DNA of 64,000 bases from a virus. This document shows, piece after piece, positions 1-64,000 of the stretch. The stretch lies in the IMG/VR virus record IMGVR_UViG_3300021961_000020, one strand, 5' to 3'. A model generated the notes under the pieces. It made no database searches and was not told where the DNA came from. It was given only the letters and a program-made list of their open reading frames with translations. Each line of letters opens with the position of its first letter. Position 1 is the stretch's first letter. The position numbers were made by a program, and so were the translations under genes.

Positions 1-1
1 T

Positions 2-478
2 ACAAGGCAACCTAAAGCTCCCGAAGCACCTGATCTACCGATACCTAAAACTCCTCCTGCTACTGCTAAGGTGGACTGTCCTACAGCAGCACAGGCAGCA
101 AAAGAACCTGTAGGAACATATCTTGAAGGGTTCAGAAAGAAAGTTACTGACTATCAGTTGATTGGTAACCAGTGTATTCAGATCACAGAAAAAGTTTCCA
201 TCCCAGAGCAGGTAATTGCTGGTCTTCCTAGTGCTGGATCTGTTGTAACAACTGGTGGTATTGCCGTGGTTGCTACAGCATCAGCACTTATGGCAAAACC
301 GCTGGCAGATGTCCTACTAAAGGTCATCAAACCAACGGTCAAGAAAGTTATGAAAAAGATTGCTACTATCAGGGGGAAAACGGTTCCACTTTTAAGCGTA
401 GCGGAGCGCCGAGATCTTCAGCGCGAACGGACGGAGGCGATTCGGGCACTGAAGAAGGTGCTGAAACCGAAGGGATAG
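2..478 (+). CDS. Conserved cyanophage hypothetical protein, 5'-truncated (frame open from window start)
   Basis: Frame is open from nt 2 (TRQPKAPEAPDLPIPK...) into the tracked 135-aa ORF; hydrophobic segment GGIAVVATASALMA; converges on the minus-strand block. Confidence 0.7.
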   Translation, partial: TRQPKAPEAPDLPIPKTPPATAKVDCPTAAQAAKEPVGTYLEGFRKKVTDYQLIGNQCIQITEKVSIPEQVIAGLPSAGSVVTTGGIAVVATASALMAKPLADVLLKVIKPTVKKVMKKIATIRGKTVPLLSVAERRDLQRERTEAIRALKKVLKPKG

Positions 479-1256
479 AATGTGCATGTGGTTTGATATA
501 ATTTACATTATGAACCACAACATCCGCACATACCTTATAATAAGGACTCTTTGGATGGAATTGAATTCCTGCCTTCATCAACTCTCCACAGTTTTTGAGT
601 CTGGCAATTTCAAAGTCGAGTCTCTTATTGGCAATCATTTGCTGCTGTAACTCTATTTGAGTTGCTGCTGCTTCTTTACATTGATCCTGTAATTTCTTGT
701 CTTGTGGGATGCTCCAGGTAGCACTTACACCTACAGAAAGATTATAGTTATCCTTCTGTCCAGTTCTGGTAGGTACAGTGTAAAGAACATTACCAGGGTT
801 GTCTAGAGACCCATCATCATTAAGGTCACGCATGTCATATACAGGATCGTTATAGTATGGTTCATAAGGTTTCTGCATTGAACCAGAACCAGTAACGAAT
901 GGAGTGATATTCAGCGTTGGTCCTTGACATTGAATTCCACCACCGTAGGTGTTGGTAATGTATGGACCTTGGAGGACTTGGATGGCTTGATTAGTGACTG
1001 AGCCAGAAGAATTAGCAACAGGGGCAGCAGTGGCGCTAACGCCACCAACAGTCTCTGCAATACTTTGGGTCGGGAATAATCCACTCAGAATTATTGCGTA
1101 AAGATAGAAGTTGTGTCTGTGACGCTTTTTATTTCTGTGGTTCTTTGAATTATTGTTTGATTGCTTAAACCAGGACCTTGATAAGTTTCTGTGAACTGAA
1201 ATGCCGCCCCTGGTGTTGTTTGTGTGAATGTTGGTTTGCTGGTTACGCCAGTCCAT
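369..1256 (-). CDS. Exported hypothetical protein (signal-peptide-like segment; start uncertain)
   Basis: Basic + hydrophobic + SIA|E segment at aa ~42-67, Cys pairs; the only ATG lies ~165 nt inside the upstream gene. Confidence 0.65.
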   Translation of the reverse strand: MDWRNQQTNIHTNNTRGGISVHRNLSRSWFKQSNNNSKNHRNKKRHRHNFYLYAIILSGLFPTQSIAETVGGVSATAAPVANSSGSVTNQAIQVLQGPYITNTYGGGIQCQGPTLNITPFVTGSGSMQKPYEPYYNDPVYDMRDLNDDGSLDNPGNVLYTVPTRTGQKDNYNLSVGVSATWSIPQDKKLQDQCKEAAATQIELQQQMIANKRLDFEIARLKNCGELMKAGIQFHPKSPYYKVCADVVVHNVNYIKPHAHSIPSVSAPSSVPESPPSVRAEDLGAPLRLKVEPFSP

Positions 1257-1525
1257 GATGATGTCACCCCATCTATAGTTACATTAGTTGCACCTGTTCC
1301 TGGCGAAAGGTTGCCGTTGACGGTAATTCCACTCCCAGTTGCAGAGTATTGATACCCTGTGTTATAGTCTATTGAATTGATAGTCTCTGTTACGGTACTA
1401 GTCGTTTCGGTGTGACTAGTCATTGATCCTTGAGTAAAGTTAGGAACAACAGGGACTGCCTGAGCAGCCCCATGTAGTGCTCCTAAGATTAATCCAAGAC
1501 CAATCGCTTCTGATAATCTAGACAT
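1091..1525 (-). CDS. Exported Thr/Ser-rich hypothetical protein
   Basis: N-terminal signal peptide (AQA|VP); shares QTTxGxAFxFxET motif with next gene. Confidence 0.7.
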   Translation of the reverse strand: MSRLSEAIGLGLILGALHGAAQAVPVVPNFTQGSMTSHTETTSTVTETINSIDYNTGYQYSATGSGITVNGNLSPGTGATNVTIDGVTSSWTGVTSKPTFTQTTPGAAFQFTETYQGPGLSNQTIIQRTTEIKSVTDTTSIFTQ

Positions 1526-1540
1526 TACTATCTATCCAAC

Positions 1541-2029
1541 TTATCTGATAGTGATTTCAGACACGAATTGTCCAGTTGCACTTGTACCAGCACCACCAGC
1601 AGTTAGCGACATAACCCCAGCAGAATCGATAGTACCAGCGAGAGAACCAGCCACGCCACCAGCAGTGGTTGTGACACTTCCAAATGCGGGTAAGGTTCCA
1701 ACCACACCGCTACTAACGGTCGTTCCTGTTGGGATTGCGTCTCCGCCGTTGAATGTCTCGCTAAACGAAAATGCACTACCTGCTGTTGTCTGAGTGTATG
1801 TGCCAGCATTCATGGTCGCCGCATCAGTTGCCGAAGCAGGAGCAGTAAGACCGCCAAGAGTAGCAGATACATTAGAACCACTCACAGAATAGGATGAACC
1901 AAGACGAGTTGCCTGAGAGGCAGCAGCATCAACAGTCAGTTGAACACTAGTTGAATGTTTAGTAATAAGATCGGCATGTGCAGGTGCCGCCATCAGTAAC
2001 ATACCAAAAAGCAATACTGCTTTTTTCAT
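1541..2029 (-). CDS. Exported Thr/Ser/Gly-rich hypothetical protein
   Basis: Classic signal peptide MKKAVLLFGMLLMAAPAHA|D; QTTAGSAFSFSET motif. Confidence 0.7.
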   Translation of the reverse strand: MKKAVLLFGMLLMAAPAHADLITKHSTSVQLTVDAAASQATRLGSSYSVSGSNVSATLGGLTAPASATDAATMNAGTYTQTTAGSAFSFSETFNGGDAIPTGTTVSSGVVGTLPAFGSVTTTAGGVAGSLAGTIDSAGVMSLTAGGAGTSATGQFVSEITIR

Positions 2030-2054
2030 CTATCACCAAAATGTCGGGATATAG

Positions 2055-2891
2055 CTATTTAGATTCTTCAACATCTTCCAATTTTTCTACTTTTCTAGTT
2101 GGTAAAGTATAATCATAATAAAAATATTGTCTTCCATGTCTAGGAACACTCGTCTTCCAACCATCAATATGAACAAAACCACTCTCACTAGATGTTGGAA
2201 ATTCTTCAATTACAGAATCATCTTCACCATCCCATTCCCATGGAGTGCAAGAATCTACAGTCAAAATAGGAATATTAGAACTCCATGCAGACATTCTTAA
2301 GAATGCATCATGCCACCTATCGAAAATTTCAAATGCGATAGGATCCTGATCTTTTCTACCATTTGTTGCATGAAATAGTAAATCTATGTATCCGATGTTT
2401 TGATATTGAGTTGTAATTGGAGCGTACTTTGATTCTTGCCATCCCCACAGATCATTGCAAATTAAACCTCCAGCAAATCCTTCATCACCAAAATCGAACA
2501 TACTTAAAGTTTGCCATTCATGTCTACCTAAAGCAGACTCTCCACTCACAACCATAGTTTTTTTGGTTGCTGCACGAAACCAACCTTCATCATCGTAATG
2601 CCTGATTTGATTTCTAAAAACATCACCATAAACTTCTTCCTCTTGAAACATTGTCCCAAGATGCAACCAAATTTTTGCGTCTTTTTGATGCGATTCAACC
2701 TCTTTTAACGCTTCTTTAACCTCATCAATTTTAGTTTCCCATCCCAACCATCCAGATAATGAACCTTCTGGAGTTAATAGATGTTGAACTTCATTTTCCT
2801 TCGCCCAATCAATTGCTTTTAAAATTTCCTGTTTATTTTTTTGAATATTTGTGCTTACAGGAATTTGGGCACCAGCAACTCTGATAGACAT
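2055..2891 (-). CDS. Carbon-nitrogen hydrolase (nitrilase superfamily)
   Basis: N-terminal IRVAGAQ, TPEG (catalytic Glu), a Lys in ATKK, GLICND (catalytic Cys). Confidence 0.8.
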   Translation of the reverse strand: MSIRVAGAQIPVSTNIQKNKQEILKAIDWAKENEVQHLLTPEGSLSGWLGWETKIDEVKEALKEVESHQKDAKIWLHLGTMFQEEEVYGDVFRNQIRHYDDEGWFRAATKKTMVVSGESALGRHEWQTLSMFDFGDEGFAGGLICNDLWGWQESKYAPITTQYQNIGYIDLLFHATNGRKDQDPIAFEIFDRWHDAFLRMSAWSSNIPILTVDSCTPWEWDGEDDSVIEEFPTSSESGFVHIDGWKTSVPRHGRQYFYYDYTLPTRKVEKLEDVEESK

Positions 2892-2914
2892 AAAATTAAA
2901 CTTGATAATTAAAA

Positions 2915-2998
2915 TAGGAACGGGGGGACTTGAACCCCCACGACTATATAGTCAGCAGATTTTAAGTCTGATGTGTCTACCAATTCCACCACGCTCCC
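2915..2998 (-). tRNA. trnL: tRNA-Leu(TAA)
   Basis: Reverse complement GGGAGCGTGGTGGAATTGGTAGACAC...CTTAAAA...GGTTCAAGTCC...TTCCTA; long variable arm, anticodon TAA, no encoded CCA. Confidence 0.93.
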
Positions 2999-3008
2999 AT
3001 AAAAAGTC

Positions 3009-3572
3009 TTAAATTGAATTAAGACTCATATTAAATGCCAATGTTTTTCTAATTGTTTTTGACTTATGCATTCCAACTCCATGAAAGAGATGTGAAGGAA
3101 AAATAATTAAGTCTCCGCTACTAATGTTTGGAAAAAAAGTATCAGACATTTCATTAAGGAATATATCTCTTACCCAAATATCAGAAAAATCATTACTATG
3201 TCTATCTAAGAAATAAAATTTGGCAAAATCTATTCCAGAGTTCATAAAAAACACACACGATAAATCACTATCTCCGTGTTGATGGACTTCTTGGAATGAC
3301 CCATAAGTGTATGAAGATATCCAAGGTCTACCCTGAAACTGAAAACATAACTTACGGTTTATGTCGTCACCAAACTGTTTTAGGCAAGGTTCAATAAATG
3401 GAATAATAAAATTATAATCGTCGATATACTTAACATCAACATTACAATTAGTATTCCAACCACAATCACTGTCAAAATTATCCAAATTAGCATCAATAGT
3501 TGATACTAATTTCTCATAGTCTTTGACTTTGTATTGACCGTAAAATGGGTTAAAGAATAAACTGTTAATCAC
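3009..3572 (-). CDS. 2OG-Fe(II) oxygenase-like protein (TIGR02466 type)
   Basis: WISSY..G.FQEVHQH, LSCVFF, GDLIIFPSHLFHGV. Confidence 0.8.
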   Translation of the reverse strand: MINSLFFNPFYGQYKVKDYEKLVSTIDANLDNFDSDCGWNTNCNVDVKYIDDYNFIIPFIEPCLKQFGDDINRKLCFQFQGRPWISSYTYGSFQEVHQHGDSDLSCVFFMNSGIDFAKFYFLDRHSNDFSDIWVRDIFLNEMSDTFFPNISSGDLIIFPSHLFHGVGMHKSKTIRKTLAFNMSLNSI

Positions 3573-3752
3573 TCAGGGTCCTTCATTATGTTCGGTATAC
3601 AATCTTACTAGTTCTTCATCATACGGCATCATAACTGCCGTATTTTCTCCATTGGTGATTGCAATGTGCTCACCATTTTCGACTCTGGACATCAAATTGT
3701 CAAAGTCATCCTGAAACTCTTTAACTGTGTAAAGTGCGTTAGGCGTTTCCAT
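3573..3752 (-). CDS. Small Phd/YefM-antitoxin-like protein (59 aa, not in ORF track)
   Basis: Hand-translated METPNALYTVKEFQDDFDNLMSRVENGEHIAITNGENTAVMMPYDEELVRLYTEHNEGP; Phd-type pattern (F..L..RVE.GE.I.IT.....AV..P). Confidence 0.6.
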   Translation of the reverse strand: METPNALYTVKEFQDDFDNLMSRVENGEHIAITNGENTAVMMPYDEELVRLYTEHNEGP

Positions 3753-3939
3753 ATTCAGTCAATGCTAGATCAGCATAAATGATTTCTTTTTCGTTGAGAG
3801 TTGCCTTGACAAATTCTAGCATGCCAAGGAACTCCTTATATGTATCACACTCAGCAACCTTTTCATTACCTAAATTGGATACGCAAAGAATTGTCCGTGT
3901 ACAGACATCAACAACGACGCCTTCAATGTACTCATCCAT
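3739..3939 (-). CDS. Hypothetical protein
   Basis: 66-aa ORF tightly packed in the operon. Confidence 0.65.
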   Translation of the reverse strand: MDEYIEGVVVDVCTRTILCVSNLGNEKVAECDTYKEFLGMLEFVKATLNEKEIIYADLALTEYGNA

Positions 3940-3974
3940 GTGAGAAGTTTTGATTACCCCAGTATTCTAGCAGG

Positions 3975-4727
3975 TCAGGGCTGGAATGTAAAGTTGGTGG
4001 GGTCACCTGGGTAATCGTCCAGTGTCTCACCCTCGTATTCTACCACCATTTCACCCGAACGAGCAACAGTGACAGTATAAAATGTTTTAATTTCTCCATC
4101 AGAGGCAACAATGATTTCATCCTCACTGATACTCTCAACATACAGTGTAGGATCAGGTTTACCGAATGGAGTTAGATCAACAGTAATAGAATCATAATCA
4201 ACCAATCCTTTCCAATAATCAGGTAACTTAATAGTATTATCTGTCTCTAATTTTCCTCTGATGTAAATTGCTGCCTCAGGACCCTCAACACAAACATGTC
4301 TGAGTCTCCATCCTTCTTTGTTCGGATGTTTGATATCAAAACTCTTCCATGCTTGAGTGTTGATCGTTCCTTGAAAGTTTCCATAGAAAGTACCAGATGA
4401 AGTCACATCACTGAAGAATGTGGCATCAAATCCATCTAAACTACCAGTAACCTTTACATCAGTATAAAAAGTTCCTTTCTTTAAAACATGAAGTTCATCA
4501 TCTGTTCTGATCTCACCTTCTGCTTTTACTTTACCACCAAGTTGAGTTAGTCTATTTCTTTTAATCTCAACATCACCAGTAATCTCAGTATTACCTTCCT
4601 GCTCTACCTTACCAATAATGGTAGCACCATCTTGAAAATCAGTGCTCTCACTAAAAGAACATGGCAGTCCAAATCCATTTCCACTTCTACCATCTCTAAG
4701 TTTAATTGTTGTTGCGTTTAAAGTCAT
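3975..4727 (-). CDS. Baseplate/tail-associated structural protein (gp5 locus)
   Basis: Beta-rich N-half; C-terminal KSFDIKHP...LRHVCVEGPE...LPDYW domain typical of cyanophage fibre/spike C-termini; directly downstream of gp5. Confidence 0.6.
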   Translation of the reverse strand: MTLNATTIKLRDGRSGNGFGLPCSFSESTDFQDGATIIGKVEQEGNTEITGDVEIKRNRLTQLGGKVKAEGEIRTDDELHVLKKGTFYTDVKVTGSLDGFDATFFSDVTSSGTFYGNFQGTINTQAWKSFDIKHPNKEGWRLRHVCVEGPEAAIYIRGKLETDNTIKLPDYWKGLVDYDSITVDLTPFGKPDPTLYVESISEDEIIVASDGEIKTFYTVTVARSGEMVVEYEGETLDDYPGDPTNFTFQP

Positions 4728-5362
4728 TTTGTCCCTCCAAGACCAGTAGCAGAAATAACACTGTTTGCAACATTACCAGCGGCATCGCCAGCAACAGCAC
4801 CGACAACACCTGCTGCAAGACCAAGAATAGACGGAGAACTAAATGGACCTAACGCTGCTTCAACTAAGTCACCAGGAACATAAGAACCTGCAAACATTTT
4901 CATACCAAAAGTGTTAGGAACACCGTTTCCTCTCTTACCCTCAATACCTACAGTATTTGCTTTGAGTTGAATTCTAGCACCACCAGTAATATTAACATTG
5001 CGTCCAGCACTTATGTCAATATCTTGCTCTGCATTGAGCATGATGTTCTTAGCTTGGACTCTGACTCTACCACGATCAGCATTGATAACAATGTCACCAT
5101 TAGCAACACTAATTCTAATGTCAGCAACATTAGGTTGGTTCTTATCACCAGCACGAACTTCTAGTGTCTTATCTGCTGCAATCCTTGATAGTCCACCTTG
5201 AGTGTGTGCAATGATAAAACAGTCACCGTCATCACTTTCGGCAAAGACCTTATAAACTTCGGCACCAGCAAGACCCTCCGCTGGGTTGCCACTATCAATT
5301 CTGAAGTGAGCACCTCTAGAGTCAATGACTCTTCTTTTATAATTTTTTGGTTTACTTGCCAT
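4724..5362 (-). CDS. gp5 spike-like beta-helical structural protein
   Basis: Repetitive beta-helix-like segment (DIVINADRGRVRVQAKNIMLNAEQDIDISAGRNVNITG); coupled to gp5. Confidence 0.55.
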   Translation of the reverse strand: MASKPKNYKRRVIDSRGAHFRIDSGNPAEGLAGAEVYKVFAESDDGDCFIIAHTQGGLSRIAADKTLEVRAGDKNQPNVADIRISVANGDIVINADRGRVRVQAKNIMLNAEQDIDISAGRNVNITGGARIQLKANTVGIEGKRGNGVPNTFGMKMFAGSYVPGDLVEAALGPFSSPSILGLAAGVVGAVAGDAAGNVANSVISATGLGGTK

Positions 5363-7455
5363 TATACGCAGTCGATAGAAGAGACAATTCCAACTTGACG
5401 ATCTGTAGGTAGGATGCCAAAGACAGGTTTGAGAATGGCACCAAATCCAGTATCACTTTCGACTCTGAGATCTGGTAAAGTCTCGTCGAATCTCAAGATA
5501 TTTAGAACCTTAACCTCAGTGATTCCTCCATTGTCATCAACTCTGATGTCAAAGATCGGACTTGTTCCGATACCAGCACCAACGAGAGTAACTCCTTCTG
5601 GAGCAGGAGTGAATACATTTCCAGAGGGAGAAACTCCAGGAATCACAACTCTGTCAGTCTGTTGATATCCAGATCCAGGATTTACTACAACAACCTGAGT
5701 CAGTCCACTATTCGCTGCGTTTTCATTTTCAATAGCAGGATAATTTTCACCAGTTGTTGTCATCACGATTGCAACTACTTGATCACCATTTTCTCCACCG
5801 AGAATTGCTTTAGCATTAGCACCGTATCCAAGACCACACTTATCTCGGAAATTGACCATGGGAGGATATCTATATCCAGATCCAAAGTTTGTCATTTCAA
5901 CACCGATGATGCTACCAGTCCTCTCTACACCGCCGACGATATCTCCAAGAGTAGTTCCACTACCAGAGTCAGCAGCGTCGAGGAAGTACCCCATGATTAC
6001 TTTAGCAGCAGCACCTGCTCCTCCACCACCAAAGATCTCAACATAAGGTCCAGTGCAATTCTCAGGGGGACCAGCATAACAACCGCCAGGAATGACCGAG
6101 GAAGACCCGCTAAGGAGACTTCCATCACCAAAGATGTCCCAGCTACCATATTCTTTTTCAAAGTCATTGGCGAGGTTTGCAGCACCCCTAGAGAAGTTCA
6201 TGGCATTCATGACATACTCAAAGGGATCTTCACCTTTCTCTTTGCTATTTCCGCCTACAGTATACTCTTTGTCTTGAGGACACTTGCCATCGTTAGACTG
6301 ATTGCAATCAAGGAAAGAAGCAATGCTATTGATATTATCAGCAGCACTCAACAGGAAGTCAGTGATATTGAGTACAGGGTCAAGAATTTTAGAGATTCCT
6401 TGCAGAGGTCCACTTATTGCATCGACTAATTGGTCGATGATCTTATTCATGAATGCGCCAACAAACTGAGCACCTAAGCAACCAGCAAAGTTCTTTCCCG
6501 TATCAACCAAATCTCTCAGGAGTCCTTCGATGATTCCAAACAGACCCTCAACTACAGCATTAGCGATACAACCGATTGCTTCTTGTACTGTATAAGTAGG
6601 TGCCAGCATTGATGCTTGAACTGCCACTCCTGCTTTATGTGCAGCAACTGAAGATCCCGTCGATGCAAATACTGCGGCATATGCTGCCTTATATAACTTA
6701 TCTAAACCTTTCTGTCCTTCCTTTTCAATCTTATCAAATAACTTCTCAATCAGAGTTCCTACAAACTGATTCGCAGAAGTTTTGAGGATATCTGCCGTTG
6801 CTCTGATTTCATTTTCTAAGTTTTGTCCAGCGAGAGCAAACTTTTGAACTCTATTGAGAAACTTCTCAATCTCAGTCGTCATCCTGCTGATAGGATTTTT
6901 CTTACATGTATCAGCAGTTTGTACACTTTCACCACACCCTGCTGTATCGCATGTTTTGCCTGTTGTGCCTGCAGTAGGTTGACAAGTTTTGTTCTGCTCA
7001 CAACTCTCGCTTACAAATCCATTAATCGGTTTAGGAGTTACATCAGAATAAGAAGTACCAGGATTAAATGCTGCAGGTTCTCCTTTTCTATTAACTAACT
7101 GAGTTCTGGGAAATACTCCAGTGATTAAAGGAACTTGTTGGGCATCACCATCAAGAAAGAAACCGAATACAATATCACCCTGCTGAATAACAGAAGATGT
7201 AGCATATTGTGCTCCTCCAGATCCAGCAGTTACTGGTAACAATAAATTTGCCCACGGCAATTCTTCATCGGGAAGATCCCCGACATTGAAAGGATGGTGT
7301 CCAGCGATTCTTACCTTACATCTATTCCCAACACCTTTTCCTTCTGATACTTGTTCAGCTTGGGATGCGTTGCTGGGCACTTGTGCGCAGAACCACTGGA
7401 ATCCATCTTTTCCAGCAAAATGACTGTTACCGATTAAAGATTCGATTCCTGCCAT
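5362..7455 (-). CDS. gp5: Baseplate hub protein gp5 (OB-fold N-terminus)
   Basis: GNRCKVRIAGHH...LPWA...GDIVFGFFLDGDAQQVPLITG gp5 N-terminal signature. Confidence 0.85.
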   Translation of the reverse strand: MAGIESLIGNSHFAGKDGFQWFCAQVPSNASQAEQVSEGKGVGNRCKVRIAGHHPFNVGDLPDEELPWANLLLPVTAGSGGAQYATSSVIQQGDIVFGFFLDGDAQQVPLITGVFPRTQLVNRKGEPAAFNPGTSYSDVTPKPINGFVSESCEQNKTCQPTAGTTGKTCDTAGCGESVQTADTCKKNPISRMTTEIEKFLNRVQKFALAGQNLENEIRATADILKTSANQFVGTLIEKLFDKIEKEGQKGLDKLYKAAYAAVFASTGSSVAAHKAGVAVQASMLAPTYTVQEAIGCIANAVVEGLFGIIEGLLRDLVDTGKNFAGCLGAQFVGAFMNKIIDQLVDAISGPLQGISKILDPVLNITDFLLSAADNINSIASFLDCNQSNDGKCPQDKEYTVGGNSKEKGEDPFEYVMNAMNFSRGAANLANDFEKEYGSWDIFGDGSLLSGSSSVIPGGCYAGPPENCTGPYVEIFGGGGAGAAAKVIMGYFLDAADSGSGTTLGDIVGGVERTGSIIGVEMTNFGSGYRYPPMVNFRDKCGLGYGANAKAILGGENGDQVVAIVMTTTGENYPAIENENAANSGLTQVVVVNPGSGYQQTDRVVIPGVSPSGNVFTPAPEGVTLVGAGIGTSPIFDIRVDDNGGITEVKVLNILRFDETLPDLRVESDTGFGAILKPVFGILPTDRQVGIVSSIDCV

Positions 7456-7667
7456 CAGTCGTCGTAAACTCTACACTCAAGAGCATTAGGGTTAGCATCA
7501 CAATAAAGTTCTAGAGGAGTGGGATCGTGACTTTCGCCAGGATGATTTTCCTTATATGCCTCTAAATCATGCAATTCTCCTTCTACATGTCTCCTTTGTT
7601 GAGGAGATGTTGTGGGATCTTCGAGGATCTTTTTGTCTTGCTCAATGTGAGCGTCGATGTTTTCCAT
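7455..7667 (-). CDS. cp12: CP12 Calvin-cycle inhibitor (AMG)
   Basis: C-terminal PLELYCDANPNALECRVYDD CP12 motif. Confidence 0.92.
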   Translation of the reverse strand: MENIDAHIEQDKKILEDPTTSPQQRRHVEGELHDLEAYKENHPGESHDPTPLELYCDANPNALECRVYDD

Positions 7668-8972
7668 TTACTTCTGTCCTGTAGTTCCAAGAGAATCTCT
7701 CACCACTCTCAATCCCGTGTATGATGTAGTAGGTCCAAAAATGTGAGTGATTTCCTTTATAATATATAGACCACTCTGCTCAGTGTCAATATCAGGTTCT
7801 TCGGAAGTATTATCTGGAATTTCAATATAAATGGGTTCTCCAGCAAGTAAACCAGTATTGCATGGAATAAGGAGAGTATAATCCTGAGAGAAGAACCTAC
7901 TATAGTCCGATAATGCCTGTGCCTCACTATTCAAAGGATCCCAGTTAAGAGCAGTTGAGACTCCAGCAAAGGCAGTTCCTGCATCTAGAATACCAAAGGT
8001 AATCCTAGAAGCAAACATTGTGTTGGGAATATTATATGGATCAGCAACCAATGGTGCTTTTTCTGCCTTTCCAAGTCTAATTTCTTTTGGATTTTTAAAA
8101 ACAGATATATTTGGTTGAGTAAACTCAAAAGTAAATGGATTGAAATAGATTCTGTAGATAGAATCCTCACCCTTACCTAGAGAATCAGACAAGTCTCCAG
8201 TTGAATTTGCTTTGATATCTAAAATCTTGTACGCATTAATCAATGGATCTTCAATAGAAGAATCCATGAGTTGACTATAGACATATTTTTTCTTCTGTAT
8301 TGTCTTTTTGTTATCTACAGCACTCTTGATTAATCCATGCATAGATCTAAAGTTAAATCCCTCTCTTGTCTGCCAAAAGAAGAATCCAGCAGACTTACTC
8401 TTTGCACCTACGGGAACACCTTTTTTGCAAAGTTGAGTAATAATCCTGAAAGGTTTCCGCATGTTACCATAAACAGTACACGGAGATTCACACTCTTCAA
8501 TCTCATTAATTGCAAGAGGATCTAAAATCCTGATCATTTGATCGACAACCTTATTGATTGTCATTCCAGTGTATTTTCTAGCGACTCTGACTTGATCGTT
8601 TGTGAGTTGTTCTCTAGATACCAATGAAAGTCTAAAGGACTCAAATTGTTTATCCATAACGATGTCCTTTACATCATTCACATATAGAACATATTCAAGA
8701 GTTGCTTCCTTATCAAGAGCATCATCTAACGGAGTTTTAATCTTAAAGTGAACTCTCTCACCCTTTCTAATCGGGAGTCCATTATAAAATCCTTTTCCAT
8801 CTTTGATATTACCCGTATTCGCAATATCCAGAACTGCACTTACACACGGAGAATGGAGATCTTCAAAATATTGAAAATTGATAATATAACCCAGCAAGGA
8901 AAGTTTGGTGCTTCCATCCTTGGAGTAGATATCAAAAAGTTCGTATTTTGAAGCGCCTGTTACTTCTGCCAT
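7668..8972 (-). CDS. Baseplate hub/tail protein (gp27/late-control-D-like)
   Basis: FQYFEDLHSP..., FFFWQTREGFNFRS, SGLYIIKEITH motifs; position in the baseplate module. Confidence 0.6.
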   Translation of the reverse strand: MAEVTGASKYELFDIYSKDGSTKLSLLGYIINFQYFEDLHSPCVSAVLDIANTGNIKDGKGFYNGLPIRKGERVHFKIKTPLDDALDKEATLEYVLYVNDVKDIVMDKQFESFRLSLVSREQLTNDQVRVARKYTGMTINKVVDQMIRILDPLAINEIEECESPCTVYGNMRKPFRIITQLCKKGVPVGAKSKSAGFFFWQTREGFNFRSMHGLIKSAVDNKKTIQKKKYVYSQLMDSSIEDPLINAYKILDIKANSTGDLSDSLGKGEDSIYRIYFNPFTFEFTQPNISVFKNPKEIRLGKAEKAPLVADPYNIPNTMFASRITFGILDAGTAFAGVSTALNWDPLNSEAQALSDYSRFFSQDYTLLIPCNTGLLAGEPIYIEIPDNTSEEPDIDTEQSGLYIIKEITHIFGPTTSYTGLRVVRDSLGTTGQK

Positions 8973-10525
8973 TATTGCCTGTTAATTGCTTTTAGATTCA
9001 AAAGAGCTATTTTGACCGCTTCAAGTTCAGAAGCAGGTAATTCTGGTACTGCATTAGCAACAGTAACAGCCATTGTTTGCTCTCCATATGTAAGCGCATC
9101 TTTGGTATTTAGATCCAACATAGCAACATCAAACGGAATGACTTTTGGCATTTTCGCAATCTCAAGTGATGGCATATTCTTTGGATCGCCAAGAATAGAT
9201 GGACCCAGATAATTAGCAGAAATTTTGGGATCAACTACAACTCTCTTAACGGGACCAACGACTTTTCCACTGAAAGGAGCTGTGGGAGCAAATCCAAAAT
9301 CAAGAGGATCAATTACATTAGATCTTGGAGTTCCAGTTATACCTTCTACTTTTCCAAGTTCCCAGTGAAGGTGAGGTCCAGTAGATCTCTCACCTGTCGA
9401 ACCAACTCTACCAATAACTGTACCCGTAGATACCTTATCACCTTTTTTATATGGACTTGCTTCATTCATATGCCCATAGAAATGTTCAAGTCCATTAGCA
9501 TCTGTAAATGCGATCCAATTTCCATAATTTTTTTCCCAACCGCTATCTTGAATAACAGAATCAGAAGGAACTACAAGTGCTGTGTTATATGCTGCTGGAA
9601 TATCTCTTCCAGCATGTATCCTCCCTCTAGAGGTACTATATCCTGCTTTTTCTCCAATTGCAAATCCAGGCGGTTTTGCTCCTGTTTGCGAAATCAAAGG
9701 AGCTTTTGGATCATATTTTTTAGGAGGTTGACGCCATGGTCCCGAAGGAGTAACGATTACTGGTTTGGGGGGAGTTGCAGGTATCTGAGGTTTAGGTTTT
9801 TGTTCTGCTGGACGCTCTATCGGTGGCGGCGTAACAGGTGGCGGAGTTACTGGAATCATAGGAGTCGTTGGCTTCGTGTCTAGACCTAGTTGCTCTCGCG
9901 CCTGACGATATTCATCTTGACTCATATTGCCAAGATTTGTCAGTTCTTTACTAATGTCGTCGAAACTATTCCCTAGATCCGTTTTAAGTTTAGTCGCAGA
10001 TCCAGTGAACTCATCAAACTCTTTTCTGAGTTTTCCTTCACTATCTAGGAAATCCCAACTTTTAATGTTCTCAGCAAACTGCCTGAATACATCACTAATC
10101 TCTTTGAATACTGACTGAATATTGCTCCAAGTTTGCTGTACAGCGTCCCATAATTTCTGAACAATTCTTGTTACTTTATTGACAATAATAATAACTTCTG
10201 GAAGTTTTTGAACCAGATAATCAAGAAGAATCCATCCAGCAGCACTCAAAAGTCCCTGAAAGATGCTCTTCGCACCCCTCATAATATTATTAACTCCACC
10301 CTTAATAAAATTATTAGACTGCTTTGCTTCGACTATCTTTTCAGCATCTTTTTTCTGTACAGCATCAAATTGCTGAACATTCAATCTATTTTTTTCTGCT
10401 TCTCTAACCTTATCCTTTCGGATATCTTGACCTAAAGATTTGCGGATACCTTGGGTCGTCTGCCTCAAAGAAAGCAGTCCATATTCAACAATATTAAGTG
10501 CTTCATTTGATGGTATTAGTTTCAT
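8972..10525 (-). CDS. Virion-associated M23 peptidase (peptidoglycan endopeptidase) with helical N-terminus and Pro-rich linker
   Basis: HAGRD, YGNW, YGHM, VGSTG..STGPHLHWE M23 zinc motifs. Confidence 0.85.
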   Translation of the reverse strand: MKLIPSNEALNIVEYGLLSLRQTTQGIRKSLGQDIRKDKVREAEKNRLNVQQFDAVQKKDAEKIVEAKQSNNFIKGGVNNIMRGAKSIFQGLLSAAGWILLDYLVQKLPEVIIIVNKVTRIVQKLWDAVQQTWSNIQSVFKEISDVFRQFAENIKSWDFLDSEGKLRKEFDEFTGSATKLKTDLGNSFDDISKELTNLGNMSQDEYRQAREQLGLDTKPTTPMIPVTPPPVTPPPIERPAEQKPKPQIPATPPKPVIVTPSGPWRQPPKKYDPKAPLISQTGAKPPGFAIGEKAGYSTSRGRIHAGRDIPAAYNTALVVPSDSVIQDSGWEKNYGNWIAFTDANGLEHFYGHMNEASPYKKGDKVSTGTVIGRVGSTGERSTGPHLHWELGKVEGITGTPRSNVIDPLDFGFAPTAPFSGKVVGPVKRVVVDPKISANYLGPSILGDPKNMPSLEIAKMPKVIPFDVAMLDLNTKDALTYGEQTMAVTVANAVPELPASELEAVKIALLNLKAINRQ

Positions 10526-12192
10526 GCCGTCTCAAAAGTAGAAATAGAGAAGGTAAGATTTGTAATATTATATGGATTTTGTGTCATGAAATTAGTGGGA
10601 TATCCAGTACCCACCGCAGCAGTTGCTACAGGTGGAAGTGCTTCTCTTCCCTTAGAAGAATATGGAACAAAAGCAAAAGAAAAATCAGGTTCTGTTGGTT
10701 GGGCAACAGATGATGCTATTTGGGTATTTACTTTCGTGTTTATTCCCTTTGTTTCTTCCATTGCTTGCGCAACCGTTTCTGATGCAGCTACAGGGGAAGC
10801 AGAGGATACTTCCTGAGGTTTAGGTTTGCCAATGGATGTATCTAATTCTTCCTTAAGTTTACCTAAATCTTTACCTTTCAGTCTGCCTGGGCTTGGATCC
10901 CCAACTCGCACTTCAAAGGGAGCCAATCCAGGTATCCTGAATGGTTGATCAATTAGACTATTAAACATATCTTTATCGCCAAATTTGCCAAGCAGTGCTT
11001 CAACAAAATCTCTTCCTTCAGAACTCATTTTAAGTGTTAAGGATTTAACAAACTTCATTGAGTTTATCATTTTGTTATATAAAGAATCACTCTGGGATTT
11101 AAGTTCATCATACCGTGCTTTTTCTTGCGGATTCAACTTAGCGTACTCTCTGGTGCCAATGATTTTTGACATCTCTTCTTCTATAGCTTTAAGTTGAGTC
11201 TGATATGAAGACAAGACACCAACAGCCGCACTTATGTCGTTAATAATTGGTTTATCAGATTGCTTAAGTTTACCAGGATCGTATCTATCAAATATTCCAT
11301 CATCAATCTGCTTGATGTTCTGTTCAATTTCAAGAAGAAGTGATCCTTGAGGGGTGAATTCTTTTGCTCCAGGAACCCATTTCAACCACGGATGTTCTTT
11401 GAGTAATTTTTCTTTTCTTCTTTGCAGTTCTTCTTTAGTTGCTTTCTTTCCTCTTTCAGCGATCATGTCAATGACCATTTGAGTATATGACTCGTAACCA
11501 CCGCGACCCATTCCACTCAATCCCATACCCTTGATAATCTCAAGGAGTTTAATTCCTCCATAAACAGCAGCAGCACCTAACCAAACCCATGGATTTGCCA
11601 TTAAACCGATCAATGCTGGAAGTTTGAATAATAAACTAGTTACAAGACCGCTAATAGCACCAGTAACTAAACCAATTCCACCATTTAACGCAAGACCAAC
11701 ACCTGCTGCGACTGCTAATCCTTTAATTAGATCATTCTTGATTTTCTCTAATTCTTCAGTATCTCCTTTCTGCCATGCTTCTAACGCATCTATTCCCTTC
11801 AGTCCTAACCATCCCATGAACAAAGATTCGAGAGCTTTCATGAACCCATCAAAAGGTCCACGAATCTTTTTACCTAATGCTTGAACAGGTTTAATCAGTG
11901 CCTGCTTAATTGAACTTTCAACGAAGTTTTCCTCTGCGCCCTTCGCAGTTCTATCAATCTCTTTTCTTTTCTTATCAATCTCTTGATTATCTTCTACAGC
12001 ATCTTGCTGACCCCTCTTTACCAAAAGGTCAGCAATGGCACTCAGATTTCTTCTAATGGCAAGAATATTTTTATTAAGAGAATTATACTGCTTCTCAGTA
12101 ACATATCCAGCAGAAGTTCCCTCCCGATCAACATTACCTTCGGGAGTATCTGGTCTACCAGGAGGAAGTAACTTTTGTGGATCAATAGCCAT
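10522..12192 (-). CDS. Tail/baseplate hub structural protein (gp29/tape-measure-like)
   Basis: Long helical protein with a Gly/Ala hydrophobic stretch, immediately downstream of gp51. Confidence 0.5.
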   Translation of the reverse strand: MAIDPQKLLPPGRPDTPEGNVDREGTSAGYVTEKQYNSLNKNILAIRRNLSAIADLLVKRGQQDAVEDNQEIDKKRKEIDRTAKGAEENFVESSIKQALIKPVQALGKKIRGPFDGFMKALESLFMGWLGLKGIDALEAWQKGDTEELEKIKNDLIKGLAVAAGVGLALNGGIGLVTGAISGLVTSLLFKLPALIGLMANPWVWLGAAAVYGGIKLLEIIKGMGLSGMGRGGYESYTQMVIDMIAERGKKATKEELQRRKEKLLKEHPWLKWVPGAKEFTPQGSLLLEIEQNIKQIDDGIFDRYDPGKLKQSDKPIINDISAAVGVLSSYQTQLKAIEEEMSKIIGTREYAKLNPQEKARYDELKSQSDSLYNKMINSMKFVKSLTLKMSSEGRDFVEALLGKFGDKDMFNSLIDQPFRIPGLAPFEVRVGDPSPGRLKGKDLGKLKEELDTSIGKPKPQEVSSASPVAASETVAQAMEETKGINTKVNTQIASSVAQPTEPDFSFAFVPYSSKGREALPPVATAAVGTGYPTNFMTQNPYNITNLTFSISTFETA

Positions 12193-12371
12193 CAGATACC
12201 GTTAGCTTGCTGTGCCTTTAGATTCTGCTCTTCAATATAGGATTCTAACAAAGCAAGGTAAATATCCCGTTCAAAGGGATACATGTTCTCAATGTCACTC
12301 AAGGAGTATTTATGATGCTGCATCAAGGCAAAGTTAATCTTATAATAAGATACAATGTCTGAATGCAACAT
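12192..12371 (-). CDS. gp51: Baseplate hub assembly catalyst gp51 (59 aa, not in ORF track)
   Basis: Hand-translated MLHSDIVSYYKINFALMQHHKYSLSDIENMYPFERDIYLALL...; follows gp26. Confidence 0.85.
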   Translation of the reverse strand: MLHSDIVSYYKINFALMQHHKYSLSDIENMYPFERDIYLALLESYIEEQNLKAQQANGI

Positions 12372-12373
12372 CG

Positions 12374-13087
12374 CTAGCTGAAAAAACTTGCCAGTCCCTC
12401 CAAGACGATTTCGTTCTCAACACCAGTATTGGGATTCTCAAACTTAGCAGTATAAGAAAGTCTGGGCATTGTAGAGAAGAATCTCTCAATTTGTTTAAAC
12501 TGAGAAGAATTTAGCTGTTCAATAAATTGAATCCATTCTTTTTTAGTGTGATCCTTCGCGTTCCAAGTTTCTTCCTCAGAATAGATCATTTCAACGCAAT
12601 TAGCGATAACATCAAAAGAAGTATCAATGCTAGTTGCTTCGCCAAAGTTTTCTGAGATGAATTGTGTTAGAGACGGGTATGCCATTCTCAAAGTCAAAGT
12701 TTCATCGACCTTGATATCACGAGTATGGTTAGGATCATCAACAACCTTAATCTCATCAATATAGATAGTCAAGGGAACTTTAGTCTCACCGTCATCCTGA
12801 CAAGTTACGATGACATCAATAGATTCTCCAACTGACTTACCACGGACATTGAGGAACAGATACTCAATATCAAAGGTAGAGAGTTTATCGATATTTACTC
12901 CACGAGTCAAAATACAAGCAGAAAGAACTTCTTTAATTGCACTGGCAATCTGATCAAGTTCATCACTCTCCATTGCCATTACAAGAACTTTCTCTTCCTT
13001 GACAAGGAATGGGCGGTACTTAATTTTTTTTCCAGTAGACGGAATAACCAACTCAAATGTCGGAGTCGCAATCTTAGGTAAAGGCAT
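12374..13087 (-). CDS. gp26: Baseplate hub subunit gp26
   Basis: MPLPKI.TP.FEL..PSTGKKIKYRPFLVKEEK; LSTFDIEYLFL..RGKSVGE. Confidence 0.92.
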   Translation of the reverse strand: MPLPKIATPTFELVIPSTGKKIKYRPFLVKEEKVLVMAMESDELDQIASAIKEVLSACILTRGVNIDKLSTFDIEYLFLNVRGKSVGESIDVIVTCQDDGETKVPLTIYIDEIKVVDDPNHTRDIKVDETLTLRMAYPSLTQFISENFGEATSIDTSFDVIANCVEMIYSEEETWNAKDHTKKEWIQFIEQLNSSQFKQIERFFSTMPRLSYTAKFENPNTGVENEIVLEGLASFFS

Positions 13088-13114
13088 GATATCCTATAGG
13101 ATTTTCAGTATGAT

Positions 13115-13121
13115 TATTTAG
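13115..13121 (-). promoter_or_regulatory. T4-type late promoter (CTAAATA) upstream of gp26
   Basis: TAAATA box ~30 nt before the ATG; the same box recurs before many structural genes. Confidence 0.6.
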
Positions 13122-13912
13122 GGGGTTCTAAAAACTGTTCCTCTTGTTTCAGATGGAGGACCTGACGCTCTTATATCGAATCCTCTTCTGATGTAAGTCT
13201 CATTAGTCTTTTGAGGTGGTGGTGCAGCTGCTTCTGGTTTAGCAGGTGCAGCAGAATACTCACCATCTCCAGACTGTTGCTCTTTAGATTTATCAGTTCC
13301 TTTAAGACTCTTCACTTCACCAAGAATATATCTATCATAGTTAAATGCTACATTGATTTCAAGAACTCTATTACTATCGTAGGAAATAGCAGTCGGTATA
13401 ATATTAATAGGGAACGCATTGATGAAACTATAAGTTACCGATTGATAGTGATCTCTATCAAATTTGGTAAGTCTCATAACAGGCATTTTATAGTTGTCTG
13501 GATACTGCATTCTTGTGTAGTATGCTCTTTTATCCAAACTAACTTCACCAGCACTGGCAATGTACTGTTGCCAGAGTTCAAAGAATTTAATAACCTTATA
13601 TCCATTATCTACAATGAAGTTGAAAGAACTTTCTGTGTAAATTCTTGTATGAGCATACTTTTGCTGAATTCCCATGTAGTTACCACTGACTTGAGCAGTA
13701 GCAAAAGTTGCACCAGGAATATCAGCACCCTTACAAAGCAATCCCAACTCTCTCTGGATGAAGTAACTCGATACTCTCGAATCCTCTTTTTGGATGTACT
13801 TTCTGAGGGGATCTGGAATGGCAGAAATTTCCAACTCGAAATGATTGGTTGTTGCTACCTTAGTAAACAACCCCAAAATATCGTTAGTTGATTTTCTTCT
13901 AGGGTAACTCAC
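13118..13912 (-). CDS. gp54: Tail tube initiator gp54 / gp19-fold protein
   Basis: LLCKGADIPG..., YAHTRIY, FFELWQQYI, L.NAFP.NI tail-tube fold motifs. Confidence 0.7.
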   Translation of the reverse strand: MSYPRRKSTNDILGLFTKVATTNHFELEISAIPDPLRKYIQKEDSRVSSYFIQRELGLLCKGADIPGATFATAQVSGNYMGIQQKYAHTRIYTESSFNFIVDNGYKVIKFFELWQQYIASAGEVSLDKRAYYTRMQYPDNYKMPVMRLTKFDRDHYQSVTYSFINAFPINIIPTAISYDSNRVLEINVAFNYDRYILGEVKSLKGTDKSKEQQSGDGEYSAAPAKPEAAAPPPQKTNETYIRRGFDIRASGPPSETRGTVFRTP

Positions 13913-13913
13913 A

Positions 13914-13920
13914 CTAAATA
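13914..13920 (+). promoter_or_regulatory. T4-type late promoter (CTAAATA) upstream of gp4
   Basis: TAAATA box 17 nt before gp4. Confidence 0.6.
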
Positions 13921-13937
13921 CCTTAGGTTGACTTATT

Positions 13938-14375
13938 ATGATGGCGTATTCTGGTAAATTTCGCCCAAGTAATATTCAAAAATATCGAGGAGACCATCTC
14001 AACATTATTTATCGTAGTTTGTGGGAACGAAAGTTCATGGTCTACTGCGATAAGAATGAGAATATTCTTGAATGGGGAAGTGAAGAAATTGCCATACCAT
14101 ATCGTTCTCCTTTAGATGGGAGAATACACAGATATTTTCCAGATTTCTATATTAAGGTACGCGAAAACACTGGAAAAATCCAGAAGTATATTATAGAAAT
14201 CAAACCCAAAAAACAGTGTATTGAACCACAGAAGCAGAAGAAGCATACTAAAACTTATATTAGAGAAGTGACTGAGTATGCTAAAAATCAAGCAAAGTGG
14301 AAAGCTGCATCAGAATACTGTAAAGATCGTTTACTACAATTCAAGGTCTTAACGGAAGATCATCTAGGTGTATGA
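13938..14375 (+). CDS. gp4: Head completion nuclease gp4
   Basis: YSGKF.P.N..KY.GD...IIYRSLWE.KFM.YCD..., HRYFPDF, EIKP. Confidence 0.93.
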   Translation: MMAYSGKFRPSNIQKYRGDHLNIIYRSLWERKFMVYCDKNENILEWGSEEIAIPYRSPLDGRIHRYFPDFYIKVRENTGKIQKYIIEIKPKKQCIEPQKQKKHTKTYIREVTEYAKNQAKWKAASEYCKDRLLQFKVLTEDHLGV

Positions 14376-14719
14376 GTAGATTACAACCTGTCGTGGACGG
14401 ATTCACTGGACTTGAAAGTTCAGATGACATCATGATCCAAGTTCTAGAGGTATTGACTAAAGAAGTCTTACTTCCAGAACCAGGGAATTTCTACACATTT
14501 GTTTATAGAGCAAAAACACCTAATATTGAATACGATGAGTTTCCCTTGATTGCATGTATCGATGTACAAAAATGGGGGTTTGTTGGATTTAGTTTCCACT
14601 GGGGAAAACAAAGAAACTATAGCTGGGAAGAAGTTGTTGGCAAACTACATGTAGTTGAAGCTAATGAACTTGAAGATGCTAGATCATTAGGTTATGCCAA
14701 ATTTAGAATATCCACATAA
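14372..14719 (+). CDS. Short gp2-like DNA end-protector protein
   Basis: PG.FYTFVY..KT....YDEFPLI, GF.G..FHW; adjacent to gp4. Confidence 0.6.
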   Translation: MSRLQPVVDGFTGLESSDDIMIQVLEVLTKEVLLPEPGNFYTFVYRAKTPNIEYDEFPLIACIDVQKWGFVGFSFHWGKQRNYSWEEVVGKLHVVEANELEDARSLGYAKFRIST

Positions 14720-14722
14720 ATA
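14716..14722 (+). promoter_or_regulatory. T4-type late promoter (ATAAATA) upstream of gp48
   Basis: ATAAATA 14 nt before the ATG. Confidence 0.65.
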
Positions 14723-14736
14723 GGAAATAAAAAGGA

Positions 14737-15609
14737 ATGGCAGCCCAATCCAACATAATCTTAAGGTATCCATTAGATATTATCGATGTGACGACTGATT
14801 ATATGTCCATCGAAGTAATGGAGTACAAACCAGGAGGAATTCCTTCCTTTAAAGGTAAAGTATCTGATTACGGAGCAAATACCAAAACAAAATCTGGTAA
14901 AGCAACATGCACTATTTTCTTGCCAATGCCAGACAGTATTGCTTCTGTTAATAGAACTGGATGGGGAGAAAGTAGAATAAGTGCTCTTGCAGGTGCAGGA
15001 CTTAAACTTGCTGGAGGTGCTTTAGATGCCGTATCTGGAAAGAAAACTGATCTTATAGGTAGCGTAGTAGATGAAGTTCAAGGTTTAGCAGGGTCTGGAT
15101 CGGGATATGATTTACTTAGGAATTATATCAGGGCAAGATCTCAGATTGGAATCATTAACGGTTTAGCGGGATCAAATATCAGCTTAAACGATGTTCTTGG
15201 AAGACAGTCTGGACAAATCGTTAACCAGAATGTTGAACTGCTTTTCAATGGTGTATCTCTGAGACCCTTCGGATTTAACTGGGACTTAGTTCCTAGGAGC
15301 AAAGAGGAAGCAGATAAAGTAAGAGAAATAATTCAAATTTTGAAGAAAAGTATGTCTGCAAACAGAGAGAATACTTCTTTCCTTAAAACTCCATATGTAT
15401 TCAGGTTGAGATATAGAAAAGGTAGTGGTAACAATGAATTTTTAAACGCATTTAAAATTTGCGCTATGACTGACATTGGAGTCGATTACACTGGTTCTGG
15501 AGCATACTCAACTTATGAAAATGGAAGTCCAGTTCACTATCGGTTGAACTTATCCTTCACCGAACTCGAACCTATCTATCAAGACGACTTCGATAAGGAG
15601 GGATACTAA
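14737..15609 (+). CDS. gp48: Baseplate tail-tube cap gp48
   Basis: IFLPMP, NQNVELLFNGVSLRPF.F.W.L.PRS..EA, L.L.FTELEP. Confidence 0.9.
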   Translation: MAAQSNIILRYPLDIIDVTTDYMSIEVMEYKPGGIPSFKGKVSDYGANTKTKSGKATCTIFLPMPDSIASVNRTGWGESRISALAGAGLKLAGGALDAVSGKKTDLIGSVVDEVQGLAGSGSGYDLLRNYIRARSQIGIINGLAGSNISLNDVLGRQSGQIVNQNVELLFNGVSLRPFGFNWDLVPRSKEEADKVREIIQILKKSMSANRENTSFLKTPYVFRLRYRKGSGNNEFLNAFKICAMTDIGVDYTGSGAYSTYENGSPVHYRLNLSFTELEPIYQDDFDKEGY

Positions 15610-16256
15610 TGGCTAGCAACTCTTACTTCAGACTATTACCAGACTTTCAATACCTCAACCCAACACAAACGGGTGGGGCTAGAAAGCAGTATGTAGATGT
15701 CAAGAATCTCTTCCTTAGGATGAAGGTTAAAGATTCTGCACTGTTGTATGCTACCAATTTTATCAAGTATCAGGTTTATGAAGGAGATAGACCTGACAAT
15801 GTAGCAGAGGATTTATATGGTAGTCCTTACTATGATTGGGTAGTTCTTCTAACTGCCAACATCATTAATGTCAGGGACGAATGGCCTATTAGTTCCAGAC
15901 TTCTTTATGATTATGCAGCGGATAAGTATGGAGAAAATCTAAACGCAACTAGACACTACGAGACAAGAGAAGTCAAAGATAGCAACGGTAGACTTATCCT
16001 TCCTGCTGGGCAAATCGTAGATCCAGGATTCACAATCCCTGATCCAGATAACATCGGACAAACACTGAATCCTGTCGTAAGTGTGTCTAACTGGTTAGTT
16101 GAGACTAGAAAAAACAATGAAAAAAGGTCCATTAAGGTACTCAAAAAAGAGTTCTTAGGACCTTTCTTAGAAGAAGTTAGAAGTTTCTTGCAATATCAGG
16201 AGTCTTCCCAGTACAATTCCAGCACTGGAAAAGTTGCTTCTGATGATTTAATTTAA
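15609..16256 (+). CDS. gp53: Baseplate wedge subunit gp53
   Basis: YFR.LPDF.Y, VKNLF.R, GDRPD.VA..LYGS..YDWVVLL.NI...DEWP. Confidence 0.92.
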   Translation: MASNSYFRLLPDFQYLNPTQTGGARKQYVDVKNLFLRMKVKDSALLYATNFIKYQVYEGDRPDNVAEDLYGSPYYDWVVLLTANIINVRDEWPISSRLLYDYAADKYGENLNATRHYETREVKDSNGRLILPAGQIVDPGFTIPDPDNIGQTLNPVVSVSNWLVETRKNNEKRSIKVLKKEFLGPFLEEVRSFLQYQESSQYNSSTGKVASDDLI

Positions 16257-16657
16257 AGAAGACTGAGTAAACCATTGACGCTTTTCTTAGCGTTAATGGT
16301 AGAGTATGGAACTGCGGGATTATCAAGAAGAACTGGATCCTGTCCCCTCATTCTGGCGACTCTGGTGATCTCCTCGTTCTCCTTCTCCGTTGCCAGATAA
16401 CGATCCTCCAGAAGTTTGGTCGTTATTTCTTTGGCACTTGCAAGATCCACATCCACAGCTGAAGTTGAGTGGTTGTATTTCCATGCGTTTCTAAATGTTC
16501 TAGTGGGCAATTCAGTGTGATCGATTACAGCATACTCTGCTACGGGGACATCCTTTGCGATGATATCCTCGTCAGAGAGCATACACTGTTCCGAAGGGAT
16601 AAGCAGGTTGCAATAACCGTCATCCCCGTTAAAAACGATTACTTTATTGCGAGACAT
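16253..16657 (-). CDS. Hypothetical protein (tail-fibre-associated type)
   Basis: IIAKDVP..., LP...FRNAW motif. Confidence 0.6.
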   Translation of the reverse strand: MSRNKVIVFNGDDGYCNLLIPSEQCMLSDEDIIAKDVPVAEYAVIDHTELPTRTFRNAWKYNHSTSAVDVDLASAKEITTKLLEDRYLATEKENEEITRVARMRGQDPVLLDNPAVPYSTINAKKSVNGLLSLL

Positions 16658-16818
16658 CAGAGAGCAGAAGAAACTACGATGTTTTTTGCGGAGGGAAACA
16701 TGATCAGGACTTTGTTCCTTGCATCAGTATCATCTTTAGCAAATACATCCAATTTAGTAGTATTTGTATTGTTGCCATCATCATAAGTGACGACATAATG
16801 ATTACCTTGAAAAGCCAT
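16657..16818 (-). CDS. Small hypothetical protein (53 aa, not in ORF track)
   Basis: Hand-translated MAFQGNHYVVTYDDGNNTNTTKLDVFAKDDTDARNKVLIMFPSAKNIVVSSAL; TGATG coupling to the next gene. Confidence 0.55.
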   Translation of the reverse strand: MAFQGNHYVVTYDDGNNTNTTKLDVFAKDDTDARNKVLIMFPSAKNIVVSSAL

Positions 16819-16844
16819 TGATTTAATGAACAATTTCTACTAAC

Positions 16845-18509
16845 TTATTTATTAACAATAAAATCACCAATAACCAAAACATCGATGTTCATTTTTAGAA
16901 AAGATGAAATTGCATGATATGGAGTTTCTACGATTGGTTCTCCATTGTCGTTAAAAGATGTATTAAGAATCACTGGAGTTTCTAACCTACCCAACAAGTC
17001 ATAAACTTTTGGATTTTGATCAGAGTTAACAGTTTGAATTCTGCAACTCTTATCCATATGAGTAATTGCGGGAATTTTGTCAGTCTTAGAAGTTTGGATA
17101 TAGAGCATGTATGGAGTTATAAATCCTTCCTCAAAATATTCAGAAACATCTTGCTCTCTAATAATTCCAGCAAAAGGTCTCCAAGACTCTCTATGTTTAA
17201 CCCTCTCATTCAAAATATCTTTATTTTCCGCAACAGCAGGACTCATGAATATTGATCTAGAACCTAATGCTCTGGGACCATGCTCAGATCTTCCCTGAAA
17301 CCATCCAACAATTTTTTGATTTGATAGCATCACAGCAACTTCATTTGCATCATATGGCACATATGATAATCCAAATGCATCGAGATACTCTTTTATTTGA
17401 TCATTAGAATAATCTCTTCCTAACAAAGATATATTTTCTGGAAGATCTATGGTTTCATTCTCCTCAAAACATCCCCATGCTGCTGCACCAAAGTGAAGTC
17501 CAGCATCATCAGTAAATGGGGGAATGTGAATATTTTTAAATAATCCACTTTCTTTGATGAGGGTATTGGCAACAATATTGAGGAATGTGCCTCCAGCGAA
17601 ACAAGTAGTTTCGTCTAAGTGATATTTTCTCAATCCTTTCAAAAGACTTAGCATTCCATCTTCAAAACTCTTTTGAAGCCACCGTGCTCCTTCTTCTGGA
17701 GTGTCTGGTGGATTAAACCACCCACCTTGAGGAAATGTAATGTATGGGATGCTGTGATCAATTACTGAAAATCCAGATTCAAATCCACCCTTATATTTGT
17801 CTAGGGATCCATATGCAGACAATCCCATAATTTTTCCAACAGACGAAATAAAGTCAGTCCGAGATTCTGTTTTTTTCTGCATCTTCCATGCATATAATCC
17901 AGAAGCAACATGTGAGTAATAATTTCCAAAATTATTCAATTGTTGATCTGGCATATTATAGAATCTAAAAATCTTCTTTTCTTTATTAAAATATCCGATT
18001 GAATTATTTTCAACATAGGGAATCTCACTCCTATATGGATCATAAAGTCCAGATCCACCACCATCAAATGTAAGAAATGTTCCCTCATTATATGGTGAGG
18101 TGAAAACAGTAGAAGATGCGTGAGCTAAATGGTGACCACAGAAACGAATCTTAGCGTTTGGAAAATGTGGTTTGATATTTTTAAAAGTTAGATTCTCATC
18201 ATAATGAAATGGTACTGCAGTATTATAAACGGTAACATAGTAAACTATATCAACATCCTTACCAGTTATCCCAGCATATTCTAAACAATGGTTAATAGAT
18301 TTGTGAGGAAATTCTCCATCATACTTTATTCTACTAAGTCTTTCTTCATTAACACTACATATATGCTTTCCATGAATAAAGATTGTGCATCCAGAATCAT
18401 GGATATCAGCTTCCGTCAACTTACCAGTTTCGGAATTAGTTAAGTTTGCTGCGATAGGATGATTTATATCACCATTAAAATCAGCACCGTAAATACCAAC
18501 AATAATCAT
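16845..18509 (-). CDS. O-carbamoyltransferase (NodU/CmcH/TobZ family), copy 1
   Basis: HHLAHA, DGGG, GKIMGLSAYG, GGTFLN, GRSEHGPRALGSRS, RPFA, LNTSFN. Confidence 0.92.
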   Translation of the reverse strand: MIIVGIYGADFNGDINHPIAANLTNSETGKLTEADIHDSGCTIFIHGKHICSVNEERLSRIKYDGEFPHKSINHCLEYAGITGKDVDIVYYVTVYNTAVPFHYDENLTFKNIKPHFPNAKIRFCGHHLAHASSTVFTSPYNEGTFLTFDGGGSGLYDPYRSEIPYVENNSIGYFNKEKKIFRFYNMPDQQLNNFGNYYSHVASGLYAWKMQKKTESRTDFISSVGKIMGLSAYGSLDKYKGGFESGFSVIDHSIPYITFPQGGWFNPPDTPEEGARWLQKSFEDGMLSLLKGLRKYHLDETTCFAGGTFLNIVANTLIKESGLFKNIHIPPFTDDAGLHFGAAAWGCFEENETIDLPENISLLGRDYSNDQIKEYLDAFGLSYVPYDANEVAVMLSNQKIVGWFQGRSEHGPRALGSRSIFMSPAVAENKDILNERVKHRESWRPFAGIIREQDVSEYFEEGFITPYMLYIQTSKTDKIPAITHMDKSCRIQTVNSDQNPKVYDLLGRLETPVILNTSFNDNGEPIVETPYHAISSFLKMNIDVLVIGDFIVNK

Positions 18510-18533
18510 ATCACTTTTATTAGTATCTATATT

Positions 18534-18558
18534 AAAAGGGGGAACTTAAGTTCCCCCC
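18534..18558 (-). terminator. Intrinsic terminator after gp32
   Basis: GGGGGAAC-TTAA-GTTCCCCC hairpin followed by TTTT on the minus strand. Confidence 0.7.
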
Positions 18559-18570
18559 AAAATTTATAAA

Positions 18571-19449
18571 TTACTCTTCAGCAAGACGCTGGAAGTAACT
18601 CAGAGCATCATCTTCGTCTTCAGATGCCGAAGAAGTTGCCTTAGGAACGGAAGCGAAATCATAATCATCTTCCTCATCGACAACCTCAGGATCGGGTGCC
18701 TTAGGAGCAGCAGAGATCCCGAGAACATAATCGAGACGCTTCTTCAGTTCGTCATAGGACTTGAACTGAGTGGGATCAACAATCTCTGCAAGAGAGTATT
18801 GCTTCTTCCAGATTGCTTCCATAGCATCGTCGTCATCCAGGAGAGCACCAGGACGAGCAAACTCAGAGGAGTCGTAGTTCCAGTATCCAGCAACCTTCTT
18901 GATCTTGATCTTGAAGTCTGCACCTGCCCAGAAATCGAACGGGTTGATAGGATCTTCGTCTTCAAACTCAGGTTGCATGGCAGACATGATCTTGTCAAAG
19001 ATCTTCTTACCAAACTTATAGAGGAAAACTTTGCCTTCGTTGTCGGGATTTGCGGGATCCTTCACAACATAGATGTTGGCATAGTACGACAGTTTACGCT
19101 TTTGCTTACGAGCGGTTTCTTTGTCGTAGTCAGTGCCACTGTTCCAGAGACTCGTGTTGAGTTCGGAGACAGGATCTTTCTGACCAAGAGTAGTCAGAGA
19201 ATTCTCGATGTACCAACCACCAGTGCCTTGGAAGGCATGGGAGTACATTTTTGCCCACGGAAGGTCTTCACCTTCAGGAGCAGGAAGGAAACGGATCACT
19301 GCATAACCGTTACCTGCTTTATCGACTTCGGGTTTCCAAAGACGATCGTCAGACGCGCCACCTCCCTTGTTGGTTTTTTCTACTTCCTTGACCAGTTTGG
19401 CAGTCAGGGAACCGAGGGAGGACTGTTTCTTAAGGGATGCAAAAGACAT
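18571..19449 (-). CDS. gp32: Single-stranded DNA-binding protein gp32
   Basis: DDRLWKP.VDKAGNGYAVIRFLP, GGWYIEN.LTT, NPFDFW.GADFK.KI, acidic tail. Confidence 0.97.
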   Translation of the reverse strand: MSFASLKKQSSLGSLTAKLVKEVEKTNKGGGASDDRLWKPEVDKAGNGYAVIRFLPAPEGEDLPWAKMYSHAFQGTGGWYIENSLTTLGQKDPVSELNTSLWNSGTDYDKETARKQKRKLSYYANIYVVKDPANPDNEGKVFLYKFGKKIFDKIMSAMQPEFEDEDPINPFDFWAGADFKIKIKKVAGYWNYDSSEFARPGALLDDDDAMEAIWKKQYSLAEIVDPTQFKSYDELKKRLDYVLGISAAPKAPDPEVVDEEDDYDFASVPKATSSASEDEDDALSYFQRLAEE

Positions 19450-19516
19450 TTGGATTTGGCTTGTGAAATGGATTTGGTTTGTACGGGTCTATTATAGGGC
19501 GGACCCAACGCCCATG

Positions 19517-19846
19517 TCAAGAAATCTGTTTCCTGACATTTTCGAGGGTTTTCTGCATGTTGGCAAAAAGAACCCCACAGTCCACATCAGATGGGAACCC
19601 CATCATTATAGCAGACTTACGGACATTATCGCGCATTTCTTTTGCGCGAGGATCATCGGAGAGAGTCATCCGTGTGTACAGATTCCTCTGCTTCTCCAGC
19701 AGAGTGTCGAGTTTGTCAAGATGCTTGACCTTATCTTCACGATCCAACTTGTCGAACGCAAACACTTCAGTATAGATTTCTTCCTGAAGTTCATTAATAT
19801 CTTGGATTGCCTCTTGGACAAATTCCGATTCAAAGAAGTCAGACAT
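19517..19846 (-). CDS. Conserved cyanophage protein (DUF1825-like)
   Basis: FFESE.VQ..., Y.RM.LSDDP.A pattern; usual neighbour of gp32; TAAATA box at 19866-19872. Confidence 0.7.
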   Translation of the reverse strand: MSDFFESEFVQEAIQDINELQEEIYTEVFAFDKLDREDKVKHLDKLDTLLEKQRNLYTRMTLSDDPRAKEMRDNVRKSAIMMGFPSDVDCGVLFANMQKTLENVRKQIS

Positions 19847-19864
19847 TTTTCTCCTCTGCCTGGG

Positions 19865-20434
19865 TTATTTAGATAAAATTGGAAGAATTGTAGCAACTAA
19901 AATGACTCTTCTTTCTTTAGCAGGACTTTGCATAAAATGCTTTCCACTAAAGAGTATAGCATCATCTTCCTTTGGATTATGACTCTCGTATTCAGATCTT
20001 TCTAAATTTTCGCAAAATGTTTTACCACCAGAATCAGTCAAATATAAGATAACATTACCATGAGGATACTGATGATCTATATGAGGTAAAGTATTGTATA
20101 TTTTATCTTGTGGATGGACGCAGTTCAGAGAAATTCTTAGGTATGATGCAAACTCTATACCATTGAAGTCTAAAATTTCATTCAACACACCAATAACTGC
20201 ATGTAATTCGTTAGCATCTGAATGACAAGATTTTGGGTATCTAAATTCGTTTTCTGGTCTTTGTAATATCGTTCTGGTATAAAAGGGGAGGTTTTTTTGT
20301 TCTCCATCCACATTAACAGGATCACTATAATTAGGTGTCGCTGATGGTATGTACGACCACATAATGTCTGTACCAAGAACCCATTGCTTGAACCTTCTAT
20401 AATTTTCGGAGCAAGGATTCTCTAGGACTTTCAT
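19865..20434 (-). CDS. Putative 2OG-Fe(II) oxygenase
   Basis: PHID (HxD), ILYL..SGG.T, distal H in GKHF, R..LV. Confidence 0.65.
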   Translation of the reverse strand: MKVLENPCSENYRRFKQWVLGTDIMWSYIPSATPNYSDPVNVDGEQKNLPFYTRTILQRPENEFRYPKSCHSDANELHAVIGVLNEILDFNGIEFASYLRISLNCVHPQDKIYNTLPHIDHQYPHGNVILYLTDSGGKTFCENLERSEYESHNPKEDDAILFSGKHFMQSPAKERRVILVATILPILSK

Positions 20435-20685
20435 AATGGCAACCGTGCTCTCGTGGTCTTTTTCATGAAGTTGAGATCGATAGCATCACGCTTCAATTTC
20501 TCCTTCAAAGGTTTTGAAATAAGTTTGGTAATTGAGTCTACTTCAATACTATTCTCTTCACAGAAAAGAACAATTGCCTCAATATAGTTGATCTTTTCAC
20601 GCAAGACCAGATTCTCAATTTCTAAAGAGAACTTTGTGGCATTCATAAATTTCTTGCCCAAAGCTTTGGTTAGTTCATTTTCCAT
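20431..20685 (-). CDS. gp33: Late transcription coactivator gp33
   Basis: FS.EIE.LV....NYIEAIV.FCEEN.IE..S..KLISKPLKEKLK.DA..LNF. Confidence 0.92.
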   Translation of the reverse strand: MENELTKALGKKFMNATKFSLEIENLVLREKINYIEAIVLFCEENSIEVDSITKLISKPLKEKLKRDAIDLNFMKKTTRARLPL

Positions 20686-21334
20686 TTAGTTTAAATTCTA
20701 CGAAATTTCTGATGTACTTTGTGAGTAATTTCATGTACTTAAGTTTATCATACTCTTCGTATACTTCACAACTCCCGTCCTCACATGCCATGATGATCAC
20801 GAACTTTTTAACAGGAACACCTGTCAGTTCATAGTACATGCAAGCATAAGCGGCACATTGGACGAAATAACCATCAATCCAATCTCTTGGTTTTGGTTTC
20901 TTACTGGTTTTAAAGTCGATGATCGCCAATTCGCCTTCATATTCAGCGATACAGTCAACAGTGCCAGCAACACCGAGTTCTCTACTATACAAAGAACCTT
21001 CCAAAGTATGAATATTGTCAATCTTATTCAAAGTAGGCTTAGCAATCTTGAATAAGAAGTCTGGAAGAGGTTGAACCTCTGGAAGATCCTGATTCTTAAG
21101 ATAATTTTCAGTCAAAGTGTGCATGTCGGTTCCACGACGGGTTGCCTTCCGAGTGATCTCGTTGGCAACCTCATCACCGACCCGTTTACGCCATTTAGCA
21201 AACTTTTCCCGTTCATAAAAACTGATGATAGAGGTAATGGATACCATCTTTGCATCAGGTGTATCATAGTATCGAACACCATCAATGGTGTCTCTCTCTA
21301 AACGAGGGAGTTCAATTTCAAGATGATTAAACAT
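20675..21334 (-). CDS. PD-(D/E)XK exonuclease (T4-like cyanophage core)
   Basis: SITSI, RGT.MH, AGTVDCIAEY.GELAIIDFKTS, YFVQ..AYA. Confidence 0.88.
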   Translation of the reverse strand: MFNHLEIELPRLERDTIDGVRYYDTPDAKMVSITSIISFYEREKFAKWRKRVGDEVANEITRKATRRGTDMHTLTENYLKNQDLPEVQPLPDFLFKIAKPTLNKIDNIHTLEGSLYSRELGVAGTVDCIAEYEGELAIIDFKTSKKPKPRDWIDGYFVQCAAYACMYYELTGVPVKKFVIIMACEDGSCEVYEEYDKLKYMKLLTKYIRNFVEFKLNGK

Positions 21335-22086
21335 TACATACCAAGAGCCAGTTTTGTAGTTAGATATTCCTTACAGAGACCAGAACGAACGATATCGTTG
21401 ACATCAAATTCAATAGACGAGAATGATGGCATTTGTTCCAAGATCTTCATAAAGTCCAGGATGCCGTTACGCTCATATGTTTTTGTAAGGTCAGTTTGAG
21501 TAGCATCACCACAGAAGTGAATCTTGGTGTTCTCACCGACACGAGTAATGATACTATCAAGTTCGTGGAAGTTCAGGTTCTGACACTCATCAACGATGAT
21601 GATAGCATCATCAAGAGTGGTTCCACGAATAAAAGATGTAGACCAGAAAGAAATGGTCTCCTGCTGCTTAAGGTTACCATACAGCATCTCAAAATCAGAG
21701 TCTGTAGGTAATTCAAACATATACTTTACCATATTCTTATAAGGAATTTGGTAAAGAGCAGATTTGTCCTCATGATCTCCAGGAAGGAAACCAATCTCTC
21801 TAGTCGAGACCAGAGAACGAACAATATAGATTTTCTGATAAGGAGAATGTTCGTCTAAAACATCCCTGAGAGCATTATACAGCACAATAAAGGTTTTACC
21901 AGTACCTGCTGCACCATAAGCAAAGATGTTTTTCCCAAGATGATAATCTTTGAACAGCGTTTCTTGATTATCTGTAAGGGGAGTAATATCAACAAGGAGA
22001 TCCGTATTAATCGGTTTCTTCCTTCTCATCTGTTTAGCAGTCATACCAACACCAATAGGTTCAGACGATTTTCTCTTTCTGGGCAT
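21334..22086 (-). CDS. phoH: PhoH family ATPase
   Basis: GAAGTGKT Walker A, REIGFLPG, FIRG.T, DECQN, GD..Q.DL. Confidence 0.95.
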   Translation of the reverse strand: MPRKRKSSEPIGVGMTAKQMRRKKPINTDLLVDITPLTDNQETLFKDYHLGKNIFAYGAAGTGKTFIVLYNALRDVLDEHSPYQKIYIVRSLVSTREIGFLPGDHEDKSALYQIPYKNMVKYMFELPTDSDFEMLYGNLKQQETISFWSTSFIRGTTLDDAIIIVDECQNLNFHELDSIITRVGENTKIHFCGDATQTDLTKTYERNGILDFMKILEQMPSFSSIEFDVNDIVRSGLCKEYLTTKLALGM

Positions 22087-22091
22087 AAATT

Positions 22092-22346
22092 TTAGTCTAA
22101 GGTGAGTTTTTGACGATTGTTACCAGTTTTTTGTGCTTTACGGAGCACATCATTCCATCCAGGTTTGGACTTAAGAAGTTTGTCCTTCCATTCACCAACT
22201 TCTCCTACTCCAGGACAGGTGCTAGGGTCAGAAAAATCTCTAATCCACTCAGGATTATCGACTTTCCACTGATCCCAGTCATGAATACTCATGACTACCT
22301 CTTTAGTTTCACCAGTTACGGTATTCTTTACAGGATAAGTTGCCAT
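22092..22346 (-). CDS. Conserved cyanophage small protein (FmdB-like position)
   Basis: MATYPV.N..TGE.KE, PGW.DVL.K; ATAAATA at 22368-22374. Confidence 0.7.
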   Translation of the reverse strand: MATYPVKNTVTGETKEVVMSIHDWDQWKVDNPEWIRDFSDPSTCPGVGEVGEWKDKLLKSKPGWNDVLRKAQKTGNNRQKLTLD

Positions 22347-22373
22347 TTCAAAACATAGTGTATGTAATATTTA

Positions 22374-23012
22374 TCAGCACCATTCAAGTGCCTTACCTAC
22401 GGTAGGAAATTGTTCGCAGAAGATTTCCTTACATGCATTGGCAATTTCCATATGTTCCTTCTGGGTGCCATTTGCACTTCTAAGCGTGATGTAATGCACC
22501 CAGGAACGGCAGGAACCCGTCATATAGATCCTCGTGGGGGTTGCTAAGGGAAGCACCATTCTAGCGCACTCCTTGGCGACTCCACAGTCCAACAGGTGCT
22601 GATACAAACTCATGCCTTGCTTGAAATAAGTATCAATCTGCCTGGTAGACAGTTCTACAAACTCAGGATCCAGGTCGTCAATAGAATTTTGACGATTCTT
22701 GGTGTCTTGACGACGAAGTTCTGGGACTGGGATCGCCTCTGAGAGTAGGGAAGAATCAGCATACCGTTGGGAAAACTCTTGATATGTAAAAGAACGGTGA
22801 CGCAGTATTTGAGCTGCGATAGCACGAGTTGTCTCAATCTCAACCGTCATAAACGCTTGTTCAAAGACACTCCAATGACCGTGTTTGATGCAATACTTCA
22901 AGAGTCCTTCAAAACTCGGGTTATCCTGATTGGCAGGATTACTTACCCTGGCGATATACGCCATGGTTTCTTCAGGATTCGGTGTTGCTTGAATCAGTTT
23001 TACGCTCTGCAT
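22374..23012 (-). CDS. thyX: Flavin-dependent thymidylate synthase ThyX
   Basis: HWSVFE, QILRHRSFTYQEFSQRY, AKE.AR.VLP, TQKEH. Confidence 0.96.
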   Translation of the reverse strand: MQSVKLIQATPNPEETMAYIARVSNPANQDNPSFEGLLKYCIKHGHWSVFEQAFMTVEIETTRAIAAQILRHRSFTYQEFSQRYADSSLLSEAIPVPELRRQDTKNRQNSIDDLDPEFVELSTRQIDTYFKQGMSLYQHLLDCGVAKECARMVLPLATPTRIYMTGSCRSWVHYITLRSANGTQKEHMEIANACKEIFCEQFPTVGKALEWC

Positions 23013-23154
23013 TAAGTTTCCTCATTTCGTTTATTTTAACACCACGCTTTGCTTTTTTTCTAGCTTGGCGCATATATTGTAATTCTTCCTCAGTATACAA
23101 CCAAGGTTGCTTAAGTGCCTCCTTGGCTAGACGCATCACTTCTTTATTATTCAT
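22972..23154 (-). CDS. Small hypothetical protein
   Basis: Packed ORF, ALKQPWLY..EEL.YM. Confidence 0.6.
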   Translation of the reverse strand: MNNKEVMRLAKEALKQPWLYTEEELQYMRQARKKAKRGVKINEMRKLNAERKTDSSNTES

Positions 23155-23332
23155 TGGGAACTTCAGCCTTGGTTTGTTTACGAACCTTTTTCAATGCTTT
23201 CAGTTCTTGTTTGATAAGTTGATATGCGGTTTCACTATCAATCTTGTGTCCCATTTCCATGGCACAAACAACATCGACACGGGTGCCAAAATGCATCAAT
23301 GCCCGTTCGAAACTATCTAAATCTTCGTACAT
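23147..23332 (-). CDS. Conserved small hypothetical protein
   Basis: FERAL.HFGTRVD...AME.G.KI..E.AYQ.IK. Confidence 0.7.
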   Translation of the reverse strand: MYEDLDSFERALMHFGTRVDVVCAMEMGHKIDSETAYQLIKQELKALKKVRKQTKAEVPNE

Positions 23333-23333
23333 G

Positions 23334-23600
23334 TCATTTACCCGAGTAGTAAACTTCGTAATATTTTAGCAGACCAGCAGTAATCATATTTCCTTGTGAG
23401 ACCCAATCATGGGCACACTCATAAATGCTCTGGTTGCTGTATTTGGGGGATCCGTCACTATTTAACTGAGATCCAAATTTATTCAGCAAGATACTTAGAC
23501 ACTCTTGTCTGAGTTTCATTTTTTGGTCGCTATAGCGCCAATCAGTCTGCATAACCATCGTCGTCGTCATCGCTACTATAGTATTCTGGCAAATCATCAT
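23334..23600 (-). CDS. Small hypothetical protein (true start probably later)
   Basis: DWRYSD..MK.RQ, IYECAH.WV. Confidence 0.6.
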   Translation of the reverse strand: MMICQNTIVAMTTTMVMQTDWRYSDQKMKLRQECLSILLNKFGSQLNSDGSPKYSNQSIYECAHDWVSQGNMITAGLLKYYEVYYSGK

Positions 23601-23754
23601 ACCTATTTTCGGTATATGCCCCAGTATCAGAAAAGACTTCAGACTCCAACTCTTGAACTAGTGCTTTAAGAGTAAGGACTAATCCTTTTAAAACTTGTCT
23701 GTCCATGGAAAAATAAGTTTTCTCAATTCTACACAAAAAAAGAAGGGGTGTCAA
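23542..23754 (-). CDS. Small hypothetical protein (likely start MDRQVLK at 23706)
   Basis: L..LESEV.SD, acidic tail. Confidence 0.6.
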   Translation of the reverse strand: MTPLLFLCRIEKTYFSMDRQVLKGLVLTLKALVQELESEVFSDTGAYTENRYDDLPEYYSSDDDDDGYAD

Positions 23755-23764
23755 CCCCTTCTAT
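23726..23764 (-). promoter_or_regulatory. Sigma70 promoter TTGACA-N17-TAGAAT overlapping a terminator hairpin
   Basis: Minus strand AGAAGGGG-TTGACA-CCCCTTCTTTTTTTGTG-TAGAAT. Confidence 0.7.
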
Positions 23765-23921
23765 TGAAAATTGGTTGAAAAGTCATTAACTGTTCAAACC
23801 AATCACGCAAGTGTATACGATAGCAAGACCAATACTTACACCCTCTATATGTTAGTTGGTAGCAAGCAGGTGGTCTGCTATCTTTATCCATATCATCATA
23901 ATGATATGTGTAATCTTCCAT
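23751..23921 (-). CDS. Small protein with LTYRG motif (start trimmed to MEDY)
   Basis: MEDYTYHYDDMDKDSRPPACYQLTYRGCKYW... Confidence 0.55.
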   Translation of the reverse strand: MEDYTYHYDDMDKDSRPPACYQLTYRGCKYWSCYRIHLRDWFEQLMTFQPIFNRRG

Positions 23922-24034
23922 TACTTCACCTTTACTTGGCAATTTCCTGCCATGCAAAGTACAGCTTGATGACGACGATCTTCTTTTTGCTTCTTCTCTT
24001 TAATGAGTTGAAGAAAATTGAGTTTCTGCGTCAT
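23921..24034 (-). CDS. Small hypothetical protein (37 aa, not in ORF track)
   Basis: Hand-translated MTQKLNFLQLIKEKKQKEDRRHQAVLCMAGNCQVKVK; overlaps/abuts both neighbours. Confidence 0.55.
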   Translation of the reverse strand: MTQKLNFLQLIKEKKQKEDRRHQAVLCMAGNCQVKVK

Positions 24035-24162
24035 TTTGCCTCCTTAACAAACTTGATGCCACGATAGGCTTCGTTGTATGCTTGAGGTTGCTGCTGTTGT
24101 TGCTGTTGCTCACGACGCTCTACAGTGTCGTAAGATTGTCCACGATAAACGACTTTAGACAT
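24031..24162 (-). CDS. DUF4278-like small protein (43 aa, not in ORF track)
   Basis: Hand-translated MSKVVYRGQSYDTVERREQQQQQQQPQAYNEAYRGIKFVKEAK (two YRG repeats); SD CAGGAG upstream. Confidence 0.75.
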   Translation of the reverse strand: MSKVVYRGQSYDTVERREQQQQQQQPQAYNEAYRGIKFVKEAK

Positions 24163-24198
24163 TGGATTACTCCTGAAATACTAAGGTTAGTTAAAACC

Positions 24199-24471
24199 CG
24201 TTCCTTCAGTCGTTTGCGTCCTTGTTATCGAAACATGCTGGGTCTGTATGATTCATCCAGTGAAGGATGAGGTGAGACTTTTCAGTAGGAGTGAAAAGAG
24301 TTGACTCTTCCAATCCCTGCTTTAACCACTTGTAGTCATCACATCTAAGGAAATCCTCAGGAGGAACATGACTAAAAAAGATCAAAGCGAGTGATAACAT
24401 AGGATGAACGCTCCGTTCCGCGACTTACTTGCGTCTCATTCGCTATTCGCAAACAGCGAATGGGATGAACG
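24199..24471 (-). ncRNA. Tandem glutamine-II (Downstream-peptide) riboswitch-like element
   Basis: Two units CGTTCAT[CC-stem-GA]CGCAA...GGAACG at 24471-24414 and 24410-24199, upstream of a DUF4278-like ORF and just after a sigma70 promoter. Confidence 0.65.
24206..24400 (-). CDS. 64-aa hypothetical protein nested inside the second RNA unit
   Basis: ATG directly follows CGTTCATCCT; C-terminal KDAND* is encoded by AAGGACGCAAACGACTGA of the RNA motif. Confidence 0.6.
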   Translation of the reverse strand: MLSLALIFFSHVPPEDFLRCDDYKWLKQGLEESTLFTPTEKSHLILHWMNHTDPACFDNKDAND

Positions 24472-24479
24472 ACAGGTCC

Positions 24480-24509
24480 ATTATAGACCATCTACATGTA
24501 TATAGTCAA
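24480..24509 (-). promoter_or_regulatory. Sigma70 promoter TTGACT-N18-TATAAT
   Basis: Predicted TSS falls just before the first CGTTC of the RNA element. Confidence 0.7.
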
Positions 24510-24542
24510 GTTCTTTTGTAAAATATGATACAATTTTAAAAA

Positions 24543-24600
24543 ACCTTTAGGATCAAAAAATACCTGGGATTTTTTTTCCCGATATTTTGAACCTAAAGGT
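24543..24600 (-). terminator. Extended hairpin/terminator
   Basis: ACCTTTAGG...CCTAAAGGT outer stem, inner GGGA-T-tract-TCCC, followed by a T-run on the minus strand. Confidence 0.5.
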
Positions 24601-24618
24601 CGATTTTGGTTTGGAGTG

Positions 24619-24867
24619 TTACTTTTTCTTTGGTGGGTTCCAAAGTTTTGGATTACTTCTACCTTCTGTTTGTGTAAAAGTGATTAGACCTTCCCTGTAC
24701 TTGTCCCAGTAATGATCAAACAGTTCCACTTTTTTATTGCATATTGCAATGTCAAATTTTCTATGCCCTTCCTCATCATAGTATTCAACAAGATAAGCGG
24801 TGCATGGAAGAGATCTGTCTTCAGCAAGACTTGGATCACAATCTTTGTGGATTATCTTAATCTTCAA
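24619..24867 (-). CDS. Conserved cyanophage hypothetical protein
   Basis: DCDP..A.DR.LP..AYLV.Y, YWD.Y, TEGR.NPKLW. Confidence 0.7.
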   Translation of the reverse strand: MKIKIIHKDCDPSLAEDRSLPCTAYLVEYYDEEGHRKFDIAICNKKVELFDHYWDKYREGLITFTQTEGRSNPKLWNPPKKK

Positions 24868-25322
24868 TTACGACCACCCCACTGAACATCGGGGTATGCC
24901 TCTTTTACAACATTATGGGTGATACGATACTTCTTACCCAGATTTTTGTCTTTCACCAGACAAATAATTTCTGCTTCATCGGGATGAAGAGACTCAAGAA
25001 GTTCGATAAACAGTGCCTCTCTACGAGTCTGTTTCAGAGTGTCATTGCCACCCCTCACATAGTTGTACAGGGTGCGATACTGACTTGCCAGTTTGCTTTG
25101 TGCCTCTGGAGTAGGTGCATCGTTTGGTCTGAAAGGAACCTCCCCTTCAGGAAGAGCACTCTTGATGCTCTCATCAAAGTTCCAAACAAAAAGGGCAACC
25201 AAAGCAGGTGACCTGTGCTCTTGGAGCAGTTTGATCTTTTCTGGTTTAGTCTTGGCGCTAGATACCGCTTGAAGGATTTCGGATTGAAGCGGATGGGGTG
25301 GCAATTTGCTCATGATTTTCAA
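24864..25322 (-). CDS. Conserved T4-like phage hypothetical protein
   Basis: WNFD....S.LP.G..P, RE..FI.LLE.LHP.EAE. Confidence 0.75.
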   Translation of the reverse strand: MKIMSKLPPHPLQSEILQAVSSAKTKPEKIKLLQEHRSPALVALFVWNFDESIKSALPEGEVPFRPNDAPTPEAQSKLASQYRTLYNYVRGGNDTLKQTRREALFIELLESLHPDEAEIICLVKDKNLGKKYRITHNVVKEAYPDVQWGGRN

Positions 25323-25329
25323 TTAGTAA

Positions 25330-25557
25330 TTACTCGTCTTCGTAGTCGTCGTCAGTGTTTTCAAAACGGAAGGCAATTAAAGAGTCGGGGAGAATGTTTC
25401 CATTTTCATCATACATCTCTGGATGTAGATCTTGGGTGGGTCCATGTCTATCGTGATGATACATCATGTACTCTCTGAGTACCCATCCTAGCATACAACC
25501 AACAATTAGGGCACCCATCACAAGGAATGACCCTACAACTAAACTGACAGCCAGCAT
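25330..25557 (-). CDS. Small membrane protein
   Basis: N-terminal TM helix, HPEMYDENGN motif. Confidence 0.7.
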   Translation of the reverse strand: MLAVSLVVGSFLVMGALIVGCMLGWVLREYMMYHHDRHGPTQDLHPEMYDENGNILPDSLIAFRFENTDDDYEDE

Positions 25558-25568
25558 TTTTATTCTCC

Positions 25569-25760
25569 TTAAGGGTTGTCGTCTTTTCTTACATCCAGAG
25601 AAAATTCTAGATAAAGATGGACTTCCCTCCTGAGGAAGCGAACCATCTTTCCGAAAATTAACTGGAAAGTTTTTGGTTTGTCCTTCCTCTTACCTCCATT
25701 AAGAATAAATTCAACACCACGATTTGTGTGGATATCATTATTTAGTGATTCATCAGACAA
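25569..25760 (-). CDS. Small hypothetical protein
   Basis: NRGVEFILNGG..., RREVH...EFS. Confidence 0.6.
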   Translation of the reverse strand: MSDESLNNDIHTNRGVEFILNGGKRKDKPKTFQLIFGKMVRFLRREVHLYLEFSLDVRKDDNP

Positions 25761-25983
25761 GATTCTGCTCTCTAAAATATGCTACTGTTTCGGCAGCACC
25801 ACCGATGTGTTTTTCATTGTGAACCACTTGAGGGAAGTACTTCGTGTTGAATTCTGCAGTGAATTCATCGATAGTAAAGTCCTCATTGAGAGTGTAGATC
25901 ACATGCTCCTGGTTAGTAATTTCCATGAGCTCTTTCACCTTTCTGCAATACCCGCATCCAGGCATCGAGTATATTGTAAACAT
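25753..25983 (-). CDS. nrdC: Glutaredoxin
   Basis: CGYC, FPQV, IGG. Confidence 0.9.
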   Translation of the reverse strand: MFTIYSMPGCGYCRKVKELMEITNQEHVIYTLNEDFTIDEFTAEFNTKYFPQVVHNEKHIGGAAETVAYFREQNLV

Positions 25984-26003
25984 AATTGGTTAAACTGTCA
26001 AGT

Positions 26004-29000
26004 TCAAATATATGTAGGTTCTCCGTCCTGACCACCGTAGGTAACGATGCTGAGTTCTCCAAGATCTTCGAGGGCGGGGATACTATTATACACCCTCATG
26101 GTGAATCCGTTAACAGTTCTGTCACTGATTCTTAACTCAACGATACCGCCTGGGAATGCATTGATGCCACTTCCGATACCGATGACTGCATAGTCTGTAT
26201 CATTCATAGGATCAGCAAAGTTCACGGTGTAAATTCCAGTCGAAGTTTGAACAAGAGAACTGATGTTGTGGGAACGATCACCAGGAGTGTAGTCGTTGTT
26301 ACCAACACCCAGATTGCTGTTCATGTACCAGGAGGTAGCACGACCTTCAAACATTTGAGTATAGGTGCAAGTCTTAAGACCAGACAGGTTCTTGAACTCA
26401 CCGACTCTATTTACCTTGTGGAAATCATGGTTAAAGACCTGAACCGAGTTACCCATGTAACCCATTGTGGTTCCGATACCAGCACCATAGTACAGAAGTT
26501 GAGGAGTATTCTCAGTGACGGTGATTTCAGTATAACTTCCAGTCTCAGTTACATTGTCACTAAACTGGTTGGGAGATGTTGTACCAAAACCAACGCCGAG
26601 ACCATCAGGGGAATAGTAGAATCTGATCGGGAAGTTTGCTTGCTGCGCAGCATTCTCAAAACGATATACTTGACCGACTTCAAACCTCAAGTAAGGTGCT
26701 TCATAACCTTGGATGTTGATGGTGGAATCAGATCCAACACCAATGTAACGATGTCTAGAAGACTTTGTACCGAAAGTAACAGGCAGAGGCAGGTACGGAA
26801 GTCTAGACTCTGTGTAGAGGTTCTTAGCGGTGTCTGCTGCACCCGTCAGTGCGGAGAAACTAGAAACAGAAGCAAAGTTAGCATTCAATGCTTGAGTTGC
26901 AACGCCAGCGAACGATGCAAAGGTAGCAAGTCCAGCAACAACTGCCTCAGAAGCAATGCCAGCAAGAGTAGCACGAGGAACTTCATCGACTGCAATGGTA
27001 ACGATACCTGCAGAAACGGAAGAAACTGTAAGAGGACTGGTAAAGTTAATTGTACCAGCAGTACCAACTAAAGATCCATCTTCATTTACAATTACGCCAG
27101 ATCCAGCAGCAACAATGTTGGTTAACTGAGATCCATCTCCAATGAATCTAGGAGCGGTTACATCATTGTAAACTGTAATAGTTGCATTTGTAGAAATTCC
27201 AAGTGCCAATGAAGCCTGAGTTGCAGAATTTGCAAGCAAAGCATTAGTGGCAGATTGAGCATTTGTTGCAAGACCAGCAACAGTAGCGTAATCGGAATAA
27301 GTTGCTCTCTCGGGGATAAAGGATGGATCAAGATTGAGAGCGGTAGTAGCAAGACTTACCGAATCTGGACCAGTAATTGTGACAATACCAGCAGAGATTG
27401 GAGAAACTGTTAACTGACTTCCAAAATCAATTGTAGAAGCAGCACCAATAACAGAACCACTATCAAGAACCTCAACACCAGCACCGATAGCAGTGACTCC
27501 AGTCAGACCAGAACCATCACCGAAGAATTGTGCTGCAGTAATAATACCAGCTGTATTGACGCTAGCGACTGTGCCAACTCCACTAGGACCATCGTCAGCA
27601 GGTTTAGAGTATGCAACGAAAGAAACATTGGGTCTAGATGCTCTAATAAAGAGAGTCTGTCCAGTAGAAATACCAATGTTATCTACTTTAAAATCTTGAA
27701 GTGGTTGCAGACGAACACCGAAGACAATAAAGTCGGACGGTTTTACACTAGTGATGTCTCCAGATGCGATACCAACAGAAACAGCAGTCGGAGTATCGCC
27801 CCTGTTCGTGGCATGAACTGTTGCTAAACTGTTCTCAGTGGCATCAAGAATGGTCAATTCTCTATTGACATTGTTCGGGGGATCGTAACTAGAAGTCAAA
27901 GACTTGCTACGACCATGAACGAGAGCAGAATCTGCGGAAGTATTTCTAAAGAACTTAGTTGTATATGCAGAGAAGTTAATGCCAGGATCAAAAGAGTTGA
28001 CGAAGATCTTATCGCCAGGTTTCATTGCAATGTTTTCAAGATGAGTTGCCTGACCAGGAACAATCTCAATACCATAAGCAATGTAATCGCTGTCTAAGAA
28101 TCCAAAAGAACTAGAGAGTCCAACAGAATAGTTCGACTTAAGATTTGTTTTATTAGAAACAGTAACGGTAACCTCTACGAGTTCTGGTGCTTCAAAGAGA
28201 AGCACGGGAGTTACAACTCCACCTTGAAGACTCGTGACAAGATTTCTAGTTCTACCGAAAACATTATTATCAAATTGTAAAGTAGAAACTGTACGAGTAG
28301 GAGACCAATCAGAGGTACTTTCTACTAAAGAAGATCCATCGGCGTTACTTACATGTCTTACTCTGATGTAATAAGTTACTCCATAAAGAAGTGTTGCCTG
28401 TACTGTCTGTGTTTCAGCAGTACTGTTTTCTCCAACGGAGGACCAAACAGTGCTAGAGAAAGCAGGATCTTCAGATACTTCAAACTCGATTGCTTTAAGT
28501 GTACCCGATGCAGAAACTCCATTAAGAGGAGAATACGCACTAGATCTGAGGACAACGCCAGTAACATTATCAAGAACTATTCCTTCTATTGGATTTAAAA
28601 CTGTTGGTTGTATCGCACCAAATGCAGGGATATTAGTTCTAAACGAAGAAATACCAGAGAACTCAGATGTGTACGAAGTAAATGATGCGCCGTCAGCGTT
28701 AGAAATATGCTGAACCCTTACATAATAAGTTTGAGCGGAAGAAAGATCTACCTCTTGTACGATTTGAGTGTTATTGGTAGGAGTATCATAAACAATATTG
28801 TTAAAGGAAGAATCTGTAGAAACTTGGAATCTTACCTTCTTCAAGGTTCCAGATTCATATGCACCACCGACAGGAGTATATGCACTGGAAGTAAGAGCGA
28901 TACCAGCCCTGAATACACCATCGCTAGCAACACCAACAATGCTAGGAGTGCTAATGCCGCCAGCAGTTGTTCCAATCGCTGCAGTTGGATTTAGATATGC

Positions 29001-30953
29001 TTGATTAGTAGGAGCATTGCCAAGGTTATATACCTGCGTGTGGAACAGGTAATTTGTCTCTGGGTACTGAGCATAAGGATATTGATCCCAAAGAGTTGCA
29101 GATGCATTTCTACTTCCACCATCTCCAGTGACTGTACTCAACCAGTTCTTAACATCCCTAGAAGTAGCACTGGGGAATCTTTGCAGATAACATGCGAGTA
29201 AACCTGCAACTACAGGAGAAGCGGCGGATGTTCCGTTGAAGTATGCATCGTAATGGTTGTAACCATACTCAGCAAAAGAATTGTATCTATAGTAATCTTG
29301 GTATCCAGAGGTAGGAGATCCTGCTGCAAGCATGTCATCGGCAGGAGCCCACACATCGATGCCAGGACCGTAGTTGGAGTAAGATGCCTTTCTTTCTTTC
29401 GGTCCACTATTATACTGAACATAATCATCAAGAGCACCAACAGTAATAACAGGATAGAACTCATCGTATCCAGTAATAACTGGAACAAGTGGATCACTAT
29501 CATCAATAATTGGAGTAGCAGTGTATCCGACACCCATCGGATTCATCCACTCCTTGCTTCCCATCGGGCACATATATTGCCCATAGTTGGTAAACTCAGG
29601 GCGAGTATCTCTGACAAAGTACCATCTATCGTCGCAAGCATCAAGTCTAGAAGGATCATCAGTACCAACACCAATTCTCTGGTCATTGTTACCAGCAGCA
29701 CAAACATGGATGACTCCTTCATCCATCATTTCTTTTCCTGCTGCATCAATTGCTGCACTTCTAGCAGAAGATGTCCAAGAACGATATGCTCCGCTAACTT
29801 GGTTGTTGAAACCATAGACTACAGTTCTAGCATCAATAGGATTGGTGGGATAACCGTAGTTAAAGTAGAGATAGTTTTGTGTTCCTCTCCACCTAGTATA
29901 GTGACTATTATATGCTCTAGCAGCAGCTTGATAACCCCAACTACTATTAACGATCGTTGGTTTCTTTACTCCAAGAGTAGGATCTACTGGTTTATGTCTG
30001 TGGAATAATTTAACCAGATCATAAGCTTCTTCTTGACCAAGACCAACATTACCAGATACTGTAGGTACGGACCAAATGAGTGACTTAAATGCTAAACCAA
30101 ATGCCTTACCTGCAGCAACAGAGGCAGCAGCAGTACCATGACCACTAGTTAAGTTTACATAAGAACTTCTGCCCATACCTGCTCTATCAGCAGTGTAAGA
30201 ACCATTATTGATATTAACTGTACCGATGCTTGCAAACTGGGAGGATCTTTGTGAAGAAAATTCCCACCACTCAATCGCCTTATCGGTGGCAATACCAGTG
30301 ACTCCATCCCATCTAGTGTAGGTATAGTTATTGGTTACGGTAAACCAAGTAGGGTCGATGAGCAGAGGACCATCAAGAACAATGTCTCTTACTCTGCTTG
30401 TTCCATCATCATTTCTAAACTCTGGGTGTGCCGCGAAAACACCAGAGTCCATGACAACAATGTCAACATTGCTGCCATCGTAGACATACTCATAGGCAAC
30501 TCCATCAGGACTGATCTGTTGAGGAGCGATGTACCCATAAATGTTATTGGGATGAGCATCTCCATAAGTGGAGAATCCAGTTCTATATACACCCCAGTTT
30601 GTTCTATTAACTTCCCCAATGGTGCTACCAATACTGGTAATATATCGATATGTCTTTACTTTATCTCCACCAAATCTATCCTGAACAGTGGCATGAACAG
30701 GTTCAGGATACAACTCGGGGTTATCCCTATGAGACAACTCAATCCATGCAATATCAGGATGATTGGCAAGTGTATCTGCTTCCTCTTCCGTTAACTCGTA
30801 AGTAGAACGAGTTGGACTATGATCTTTTGAGTTAGTGCAGCAGACATGACGATCAGGTACACATTCCTCACATGAAGAGAAGGTGAGGAGATTATGAATT
30901 CTATGCCATGCTTCAGGGCTGGTTGCACTAATGGTATATCTCTTGAGAGTCAT
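26004..30953 (-). CDS. Large fibre-like virion protein with an N-terminal subtilisin (S8) protease domain
   Basis: VDIVVMDSG (Asp), SGHGTAAASVAAG (His), AAGN (oxyanion), FNGTSAASPVVAG (Ser); duplicated Ig/FN3-like repeats; F.GDGS.LT fibre repeats; TAAATA at 30984-30990. Confidence 0.8.
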   Translation of the reverse strand: MTLKRYTISATSPEAWHRIHNLLTFSSCEECVPDRHVCCTNSKDHSPTRSTYELTEEEADTLANHPDIAWIELSHRDNPELYPEPVHATVQDRFGGDKVKTYRYITSIGSTIGEVNRTNWGVYRTGFSTYGDAHPNNIYGYIAPQQISPDGVAYEYVYDGSNVDIVVMDSGVFAAHPEFRNDDGTSRVRDIVLDGPLLIDPTWFTVTNNYTYTRWDGVTGIATDKAIEWWEFSSQRSSQFASIGTVNINNGSYTADRAGMGRSSYVNLTSGHGTAAASVAAGKAFGLAFKSLIWSVPTVSGNVGLGQEEAYDLVKLFHRHKPVDPTLGVKKPTIVNSSWGYQAAARAYNSHYTRWRGTQNYLYFNYGYPTNPIDARTVVYGFNNQVSGAYRSWTSSARSAAIDAAGKEMMDEGVIHVCAAGNNDQRIGVGTDDPSRLDACDDRWYFVRDTRPEFTNYGQYMCPMGSKEWMNPMGVGYTATPIIDDSDPLVPVITGYDEFYPVITVGALDDYVQYNSGPKERKASYSNYGPGIDVWAPADDMLAAGSPTSGYQDYYRYNSFAEYGYNHYDAYFNGTSAASPVVAGLLACYLQRFPSATSRDVKNWLSTVTGDGGSRNASATLWDQYPYAQYPETNYLFHTQVYNLGNAPTNQAYLNPTAAIGTTAGGISTPSIVGVASDGVFRAGIALTSSAYTPVGGAYESGTLKKVRFQVSTDSSFNNIVYDTPTNNTQIVQEVDLSSAQTYYVRVQHISNADGASFTSYTSEFSGISSFRTNIPAFGAIQPTVLNPIEGIVLDNVTGVVLRSSAYSPLNGVSASGTLKAIEFEVSEDPAFSSTVWSSVGENSTAETQTVQATLLYGVTYYIRVRHVSNADGSSLVESTSDWSPTRTVSTLQFDNNVFGRTRNLVTSLQGGVVTPVLLFEAPELVEVTVTVSNKTNLKSNYSVGLSSSFGFLDSDYIAYGIEIVPGQATHLENIAMKPGDKIFVNSFDPGINFSAYTTKFFRNTSADSALVHGRSKSLTSSYDPPNNVNRELTILDATENSLATVHATNRGDTPTAVSVGIASGDITSVKPSDFIVFGVRLQPLQDFKVDNIGISTGQTLFIRASRPNVSFVAYSKPADDGPSGVGTVASVNTAGIITAAQFFGDGSGLTGVTAIGAGVEVLDSGSVIGAASTIDFGSQLTVSPISAGIVTITGPDSVSLATTALNLDPSFIPERATYSDYATVAGLATNAQSATNALLANSATQASLALGISTNATITVYNDVTAPRFIGDGSQLTNIVAAGSGVIVNEDGSLVGTAGTINFTSPLTVSSVSAGIVTIAVDEVPRATLAGIASEAVVAGLATFASFAGVATQALNANFASVSSFSALTGAADTAKNLYTESRLPYLPLPVTFGTKSSRHRYIGVGSDSTINIQGYEAPYLRFEVGQVYRFENAAQQANFPIRFYYSPDGLGVGFGTTSPNQFSDNVTETGSYTEITVTENTPQLLYYGAGIGTTMGYMGNSVQVFNHDFHKVNRVGEFKNLSGLKTCTYTQMFEGRATSWYMNSNLGVGNNDYTPGDRSHNISSLVQTSTGIYTVNFADPMNDTDYAVIGIGSGINAFPGGIVELRISDRTVNGFTMRVYNSIPALEDLGELSIVTYGGQDGEPTYI

Positions 30954-31024
30954 GTCTGCGACACTATAAGGGCACCTTTTTTATATTTAGGTATGGTAGA
31001 ATATATAGTAAAAAGAGTCTTGCT

Positions 31025-31816
31025 ATGAACATCGTCACTGGTGCCAACGGTTTTATTGGCAAACACTTTGTCAAATCTATGGACAATGTGTTGGAAATTG
31101 ATCTCGATAATTGCGAAGAATTTCTAGAGCGTTTCACCCGTTGGGAAGATGTGGATATGATTATCCATATGGGAGCATTGTCATCCACAACGGAGAAGAA
31201 TGTTGGAATGATCTACAAATATAATATTGATTATAGCATTAGACTTTTTGAGAAAGCAATCAAGCATGGCATCCCTGTGAAGTATGCCTCGTCTGCTTCA
31301 GTGTATGGTAACCAAGATGGTGTTATCAATCCTCTTAATTATTATGCCCTGTCTAAGATTACTGTGGACTATTGGGTGAAAGAAAACATGGACCGTTTCT
31401 CTCATGTGCAGGGGTTCAGATTCTTTAATGTGTATGGCAGCGGAGAGACCCACAAGGGCGATCAGGCAAGTCTTGTAAGCAAGTTTAACTGGCAGTCCCA
31501 AACAGGTAGGATCCACCCCTTTGCAGACTCTTCTAAGGTGTGGAGAGACTATGTATGGGTGGGAGATATTGTTAATGTTGTTCTGTCTAACAATGCGGGC
31601 AGCGGTATCTTTGATCTTGGTACTGGCGAACCCATCACCATCCAAATGGTTGCGGATTTGATTGCACAAAAAACAAAGGCTGTAGTGGAAGAAGTTCCCT
31701 TTCCACCCAACCTTATCGGCAAGTATCAGTTTTACACCAAGGCAGACATGTCCTGGTTAGATTATAAGTTTAAGACAGTAGAAGAATATGTCAATCGCCA
31801 GCGTGAATTCGAATAG
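31025..31816 (+). CDS. hldD: ADP-L-glycero-D-manno-heptose 6-epimerase-like NAD-dependent epimerase
   Basis: GANGFIG, HMGA.SSTTE, YASSASVYG, YALSK, FRFFNVYG..E.HKG..AS. Confidence 0.85.
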   Translation: MNIVTGANGFIGKHFVKSMDNVLEIDLDNCEEFLERFTRWEDVDMIIHMGALSSTTEKNVGMIYKYNIDYSIRLFEKAIKHGIPVKYASSASVYGNQDGVINPLNYYALSKITVDYWVKENMDRFSHVQGFRFFNVYGSGETHKGDQASLVSKFNWQSQTGRIHPFADSSKVWRDYVWVGDIVNVVLSNNAGSGIFDLGTGEPITIQMVADLIAQKTKAVVEEVPFPPNLIGKYQFYTKADMSWLDYKFKTVEEYVNRQREFE

Positions 31817-32171
31817 AATCTGAGTCAAAGTGTTGCGTTGAGAACTCAAACAATTCGGAGTCTTCCAACGCAACCATCTGATGTCTGAGACCTACAGGAA
31901 TATGAAACTTATCTCCTGGTTCTAGAACCAGAGTCTCAGCATCTTCAAGACCGTCCACCTCTCCATAGAACAATAAGATGAGACCACTTTGTAAGTAAAA
32001 GGTCTCATCTTTTATATTATGATAGTGCCAAGAACATCTCTTTCCTTTCTCAAAGAAGAGAAGTTTGCCACAGTACTGTTCATTATTTACAATCCACTTC
32101 TCGTATCCCCAACCTTTGGGAACCTCTTTAATAGTCTGAGAAGAATTCATTTGCATTGACTCCCTTATCAT
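31791..32171 (-). CDS. Cupin (sugar isomerase-like)
   Basis: KGWGYE.WI.N...YCGKLL, CSWHYH..KDETFY, H.M.A. Confidence 0.8.
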   Translation of the reverse strand: MIRESMQMNSSQTIKEVPKGWGYEKWIVNNEQYCGKLLFFEKGKRCSWHYHNIKDETFYLQSGLILLFYGEVDGLEDAETLVLEPGDKFHIPVGLRHQMVALEDSELFEFSTQHFDSDSIRIHAGD

Positions 32172-32460
32172 CTATGTAGTAATCACCCGATGGTTTTCCT
32201 AGGTGAAGTTCATGAAACTTACAACCCCATTCTTTAAGTTGATTGTATGTAAAGTCATAGAAATTATTATGAGAAAGCATGCGAGAGTTTTTAAACCTTC
32301 CCATACCTCTTGCTGTAAGATAGGTAATGTAATGCCCCTCATCATATAGTTGATTAATTCTATCAATTCTTTCTTGGATGGGGGCAGCACCAGTATACCT
32401 AGTTTCGTCAGTAGATCCAGGAGTACAGATAGTACCATCTATGTCAATAGTATATCTCAT
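32128..32460 (-). CDS. HAD-family phosphatase
   Basis: DIDGT motif I, TAR, GKP..DYYIDDK. Confidence 0.85.
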   Translation of the reverse strand: MRYTIDIDGTICTPGSTDETRYTGAAPIQERIDRINQLYDEGHYITYLTARGMGRFKNSRMLSHNNFYDFTYNQLKEWGCKFHELHLGKPSGDYYIDDKGVNANEFFSDY

Positions 32461-34292
32461 TCGGAATCATCCACTAAACTATAGTTAATCTTCCCTCTTT
32501 TACCAGCGTTTGAATTTTCTGAGATGTACAGCATCTTTTTTTGGTTGGGGAAGTAAGTGTATTCTAATTCCGATCTTTGCAAAGTTTCAATCACATCATC
32601 AACTGTTTCACAAATAGTATCTCCACCTAGATTAAATGAAGTATTAAGTAGCATTGGAATACCAGTTCTCTTGTAAAACTCTTCGATCAAATCATAGTAA
32701 TTTTTATTCTGTTCTCTAGATACTGTTTGAATTCTACAAGTTTTATCGACATGCAAAACTCCAGGAATTTTATCCCAAACTTTCTCATGAGCATTGACGG
32801 CAAACATCATGAATGGACTTTCATCAAGACCACGCATATCAAACCAGTCATGAACATGATCTAATAGTACGGATGCTGCAAAGGGTCTCCATAACTCACG
32901 ACCTTTCTTTTTGTTCATTATAAGTTGTGCATTTGGATTCCTAGGATCAAATAACAATGATCTATTACCAAGAGCACGAGGTCCCTGTTCGGATCTCCCC
33001 TGAAAGATTCCTACTGGATTACCATTCTCAATAACATCAACTACTTCAGAAAGAGTTGTGTCATACGCGCTTTCTGGAATATCATGTTGTCTTTCAATTC
33101 CAAGATACAAAGATTTCAAAGGATAAATTTCCTTTGATTGTGTATGCTGTCTCCATTCAAGCATTGCTTGACCAGCAGATAAACCAGCATCATAACAAAT
33201 TGGTTCCACAAACAACTTACCACCTTCAGGCAAATACTTTAGATACTCATAGTTAGCAACACAATTTAGAGCACACCCACCAGTCAGAACAATGTTCTTA
33301 CATCCAGTAAGTTCCACTGCCTTTTTAATGAGATCAATCATATAAGACTCAAAGTCTTTTTGCATCCTGTAAGCAAGATCACAATTAACAGAAAATTTAA
33401 TTCTAGGATCCTCAACTTGATCTGGAGCAGTAAGTGCTGGACCTGATCTAACTATATCATTTTCATCTCTACTACATCTCTTCACACCATCATTGTATAG
33501 TTTATATAAATCTATTTTTCCTTCAGGGTAAATGTATTCATAGTAATCGATCAGTACTCCATTAGAAACTCTAACAAATAATTCTTCATTAACTTCTCCG
33601 TTAATTACAAATGGTTTTATGTTTGGATTATCCTTTCCATATGGAGCGAGTCCCATTGTCTTTCCAGACGCAGTATAATTAAATCCAATGTATTCACTAG
33701 CAGCAGCATAAGCCATACCAATTCCAGTGGTAGGATTTTCTACTTGCTCTTCGGTTTCAATAAAAACTGGCGCATATCTTTGATGTAGCAATTCAAAGTT
33801 GCATGGATAGGATGCTTTATAAATGCTTTCTACCTCATGACCACCACCAATAATTGCTCCAGCACCATCCACAACTACAACTGCCGCTTCTTCAAATCCA
33901 GAGTTATAGAATCCAATAGATGCGTGAGAAAGATGGTGTTGGTTTTGAAATGATTTGCATTTATACTTATTTTTTCTCATAACTTTTGATGCTACAAGAA
34001 GACAGATATCGATGGAATCATCGACCATCTTCTTCTCCATTGGTATCTCAATGGTAGTATAAGCAATCAAAGAGTCTTTAGAAATAAATGCGTTGCCATA
34101 TAAAAGCGACAACAAAGGATATGAATCATGCTTTCTATGGCTAAGTCTTTCTTCCTCAATCATCCATTTGACTTTACCGTCTACAAGATAGCAAACAGAT
34201 GCATCGTGAGCAATATTCATAGAAAAAATACTATTCACATTTTCTGGCAAAATTTTTACAGCAGACTGATTTTGTAAGGAGATTTCTTTCAT
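32457..34292 (-). CDS. O-carbamoyltransferase (NodU family), copy 2
   Basis: HHLSHA, DGAG, GKTMGLAPYG, GGCALNCVAN, GPRALGNRS, LNTSFN. Confidence 0.92.
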   Translation of the reverse strand: MKEISLQNQSAVKILPENVNSIFSMNIAHDASVCYLVDGKVKWMIEEERLSHRKHDSYPLLSLLYGNAFISKDSLIAYTTIEIPMEKKMVDDSIDICLLVASKVMRKNKYKCKSFQNQHHLSHASIGFYNSGFEEAAVVVVDGAGAIIGGGHEVESIYKASYPCNFELLHQRYAPVFIETEEQVENPTTGIGMAYAAASEYIGFNYTASGKTMGLAPYGKDNPNIKPFVINGEVNEELFVRVSNGVLIDYYEYIYPEGKIDLYKLYNDGVKRCSRDENDIVRSGPALTAPDQVEDPRIKFSVNCDLAYRMQKDFESYMIDLIKKAVELTGCKNIVLTGGCALNCVANYEYLKYLPEGGKLFVEPICYDAGLSAGQAMLEWRQHTQSKEIYPLKSLYLGIERQHDIPESAYDTTLSEVVDVIENGNPVGIFQGRSEQGPRALGNRSLLFDPRNPNAQLIMNKKKGRELWRPFAASVLLDHVHDWFDMRGLDESPFMMFAVNAHEKVWDKIPGVLHVDKTCRIQTVSREQNKNYYDLIEEFYKRTGIPMLLNTSFNLGGDTICETVDDVIETLQRSELEYTYFPNQKKMLYISENSNAGKRGKINYSLVDDSE

Positions 34293-35083
34293 GAGTTCAA
34301 AATAGAATCAACATCTTCCATGGTCATAGTGTATGTACCAGGATTTTGAACGGCAATTGCAGCTGCTCTATTTGCAAAAGCAATTGCTTCTTCCATGACT
34401 GGAAGTTGAATGTGATAAAACACAAGGGCAGCGAGAAAGGTATCACCTGCGCCAGACACATCGAACACACGCTCAATTTCTTTTACAGGATATTGAGTCT
34501 TGTTCCAGATGCATCCATTAGCACCCATGGTTACAATTAAGTTAGTAGCTTTGGGGATAGTATTAGGATCTAATGCTTCAAATTCTTTTTGATTAATCTT
34601 GTAGATGACATTATCATATTCAGACAGGAGTCTGGTTGCTTTCGTATCTACAAATACTTTGATCTTAGGATTTCTACTGGCGACATATGAAATAACTTCA
34701 GAAACATTAAGAAACCCTTTGTTATAATCGGAGATTACAATGGCATCATAGATCTCATGCATCAATGCCATCTGAAGTTGTGCCTGATGGATTGGTTTTA
34801 TATCAGGTTCTTCATCTACACGAACGATCTGCTGATTAGTACGCTCATCAATGTATCTTGTCTTAGTAATCTTCTCTTTATTAGTTACGAAGTTTACATT
34901 AATACCAAGAGACTTTAAATTTTCACAGACATTGCCTGCCATACCAGGAGCAGATTGCTTCTGACGATGCTTAAGAACAGGTACGGGTGCCTCTGGACTC
35001 AAGCGATTGCATGATCCATAAATCCATTCATCGGTACAACTATCCCCGATCAATAATACATTGTATTGTCTTGCTAGTCGCAT
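34289..35083 (-). CDS. hldA: Heptose-7-phosphate kinase (HldE/RfaE domain I, PfkB family)
   Basis: IGD...D..IYG...RLSPEAPVPV, SDYNKG, DVSGAGDTF. Confidence 0.88.
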   Translation of the reverse strand: MRLARQYNVLLIGDSCTDEWIYGSCNRLSPEAPVPVLKHRQKQSAPGMAGNVCENLKSLGINVNFVTNKEKITKTRYIDERTNQQIVRVDEEPDIKPIHQAQLQMALMHEIYDAIVISDYNKGFLNVSEVISYVASRNPKIKVFVDTKATRLLSEYDNVIYKINQKEFEALDPNTIPKATNLIVTMGANGCIWNKTQYPVKEIERVFDVSGAGDTFLAALVFYHIQLPVMEEAIAFANRAAAIAVQNPGTYTMTMEDVDSILNS

Positions 35084-35441
35084 AGTCTTCTAATCTATCA
35101 AAGAATTTTAATTCTGCTGAGTGCATCGACCCAATGACTGTCTTTCCTTTCCAGTCAGATCCTACTACCATTATATCAGGTTGTATGGTTTTAACCAAGT
35201 CTTCTAATTCTTGATCGCTGGAAAAAGAAAGTACTTTGTCTACAGTTTTGAGAGACTGTAACATTATGATTCTATCTATGCATGAATTAATAGGTCTTGT
35301 CGGACCTTTCATCTCCTTCACCCTACTATCGGTATCGATAGCAACGATAACCTCATCGCCAAGAGACCTTGCATAAGAAAGAAGTGCAAGGTGCCCACGA
35401 TGAAGGATATCAAATGTACCGTTGACAAATACTCTAGTCAT
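35040..35441 (-). CDS. hldC: Heptose-1-phosphate adenylyltransferase (HldE/RfaE domain II, cytidylyltransferase fold)
   Basis: NGTFDILHRGH, D..V..MKG..RPIN, G.DW. Confidence 0.8.
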   Translation of the reverse strand: MTRVFVNGTFDILHRGHLALLSYARSLGDEVIVAIDTDSRVKEMKGPTRPINSCIDRIIMLQSLKTVDKVLSFSSDQELEDLVKTIQPDIMVVGSDWKGKTVIGSMHSAELKFFDRLEDYATSKTIQCIIDRG

Positions 35442-37257
35442 TCTTAACAGTAATCAGTTTACCATACTCAGGAAGATACAAATACTCGATACCAGAGTTA
35501 GCAAGAGTACGCACAGCGTCGTCAAGGGTCTCAACCAAAGGTTCACCACCAAGATTGAAACTGGTGTTAAACAGAATCGGACAACCTGTAGCATCATAGA
35601 ATGCTTTGATGAGTCTGTAGTAGTTTTCATTCTGCTTTTCGGTAACAGTTTGGATTCTACATGTGCCATCAACATGAATGATAGAGGGAATCTTTTCTTC
35701 GATTCCAGGTTGACAATTCACAGCGTACATCATGTGAGGAGTCTCTTCCATTCCACGAAGATCAAACCACTCATGAACATGCTCTTGAAGCATTGATCCA
35801 GCAAACGGACGGAAGAATTCACGACGCTTAATTTTATTTACATGATCCTTACCATCAGGATCACGGGGATCATAGAGAATAGAACGGTTACCAAGAGCAC
35901 GAGGACCAGATTCAGATCTACCTTGGAATAAAGCAACAATATTTTTGTCAGTAATCAAACCAACAATATCTTCGTCCTTTGCTTCGGTAACTTCTCCACC
36001 ATACTTGTCAGCGGTATCAATGATACTATTAATATCATATGTATATTTTGGACCAAGGTATAGACTTTCTGCGTATGGTTTAATATTTGTGTCTCCAGTT
36101 GTAAAGTGATGCCAGAATAAAGCAGCACCGATAGCAGTTCCAGCATCATTACTTACTGGTTCAACATAAAGACTGATACCTTCGTCTTTTAATTCATCGA
36201 GATAATAATAATTAGCAACGCAATTTAGACCATACCCCCCAGACAAAGCAACATTTTTAATTTGGGTAAGGTTAACCGCAAACCGAATTAAATCAAGAAC
36301 CTGTTTTTGAGTTTCTTTTTGAACTTTATATGAAAGATCTTTACGATTCTGAAGTCTTACCAAATCTTTACGATCAATGTCTATTGGAGTCGCCAACTCT
36401 TTATTAAGTTGATCACAAACGAGTGCTCCATTAGGATATGTTGGAGTAATAAACTCTTGATTTACTTGTTTATAGTGAGGAAGAAACTCATTAGACTTAC
36501 CAAAAATGTCTGGGAGATTCTCATTTTCTTTTCCATAAGGGAAAAGTCCCATAGTTTTACCTGCTTCAATGGAATCAAATCCATTGTACCGCGTAACTGC
36601 CTCATAAGATTTTACAATTCCAGCAGAAGAGTCCGCAATCAGAATACAACTTGATTCATCAGAAGTATCAAACTGTTTATTATCAAATGCAGTTTCAACG
36701 AGGAGTGGTCTAAGACCATTTCCACCTAAGTGCCTATACTTTGATTCTATTTTTGCAGGATATGAGCAATTAAAAACAGTTTCTGTTTCCCAAAGTGTCA
36801 TTGGGCGACCGTCAACAGAATGACTATAAAAAGTTCCTGCACCATCAACGACTACAGAAACCGCTTTATCAAAACCAGAACGATAGAATGCACACGCAGC
36901 GTGAAGCTTGTGATGAATATTTCCAAGATCAATTACTTGGGGGTGAGTTTGAGTTTCTGGATTATAATTTACATCACTACGAATCAAACCCAACTTTCTA
37001 GCTAGTGAAGTATATGCATCTTCACCACAGTAATCTAACTTGGCAGCACTCTCTGCCAGTAGTTGAGTATGGGCAACCACTAAGTAGTCCAATTTATCAG
37101 TATATTCTTTTATTTTAAGAATGGATAAAAGAGGTGCTCCATCGTATTTCATACGAGAAAATCTTTCTTCCTCGATAGCAAATACTACTTCCCCATTTTT
37201 TAACAAGCAGACACCTGCATTATGTCCGCGAGTAATACCAGCAATCCATTGAGTCAT
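35434..37257 (-). CDS. O-carbamoyltransferase (NodU family), copy 3
   Basis: HHKLHA, DGAG, GKTMGL.PYG, GGYGLNCVAN, GPRALGNRS, FNTSFN. Confidence 0.92.
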   Translation of the reverse strand: MTQWIAGITRGHNAGVCLLKNGEVVFAIEEERFSRMKYDGAPLLSILKIKEYTDKLDYLVVAHTQLLAESAAKLDYCGEDAYTSLARKLGLIRSDVNYNPETQTHPQVIDLGNIHHKLHAACAFYRSGFDKAVSVVVDGAGTFYSHSVDGRPMTLWETETVFNCSYPAKIESKYRHLGGNGLRPLLVETAFDNKQFDTSDESSCILIADSSAGIVKSYEAVTRYNGFDSIEAGKTMGLFPYGKENENLPDIFGKSNEFLPHYKQVNQEFITPTYPNGALVCDQLNKELATPIDIDRKDLVRLQNRKDLSYKVQKETQKQVLDLIRFAVNLTQIKNVALSGGYGLNCVANYYYLDELKDEGISLYVEPVSNDAGTAIGAALFWHHFTTGDTNIKPYAESLYLGPKYTYDINSIIDTADKYGGEVTEAKDEDIVGLITDKNIVALFQGRSESGPRALGNRSILYDPRDPDGKDHVNKIKRREFFRPFAGSMLQEHVHEWFDLRGMEETPHMMYAVNCQPGIEEKIPSIIHVDGTCRIQTVTEKQNENYYRLIKAFYDATGCPILFNTSFNLGGEPLVETLDDAVRTLANSGIEYLYLPEYGKLITVKND

Positions 37258-38273
37258 TTTCCAAATCCTTTAGGTTCACAACAAGTTTTAGTATTTTTTT
37301 CTTGGTTAATATTTTCGTTGGAATATTTTTTTGGTTTTCCAAGACGCTTTCTACACGAAGCAATTACTTTTTTGATATCTTCTTCTGTCATCTCCATGCA
37401 TTCATCGTTCATCATATCTTGATAGTCTTCCATTGTCAACCTAATGGGAGAAAAAATTCTTTTCTCTGCACCAAGATCAATAATATCAAACATTGGATCG
37501 TTTGGATATGAAATATTTTCAGGATAAGTGGATCCAATTACAGCAGTGACTGTAGTACCAACTGATTTGGCAATGTGTTGACCAACGGAATCACAACCTA
37601 AGAAATGATCTGCTTGTTCAATAATGCCTGCCCAAACACGGATGTCAGCTTGAGGCCAAGCACATGGAATCTTGCTAGTATCGACATCAACTGGAAACTG
37701 AAACTCACTCATTATGACAACACCATAATCTTCTCTAAGATTATTAATAATATCTACAATATAACTTAGATGAAAACTTCTAGAAGAAGGATCAATAATA
37801 TATTCACCTTCAACTTGAACTCCTCTACCAAAAGGTTGAATAACAATTACTTTATCCTTCCCACTCTTTGCCTTTACTTCTTCAATTACATTAAGAGCAT
37901 AGATTGCTTCTGACTTGGTGATCTTAATTTTAGGTGCAGGAAGATTTCTGGGTTCTTCCAAACCGTTAATTTCTAGATCAAACGCTTGGGCGATATTACA
38001 CTTCTGATTATAATAGTGCCACTGTCTATATGGTTCAGGAGTTACACAATCTCTATTTTTAATATAGTCTTCGAAAAGATTTTTATGCCAATTATCGAAG
38101 GCATATTTATGGAGAATAGGATGACCTTTGAAGAAATTCATACCACCTTCACAGACAATGATAAAATCATCATGCTTTTCTGCATACCTTTCAAATGCAG
38201 GGATGGAACAAATTACACGACCAGCGCCACCATTAATAAAGAATGCTTTTGATCTCATGCTAATTTCAATCAA
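37254..38273 (-). CDS. Glycosyltransferase family 9 (heptosyltransferase-like)
   Basis: GGAGRVICSIPA, IQPFG, FLGCDSVGQHIA...T...GST; TAAATA at 38279-38285. Confidence 0.75.
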   Translation of the reverse strand: MIEISMRSKAFFINGGAGRVICSIPAFERYAEKHDDFIIVCEGGMNFFKGHPILHKYAFDNWHKNLFEDYIKNRDCVTPEPYRQWHYYNQKCNIAQAFDLEINGLEEPRNLPAPKIKITKSEAIYALNVIEEVKAKSGKDKVIVIQPFGRGVQVEGEYIIDPSSRSFHLSYIVDIINNLREDYGVVIMSEFQFPVDVDTSKIPCAWPQADIRVWAGIIEQADHFLGCDSVGQHIAKSVGTTVTAVIGSTYPENISYPNDPMFDIIDLGAEKRIFSPIRLTMEDYQDMMNDECMEMTEEDIKKVIASCRKRLGKPKKYSNENINQEKNTKTCCEPKGFGK

Positions 38274-38330
38274 CGAGTTATTTAGTTGGTTGCTAATACT
38301 AGATATTATAGCACAAAATCCTCAGACATA

Positions 38331-38390
38331 AAAAAAATCTGGGGAAATTTTTTCCCCAGATCTTGAAATTAAAAATCGTTTTTAATTCAA
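38331..38390 (-). terminator. Double hairpin/terminator
   Basis: ATCTGGGGAAA-TTT-TTTCCCCAGAT plus a second AT-rich stem; T-run on the minus strand; TGCTATAAT extended -10 at 38305-38313 downstream. Confidence 0.6.
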
Positions 38391-39160
38391 TCAGAGTCCA
38401 ATCCAGGTCTTTGAGGTGCAAGAGGATCAAGATCATCCAATGCCTTTCTTTCAGCAGATCTCTGATGATTGACTTTTGCCTCAGGATCAAACGGCCACTG
38501 AATTAGATAAGTGCAGTTACCAACACTTGCCCATGTCTCAGGAAGATCTCTGAGTTGTTGGCGATACTCAAGCCAAGGCTGTTTTACGGCATCAGGGATA
38601 TCAGAAGCTGCTACACGATGATCACACTCAGCAAGCATATGATTTCTAAGGTCTCTTACTAAGGTCCAAGAGAATCTCTGAGACTCTCCTTCAGGGACAT
38701 CAATATGATCGATCACCCAATCAGATCTAAACTGGGGTTGCTTCCAAGAGTTAGTGGTAACATCATATCCACAAGATCTTGGTTCAATCGCTTCAAACAA
38801 ATTATAGGGATCAGCGATATCAGCATTCGGTTCGCTATCTGGACCGACTTGTACTTCAAATCTTTCTGGAGGATACGCAGCTCCATATAGCATGCATGCA
38901 TGCAATGGATATTCTTCTGCGTCTAAGATAACCTCTACACAATCTACTGGGCAAGGAAGAAATCCATTAGGATCATTAACACCCCAGCAACCTTGAGTCC
39001 AATCATCCTCGATATATCCCGTTTCATCGGGGAGGACCCATCTTGTCTTAAGATATCTTGGTCCAATATAAGTAGCAATTCCTACTTCGAAATCATCCTG
39101 AACATCACCGCAGTATTGTTCAGGAACAGGGAATAGAAAAGTTTTTGTAATTCTAGCCAT
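38387..39160 (-). CDS. Tail fibre assembly chaperone-domain protein
   Basis: W..VR..RN.ML.E.D....SD.P....W..YRQ.LRDLP. Confidence 0.75.
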   Translation of the reverse strand: MARITKTFLFPVPEQYCGDVQDDFEVGIATYIGPRYLKTRWVLPDETGYIEDDWTQGCWGVNDPNGFLPCPVDCVEVILDAEEYPLHACMLYGAAYPPERFEVQVGPDSEPNADIADPYNLFEAIEPRSCGYDVTTNSWKQPQFRSDWVIDHIDVPEGESQRFSWTLVRDLRNHMLAECDHRVAASDIPDAVKQPWLEYRQQLRDLPETWASVGNCTYLIQWPFDPEAKVNHQRSAERKALDDLDPLAPQRPGLDSD

Positions 39161-39178
39161 TGTTGAAAACTCCTTTAA

Positions 39179-40042
39179 TTACTGCCAGTAAGATACGACT
39201 ACAAGACCAGATCCACCAAAACCACCCCAGCAGCAGCTACCGTCAGTATGAGCGGAAGATCCACCACCACCAGGGAAGAGTGCGTGTCCTCTACAGCAAC
39301 CGTGATTGTTACCAGCAGAGCAGTTATCATCCATCATACCACCCCAAGTTGCCCACGGACCTACAGCAGATCCAGCAATTGCACGGTGGTCGTTACGGCA
39401 ATAGCTGGTGTTAATTCTCATGCCATTAACACCTCTGATACCAAAGGAGCGATCTCTATTGTCAACACAGTTTGCACAAGAAGTAGTAATGATACAAGGA
39501 CCAGAACACTGTCTCATGTGAGAACATGCATAACAGTTTTGACTACAACGGTGGTGTCCCCAAGATCCGCCTTGAGCGCAGAAGTTACTCATACCACCAG
39601 CACCACCATCGTAAGGAGTTACGAAGGTTGTACATCCTTTAGCTCCGCAGCAGTTAAATCCAGTAGAATATCCGCAGCAAGAACAAGAGCTACCACCAGA
39701 ACAAATAGTATAACGACTAGATCCAGGAGTAAAATGCCCACAGTGAGAAAAGACTGTTCTTACGGCATAAGATCCAGAACCACCAGCAGGACCGCTACCA
39801 CAACAAAGTCCAGGAGATCCAGATCCTCCTGAACCAGTCAACTCAAATCGAACTGATCGAGTATTTGCGGGTACTGTCCAAAGAAGGCAACATCCTCCAG
39901 TAGCAGAATAAAAATCACTATGATATACATAAAACTGGTGAGCGACAGCTGTCGATAATCCGACTACTTCATTCGAAGTTACAGACCCAGCAATTAGCGC
40001 CTGGTTACCTTGAATCTTTTTATAACTCTGATAATTTGCCAT
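39179..40042 (-). CDS. Cys/Gly-rich fibre-associated structural protein
   Basis: MA.Y.SYKKI, W.VP.....V.FE..G.GG.G, FPGGGG, GGSGLVVVSY; TAAATA at 40076-40082. Confidence 0.65.
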   Translation of the reverse strand: MANYQSYKKIQGNQALIAGSVTSNEVVGLSTAVAHQFYVYHSDFYSATGGCCLLWTVPANTRSVRFELTGSGGSGSPGLCCGSGPAGGSGSYAVRTVFSHCGHFTPGSSRYTICSGGSSCSCCGYSTGFNCCGAKGCTTFVTPYDGGAGGMSNFCAQGGSWGHHRCSQNCYACSHMRQCSGPCIITTSCANCVDNRDRSFGIRGVNGMRINTSYCRNDHRAIAGSAVGPWATWGGMMDDNCSAGNNHGCCRGHALFPGGGGSSAHTDGSCCWGGFGGSGLVVVSYWQ

Positions 40043-40095
40043 TACCTTTAATTGTAAATGGTGGTTCGTTATTAGTATTTAGTAAAATCATAACG

Positions 40096-40120
40096 AAAAA
40101 GAGGGGAGGTTGCCCTCCCC
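40096..40120 (-). terminator. Intrinsic terminator
   Basis: GGGGAGG/CCTCCCC stem followed by TTTTT on the minus strand. Confidence 0.65.
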
Positions 40121-40127
40121 AAAAGAA

Positions 40128-43100
40128 TCAGACGGTGATGATTCTCCATCCACGAGTTGCATCATAGAAGACCAGTTCAAATGCAGCACCCTCGGTGGAT
40201 ACTGTCAGGTCAGCATTGTCGCCCATGATTGGGTTGCTATTTCTAGCGATCGTCAGGTTGGCAGTATCGAATGTCTTGTGAGTATCGAAGATTCTAACAG
40301 AGTCACCCTTGATTGGATTGCTGGGCAGAGTGATGGTGAAAGCACCACTAGAGGTATTACAGAATGCCTGCTGTCCAGGAACAAGAGTAGTACCGTTACC
40401 GCTTACATCAATGTTTTGCCACTGACCAACAGCATACCATCTGGAACCATCATAGTATTCGAATCTGTTGTAGTCATTATCGTAACGGAGACCACCTTCA
40501 AGGAGATCAACGCCAGTTGGACGAGCAGCTTGAACACCACGAGGAGGAACGAGGATACCGCTCGTGTTATCCATCTTACCGCGAGTCAGGAATCCACGAG
40601 TCGCTTTCTCAGTAGGACATGCGGTGTTAGAGTCGCCACCCAGAGTTTCATCAGAGGAGAACTCGTTAACTGCCTCACCAACCTGACCGCCGATAGCACC
40701 CAGTCTCAGTTCTGTAAGACCAGACAGGTTGAACGCGGAGGCATCCAGGGTAGCAGCACCAGTCAGCTGGTTAACCGAGAAGAATTCACCAACTCTGAAG
40801 TTACCACCTTGGTCGGTAGAAACATAGAAGATCTTACCAGAGTTTATAGTGTTAACTTCGTTACCCTGAGAAGCAGTGTTCTCGTCAACATCAGGATAGT
40901 TGGTCAGAGAAGTGTTACCAGTACCGATCAACAGGAAGTCATGACCCGTCAGACGAACCTTGGAGAACTTAGTTCTCATCAGGAACGCTTGGTTATCGAA
41001 GGATGCAGGAACAGAACCCTTACCAGGAGCAATGTTGATTGTAGCACGACCAGTTCCAGAATCGTAGTTAGATACGGTTCTGATGATGTAGGTGTTGGAG
41101 TCAGAGAATCCGAGACCAACAGTGGTGAATCCAAGAGCATCACCAACCTTAGGTGTCGTACTCAGACCAGTGATCTCGAAGAGAATGTCCTTCTGACCAG
41201 AGACGGCGGTGGAAGTAGACTTGATCTGGAAGTAACCAGTTGCACCAGCACCAACAGAATCAAGTTCAACATACTCACCAGGAACGAAGACGCTAGTACC
41301 AATACCAACAGCACCGTTAGCGCCATCGGGGTTACCGAAACCAGCGTTATACTTGAAGTAGATTTGCTCACCCGAGATCTGTTCGTTGGTTACAACAGCA
41401 CGAGCACCCGATACAGTACCACGCATGGTAGCACCAACAGTGATGTCTCCTACAGGAGTACCAACAACCAGTTCTAACTTATCACCATAGAGGCGACCAG
41501 ATCTAGCAACCTCAAGAGTAGAGAATCCAACAGCAAGAGCACCATAATCACCGTAAGAGTTGTTACCCGACAGAGAACGGATCTCAGAACCGTCATCGGA
41601 AACATAACCGAAGGCACAGTAGTAGGTGAAGCAGGATACGATCTCAGCAAGAGCGTCGTCTTCTAACCAGAATCCTACACCACCAGAGTGAATGTGGGTG
41701 AATGCGTCGAACACCATCGACTTAGCACCCGATCCTTCAGGTTTACCTTCGTGCTTACCACCTTCGATCCAGACACCGATAGCACCACCGTGACCAGTTC
41801 CATCAGTACATACATCAGAGAAAGCAGTACAGTCTTTGATGTAAGGAGAGCGGTCAAGGATAGGAGTATCAGGATTCAGTCTGAAATAGACACCAGTAGC
41901 AGTGGTTCCCAAACCAACTTTGCTCTGCCACTTATCAGTGTTGAAAGGATCGAGAGTATCATAAGAGAATCCTTGCAGACCACGGAGGGTCAGTGCCTGA
42001 ACGGTGCAAGAGTCGGAGACGAAGAACATCGTCTGACGGGAGTTGGGAGTTACACCATCAGTAGAAACACCAGCAGCAGGTTCAATGATTGTACCTCTAA
42101 GAACATCACCTGCGATGTTGAAGTTCTTAGGCAGTGTGATGGGCAGTTGCTCTCTGAATGTACCAGCAGAGAGTTTCAGGATAACAGGAGATACATCGGT
42201 AACATGACCACCGCTTACATAAGAGTGAGCAATAGTGGAGATACCAACATTGGTTACGAAGGTATCAGAGTCAATTACACTATCAACTCTAAAGAAGAAT
42301 CCTTGTGTACCATCAGGGAAGATAGTGGTGGTGACACCAGCATGTTCCGTAGCACAGGTGAAAGCAATACCACTCAGTTTTACCTGACCAGCTGCAAACA
42401 GACCGTGCCCAGCAGCAGTGATGGTAGCAATACCAGTGCTCTCATCATAGGTGAATGCGCTAATATCTCTTACTCTTTGAGCAGCAGTAGATGCATAAGA
42501 AATTGTGCCCCATGCAGACTCAGGAGTAAGTCCAACATTATCGTTATCACCTTGCTGAGCGTCAACATAGTAAACCTTGGTACGAATACCAGGATAGTTC
42601 CACTCAACTTCATCAGAAGAAGATACTCTCAGGAATGTACCTTGTGTACCAATACCCTGTCTGGTAGGACCAGTCGCGTTTCTTGTGAGGATATCGCCTT
42701 TGGTGGTCAGCAGAGCAGCACTATCACCAATGGCAAATGCTTGCCACATGGTAACAGCAGTACCAGGGGTTACATTCAGGTTAGAAGAAGCAACCGAAAC
42801 ATAAGTAGAAGAAGAATACTCGGCAAGATCACCAATTTCATAGTATGTGCCAGAATTCCAAGTGCCCTTCCAACTTTGTCCACGAGAAATAAGAGACCAT
42901 CCATTTACACCAGTATCTACAGAGGTAATAGCGAGACCAACAGGTCTGTTATTAACATCAATGAGAGTGTTGTCAGCAATATAAGTATTACCACCAAGGG
43001 TTACAGTTTCTCCTCTGGCATATGTTTGAGAAGGATCATAGACACTGGCTCCGCCAGTGCCGATACCACCCATCAACAGAGCCCACTGACTTACATTCTC

Positions 43101-43790
43101 AGCAGGAGCATCTGCATAAGGATTGGTTCCAATAGCTACATAAGAAGCACCCCTGTATTCTACGAGGTCTCCTCTTTCATATCTTGTAGTACCATCCCAC
43201 TTTAATTTATTTTCAAATCCCTTAGCAAACGGATCAAAGTTAGATGCGGGGGGATAGAATCCATCAGATCCAATACCAGTCGGATCATGAGGAGAAGTGG
43301 AGATTCCCTGCATTGAATAGTCTGCAGGGACTTGGAAAGGAGAAGTACAACGATATGTATAGGGACCGTAAGAAACTACAGCGTTGATACCGTAGTAAGT
43401 ATCTGTTGTGAACGCACCCTTGAAACTCAGACCTTCATGATAAAGATCCCAGTAAGCAGGGAAGTCGGAAGAATACCAGCTGCTTTCGATACCAATCGAA
43501 GTATGCTGAGCGGTACAGATGTAGAGGTTACCGCCTTCCTTTACGATGTCATCAAGGACATACGCTGTGCTGGGAGTCCAGTTACCAGCATTCTCCATAC
43601 CTTTTGTATGGAGCGACCAGTATGCTGCGTCGGTGGGAAATCCGTTGGAAGCAGAATCTGAAGTATGGTTGCTTGTGCAAACATATGAATTGGCACCGTA
43701 TCTAACGATGTCATCAATTACATATGCAGTAGAAGCAGCCCAGGCTCCACGCCAGTTAAATTTCAGTCTGCCAAGTCTAAATTCTGCCAT
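40128..43790 (-). CDS. Tail-fibre/structural protein with W-x-G-x-W carbohydrate-binding-type repeats and a beta-helix region
   Basis: Repeats WRGAWAASTAYVIDDIV, GNWTPSTAYVLDDIV, WKGTWNSGTYYEIGD; LKLSAG.F.E.LP...P....I.GD.LRGT.I. Confidence 0.7.
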   Translation of the reverse strand: MAEFRLGRLKFNWRGAWAASTAYVIDDIVRYGANSYVCTSNHTSDSASNGFPTDAAYWSLHTKGMENAGNWTPSTAYVLDDIVKEGGNLYICTAQHTSIGIESSWYSSDFPAYWDLYHEGLSFKGAFTTDTYYGINAVVSYGPYTYRCTSPFQVPADYSMQGISTSPHDPTGIGSDGFYPPASNFDPFAKGFENKLKWDGTTRYERGDLVEYRGASYVAIGTNPYADAPAENVSQWALLMGGIGTGGASVYDPSQTYARGETVTLGGNTYIADNTLIDVNNRPVGLAITSVDTGVNGWSLISRGQSWKGTWNSGTYYEIGDLAEYSSSTYVSVASSNLNVTPGTAVTMWQAFAIGDSAALLTTKGDILTRNATGPTRQGIGTQGTFLRVSSSDEVEWNYPGIRTKVYYVDAQQGDNDNVGLTPESAWGTISYASTAAQRVRDISAFTYDESTGIATITAAGHGLFAAGQVKLSGIAFTCATEHAGVTTTIFPDGTQGFFFRVDSVIDSDTFVTNVGISTIAHSYVSGGHVTDVSPVILKLSAGTFREQLPITLPKNFNIAGDVLRGTIIEPAAGVSTDGVTPNSRQTMFFVSDSCTVQALTLRGLQGFSYDTLDPFNTDKWQSKVGLGTTATGVYFRLNPDTPILDRSPYIKDCTAFSDVCTDGTGHGGAIGVWIEGGKHEGKPEGSGAKSMVFDAFTHIHSGGVGFWLEDDALAEIVSCFTYYCAFGYVSDDGSEIRSLSGNNSYGDYGALAVGFSTLEVARSGRLYGDKLELVVGTPVGDITVGATMRGTVSGARAVVTNEQISGEQIYFKYNAGFGNPDGANGAVGIGTSVFVPGEYVELDSVGAGATGYFQIKSTSTAVSGQKDILFEITGLSTTPKVGDALGFTTVGLGFSDSNTYIIRTVSNYDSGTGRATINIAPGKGSVPASFDNQAFLMRTKFSKVRLTGHDFLLIGTGNTSLTNYPDVDENTASQGNEVNTINSGKIFYVSTDQGGNFRVGEFFSVNQLTGAATLDASAFNLSGLTELRLGAIGGQVGEAVNEFSSDETLGGDSNTACPTEKATRGFLTRGKMDNTSGILVPPRGVQAARPTGVDLLEGGLRYDNDYNRFEYYDGSRWYAVGQWQNIDVSGNGTTLVPGQQAFCNTSSGAFTITLPSNPIKGDSVRIFDTHKTFDTANLTIARNSNPIMGDNADLTVSTEGAAFELVFYDATRGWRIITV

Positions 43791-43802
43791 TGTAGGTTCT
43801 CG

Positions 43803-44171
43803 TTAAACAGGTCCAGAGTATGAGTGGGTTCCATTGACTTGAAGGACAAAATATCCATCAGAGTCTAAGTAATAATTCAGGTTCCGCCTATCAAAGCGTA
43901 TCTGTTGATATTTATCTTGCGAGTTATTGGCAAGTGCTTTTTGTTCGGTGATCTCCTCAACATAATCATTGTAATCACCAAAGTCTTCGACCTGAGTTCC
44001 ATCAAGACGATATGCATCAAAAGTTTCTGTTGTTGATGCAGTGCTTACTTTGGTTAACCAAAGCATATCGTCTTCATCTCTTCTCAGAGCATATACAAAA
44101 TACCCAGTCGAGTCTTTAGGACTAAAGTGAGCATTGCTTAATGTGATTGCCATTAGCTGATGATTCTCCAA
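43803..44171 (-). CDS. Conserved virion structural protein
   Basis: YALRRD.D.ML, YQQ.RFD.RNL.YY.DSDGYFV. Confidence 0.65.
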   Translation of the reverse strand: MENHQLMAITLSNAHFSPKDSTGYFVYALRRDEDDMLWLTKVSTASTTETFDAYRLDGTQVEDFGDYNDYVEEITEQKALANNSQDKYQQIRFDRRNLNYYLDSDGYFVLQVNGTHSYSGPV

Positions 44172-44623
44172 TAACTACCTGTCCACAAGAACATAACAGT
44201 CACACCTGAAACATCTAAGTTCACAGGTCCGTCATCAATATTGCCAATAGCATCTTTAAATTGATGCAAGGATGAGGTCAGTATAACATTATTTATACTC
44301 CAGTTTTGTCCGCCATCTCCCAGTTCAATGCTGTCCCCAGCAGACAAATTGACGATGGGCATGGTTGCATTGATCACCCCATCAGTGGTAGTCATTAAGT
44401 AGCGTTTGTTAACAACCAACTGAGTGGTAGTAGGACCAACAACTTCAGTAAAAATGGGAGTAGCACCAGTTGCTGCTTGAGCAACGGTCTCTACTTCATT
44501 GCCAACGCGGACATAGATTTTCTGGTCAACTATATTAATAGCCATTTCACCGTCTTCCAAGTCATTAAGACCAGGAATCTGACCCTGCGTTAGACTTCGT
44601 TTTGGTTTAATGCGAGTAGGCAT
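44153..44623 (-). CDS. Fibre protein with an Mtd-N/hyaluronidase-like N-terminal domain
   Basis: IKPKRS...G.IP...L..GE.AIN..D.KIY; TAAATA at 44652-44658. Confidence 0.6.
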   Translation of the reverse strand: MPTRIKPKRSLTQGQIPGLNDLEDGEMAINIVDQKIYVRVGNEVETVAQAATGATPIFTEVVGPTTTQLVVNKRYLMTTTDGVINATMPIVNLSAGDSIELGDGGQNWSINNVILTSSLHQFKDAIGNIDDGPVNLDVSGVTVMFLWTGSYWRIIS

Positions 44624-44658
44624 TACGACAAAAAGAATTTGAGCTTCTTAGTATTTAG

Positions 44659-45249
44659 TTACTCATAAAACTCGTACAAATTAAATGCGATTGAAAACCT
44701 AGGTTCATCCGAATAATTCATACCAACTCCATGCGCAAGAGAAGCAGGAAACAAAAGCATTAATCCATCATAAGGCATGATAGAAAAGGAAGTATGTTGA
44801 ATTAAAGATAGACTATGACTATCTTGATGTTGGAAATTAATGTCTCCAGAATTTTCTGGGACATTAATATAAAGCACACCGCCAAGAATAGATCCAGGAT
44901 GAGTATGAATAGTATTGTACGATCCTTTGTAGTTTATATTAAACCACATGTTAGATAGTCTAGGAATACACTCAACACAAGCATCTTCGCTCTGTTTGTA
45001 TACATCAACTAGATCAAGTATTCTTTCGCTCATATAGTTTAATAGAGGAGCGAAAGATTCTTCCTTATAAAAATCGTCTGGACTTTGATATCCGTTTACA
45101 TTACTCCTATAGTTTTGTGGATAAACTTTTGAATAGTTTACCATCCAATCAATAAACCCATCTTTAATTTCAGAAAAGTTTTTATCATGGGATTCTGCCA
45201 TGAGGTATGGAAGAATCGTATGAGATTCTATAGTCGCATAATCAATCAT
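44659..45249 (-). CDS. 2OG-Fe(II) oxygenase-like protein (TIGR02466 type)
   Basis: MWFNIN..G.YN..HTHP.S.L.GVLY, LLFPA.L.HGV, RFSIAFN. Confidence 0.85.
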   Translation of the reverse strand: MIDYATIESHTILPYLMAESHDKNFSEIKDGFIDWMVNYSKVYPQNYRSNVNGYQSPDDFYKEESFAPLLNYMSERILDLVDVYKQSEDACVECIPRLSNMWFNINYKGSYNTIHTHPGSILGGVLYINVPENSGDINFQHQDSHSLSLIQHTSFSIMPYDGLMLLFPASLAHGVGMNYSDEPRFSIAFNLYEFYE

Positions 45250-45905
45250 TTAATATAACCTTCTTCTCTCAACCACTTCTCCGTCAAAGGTGTTGGTTCA
45301 TAGATCTCCCACATCTTACCAATAGAACATGCTTGTAGTGCTTTCATGGTCATGCCTTCTGTCTTACCTGCCCATGTTGCTTCTGCTTCAAACGGTACAG
45401 CAGATTTTGGATAAGTCTTTTCTACAATCTCACGCCAGAGAGGAGGAACCATTTCCTCTGGATGAATAAGAGCAATCAAACTATTGTTGATAGTTCCTGC
45501 CATACAATCCTGGGCAGCATGCCATCCTTCATGCCTCATTACACTCATCAGTGTAGAGTAACGCTTAACCAATGTAGCATTGAGGAAGAAGTTATTACTG
45601 ACAGTATGATACACACCACGATGACCAGGAGGAAAGTATTTCTCTGGGGCAATGTAAACTTTGACACCAACCTTGCCCAATGCTGTCATCATCTCATTGA
45701 ACTCAGTCCTGACAGGTTCAAGCATCTCATGCTTGGCATAGTATTTGGCAATGTCTCTTGCCTTTTTAATCTCCACGACGCCATCTGTACATTCACGCAC
45801 GAGCATACAACCCATGGCATCCATCGTATACCAACCTTTAGTCGGTTCCGCAGCTGCCGACAAAGGAGTTAGTGCCATCATCATGGCAAGGAGAAGTTTT
45901 TTCAT
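45246..45905 (-). CDS. Exported conserved cyanophage protein with HExxH zincin motif
   Basis: Signal peptide; MRHEGWHAAQDC; downstream EAEA. Confidence 0.7.
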   Translation of the reverse strand: MKKLLLAMMMALTPLSAAAEPTKGWYTMDAMGCMLVRECTDGVVEIKKARDIAKYYAKHEMLEPVRTEFNEMMTALGKVGVKVYIAPEKYFPPGHRGVYHTVSNNFFLNATLVKRYSTLMSVMRHEGWHAAQDCMAGTINNSLIALIHPEEMVPPLWREIVEKTYPKSAVPFEAEATWAGKTEGMTMKALQACSIGKMWEIYEPTPLTEKWLREEGYIK

Positions 45906-46183
45906 ACTCTGAAATGAATGAGTTCTGATTCTGGTAGAGATTGTTGAACAGCGATTTCTTGTCCACCAATAGTAATTTTTGCTGGAGGAAGACCTTGTTG
46001 TCCAGGAAGTTGTTTGTCTGTTGTTGCTGAAACAGTAATGACTTGATCCATAATAAACTTCTGCTTCCTATAAGTCCTTTCGGTAGGACGCAATTCACAA
46101 AGCATTTTGGCATCACTCTCATCACCACAGTGAGCGATGACTTTACCAGTACTATATTCAACGACTACCCAATAATCAAACAT
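45902..46183 (-). CDS. Conserved hypothetical protein
   Basis: AHCG.E.DA, RTYRK...FI.DQVI.V. Confidence 0.65.
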   Translation of the reverse strand: MFDYWVVVEYSTGKVIAHCGDESDAKMLCELRPTERTYRKQKFIMDQVITVSATTDKQLPGQQGLPPAKITIGGQEIAVQQSLPESELIHFRV

Positions 46184-46208
46184 AAAAAAGAAGGGTATAT
46201 ACCCTTCT
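46184..46208 (-). terminator. Intrinsic terminator
   Basis: Perfect 20-bp palindrome AGAAGGGTATATACCCTTCT followed by TTTTT on the minus strand. Confidence 0.65.
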
Positions 46209-46242
46209 AATTATAACAGATAAAGATAGTGTCTGCAATATC

Positions 46243-46365
46243 TTATCCGAAATACATTACGGAAAGAGTGAAGACAACGAAAATGATGACTGTAAAGATC
46301 ATCAAACCTACACCTGCCCAGGTAATCCAGTTAGGCATAGGTTCATATGGTCTGTTGTTAGACAT
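46243..46365 (-). CDS. Small membrane protein (40 aa, not in ORF track)
   Basis: Hand-translated [40 protein letters not shown]; TGATG coupling to psbD. Confidence 0.6.
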   Translation of the reverse strand: MSNNRPYEPMPNWITWAGVGLMIFTVIIFVVFTLSVMYFG

Positions 46366-47420
46366 CAGAGAGCGTTGCCACGAGGTAGAACTTCTTCTGG
46401 GAAGATAAAGTTCTCATGTGGTTGGTCAACAGATGCCATCCAGTTACGAAGACCTTCATTCAAGAGAATGTTCTTGGTATAGAATGTCTCGAACTCTGGA
46501 TCTTCTGCTGCTCTGATTTCTTGTGATACGAAGTCATAAGCACGGAGATTGAGAGCGAGACCAATGATACCAATAGAACTAACCCAAAGACCCATGACGG
46601 GTACAAAAAGCATAAAGAAGTGAAGCCAACGCTTATTACTAAAGGCAATGCCGAATATCTGTGACCAGAAACGGTTAGCAGTAACCATCGAATAGGTTTC
46701 TTCTTCTTGAGTTGTATCAAATGCTTTAAAAGTGTTTGCCTGATCACTGTCCTCATACAAAGTATTCTCTACTGTAACACCATGAATGGCAGAAAGCAAT
46801 GCTCCACCAAGGATACCTGCTACGCCCATCATATGAAAAGGATTCAGGGTCCAGTTGTGGAATCCTTGGAGGAAGAGCAGGAACCTGAAGATTGCTGCGA
46901 CCCCGAAGGAGGGGGCAAAGAACCAGCTGCTTTGACCGAGGGGATAGATAAGGAAAACGCTAACGAAGACAGCAATAGGACCAGAGAAAGCAATAGCATT
47001 GTAAGGACGAATTCCAACGAGACGGGCAATTTCAAACTGCCGAAGCATAAAACCTATGAGAGCAAAGGCTCCGTGGAGCGCCACAAAAGGCCAGAGTCCC
47101 CCAAGTTGGCACCAGCGGACGAAATCTCCCTGAGACTCAGGACCCCAAAGTAGAAGAAGAGAATGACCCATAGCGTCAGCAGGGCTTGACACAGCTGCTG
47201 TAAGGAAATTGCAGCCCTCAAGGTAAGAAGACGCAATCCCGTGGGTATACCAGCTTGTAACAAACGCCGTGCCAGTAAGCCAGCCACCAATTGCAAGATA
47301 AGCAGTGGGAAAAAGTAGTAATCCAGACCAACCCACAAAGACAAAGCGATCCCTTTTAAGCCAGTCATCGAGGACATCGAACCACCCCCTCTGCGGAATT
47401 GTTAGTGTACTTGTTGTCAT
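46365..47420 (-). CDS. psbD: Photosystem II D2 protein
   Basis: [23 protein letters not shown]...[10 protein letters not shown]. Confidence 0.99.
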
Positions 47421-47514
47421 TAGTTTTAACCTTTGAATCTTTTAACCAGTATAACTGAGGGTAAGTATCCATAATTATTTCCCTCAATTTGTATGGAGTA
47501 TCTGTACTAATCAT
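47365..47514 (-). CDS. Small ORF between psbA and psbD (start [10 protein letters not shown])
   Basis: 49-aa frame after the psbA terminator, overlapping the psbD 5' end. Confidence 0.45.
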
Positions 47515-47518
47515 TGGA

Positions 47519-47546
47519 GAAAAAAAGGGGACCGATCGGCCCCCTA
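47519..47546 (-). terminator. Intrinsic terminator after psbA
   Basis: GGGGGCCGATCGGTCCCC followed by TTTTTTT on the minus strand. Confidence 0.7.
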
Positions 47547-47587
47547 GTTGTTTTCTTAATAAACGGTGTTTATTATGAATCCGAGTA

Positions 47588-48670
47588 TCAACCGATAGCA
47601 GGTGCTTGGAGTGCCACAGGAGTGGACTCAGCAGCAGCAAGGTCAAGAGGGAAGTTGTGAGCATTACGCTCGTGCATGACTTCCATACCCAGACCAGCAC
47701 GATTGAGAACATCTGCCCAAGTGTTGATCACTTTACCCTGACTATCAACGATAGACTGGTTGAAGTTGAAACCGTTCAGGTTAAAAGCCATAGTGCTGAC
47801 ACCAAGAGCAGTAAACCAGATACCGACCACTGGCCAAGCAGCAAGGAAGAAGTGAAGAGAACGAGAATTATTAAAGGAAGCATACTGGAAGATCAGACGA
47901 CCAAAGTATCCATGAGCAGCAACAATGTTATAGGTCTCTTCTTCTTGACCGAACTTGTAACCATAGTTCTGAGACTCATTCTCGGTGGTTTCACGAACCA
48001 GCGAGGAAGTAACCAGAGAACCGTGCATTGCACTGAACAGAGAACCACCGAAGACACCAGCAACTCCAAGCATGTGGAAGGGGTGCATCAGAATGTTGTG
48101 CTCTGCTTGGAAGACAAGCATGTAGTTGAAAGTACCACTGATACCCAGGGGCATCGCATCAGAGAAAGAACCTTGACCGAAAGGATAGACCAGGAATACA
48201 GCAGAAGCAGCAGCAACAGGAGCACTGTAAGCAACGCAGATCCAAGGACGCATACCCAGACGATAGGACAGTTCCCACTCACGACCCATGTAGGCATAGA
48301 TGCCGATCAGGAAGTGGAAGACAACCAGTTGGAAAGGACCACCATTGTAAAGCCATTCATCAAGGGATGCGGCTTCCCAAATGGGATAGAAGTGAAGTCC
48401 AATTGCGTTAGAAGAGGGGATAACAGCACCAGAGATGATGTTGTTACCATACATCAGCGAACCAGCAACGGGTTCACGGATTCCATCGATATCGACGGGA
48501 GGTGCCGCGATGAATGCGACGATGAAACAAATGGTAGCGGCAAGGAGGCAAGGAATCATGAGGACTCCGAACCAACCAACATACAGACGATTGTCAGTGC
48601 TGGTGACCCATTCGCAGAATTGTTCCCAAGCAGTATTCGATTGTTGTTTTTGTGAAAGTGTAGCAGTCAT
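47588..48670 (-). CDS. psbA: Photosystem II D1 protein (intron-less, Glu130 form)
   Basis: [52 protein letters not shown]. Confidence 0.99.
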
Positions 48671-48674
48671 TGTT

Positions 48675-48800
48675 AGTAGACAGATAGTAAGACCATCAGG
48701 GAAATGGTGGAGATACTATGCTCCCCGCACCCTTAGCGGGGATATGAGAGACGGATTTGTGACCCAGCCTAGTCTCGGTCAAGCGGCAGGGAAGTAATGT
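48675..48800 (-). ncRNA. PhotoRC-II-like structured psbA leader
   Basis: Minus strand GACCGAGAC...CCGTCTCTCATATCCCCGC-TAAGGGT-GCGGGGAGCATAGT...ACCATTTCCCTGATGGTCTTAC, resembling the cyanophage psbA 5' UTR motif. Confidence 0.6.
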
Positions 48801-48819
48801 TGCGAATCCTTAAAGGTCC

Positions 48820-48870
48820 GTTACATTTGTTTACTTATTTATTGTAGCATCCAGGTTAGAGACCTGTCAA
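48820..48870 (-). promoter_or_regulatory. psbA promoter: TTGACA-N18-TACAAT + late box ATAAATA + HLR1-like direct repeat
   Basis: -35 at 48865-70, -10 at 48841-46, ATAAATA at 48836-42, GTTACATT-TG-TTTACTTA at 48820-37 (+). Confidence 0.6.
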
Positions 48871-49968
48871 GGGATGTACATTGTCAATCCAGTTACGGAA
48901 ATAGGTGGTGTACCAATGACCATAAGTAGGTGTATCGTCATTGATCAGTTCAAGTCTTGACTTAGACTTTGCATCAGTGATGAAATCGAAGAACCGCTGA
49001 TCATAAGAATGAGAGCGACTCATCTCCTCCGCTGCTGACCAGAACATTGTAGCATACTTAGACCCGTTAGCGTAATGCCAGAGGATGAAATTCTGTACCT
49101 CTTCGACATCTGTCACAAGCTCTTGGAGGATCGACCTCTTTGATCTTCCATCAAAGATCCATTGGCAAACTAAAGAAGTCCAACGATAGTATGTTTCAAC
49201 CGAACTCGCTTCTAATGGTTCGATAAACAACAACCTATTACCATTCAAGATAACCTTATCATTTTGAATTGGTTTCCTGGCAAGATAGTTATTGAAATGC
49301 AAAGTATCGGTCGGAGTAACACCAAACATTTTTTGTATGTTTACTTTTGCTTCTTCATTGGAAGTGTATTTGTTGTTGTACAAATATCCATACGAAGTAA
49401 ATCCTTTGTTGGGTATGCCGAAGCACCACCCGTCTGGAGTAGCAATACAACGAGTCCAGTGCTGATCAGGATCTCTGTAACTGTCCCGACCTAAGACAAC
49501 ACTGTTCAAAGGATTCTTAAGGATGTTGTAATAAGAAAAATCTTTAGGAGTTCCTCTACAGTCAAAGACATAATCGCAATCCAATTCATTGCAATCATCA
49601 ACATGTCTTTCTATAAATTTACATACCTTCTTTGCAATCATACACTCTCTCAGTTTGTCTGGAGAGTAGTGTATTGCCATGTAATCCATGGGAAATGGGT
49701 TGAAGAACTTATCTTTCTTCTTTCCCCATCCCTCATACAAAATTCCTGATTTAAATGTGGCGTCGATCTCATTGTTATACCAATCGACACCAAGAATCTC
49801 ATGAATAAGACCGACAAAGTTTACTAAAGATCCCTGTCCTACTTTCTCAATAGGAATCTTAGGATCGTAATAAACTTCAATCTCTACATCTTGACCGTAA
49901 GTTTCTCTAATCAAAAATAGGGCAACGACTAAACCGCCGTTGCCCCCACCAACAACACCAATTTTCAT
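48856..49968 (-). CDS. Flavin-dependent halogenase (tryptophan-halogenase/PrnA family)
   Basis: VVGGGNGG FAD motif, ATFKSGI (catalytic Lys position), GWCFGIP (variant WxWxIP), FIEPLEAS. Confidence 0.8.
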   Translation of the reverse strand: MKIGVVGGGNGGLVVALFLIRETYGQDVEIEVYYDPKIPIEKVGQGSLVNFVGLIHEILGVDWYNNEIDATFKSGILYEGWGKKKDKFFNPFPMDYMAIHYSPDKLRECMIAKKVCKFIERHVDDCNELDCDYVFDCRGTPKDFSYYNILKNPLNSVVLGRDSYRDPDQHWTRCIATPDGWCFGIPNKGFTSYGYLYNNKYTSNEEAKVNIQKMFGVTPTDTLHFNNYLARKPIQNDKVILNGNRLLFIEPLEASSVETYYRWTSLVCQWIFDGRSKRSILQELVTDVEEVQNFILWHYANGSKYATMFWSAAEEMSRSHSYDQRFFDFITDAKSKSRLELINDDTPTYGHWYTTYFRNWIDNVHPLTGL

Positions 49969-50129
49969 TGAGAATACTCTTTTAACACATCAAGAACTTT
50001 GTTCAAAGCATCATGAGCTCCATCATGCCAGTCACCATTCTTAGCGTAATGCTGTCCATTATAGAGTTCATTCTTTAATCTGTAAACTCTATACAAGAGA
50101 TCATTCTTTGTCACGATACTTCTAGGCAT
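49965..50129 (-). CDS. Small hypothetical protein (54 aa, not in ORF track)
   Basis: Hand-translated MPRSIVTKNDLLYRVYRLKNELYNGQHYAKNGDWHDGAHDALNKVLDVLKEYSQ; ATGA overlap. Confidence 0.6.
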   Translation of the reverse strand: MPRSIVTKNDLLYRVYRLKNELYNGQHYAKNGDWHDGAHDALNKVLDVLKEYSQ

Positions 50130-50131
50130 AA

Positions 50132-50398
50132 TTAAGGAAGGGGGAGAGCAGGACCAGTTACTTTAGGCATCTCTGGCATAGCACCACTGATCATGCCAGG
50201 GAGTGCTTCTGTTACTGATGCTGTGACTTGCTCGATTGCTTGCTTCTTTGCTGCTTCAATCATAGCATCCTTATTGAGGAGCACATATGCGCTACCACCA
50301 ATGAGGGCAGCAGAAGTAAGACCAGAAAGCAGTGCAATAACATTGATTAGTTTTTGCATCATGCTATTAGAAAGGGACACCTTATATAGGTGTCCCAA
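50132..50398 (-). CDS. Conserved membrane-anchored hypothetical protein
   Basis: MQKLIN.IAL.S...TM helix; ..ALPG. Confidence 0.65.
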   Translation of the reverse strand: MGHLYKVSLSNSMMQKLINVIALLSGLTSAALIGGSAYVLLNKDAMIEAAKKQAIEQVTASVTEALPGMISGAMPEMPKVTGPALPLP

Positions 50399-50401
50399 AT
50401 A

Positions 50402-50950
50402 TTACTCTTCGTCTTCTTCTTCGAGACCCAAATGTTCTTTGATCCTCTTATAAACATTCAGAGGAGTTGATTCTTCATAAGGATCTCCCACATAATTGTG
50501 TGATAGACCTTCTTCATCGAACATCAGTTCAATCTCACCGTCAACAACATAAGCAGCATAACGCCAAGAACGATTACCGAATCCGATGTTAGTTTTCTTA
50601 ACGAGCATGCCAATGCCATCGGCAAGTTCAGCATTCCCGTCAGGAATCATTTCAACTTTAGTAATCTCAAGAGACTTTGCCCATGCTTCCATCACATAGT
50701 CGTCGTTAACACTGGTGCAATAGATTGCATCAATACCAAGATCCTTGACGAACTTATCGTAGAGATCTTCATATGCGGGAAGCATTTCGTTGGTGCAGGT
50801 AGGAGTAAATGCACCAGGAAGTCCGAACAGAATTACTTTCTTTCCAGCAAAGTAATCTGCAGTATCAACGATTTGATACTTCTCCATCTCACCATTCTCA
50901 TCAGGAACAGGAGATCCTTGAAGGTGGAATCTTGCGTGGGGAATTCTCAT
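50402..50950 (-). CDS. Peroxiredoxin (Prx5/redoxin family)
   Basis: FGLPGAFTPTC, SVND.YVM.AW, DGN, GFG.RSWRYA. Confidence 0.93.
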   Translation of the reverse strand: MRIPHARFHLQGSPVPDENGEMEKYQIVDTADYFAGKKVILFGLPGAFTPTCTNEMLPAYEDLYDKFVKDLGIDAIYCTSVNDDYVMEAWAKSLEITKVEMIPDGNAELADGIGMLVKKTNIGFGNRSWRYAAYVVDGEIELMFDEEGLSHNYVGDPYEESTPLNVYKRIKEHLGLEEEDEE

Positions 50951-50951
50951 A

Positions 50952-51071
50952 TCACCAAATGCCAGGAATCAGTTGACCAGTTGTAATGTAAGCACCGACA
51001 CCAGCAACGAAACCAATCATTGCCAGGCGAGCATTGAGGATCTCTGCCTCAGGAGTAAAGAGTTTTTTCAT
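50952..51071 (-). CDS. hli: High-light-inducible protein (39 aa, not in ORF track)
   Basis: Hand-translated MKKLFTPEAEILNARLAMIGFVAGVGAYITTGQLIPGIW; E..N.R.AM and TGQ.IPG motifs. Confidence 0.92.
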   Translation of the reverse strand: MKKLFTPEAEILNARLAMIGFVAGVGAYITTGQLIPGIW

Positions 51072-51201
51072 AGTGCTTGTGGAGTTTAGGAACAAGATAT
51101 GGACGGGAGAAAACTTGTTTAAGGGACATAGTTTTCAATTCTTCTTTTTGTTCTGGGGATAGAGAACCCCAACGAAGACGAGCCAGAATATTCTTAAGCA
51201 T
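51049..51201 (-). CDS. Small hypothetical protein (50 aa)
   Basis: Hand-translated [23 protein letters not shown]...; fills the gap between neighbours. Confidence 0.45.
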   Translation of the reverse strand: MLKNILARLRWGSLSPEQKEELKTMSLKQVFSRPYLVPKLHKHYEKTLYS

Positions 51202-51439
51202 TATATGGATGTTTTTGTTTCAGATTAGGATCAGGAATACTGTCTACTTTTTCTCTGGCAGGTTTGATGACAATGAACTTATCATTCTTGAGAGTGCCAG
51301 CAATCTGAACCTGAAGTTGATCTTCAGAAGACCATGCACCAGAATCAACTAATTTTTCTAAAGCGATTGCTAGTTGTCCAAGCATGTCAGCGGTAACGCT
51401 ATTGACTGGGACAGAAGCAGATGGAGCGAATGACTTCAC
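51194..51439 (-). CDS. Conserved hypothetical protein
   Basis: MLGQL.IALE...W....[16 protein letters not shown]. Confidence 0.65.
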
Positions 51440-51729
51440 AGGTTTTCTTCCTGCTCAGTAAGAATCACACAGTCGCTGGTGGGATATGCCACACAGGTAA
51501 GCACCCAACCTTCAGCGATTTGATCATCGTCAAGGAAGGATTGCTCTTCGTTATCTACGGTGCCAGAGATGAGTTTCCCTGCACAAGCACTACAAGCGCC
51601 TGCTTTGCACGACGAAGGGAGGTCAACGCCTGCCTCTTCTGCTGCTTCAAGAATGTACTGATCTTCAGGACATTCGATTTTAGTCTCAGTTCCATCAGGA
51701 GATTGGAGAGTAACGCTGTAAATGGTCAT
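51436..51729 (-). CDS. petF: Plant-type [2Fe-2S] ferredoxin (start trimmed to MTIYSV)
   Basis: [25 protein letters not shown]...[21 protein letters not shown]. Confidence 0.96.
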
Positions 51730-51815
51730 CAGTAAGTGTCGCAAACTTTTTCAACGGATGCTGCCAGGAGAACGAACCAGGCAACAGATACCATTGTAAA
51801 GAAAACTGAAGTCAT
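51729..51815 (-). CDS. Small membrane peptide (28 aa)
   Basis: Hand-translated [28 protein letters not shown]; TGATG coupling to petF. Confidence 0.45.
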
Positions 51816-51829
51816 TGTCAAATCCATTG

Positions 51830-52033
51830 TCAGAAAATGCCAAAAAAGAGTTTACCAGTAGCGAGGTAAGATACAGCACCAAAGATGATGCCCATCATTG
51901 CCCAACGACCATTATACATCTCCGTGGTCTGCATAGGGGTCAGCAGTCCCTTACGGTTGTACTCTTGATAAACCATCTCGGGCTCCTTTGCCCACATATT
52001 CATCTGTCCGTTTTCATTAGTAGTTACGGTCAT
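51830..52033 (-). CDS. hli: High-light-inducible protein (extended N-terminus; start MTVTT)
   Basis: NMWAKEP..., TEMYNGRWAMMG, ATGKLFFGIF. Confidence 0.9.
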   Translation of the reverse strand: MTVTTNENGQMNMWAKEPEMVYQEYNRKGLLTPMQTTEMYNGRWAMMGIIFGAVSYLATGKLFFGIF

Positions 52034-52057
52034 GATCTGTTTGTAAAGATTTACAAC

Positions 52058-52097
52058 ATTATATAGCAAAAAGAAAGGGGTGTCAAGCACCCCTTGT
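52058..52097 (-). promoter_or_regulatory. Perfect consensus sigma70 promoter TTGACA-N17-TATAAT overlapping a terminator hairpin
   Basis: Minus strand AAGGGGTGC-TTGACA-CCCCTTTCTTTTTGCTA-TATAAT. Confidence 0.8.
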
Positions 52098-52128
52098 TAT
52101 TGTATCCTGACAGACTAAGTATTAATAC

Positions 52129-52269
52129 TTAGCGTTTATAGTTTGGATTTTTTCTAAGAAAATTTCTGACATAAGAGTCAGAATCTATATCCATTTTGTA
52201 GTGGGCATGAAGGTGTACTCCTTCTATCACTACAAATGTTGTTAATAGAAAGAGTACAGCCCACTTCAT
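52129..52269 (-). CDS. Small membrane/exported protein (46 aa, not in ORF track)
   Basis: Hand-translated MKWAVLFLLTTFVVIEGVHLHAHYKMDIDSDSYVRNFLRKNPNYKR. Confidence 0.55.
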   Translation of the reverse strand: MKWAVLFLLTTFVVIEGVHLHAHYKMDIDSDSYVRNFLRKNPNYKR

Positions 52270-52272
52270 TTA

Positions 52273-52644
52273 TCAGAAGGTGAACTTCAGACCAGCCTTA
52301 GTGCCGTAGGAACGATCAACACCAGCAACGCCGCTGCCCAGGAAGGAAACTTCGCCGTAAGCAGACAGTTGCTCGGTCAGACCAGCGGAAAGACCAGCCT
52401 TACCAGAGGGAACGGTGTCAGAAGCACCGCCGTCAGGAGCAACGATGGTAGCACCAGCTTGGACATACCAACCAGCGGATTCGCCCAGAGCGCCTTCGTA
52501 GCCAACATGGGTGTCAATGTTGGTGCCAGAGTAGTTGGAACCAGTGAAACCAGAGTTGGCTTCGACATTCACATAAGGACCTGCCATAGCAGCGCCAGCG
52601 AAAAGGGGAGCAGCAGCCAGAGCTGCGATAGTGGACTTAAGCAT
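52273..52644 (-). CDS. Small outer-membrane beta-barrel-like protein
   Basis: Signal peptide, amphipathic beta strands, C-terminal ...KAGLKFTF aromatic BAM signal. Confidence 0.7.
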   Translation of the reverse strand: MLKSTIAALAAAPLFAGAAMAGPYVNVEANSGFTGSNYSGTNIDTHVGYEGALGESAGWYVQAGATIVAPDGGASDTVPSGKAGLSAGLTEQLSAYGEVSFLGSGVAGVDRSYGTKAGLKFTF

Positions 52645-52775
52645 TTGAAAAAACCTCGTTAAAATTTACTTGCGGAGTGATTACCCGCAGATGATGGATC
52701 GGATTCGACTTCCCGATCGCATTTAAAGATTATAGCACAGAATGGAGCGCGAGTAGTTGAGGCGGTCATTCCATG

Positions 52776-52807
52776 AACTGTCACATGTGACAGTTGTAAT
52801 ATTTATA
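52776..52807 (-). promoter_or_regulatory. Late promoter TATAAATA followed by a perfect 20-bp palindrome
   Basis: TATAAATA at 52800-07 (minus); AACTGTCACATGTGACAGTT at 52776-95. Confidence 0.6.
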
Positions 52808-52811
52808 CATA

Positions 52812-53612
52812 TTACTTCCCTTCAAAACCAGGGGGTAACCGACCAAGGTAAGGATTGAGATCGAAGAACTGATTCCAATCTTCAACCATGTTAGCATCGT
52901 TCCTCCAGAAATTCCAAAGGGCATCATGACAATTACGATGGAACACATCGATATGCATGTCATGAATGTCTGACCCAAGAGCAATCTTATACATTAAGAT
53001 TGGCATGGCATAGGTCAGACCACTGTTGTAGAGAAGATCATCAGCAACAGCGCGTGGTTTAATTCTACCATCTAGTTTGTACTTCCCATTCTTAGTATAA
53101 AGATCGAGAAGTTTATGACCATACCTGCGATTAATGACATAGGCAGCTGTTGAAAAGTCATTTACGAAGCGATAATGCATCTGCATGACAGGCATCGCAG
53201 GGTTGATGATTGCAATCTGGAGACAATCCCATGCAGCAGGTGCATGGCGAAAGAAATCTTTCCAAGAAAATGGCCAATGCTTGACCACTTCTAGATCGCA
53301 ATCATCTTCCATCATTATAGCATAATCATCAGTGGAAGTTTCCAACCAATGTTGAATTGCTTTGAGGTGAGAAGTTACACAACCAATCTCACCCGATGAC
53401 ATATTGTCTGGATATTTACCAGCAATAATATCACTCAGGTCATCATGACGACCGTCATAGGCAGAGATCCTAGTATGTTTTTCAATTTGCCAATATGCAA
53501 ATTGATCTTCCATAAACTTACGACGATCTGTTTTATCGTCTAAGTTCAACCAATAGATATGAGGAATGTCTTTGAGTTTTGGTGCAGATTTATTTTTGTC
53601 CATGCTTAGCAA
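52812..53612 (-). CDS. Glycosyltransferase family 25-like
   Basis: YWLNLD...DRR..M..QF, R.SA.DG, GEIGC..SHL, MEDD. Confidence 0.8.
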   Translation of the reverse strand: MLSMDKNKSAPKLKDIPHIYWLNLDDKTDRRKFMEDQFAYWQIEKHTRISAYDGRHDDLSDIIAGKYPDNMSSGEIGCVTSHLKAIQHWLETSTDDYAIMMEDDCDLEVVKHWPFSWKDFFRHAPAAWDCLQIAIINPAMPVMQMHYRFVNDFSTAAYVINRRYGHKLLDLYTKNGKYKLDGRIKPRAVADDLLYNSGLTYAMPILMYKIALGSDIHDMHIDVFHRNCHDALWNFWRNDANMVEDWNQFFDLNPYLGRLPPGFEGK

Positions 53613-54543
53613 TCACTTCGTTCACATTAGGTAGGTAATGGTTTTGCAGGACATTAGTCCAATCAAACTCTTTAGCATACTCTAGGATCTCTTCCCGATG
53701 GGAGACTGAATACTCCCTGTTCTTGATTATAGCATACTCAACATATTCCACATCATCAATCTTTGATTCTGGAATAACTGTAATAAACTCACGATCAAGA
53801 TCCAGGTTTGCTGTAGCAAACTCACTGACCACAACACCGAGACCAGAAGCAAATGCTTCCATGATAACCAGAGAGTGTGCCTCACCATCAGACAGGAGCA
53901 CAAGGTTACCATAGTCAGTCAGATAGTCATGGAGATATTCTTTCTTCCATTCACCGAGATAGTTTTTGTTAGCATTGAACCTCTTGTCAGCAATGTTACC
54001 AGCAAAGAACAGACTGTCGATGGACTGGAACTTATGCTGACGCTTACGGTAGTCAATCTTGGCAAGGTAGATACTACGGTCAGGGAACTCTGGTTCATCC
54101 GTGGTGCGGAAGAGATCTAGGTTTACACCATTAGGAACGATAGCAAGTTTCTCTTCTGGGATATCACCAAAGAATTGATACGCTTTCTTGATGCCTTCGG
54201 AGAGGCAGAAGACATTCGGTTTAGTCCGTTGGAAGTGACCGAAGATCTGCCCATACCCATTCATCTTGTCTGGGCGTTCGATGTAGGCAAAGTGGGTGGT
54301 ACACGCACAAGGATATTGCACATAAGGATAGAGAACAACCCAGTCGTCATAATGAATATGCACGAAATCAGGGCGAAACGCATTGATTCTCTTGATGATC
54401 TCTCTAGGATCTGAGACATTGATGATGTCAACTTCATGACCTAACTTCTCCAAGGTAAGTTTGTAGTCCCAGATAAGACTCTCTACTGCTCCCCAACCTA
54501 CGGGAGGGATAGGAGTGGCGGGACCAACGATAGAGAATCTCAT
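53590..54543 (-). CDS. Glycosyltransferase (GT4/GT-B)
   Basis: IPP.GWGAVE, VPNGV, E...LVIMEA.A.GL.VV.S. Confidence 0.85.
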   Translation of the reverse strand: MRFSIVGPATPIPPVGWGAVESLIWDYKLTLEKLGHEVDIINVSDPREIIKRINAFRPDFVHIHYDDWVVLYPYVQYPCACTTHFAYIERPDKMNGYGQIFGHFQRTKPNVFCLSEGIKKAYQFFGDIPEEKLAIVPNGVNLDLFRTTDEPEFPDRSIYLAKIDYRKRQHKFQSIDSLFFAGNIADKRFNANKNYLGEWKKEYLHDYLTDYGNLVLLSDGEAHSLVIMEAFASGLGVVVSEFATANLDLDREFITVIPESKIDDVEYVEYAIIKNREYSVSHREEILEYAKEFDWTNVLQNHYLPNVNEVIAKHGQK

Positions 54544-55517
54544 AGTAACGACTGCAACTTCGGAATGTATTCATAAGCAAGAATGTTTTCAAGACCGAAT
54601 TCGTAAATGCCGTATTCTCTGATCTCTTTTCTATGCTGCTTAGATACTTTTTTATTGTTCTCGATTGTCTCAAGAACATATTCAAGGTTATTTATTTTGC
54701 TTTCTGGGATTACATCAATCCAAGGTTTAGAAGTGTCAAGTTCAGGAGCAACTGCTTCCGAACAAACAACACCAAGTCCACAAATCAATCCCTCTTTAAT
54801 AACAAGAGGAGTGGTATTCTCAACTTCACTCAAGAGAGCAATGTTTGAATAGCAAGTAATGTACTCATTGAGTTTTTCTCTAACGACTTCTCCCTTATAG
54901 TTCTTATTCCTCTTATCAAACTTACCACCAAACTCCATGCGACCCATAAAGTCAACGCTATCAATTTTCTCTAGGAGATACTGACGCTTACGGTCTACAA
55001 TCTGAGAGAAGCAAAGAGTTCTATCCCAACTAGCAAACTCATCAAACTTATAAGGTTCGGGGCGAACTCCTAGTTTACTCAACCAGACACGATTAGGATT
55101 AGCACCAAGACTAATCCAGGTATCAATATCTTTCTGAGATGAACAGAAAATATGATGCTTTCTATTAGCAGCAATTTTTTGAGCGATGGGTCCATAACCA
55201 TCTCTACCCCACATATGTGGAGTATTAACATATGGATAATGACTAGAGACGATCAGTGCTCCGCATAAAGGAGCCAGGTCATCAATGATGTCATGGAAAA
55301 CATCATAATGAAGGTGAACAATGTCATACTTTCCGTGAGCAACTTCAAATTTGATTAGTTCCCTGTCGGGAGTGTTAATGATTTCAACACGATGACCCAA
55401 GTCTCTAAGGATCATGGTGTAATCCCAGATAAGCATCTCTACAGCACCCCACCCATCAGGCGGAATCTGCATAATGCCAGGACCAATCAAAGCAATTTTC
55501 ATCTGTAAGTCTCCCAA
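54540..55517 (-). CDS. Glycosyltransferase (GT4/GT-B), paralog of the adjacent gene
   Basis: IPP.GWGAVE.LIWDY, E..PLVIKEGL..GL.VV.SE. Confidence 0.85.
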   Translation of the reverse strand: MGDLQMKIALIGPGIMQIPPDGWGAVEMLIWDYTMILRDLGHRVEIINTPDRELIKFEVAHGKYDIVHLHYDVFHDIIDDLAPLCGALIVSSHYPYVNTPHMWGRDGYGPIAQKIAANRKHHIFCSSQKDIDTWISLGANPNRVWLSKLGVRPEPYKFDEFASWDRTLCFSQIVDRKRQYLLEKIDSVDFMGRMEFGGKFDKRNKNYKGEVVREKLNEYITCYSNIALLSEVENTTPLVIKEGLICGLGVVCSEAVAPELDTSKPWIDVIPESKINNLEYVLETIENNKKVSKQHRKEIREYGIYEFGLENILAYEYIPKLQSLL

Positions 55518-56338
55518 TACATCGTCTCTTTAATTTGATTAACAAATCCAGGGCTATGTGCAATAAGTGATGGAATGTTTTGGTATGCTGCATGGAAGGC
55601 AAACACTTTTTCGTATTCATCTTCCTGAGGATTCTTACCATACCAAATACCATCAACAAGTTTCATGTCTTGTTGAGTTGCCGCAGCACAATGATTGAAT
55701 GCACCGTTAGTAAATTTATATCCGCCAACTTCGTTCATGGCAAGACAGAGAACAAGCTCGTCTGTGACACCATCATGCAATCCACCATCACCAAAGATGT
55801 CATTAAAGATTTCCATGTAACGAGTAAACAAATTATCATGCTTACCCTTCTGAAAAAGGAATGCTCCCGACGCAGCATAGTCATAGGTACTAAGATCCTC
55901 TGGAAAATATTTTCCAAGTCCAGTCTTATCTACTTGAACTTTACGGATATAATCTTCTAGGGTAGGCACCCACCAGTGACGGGCAATCAAGAAATCATCT
56001 TGTGCCTCTTCAATCAATTGATCAACACGATCATTGACAACTACACAATCGGTATCAAGATAGATGCAGTAGTCAGTTTCTACATGCTTGAAGACATTAT
56101 AACGCTCCGCCCAAATGTGTGGTTGAAACCAGTTACGATCATCCTCATTACGAATAGCATCAGCATTTGCCTTGACAATCTTTACTTTAGGATCATCGAT
56201 ATCCAACCGATCATCCATATCAAGGATAACAATTTCATGATCTTGTTCGATCCTCTCAAGGGATTCACAAGCCCTCATCAAATTCTTATAGTAACTATCA
56301 TCGCCACCAACGATGAATCCAAAACTCAGTTTAGTCAT
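55499..56338 (-). CDS. GT-A glycosyltransferase (GT8-like)
   Basis: YLDTD DxD motif, SGAFLF, DE, H. Confidence 0.6.
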   Translation of the reverse strand: MTKLSFGFIVGGDDSYYKNLMRACESLERIEQDHEIVILDMDDRLDIDDPKVKIVKANADAIRNEDDRNWFQPHIWAERYNVFKHVETDYCIYLDTDCVVVNDRVDQLIEEAQDDFLIARHWWVPTLEDYIRKVQVDKTGLGKYFPEDLSTYDYAASGAFLFQKGKHDNLFTRYMEIFNDIFGDGGLHDGVTDELVLCLAMNEVGGYKFTNGAFNHCAAATQQDMKLVDGIWYGKNPQEDEYEKVFAFHAAYQNIPSLIAHSPGFVNQIKETMYWETYR

Positions 56339-57258
56339 AGTAATTTAAGAAGTCCGTTGATACGATTGACATAAGTATGATGCTCTCTAGTATGACGCAT
56401 CTGTCTAAGAATGAGTTCTTTGTCGTCTTTATTACGAAGACCTTCTTCAAACAACTCTAAAATATTCTCCCTACAAATAACATCAGGACCAGCAAACTCT
56501 GCTAGTTTGGGGGAGTTTGTAAGTCCAAGATTACCATAACTCATAGTCTTGAATACTCTACAAGTTTTAGTTCCCCACAATTTATGAGTTTCATTTCTAA
56601 GGTCGGGAGAAAGAAAAGATTTCTGCATCAATCCTCTCATGACTTCACCATCAATAGGGTTAGTCCAAGGGTTAGACCATACAGTATCCACACCAATTTT
56701 AGCACATAACTGAGCAAACTCTTTAATAAGATGTGCGTTCATAAATCTACCATCGGGAGAAATACTACCGATAAAATAGAAAGTATTCTCTCTCTGGATG
56801 TTTACCCAGTCTTCATTAAATTCTTCTGGAAGAATATCAGTTGCCCACGCTAAGTAAGAGATATCATATCCTTTTTCCTTTGACATGGCACGATCAACAC
56901 ATACGCCAGTGTCCAGTTCTTCAAACTGGGTGACATCGTGATCGAATTCATAGTTATCATTATCCATCTTATCTTGATGGTAACGCATGTCAATCAGTTT
57001 CTTGACATTGCCAAGATACTTCTCAGGATTCACACATACATGCACATAATATGTGCTGTTCTTCCTCAAAGGAATATTTTTATCAGCATACCCTTCTGTA
57101 AAGAACACGCAGTCATCATAATCAAAGTCTTCAGGATACTCATTGTCATGGAACCAAAAGACTTCGTGACCTGCTCTCTCTAATGCTTTTTGAAATCCTT
57201 CATGCACATATGAATATGTGTCAGAGTGAAGAGGATATCCCCAGAGAACACAACGCAT
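56335..57258 (-). CDS. GT-B glycosyltransferase (CgeB-like)
   Basis: H.G...ALE..GHEV.W, CRVFK.MSYG...LTN, HTYVNR. Confidence 0.7.
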   Translation of the reverse strand: MRCVLWGYPLHSDTYSYVHEGFQKALERAGHEVFWFHDNEYPEDFDYDDCVFFTEGYADKNIPLRKNSTYYVHVCVNPEKYLGNVKKLIDMRYHQDKMDNDNYEFDHDVTQFEELDTGVCVDRAMSKEKGYDISYLAWATDILPEEFNEDWVNIQRENTFYFIGSISPDGRFMNAHLIKEFAQLCAKIGVDTVWSNPWTNPIDGEVMRGLMQKSFLSPDLRNETHKLWGTKTCRVFKTMSYGNLGLTNSPKLAEFAGPDVICRENILELFEEGLRNKDDKELILRQMRHTREHHTYVNRINGLLKLL

Positions 57259-57959
57259 CAGACTCTCCCCAGCATGTAATCTTCTGCTTTCTTAGTTTCT
57301 CCAGTCACACACTTCATAGCATCGATAGTATGAGAAGGGACAAGATCAGGATGAGCCCACCAATCTTCGAAAGGATGCTGATCGTCAACGGAAATATTGT
57401 CAGCAATAAGAACATAACCGAATGACTCAAGATACTCACGAGAAGCATCACGGACTTCAGGACCATCGTTGTAAGAGTCATGCTCGAAGGTGATGGTGGC
57501 GAACTTATACTTATTAAGATCGATACGCTTCAGTGCCTCAAAGGTAACAGAAGAAGGTTCACAATCTACCTGAAGGTAATCAAAGGTAGGACCAAGACCA
57601 ACTTCCTCAAACAGTTCATCGAAGTCAGCAGTAGTTGCATCACCTACAGCAACCTTTGCTCTACGATGTTTGTTATAAAGATCAGACTCATGTTCTTTAA
57701 TTTCAAATCCAATACCATCCCATTCAAAACGAGACTCAAGCAGAGCAGTATTGTTAGAAATAATAGGATGACCAGATCCAATCTCAACGAATGTTCCCCT
57801 CGGTCTTCCATCAGTCATACACAGGACAAACATATCCTGATAACACTGAGAAAAATTCTGATGACTTACCAGTTCAAGTCCAGGGAATTTATAACGGATT
57901 TCACTTGCTTTTTCAGCAGTGTAAAAGGTTGGCATTTGCCAGGCATTAGGGTCGCTCAT
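57258..57959 (-). CDS. FkbM-family SAM-dependent methyltransferase
   Basis: SQ..QD.FV, G.FVEIGSG....SNNT.LLE, DYLQVDCE, FEHD. Confidence 0.8.
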   Translation of the reverse strand: MSDPNAWQMPTFYTAEKASEIRYKFPGLELVSHQNFSQCYQDMFVLCMTDGRPRGTFVEIGSGHPIISNNTALLESRFEWDGIGFEIKEHESDLYNKHRRAKVAVGDATTADFDELFEEVGLGPTFDYLQVDCEPSSVTFEALKRIDLNKYKFATITFEHDSYNDGPEVRDASREYLESFGYVLIADNISVDDQHPFEDWWAHPDLVPSHTIDAMKCVTGETKKAEDYMLGRV

Positions 57960-58684
57960 ACTTGATAAGATGAATTATCTTTGGCTAGGTGAATAATTTT
58001 TTGCTCGTAAGGATAGTTTGGAAAACATTCGGGGAATGCATAGTCAGGAGGTAGAGCATTAACCTCATCCTGATTTTCAATAAAGAATCTATTCAAATGA
58101 CTCTCATCATGCCATAAGGCAATTATACCATTTTCATAGTCTTTGTCAACTCTATCTCTCAAGAGTTTCATCATAGGAATTACAGACTCAATCCTACCTC
58201 CCCATAGACATCCTTGATAGTAAGACTGTTGTTCTCCAGTCACACATGCTTCAGATTCAAGACGCCGCTCAAAGGTCCCAGTTCCAGTATTGTAATGGCA
58301 TGGATGATGGACAGCAATATAATCTTTGCCGAACTTGAAGAATTCTTCAGGAGAAATTTCCTGATTGACTTTCATATCAGCATCAAGGAATAACAACCAA
58401 TCGTGCTCCTCCAACTCTTCTTGTGCTAACAAGATCGTATGGAACCTCTCTAAGGTAATAGAGGGCCATTCTTTATGAGGAATTTTCAGGACTGTTATAT
58501 GGTCAGGTAATGCATCCCCTACAATTTCACCATCGGTAAAGATAAAGTATTGCTTACGAAGTTCGGGAAACAAATATTTTTCACAAGACTCATAGTATCC
58601 AGGAAAAAAATTAAGATACTTATTAGTACCAATAAAAATTATTGCAACTGTTGCATTTTTCATACCACTTCCCAACCTTCGCAA
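57956..58684 (-). CDS. Glycosyltransferase family 6 (ABO-type alpha-1,3-Gal/GalNAc transferase)
   Basis: IG.NKY..F, YFIFTD, W....L.RF, FLDADM, YYQG..WGG, WHDESHLN. Confidence 0.88.
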   Translation of the reverse strand: MRRLGSGMKNATVAIIFIGTNKYLNFFPGYYESCEKYLFPELRKQYFIFTDGEIVGDALPDHITVLKIPHKEWPSITLERFHTILLAQEELEEHDWLLFLDADMKVNQEISPEEFFKFGKDYIAVHHPCHYNTGTGTFERRLESEACVTGEQQSYYQGCLWGGRIESVIPMMKLLRDRVDKDYENGIIALWHDESHLNRFFIENQDEVNALPPDYAFPECFPNYPYEQKIIHLAKDNSSYQV

Positions 58685-59469
58685 TACAGATCTTTAGTGT
58701 CATTGATTTGATTCAGAGGAGGACCAAACCATTTAGATGGTGCGACTACTCTCTTGTTCGGATTAGTGCAGAGCCATGCTCCCCACCAACTAAAAGAACT
58801 ATTAGCAATAATAAAATCACTGCAGAGAGACATCATACAAAGATCAAGATACTGATCATTTGTTTCGGAAACTAAGAACCTGTCGTTATCGAACATTTCT
58901 TCTTGGAGGCACCACTCTGGATCATCAGAGAAAATAATCACTTCACGATTAGAGTCGAACCTTGCCAACGCTTCCTTATAGTAATTTATATCACAAATAG
59001 GATGGTGAGAATAATTGGCGTAGTCAGTACGACGAACATGTAATGCAATGGGATTAGTGACATCCGTAATCATCTTCTTACATGGTTCCAGATACTCATC
59101 CTTGAATTTAAAGTCAAGGAGAAGATCTTCTCTAATGTGCTTGAAGTATTTTTCTGACTGGAAGAAACCAAATATACTTACAAAGTCTGGACAATTGTTA
59201 AAGAGATTCTCATCAAACTCAAAAGACTCTTCCCTGACAATGGGACGATCTTGATCAATAGACTGAACCTGAAGAGCACTTAAACTTGAAAGTTCAAAGG
59301 GAACAAACAGTTGATGCTCATTCCATTCATCTGCTTTGTTCTTATAATTTGATGGGGGAACACAGTAGTTGAACCCCCGATTAGCAGCGATACCCTTTAC
59401 AGCAGCATACTGAAACATTTGATTGGCAAGACGCTCTTTCATCTTGCCGACATAGTTAATACCAATCAT
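58660..59469 (-). CDS. Glycosyltransferase family 11 (alpha-1,2-fucosyltransferase)
   Basis: RLANQMFQYA, G.FQSEKYF, LHVRRTDY, FSDD..WC, D..MMS.C...IIANSSFSWWGA. Confidence 0.92.
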   Translation of the reverse strand: MIGINYVGKMKERLANQMFQYAAVKGIAANRGFNYCVPPSNYKNKADEWNEHQLFVPFELSSLSALQVQSIDQDRPIVREESFEFDENLFNNCPDFVSIFGFFQSEKYFKHIREDLLLDFKFKDEYLEPCKKMITDVTNPIALHVRRTDYANYSHHPICDINYYKEALARFDSNREVIIFSDDPEWCLQEEMFDNDRFLVSETNDQYLDLCMMSLCSDFIIANSSFSWWGAWLCTNPNKRVVAPSKWFGPPLNQINDTKDLYCEGWEVV

Positions 59470-60419
59470 CTCGTTTGAATATCAGTGTTTTCAATAAACC
59501 ACTTATAGGTTTCGCGTAGACCATCTTGAAGATTGTACTTTGGTTTCCAACCTTTATCTAAAAGTTTGGAGTAATCAAGAGGACGCTTGGGAGTGCCATC
59601 AGGTTTAGAAGTATCCCACTCAATTTTCCCTGTGTACCCAGTTACATTAGCGACCATGTTAGCAAGTTCTGCAATGGTCACATCTTCACCAGATCCAACA
59701 TTCAACAACTCTGCAGACTCGTAGTTCTCCATAGCGAAGAGACATGCGTCTGCAAGGTCATCAACATAGAGAAACTCACGACGAGGGGTGCCTGTGCCCC
59801 AGCAGGTCACTGGAGCGTCTCCTACGGTCCAGTTGTTGAACTTCTGGAGCATAGCAGGGATCACATGCCCGTTCATGGGGTGGAAGTTATCGTTAGGACC
59901 ATACAGATTGGCAGGCATCAGGGAGACACCCTTGAACCCGTACTGCTTGTAGTAAGACCTCAGCATGTAGATGCCATGGATCTTAGCAAGAGCATACGCA
60001 TCGTTGGTAGGCTCCAGTTCTCCAGACATCAGAGACTCTTCCTTTACAGGAGTCGGTGCAAACTTAGGGTAGATACATACGCTTCCAAGGAAAAGAAACT
60101 TTTGTACACCATGCTTCCAGGCATAGTGAATAAGGTTGGTTTGGATCTGAGTGTTCTGGTAGATAAACTCTGCCGAGTAAGTATCATTGGCATGGATACC
60201 ACCGACACGAGCAGCAGCATCAAACACATAGTCGATACCTTCAGACCTGAAGAACTTTTCGACAGCAAACTGATCCATAAGATCAAGCTCCTGCCGAGTT
60301 CTAGTAATGATGTTCTCATAACCTTCTTCTTGAAGACGGCGAACAATGGCAGATCCAACTAAACCACGATGACCAGCGACAAAAATTCTTGCGTGTTTCT
60401 GCATTGTTCTCAGTTTCAT
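59466..60419 (-). CDS. fcl: GDP-L-fucose synthase
   Basis: AGHRGLVGSA, AA.VGGI.AN, LGS.CIYPK, LEPTNDAYALAK, P.NLYGP.DNF. Confidence 0.95.
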   Translation of the reverse strand: MKLRTMQKHARIFVAGHRGLVGSAIVRRLQEEGYENIITRTRQELDLMDQFAVEKFFRSEGIDYVFDAAARVGGIHANDTYSAEFIYQNTQIQTNLIHYAWKHGVQKFLFLGSVCIYPKFAPTPVKEESLMSGELEPTNDAYALAKIHGIYMLRSYYKQYGFKGVSLMPANLYGPNDNFHPMNGHVIPAMLQKFNNWTVGDAPVTCWGTGTPRREFLYVDDLADACLFAMENYESAELLNVGSGEDVTIAELANMVANVTGYTGKIEWDTSKPDGTPKRPLDYSKLLDKGWKPKYNLQDGLRETYKWFIENTDIQTR

Positions 60420-61666
60420 GGAATAATTACGACTTCAGGTTCGGGAAGTGGGAATAAGAACCGACGACCTTTAAACTTTTCATTCTTCAGGAAGAAATCT
60501 CTAAAGTGCCAGGGAAGAACAATATGAAGATCATATTCTTTTTCCAGCACACTCTCTTCGCTAGTAATAGGAATCCAAGTTCCAGGTGTAAAGGATCCGT
60601 CTTTGTCAGGATTAACATCACCAACAGCGGCAACATCTTTAGGACCAATCTCCCAGGTTTGCAGCGTTACATTTCCTTTAGTGCTGGCACCAAGGGCACA
60701 GATCTTAGAACCATTACGACGATAGAAGTCCATGATTTCCCAGAACTGTTTCTTACAGGCATTAATACGCTCTGCAAAAGCTTCCCAAGGTTCAACGGTA
60801 TCCAGTTTGTCTTCCAACTCTGAGGCAATAAGAGCAGTAAGTTTTACTGTACATTCCTTACGCTCACTGTTGGTAGAAGGAGTTACTACTACAGAGATAC
60901 TACCACCATTAACATCATTGAATTCAAAATCAACAATCTTGAATCCAGACTTATCCATGATGTACTTGAGTTGTCTCATACCATAGTAGGAGAGATGCTC
61001 ATGACATACTGTGTCAAACGAATTGACCCGCAGCATCGTTGGCATATAACTTTGCTCAAGCACCCAGATTCCGCGAGGATCAAGGATGTCATGGACCTGG
61101 CGGGCAAACTCGCAGGGATCTTCAAGGTCATAGAACATCGAGAACGATGTAACTACCTTTGCTTTCTGCTTACCGAACCGCTCACGATAAACATCGGAAG
61201 AGAAGAAGTCGGCAATATAATTTACATTCTCAGGAATGTAATCTCTAAACTTTTTCGAGGTGGGATCAATGCTCATGAGTTGCAGATCATGGGGGAAGAA
61301 CCCCAAGAAGGTGCCATCATTACCTGCAATATCAATTACGATATCGCCAGAGTTAAACTTGACATCACGCATAATCTTCTCTGCCTTTCCACGCAGGTGA
61401 CGAACCATGCTACCGTTCAGACCAGAACGATAACCATACTCTTCACCATACATGGTAGGAAGATCAAAGGTATGTTCTAGTTGAACATGACCACATCCAC
61501 CTTTAGACTCGTCACACTTGACGAGAGTGAGAGGACCTTTGTACATGTCCTCATCGATCTCTTTGGGAAAAATGCCAGAAAGATATTGATCACCAAGATC
61601 CAAGACTGTGATCAGGTGTTCATTACCACATACTCTGCACTTTTCAATTCTGTGAAATTTACTCAT
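60416..61666 (-). CDS. NDP-sugar C-methyltransferase
   Basis: CRVCG....[48 protein letters not shown]. Confidence 0.85.
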
Positions 61667-62655
61667 TGTCCGTTAATACACATGTCTTCTACAAGATCTT
61701 GGAAACTATATTCTGGTTCCCATCCTAGCACAGTTTTTGCTTTTGTTGCATCCCCAAGTAGTTGCTCTACTTCTGTTGGGCGGTAGTATTTAGGGTCTAC
61801 GCGAACGATCACTCTGTTGAGATTCTTACAGAATCCAACTTCATCAAGACCCTCTCCACGCCACTCAATATTGAATCCAAAGTAAGATGCAGATTCGTTA
61901 ACAAACTCACGAACACTACGCATCTCACCTGTAGCAAGAACAAAATCATCAGGAGTTTCGTGCTGAACAATCATCCACATACCACGAACATAATCTAATG
62001 CATGTCCCCAATCACGCTGAGCATCCAGATTGCCTAGTTCTAGGACATCTTGGAGTCCACTAGAGATGCGTGAGAGTCCTCTCGTGATCTTACGGGTAAC
62101 GAAGGTTTCACCTCTCCGTGGGGACTCATGATTGAAAAGTATGCCATTGCTAGCATGGATACCATACGCTTCACGATAGTTCTTAACAATCCAATATGCA
62201 TACATCTTTGCTACACCATATGGTGAGCGAGGATAGAAAGGAGTGGTCTCTTTCTGAGGGACCTCTTGAACAAGTCCATACAGTTCGCTTGTGGATGCCT
62301 GATAGAACTTACAAGGATGTTCCAATAAACGAATAGCCTCTAGGAGACGCAGGGTTCCTAGAGCATCAACTTCTCCCGTATACTCAGGCATATCAAAAGA
62401 CACCTTTACATGACTCATGGCAGCAAGGTTATACACCTCAGTAGGTTTGATCTTTTGAATCAAACTCATGAGGTTACCTGCATCAGTCATGTCTCCATAA
62501 TGTTTATGGATTTTATTATAGATGTGATCAATACGATGCGTATTAATTAAAGAAGAACGGCGTACAATGCCGTGAACTTCATACCCCTTTTGGAGAAGAA
62601 ATTCGGCAAGGTACGAACCGTCCTGTCCTGTTATTCCTGTAATTAATGCTCTCAT
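61663..62655 (-). CDS. gmd: GDP-mannose 4,6-dehydratase
   Basis: [46 protein letters not shown]. Confidence 0.97.
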
Positions 62656-62838
62656 TTAAACGATTTTGATATGATCTTCAGACATCAAATCTGCTGAAGA
62701 CTTGTCTGCAATATTACGAAGACCCAAATAGTGACGCCAAAGTTCTGACAGCGTATTGGTCTCTTCGTCGTTATTTAGTGCAGCGATCAAAGCGTCTTTG
62801 ACTGCATCAGCAGCGTTTTGATAATCAGTGTAAGTCAT
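62656..62838 (-). CDS. Small hypothetical protein
   Basis: Packed 60-aa ORF. Confidence 0.55.
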   Translation of the reverse strand: MTYTDYQNAADAVKDALIAALNNDEETNTLSELWRHYLGLRNIADKSSADLMSEDHIKIV

Positions 62839-62840
62839 AA

Positions 62841-63107
62841 TTAATCGTACTTGCGATAGGCACCCACTTCGGGGTCAGGGTCTAACCATTTGGTGTATTC
62901 TTTGTCTTCGATAGCAAGATGAAGTTGCATCTCATTATCGCAAAGATACATGTCATTGTAACGCTTGGTCCATTCGTGATACTTTTGAATGCGGCAATCA
63001 GGTTTACCGTTGATTTCTAAAGTACCACAGGTTACATAACGGTAAGGATACCGCTCAAGAATCACATTCGGTTTCATCGATAACACCTTCTTCAAGGAGA
63101 TCAGCAT
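62841..63107 (-). CDS. Conserved cyanophage hypothetical protein
   Basis: ERYPYRYV..G.LE.NG.PD.RIQK. Confidence 0.7.
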   Translation of the reverse strand: MLISLKKVLSMKPNVILERYPYRYVTCGTLEINGKPDCRIQKYHEWTKRYNDMYLCDNEMQLHLAIEDKEYTKWLDPDPEVGAYRKYD

Positions 63108-63291
63108 AGAGACAGTCTAGCAGAATCTCGTAATCATCACAAGGATCGTTCATGAATTGAACGCCTTTTTCTTCGTAGTATTTGGTTACCTTACGGAAGA
63201 CCTTAGGATACTGATGGTCAAGAGCAACTTGCCCCTCAACAGTGCCACGAAGGATGTTGATATGCTTTTTGAACTTAGTGGTGACAGACAT
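63055..63291 (-). CDS. Conserved cyanophage hypothetical protein
   Basis: LD.QYPK..KV.KYY...GV.F..DP.DDYEIL. Confidence 0.7.
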   Translation of the reverse strand: MSVTTKFKKHINILRGTVEGQVALDHQYPKVFRKVTKYYEEKGVQFMNDPCDDYEILLDCLYADLLEEGVIDETECDS

Positions 63292-63508
63292 CGTTCTGTT
63301 TGTTTACCTTGTTATTATACTCCACCTGATCGCTTTTGGGAAGTTCAGGTGGACGGTCGTTCCAGTGTCTGATGGCATTGGCGACGATCGCAATATTAGT
63401 TATGAAATAAGAGATAAAAATAAGGGTGCGGATAACCGCAACCCTATCAGACTCTTTATTATCTCCTGTTGCTTTCTCTCCTAAAGCTTTACACCAAAGT
63501 CTCCACAT
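63275..63508 (-). CDS. Conserved small membrane protein
   Basis: WRLWCKALGEKA...ESD.VA.IRT..F..Y..TN..IVA..IRHW. Confidence 0.7.
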   Translation of the reverse strand: MWRLWCKALGEKATGDNKESDRVAVIRTLIFISYFITNIAIVANAIRHWNDRPPELPKSDQVEYNNKVNKQNDVCHH

Positions 63509-63731
63509 TAGATTTTTTAGATGATGCCAACGAGTTGCGAGGAACCTTGGACTTGAATTCGTCTTTCAAATTATACTGTATTTCGTAGTTCTCAGTCAAG
63601 ACATAATAACCAGTGAGATCTTTACCATTGTCAGTCCACCCATAAGAGATAACCCGTTCGTTTACATCACGAAGATCAATCTTTTTATCGGTATTGAGAT
63701 AGTGATTAAAACGCTGGTGAAGGTTGATCAT
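63489..63731 (-). CDS. Hypothetical protein
   Basis: Packed 80-aa ORF. Confidence 0.55.
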   Translation of the reverse strand: MINLHQRFNHYLNTDKKIDLRDVNERVISYGWTDNGKDLTGYYVLTENYEIQYNLKDEFKSKVPRNSLASSKKSNVETLV

Positions 63732-63976
63732 CGTGTTTCGAAGTTGAGTTTACGAACTTTGCGCTTGCGTCTGTTCTCTTGGTATTCTAAGTCGCCCTTG
63801 GACAAAACGCTAGAACTCTTAAGACTGTTTTCAGAATTGACCAATACGACTTTACTTAAGTCAGCAGCAGAAACTTTATCCCCGATTACTGTGGTCATGT
63901 TCTCGCATCCACAGCACTGAGTTTTGTTCGAGCTGATCAATTCTAGATTGCACATTTTGCATCTGACAGATAACAT
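63728..63976 (-). CDS. Small Cys-motif (zinc-ribbon-like) protein
   Basis: CKMC...CCGC.N. Confidence 0.65.
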   Translation of the reverse strand: MLSVRCKMCNLELISSNKTQCCGCENMTTVIGDKVSAADLSKVVLVNSENSLKSSSVLSKGDLEYQENRRKRKVRKLNFETR

Positions 63977-64000
63977 AATCTAACCTCTTTTTAATATCTT

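Follow-up and report, generated by a model that had tools for sequence, protein, structure and literature searches.

Glutamine riboswitches have been solved in two classes, and in both the glutamine site is built by a C1:G40 pair, a G18 base triple and a C19:G41 pair (PMC6698751). In their hosts, type-1 as well as type-2 glutamine switches are ON switches (PMC6212724). According to McCown et al. (2017), riboswitches are seldom used by phages, and they counted only two glutamine aptamers among cyanophage genomes (PMC5473149); phages lie outside the treatment of Klahn et al. (2018). In a preprint on cyanophage thioredoxin/cve, a theophylline riboswitch is the only riboswitch mentioned. Full-text literature searches returned no nested or gene-holding glutamine riboswitch, with the tandem cases of Ames and Breaker (2011) standing outside this comparison, and we found no published description of two cores that share one helix, with an aptamer helix enclosing a protein-coding gene.

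Our analyses showed the anatomy of such a leader in a cyanophage, its conservation and covariation among viral relatives and the coding status of the gene that it encloses. The leader probably belongs to the glutamine riboswitch type and contains two ligand-site cores, one placed inside the other. The window, i.e., the whole stretch of 64,000 nucleotides of IMG/VR record IMGVR_UViG_3300021961_000020, stems from a T4-like Synechococcus cyanophage with about 75% identity to known isolates; a PhotoRC-II RNA is also present in it. From our reading of the sequence, all features of the riboswitch operon lie on the minus strand. The sigma-70-type promoter proposed in the preliminary description is found there as a strong TTGACT-18-TATAAT (24509–24480, 11/12 matches), and its spacing to CGTTCA is the same in relatives. 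From the promoter position, we estimate that transcription starts at about 24473, 1–3 nt before CGUUC (24471–24467), so that helix P1 would have its 5′ strand at the extreme start of the RNA. A GTA-N8-TAC palindrome (24518–24531), lying some 9 nt ahead of the −35 element, might represent an NtcA-box-like element; the motif occurs upstream in 117/172 distinct relatives, with 99 occurrences at −60 to −55 from the first CGTTCA.

The preliminary description had noted two CGUUCA...CGCA...GGAACGG units, the second of them split by an open reading frame, and all of the listed elements are in place on the minus strand. Unit 1 is composed of CGUUCA (24471–24466), a hairpin (24465–24434) and then CGCAAGUAAGUCGCGGAACGG. 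Unit 2 begins 3 nt after unit 1 with CGUUCA-UCCU directly before the AUG at 24400, and is completed by AGGA-CGCAAACGACUGAAG-GAACGG (24222–24198), which overlaps the final codons of the nested reading frame. After the first hairpin, P2a, the strands thus follow in the order CGCAAGUA, AGUCG, CG, GAACG-GAG-CGUUC, A, UCCU and AUG. At its 3′ end the nested frame reads AGGA-CGCAAA-CGACU-GA, and AG-GAACG-G, a small hairpin, UUUCAG-GAG and the AUG at 24162 follow.

This AUG opens a gene for a 43-aa peptide (24162–24031), the predicted regulated gene, which Pfam and PHROG searches assign to the DUF4278 (IF17-like) family. The peptide itself matches Pfam DUF4278 below the threshold (E 0.015, 16.1 of 25.3 bits) and phrog_5049 with E 2.9e-10; DUF4278 is matched by 39/40 of its homologues in the same position, in agreement with the DUF4278-like frame expected there. 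The connection between DUF4278 and IF17 is taken from PMC6212724. The remainder of the operon (24034–23741) consists of a 37-aa frame (24034–23921), the start of which overlaps the stop of the preceding one, a 56-aa frame (23921–23751) and a closing intrinsic terminator (23762–23741).

The 64-codon frame between the two parts of unit 2 (24400–24206) is a real gene, as seen from a low dN/dS, missing internal stops and a codon-position bias. In 63 distinct homologous loci of this type, median dN/dS was 0.15 at a median dS of 0.8, and none contained an internal stop; variable columns were distributed over codon positions 1, 2 and 3 as 30, 25 and 53 of 58 codon positions. The conservation check suggested earlier hence came out in favor of a coding frame. 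The product matches phrog_13397 (E 3.5e-42) and is marked by a hydrophobic N-terminus and two invariant cysteines. In phage S-RIM8 the frame is annotated as a CDS, and the RefSeq entry there labels the frame only, as a hypothetical protein. The nested protein had no Pfam or PDB relative, and no function emerged for it from Pfam, PDB sequences or the ESM Atlas. Its KDAND codons and UGA stop (24208–24206) are written within the aptamer core. In the same 63 loci the RNA cores are invariant; constraint on the flanking RNA is stronger than on the nested gene.

Some relatives carry a different nested gene. Genes of a second family (phrog_6471) sit in the first hairpin, those of the phrog_13397 family in the second, and the hydrophobic N-terminus and the two invariant cysteines are common to both. 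BLASTP gave no match between the two families, and their link comes from profile–profile comparison only, in which they align cysteine to cysteine (probability 84%, E 7e-6). The profile similarity of these genes, which would be distant paralogues, suggests from the sequences that a unit was duplicated together with its gene, core halves and nested gene forming one module.

The layout was found in at least about 200 viral loci. Searching with the nested frame's product alone retrieved 80 of them, and 79/80 show the same four core strands with the same spacing; the junction pattern alone brought at least 120 further viral loci. Among 185,579 cellular species genomes, only 3 contigs contained the junction pattern, and 413 phage records have partial similarity to the region. 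The layout is conserved far beyond chance. Among the matches listed, the hairpin of the second unit holds a 50–65-codon frame in 84/120 and a short tetraloop hairpin in 34/120.

On sequence grounds, the RNA is of the glutamine-riboswitch type, as the preliminary description had assumed, by its kept ligand-site nucleotides and by relatives that pass the Rfam thresholds (35 bits for type 1, RF01739; 33 bits for type 2, RF01704). The covariance-model check gave a split outcome. The window itself remained below both thresholds (15.8 bits with RF01739 and 13.6 bits with RF01704, both on unit 1), and permissive E-values likewise yielded nothing significant, a miss that we attribute to the approximately 210 nt inside P3. 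In contrast, compact, gene-free relatives scored 35–40 bits with the type-1 model, above its threshold. In one of these (L103, 40.2 bits), the type-1 model places P1 across both units, and the inner core falls into P3 as a 43-nt insert. From this it follows that the phage RNA is a variant of the glutamine riboswitch class and not a plain member of either family. The outer core, CGUUCA-P2-CGCAAGUA-P3-GAAG-GAACG-G, is the type-1 consensus save for CGC...G in place of CGG...C, and the inner core is composed of CGUUCA-P2b-CGCAAA-P3 and P3-CG-GAACG-G. The nucleotides for C1:G40, the G18 triple and C19:G41 are present in the outer core and, minus loop E, in the inner core. The predicted long-range pair would in both cores be C and G in type-2 orientation (CGC...GAACGG), and its positions are invariant. 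The inner core may not bind ligand because it lacks loop E and because its long-range pair would have to start at the opening nucleotide of a 3-nt loop, which is sterically tight.

A pseudoknot-free, nested arrangement of these strands is the fold that we favor with some confidence. In this nested fold, the outer core would be a type-1 three-way junction, in which P1 joins the 5′-terminal CGUUC to the GAACG about 270 nt downstream, with the P2a hairpin, a loop E (AGUA/GAA) and P3 (AGUCG:CGACU) as its further parts. P3 would have no capping loop and instead open into a second three-way junction of P3, P1′ and P2b. The outer P1 would thus use the 5′ strand of unit 1 and the 3′ strand of unit 2, and P1′ the 3′ strand of unit 1 and the 5′ strand of unit 2, with P3 shared by both cores. 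The tandem glutamine-II arrangement originally proposed is not what the evidence favors. Covariation across homologues, which had been named as a check, was found as compensatory changes in the P2 hairpins, P3 and P1′; the P1 strands themselves are invariant. The 5′ strand of the outer P1 (24471–24467, pairing with 24203–24199 in the nested model, with the junction A at 24466) is invariant in every parsed relative, where the parser itself required CGTT[CG]A. With P1 invariant, this helix is uninformative on pairing. P2a (24465–24434; 14 positions, 13 paired upon folding, loop UGCG) varies freely in sequence and length among relatives with its pairing maintained, and its compensatory pairs were counted. 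The following joining strand J2a/3, CGCAAGUA (24433–24426), is invariant and contains the ligand-site strand CGC and the loop E half AGUA. It equals the Rfam type-1 consensus CGGAAGUA apart from a G to C change; in the solved structures, the G of CGC is part of the base triple and the C of the long-range pair (PMC6698751).

For P3, formed by AGUCG (24425–24421) and CGACU (24212–24208), the latter overlapping both the UGA stop (24208–24206) and the 5′ strand of the 3′ hairpin, relatives show covariation to AGUCA:UGACU, GAGCAU:AUGCUC, AGUUGACU:AGGCAACU and AGUCAGACA:UGUUCGACU. At one P3 position, AU and UA are found in 8 sequences each, and at another GC occurs in 15, AU in 2 and GU in 2; native partners pair with −4.61 kcal/mol compared with −3.66 kcal/mol for shuffled ones (0/1000 shuffles). 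In other lineages P3 grows to 8–9 bp, and the 2-nt linker is unchanged. A contact between AGTCG and CGACT had been predicted, and compensatory changes uphold it; its description as a kissing contact, however, did not hold, as these strands form a true helix in the nested fold. The inner P1′ hairpin, GAACG-GAG-CGUUC (24418–24406), forms in the minimum free energy (MFE) fold. At its central pair, 60 sequences have GC and 3 have CG, and the pairing is never broken; the compensatory variant CAACG/CGUUG, perhaps from one or two events, was seen at 5 loci with two distinct backgrounds, and single mutants were absent. The P1′ loop has 3–4 nt in all parsed relatives, a range that fits the nested fold but, like its first G, was preset by the search pattern and parser. 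A Shine-Dalgarno (SD)-like GGAG (24414–24411) is located within P1′, 10 nt upstream of the nested AUG; C24216 is predicted as the long-range partner of its second G (G24413). Among the matches listed, GGAG is found in the P1′ loop in 44/85 with a reading frame following vs 0/35 without.

P2b is the helix that encloses the gene. Its 5′ arm UCCU-A-UGUUAUC (24404–24393) contains the nested start codon (24400–24398) and pairs with the 3′ arm GAUAACAAGGA (24229–24219), and the 64-codon gene has its body in the 166-nt loop of P2b. In the window P2b has 11 bp and one bulged A with −9.0 kcal/mol and is present in the unconstrained MFE fold. The 4 bp initially given for the enclosing P2 had to be abandoned; a 4-bp helix in the window lineage was an undercount from contiguous pairs only. 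Between lineages the enclosing stem is kept by compensation, i.e., UCCCAUG/CAUGGGA, UCCUUA/UAAGGA, UCCUCA/UGAGGA and UCUAUG/CAUAGA. For 102 distinct arm pairs, we obtained −8.1 vs −5.1 kcal/mol with shuffled partners (0/200), and at least two bases of the AUG are paired in the enclosing helix in 79% of them; the contiguous stem measured 5.59 bp natively vs 4.54 bp when shuffled (0/2000). In the lineage with the 64-codon gene, the Leu2 codon (UUA or CUU) changes jointly with C-terminal codons, one P2b position has AU in 41 sequences and UA in 18, and covariation scores 0.133 vs 0.071 (0/500). The position of start and stop inside the aptamer strands, as seen before, is thus that of a gene enclosed by a conserved and covarying helix. 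On the 3′ side, J2b/3 of the inner core, CGCAAA (24218–24213), is invariant in CGCA and the last A, with A or C as the fifth base. Also invariant is the segment 24207–24198, which contains J3/1 GAAG, the outer P1 3′ strand GAACG (24203–24199) and the predicted long-range G at 24198; it agrees with the Rfam type-1 consensus GAAGGAACG. The predicted expression platform (24198–24170) comprises a small GGUU/AACC hairpin (24198–24185), formed in the MFE fold, and the SD sequence AGGAG (24174–24170). In the 3′ hairpin, UUUCAG (24178–24173), the last bases of which start this SD sequence, pairs with CUGAAG (24209–24204). This hairpin is 98.7% paired across relatives and occurs in the compensatory types CUGAAG:CUUCAG, CUAAAG:CUUUAG and CCGAAG:CUUUGG, CUAAAG never being found with a C partner.

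The same strands could be paired differently, as two side-by-side aptamers in which unit 1 forms its own P1, unit 2 forms its P1 across the gene, and AGUCG:CGACU is a kissing helix, i.e., a pseudoknot. We regard this as improbable. All four P1 strands are identical, and the side-by-side pairings are hence possible in 194/199 parsed records; from this identity it follows that the choice between the two folds rests on one compensatory change and parsimony. The change is the CAACG/CGUUG variant, where the same three rows keep P1′, leaving the central hairpin intact, but mismatch both P1 helices of the side-by-side model. Parsimony speaks against the latter as well, because it requires a pseudoknot, which the nested fold avoids with the same pairs. 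Being transcribed first, unit 1 could fold on its own, and it may well do so during transcription. Gene-free relatives pass Rfam unit by unit, with 34–40 bits for unit 1 as type 2 and 35–38 bits for unit 2 as type 1; however, the type-2 alignment of unit 1 contains many non-pairs in P2. We dropped the argument that the 2-nt linker after P3 forbids a side-by-side arrangement, since short loops can cross the grooves of short helices and such a linker can span them. Nevertheless, P3 helices of 8–9 bp with the same 2-nt linker in other lineages are at odds with it. Imposed on 20 gene-free relatives, the nested structure paired 94.1% of cells vs 89.5% in shuffled alignments, 7 pairs varied on both sides, and covariation was 0.160 vs 0.078 (0/500), with the caveat for our shuffle tests that related sequences can exceed shuffles even without structure. 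As most pairs are invariant in the window lineage, it is mainly other lineages that provide the support. When a tetraloop took the place of the gene, folding energies were −33.5 kcal/mol for the nested fold, −30.9 kcal/mol for the state with the 3′ hairpin and −26.3 kcal/mol for the non-pseudoknot part of the side-by-side fold, i.e., without P3. The MFE fold of the full RNA contains P2a, P1′, P2b and the 3′ hairpin; P1 and P3 are absent from it.

Two further readings assign other roles to the 3′ half and to the gene. The 3′ half might bind ligand as a type-2 pseudoknot aptamer, composed of CGUUCA, P2b, CGCA and the CUGAAG/UUUCAG hairpin, in which the loop sequence GAACGG pairs back to CGUUC; on this reading, the 3′ hairpin would belong to the bound state and not compete with it. 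CGCA...GAACGG has the type-2 orientation of the long-range pair, GAACGG is located in the loop of a covarying hairpin as in the type-2 consensus, and in marine picocyanobacteria, DUF4278 genes are found downstream of type-2 switches. Yet in type 2 the 3′ strand directly follows GGAACGG, whereas here a 14-nt hairpin and 6 nt intervene, and the fold would be incompatible with the covarying P3 and with loop E, the AGUA half of which is invariant. Furthermore, the low type-2 score in the window falls on unit 1, not on the 3′ half, and we therefore hold this reading to be quite unlikely. Finally, the split unit could be an inactive relic, with a small gene that landed in a riboswitch hairpin and cores that persist mainly as homologous-recombination sites shuffling cassettes and do not build a functional long-range aptamer. 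The region is indeed mosaic, with P2a hairpins, tails and downstream genes that differ around near-identical cores. Moreover, two loci (L072 and L074) carry the gene in the first unit instead, and in another (L070), such a riboswitch hairpin contains an endonuclease VII/HNH-like gene, an assignment supported by PHROGs for an insert that had no Pfam match. Against a relic stand the compensatory changes that maintain the gene-enclosing helix, even inside coding sequence, and the invariance of the cores at a median dS of 0.8. P3 strands that flank the gene and covary, and gene-holding forms that make up the majority of the matches listed, likewise make an inactive relic a very remote explanation.

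For the nested fold, the arrangement of the 3′ strands points to a translational switch. CUGAAG comprises the end of P3 and a loop E strand, and the 3′ hairpin and the outer aptamer are thus mutually exclusive. Without glutamine, CUGAAG would pair with UUUCAG and partly hide the SD sequence of the DUF4278 (IF17-like) gene. In the presence of glutamine, CUGAAG would be taken up by P3, loop E and P1 and the SD sequence would be freed, as in an ON switch. The aptamer and 3′-hairpin states of the tetraloop construct are only 2.6 kcal/mol apart; given this small gap and the mutual exclusion, glutamine binding should free the SD sequence. In analogy to the host switches, this suggests that glutamine turns the DUF4278 gene on.

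At the same time, the folded state would bury the nested GGAG in P1′ and the nested AUG in P2b and should hence repress the nested gene. Ribosomes translating the nested gene, in turn, would have to melt P2b and P3 as well as the outer P1 at its 3′ strand, so that sensing and translation of the nested gene should exclude each other. We infer glutamine binding, the switching direction and this reciprocity; gating by translation of the nested gene, which the preliminary description had put forward, appears plausible from the sequence arrangement. We may further speculate, more tentatively, that both cores bind glutamine and, by sharing P3, act as a cooperative sensor that regulates two genes in opposite directions. 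If this scheme is correct, high glutamine would fold the RNA, hide the start of the nested two-cysteine gene and expose the IF17-like gene, and ribosomes on the nested gene would keep the sensor unfolded. Translation of a gene within the aptamer itself would then gate the riboswitch.

The sequence data suggest that cyanophages would in this way read host glutamine, i.e., the nitrogen status. Glutamine would then time the production of the IF17-like peptide, a possible glutamine synthetase inhibitor, and of a conserved small two-cysteine protein. The two cyanophage glutamine aptamers of McCown et al. (2017) compare with at least 120 viral contigs with the junction pattern in this work, where the gene-holding forms are missed by standard models. 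With this layout, direct tests of how RNA folding competes with translation become possible.

Among described systems, type 1 (the glnA RNA, RF01739; for example, the leader of Synechocystis gifB/IF17, PMC6212724) shares with the phage RNA P1 as CGUUC:GAACG, the junction A, the P2 hairpin, a J2/3 strand CGxAAGUA, a loop E (AGUA/GAA) flanking P3 and a predicted long-range capping pair, as well as a regulated gene of the DUF4278 family and a likely translational ON platform. Unlike in type 1, the phage P3 is not a hairpin but opens into a second core and contains about 210 nt including a whole gene, and its long-range pair would be C:G, not G:C. With type 2 (the Downstream-peptide motif, RF01704, PMC6698751), the phage RNA has in common the CGUUCA-hairpin-CGCA...GGAACGG core, a predicted long-range pair in C:G orientation, a hairpin close to the SD sequence that holds GAACGG in its loop and DUF4278 targets, which for type 2 are those of marine picocyanobacteria. 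It departs from type 2 in having no clean H-type pseudoknot, as an extra hairpin displaces the 3′ strand of the hairpin, and in its conserved P3 and loop E, which are absent from type 2. Like tandem riboswitches, the phage leader combines two linked cores for probably one ligand, which could sharpen the response; in contrast to them, its cores are interleaved through one common helix and do not stand side by side. A protein gene in the helix loop of a structured RNA is otherwise a feature of group I introns with homing-endonuclease genes. The phage RNA, however, is an mRNA leader without splicing, its usual cargo is a small two-cysteine protein, and the start codon of this gene lies inside the helix.

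In the nested gene, the final five codons (K/W-D-A-N/H-D) and the stop codon fall in the invariant aptamer core GGACGCAxACGACUGA (window 24206-24222), and the tail of the protein is thus dictated by the RNA.

In related loci, genes are also found in the first hairpin, P2a. In L055 (754-975), L081, L092 and about 30 other loci, P2a holds a gene for a 61-69-aa protein with two Cys residues (phrog_6471) that, judged by sequence profiles, is a distant paralogue of the second-hairpin gene product (hhalign 84%). The relatives L072 and L074 carry a gene of the ORF64 type in the first unit, followed by a compact second unit. A further glutamine-riboswitch-like unit was found in locus L070 (1235-1790), where the stem UCCCA/UGGGA encloses a 173-aa gene whose product is predicted to be endonuclease VII/HNH-like from its match to phrog_1035 (E 5.6e-17). 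This gene-holding unit precedes another compact unit, and the P3 helix GAGCAU:AUGCUC links both.

The only contigs from cellular genomes that matched the junction pattern (L201, L202 and L203), one of 7 kb from a Prochlorococcus single-cell assembly and two binned as Verrucomicrobia, may be phage DNA. Other structured RNAs in the window are a PhotoRC-II RNA (48708-48802, minus strand, 57.2 bits) and a tRNA (2915-2998, minus strand, 54.8 bits); in the relatives L102 and L156, manA RNAs are located a few hundred bases away from the riboswitch cassette.

Reading of the promoter region revealed an inverted repeat, GGTC-TATAATG-GACC (24475-24489), that spans the -10 box. Relatives have a repeat at the same location with other arms (GGTATG..CATACC, GTGTTA..TAACAC), typically of 6-7 nt versus 4-5 nt in shuffles. 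These covarying arms are DNA upstream of the inferred transcript start. A putative NtcA-box-like palindrome, GTA-N8-TAC (24518-24531), precedes the -35 box by about 9 nt. The motif recurs in 117 of 172 distinct upstream regions of relatives, with 99 occurrences at -60 to -55 relative to the first CGTTCA. Classical activators are positioned at -41.5, whereas the palindrome of the window is centred differently, near -51.5.
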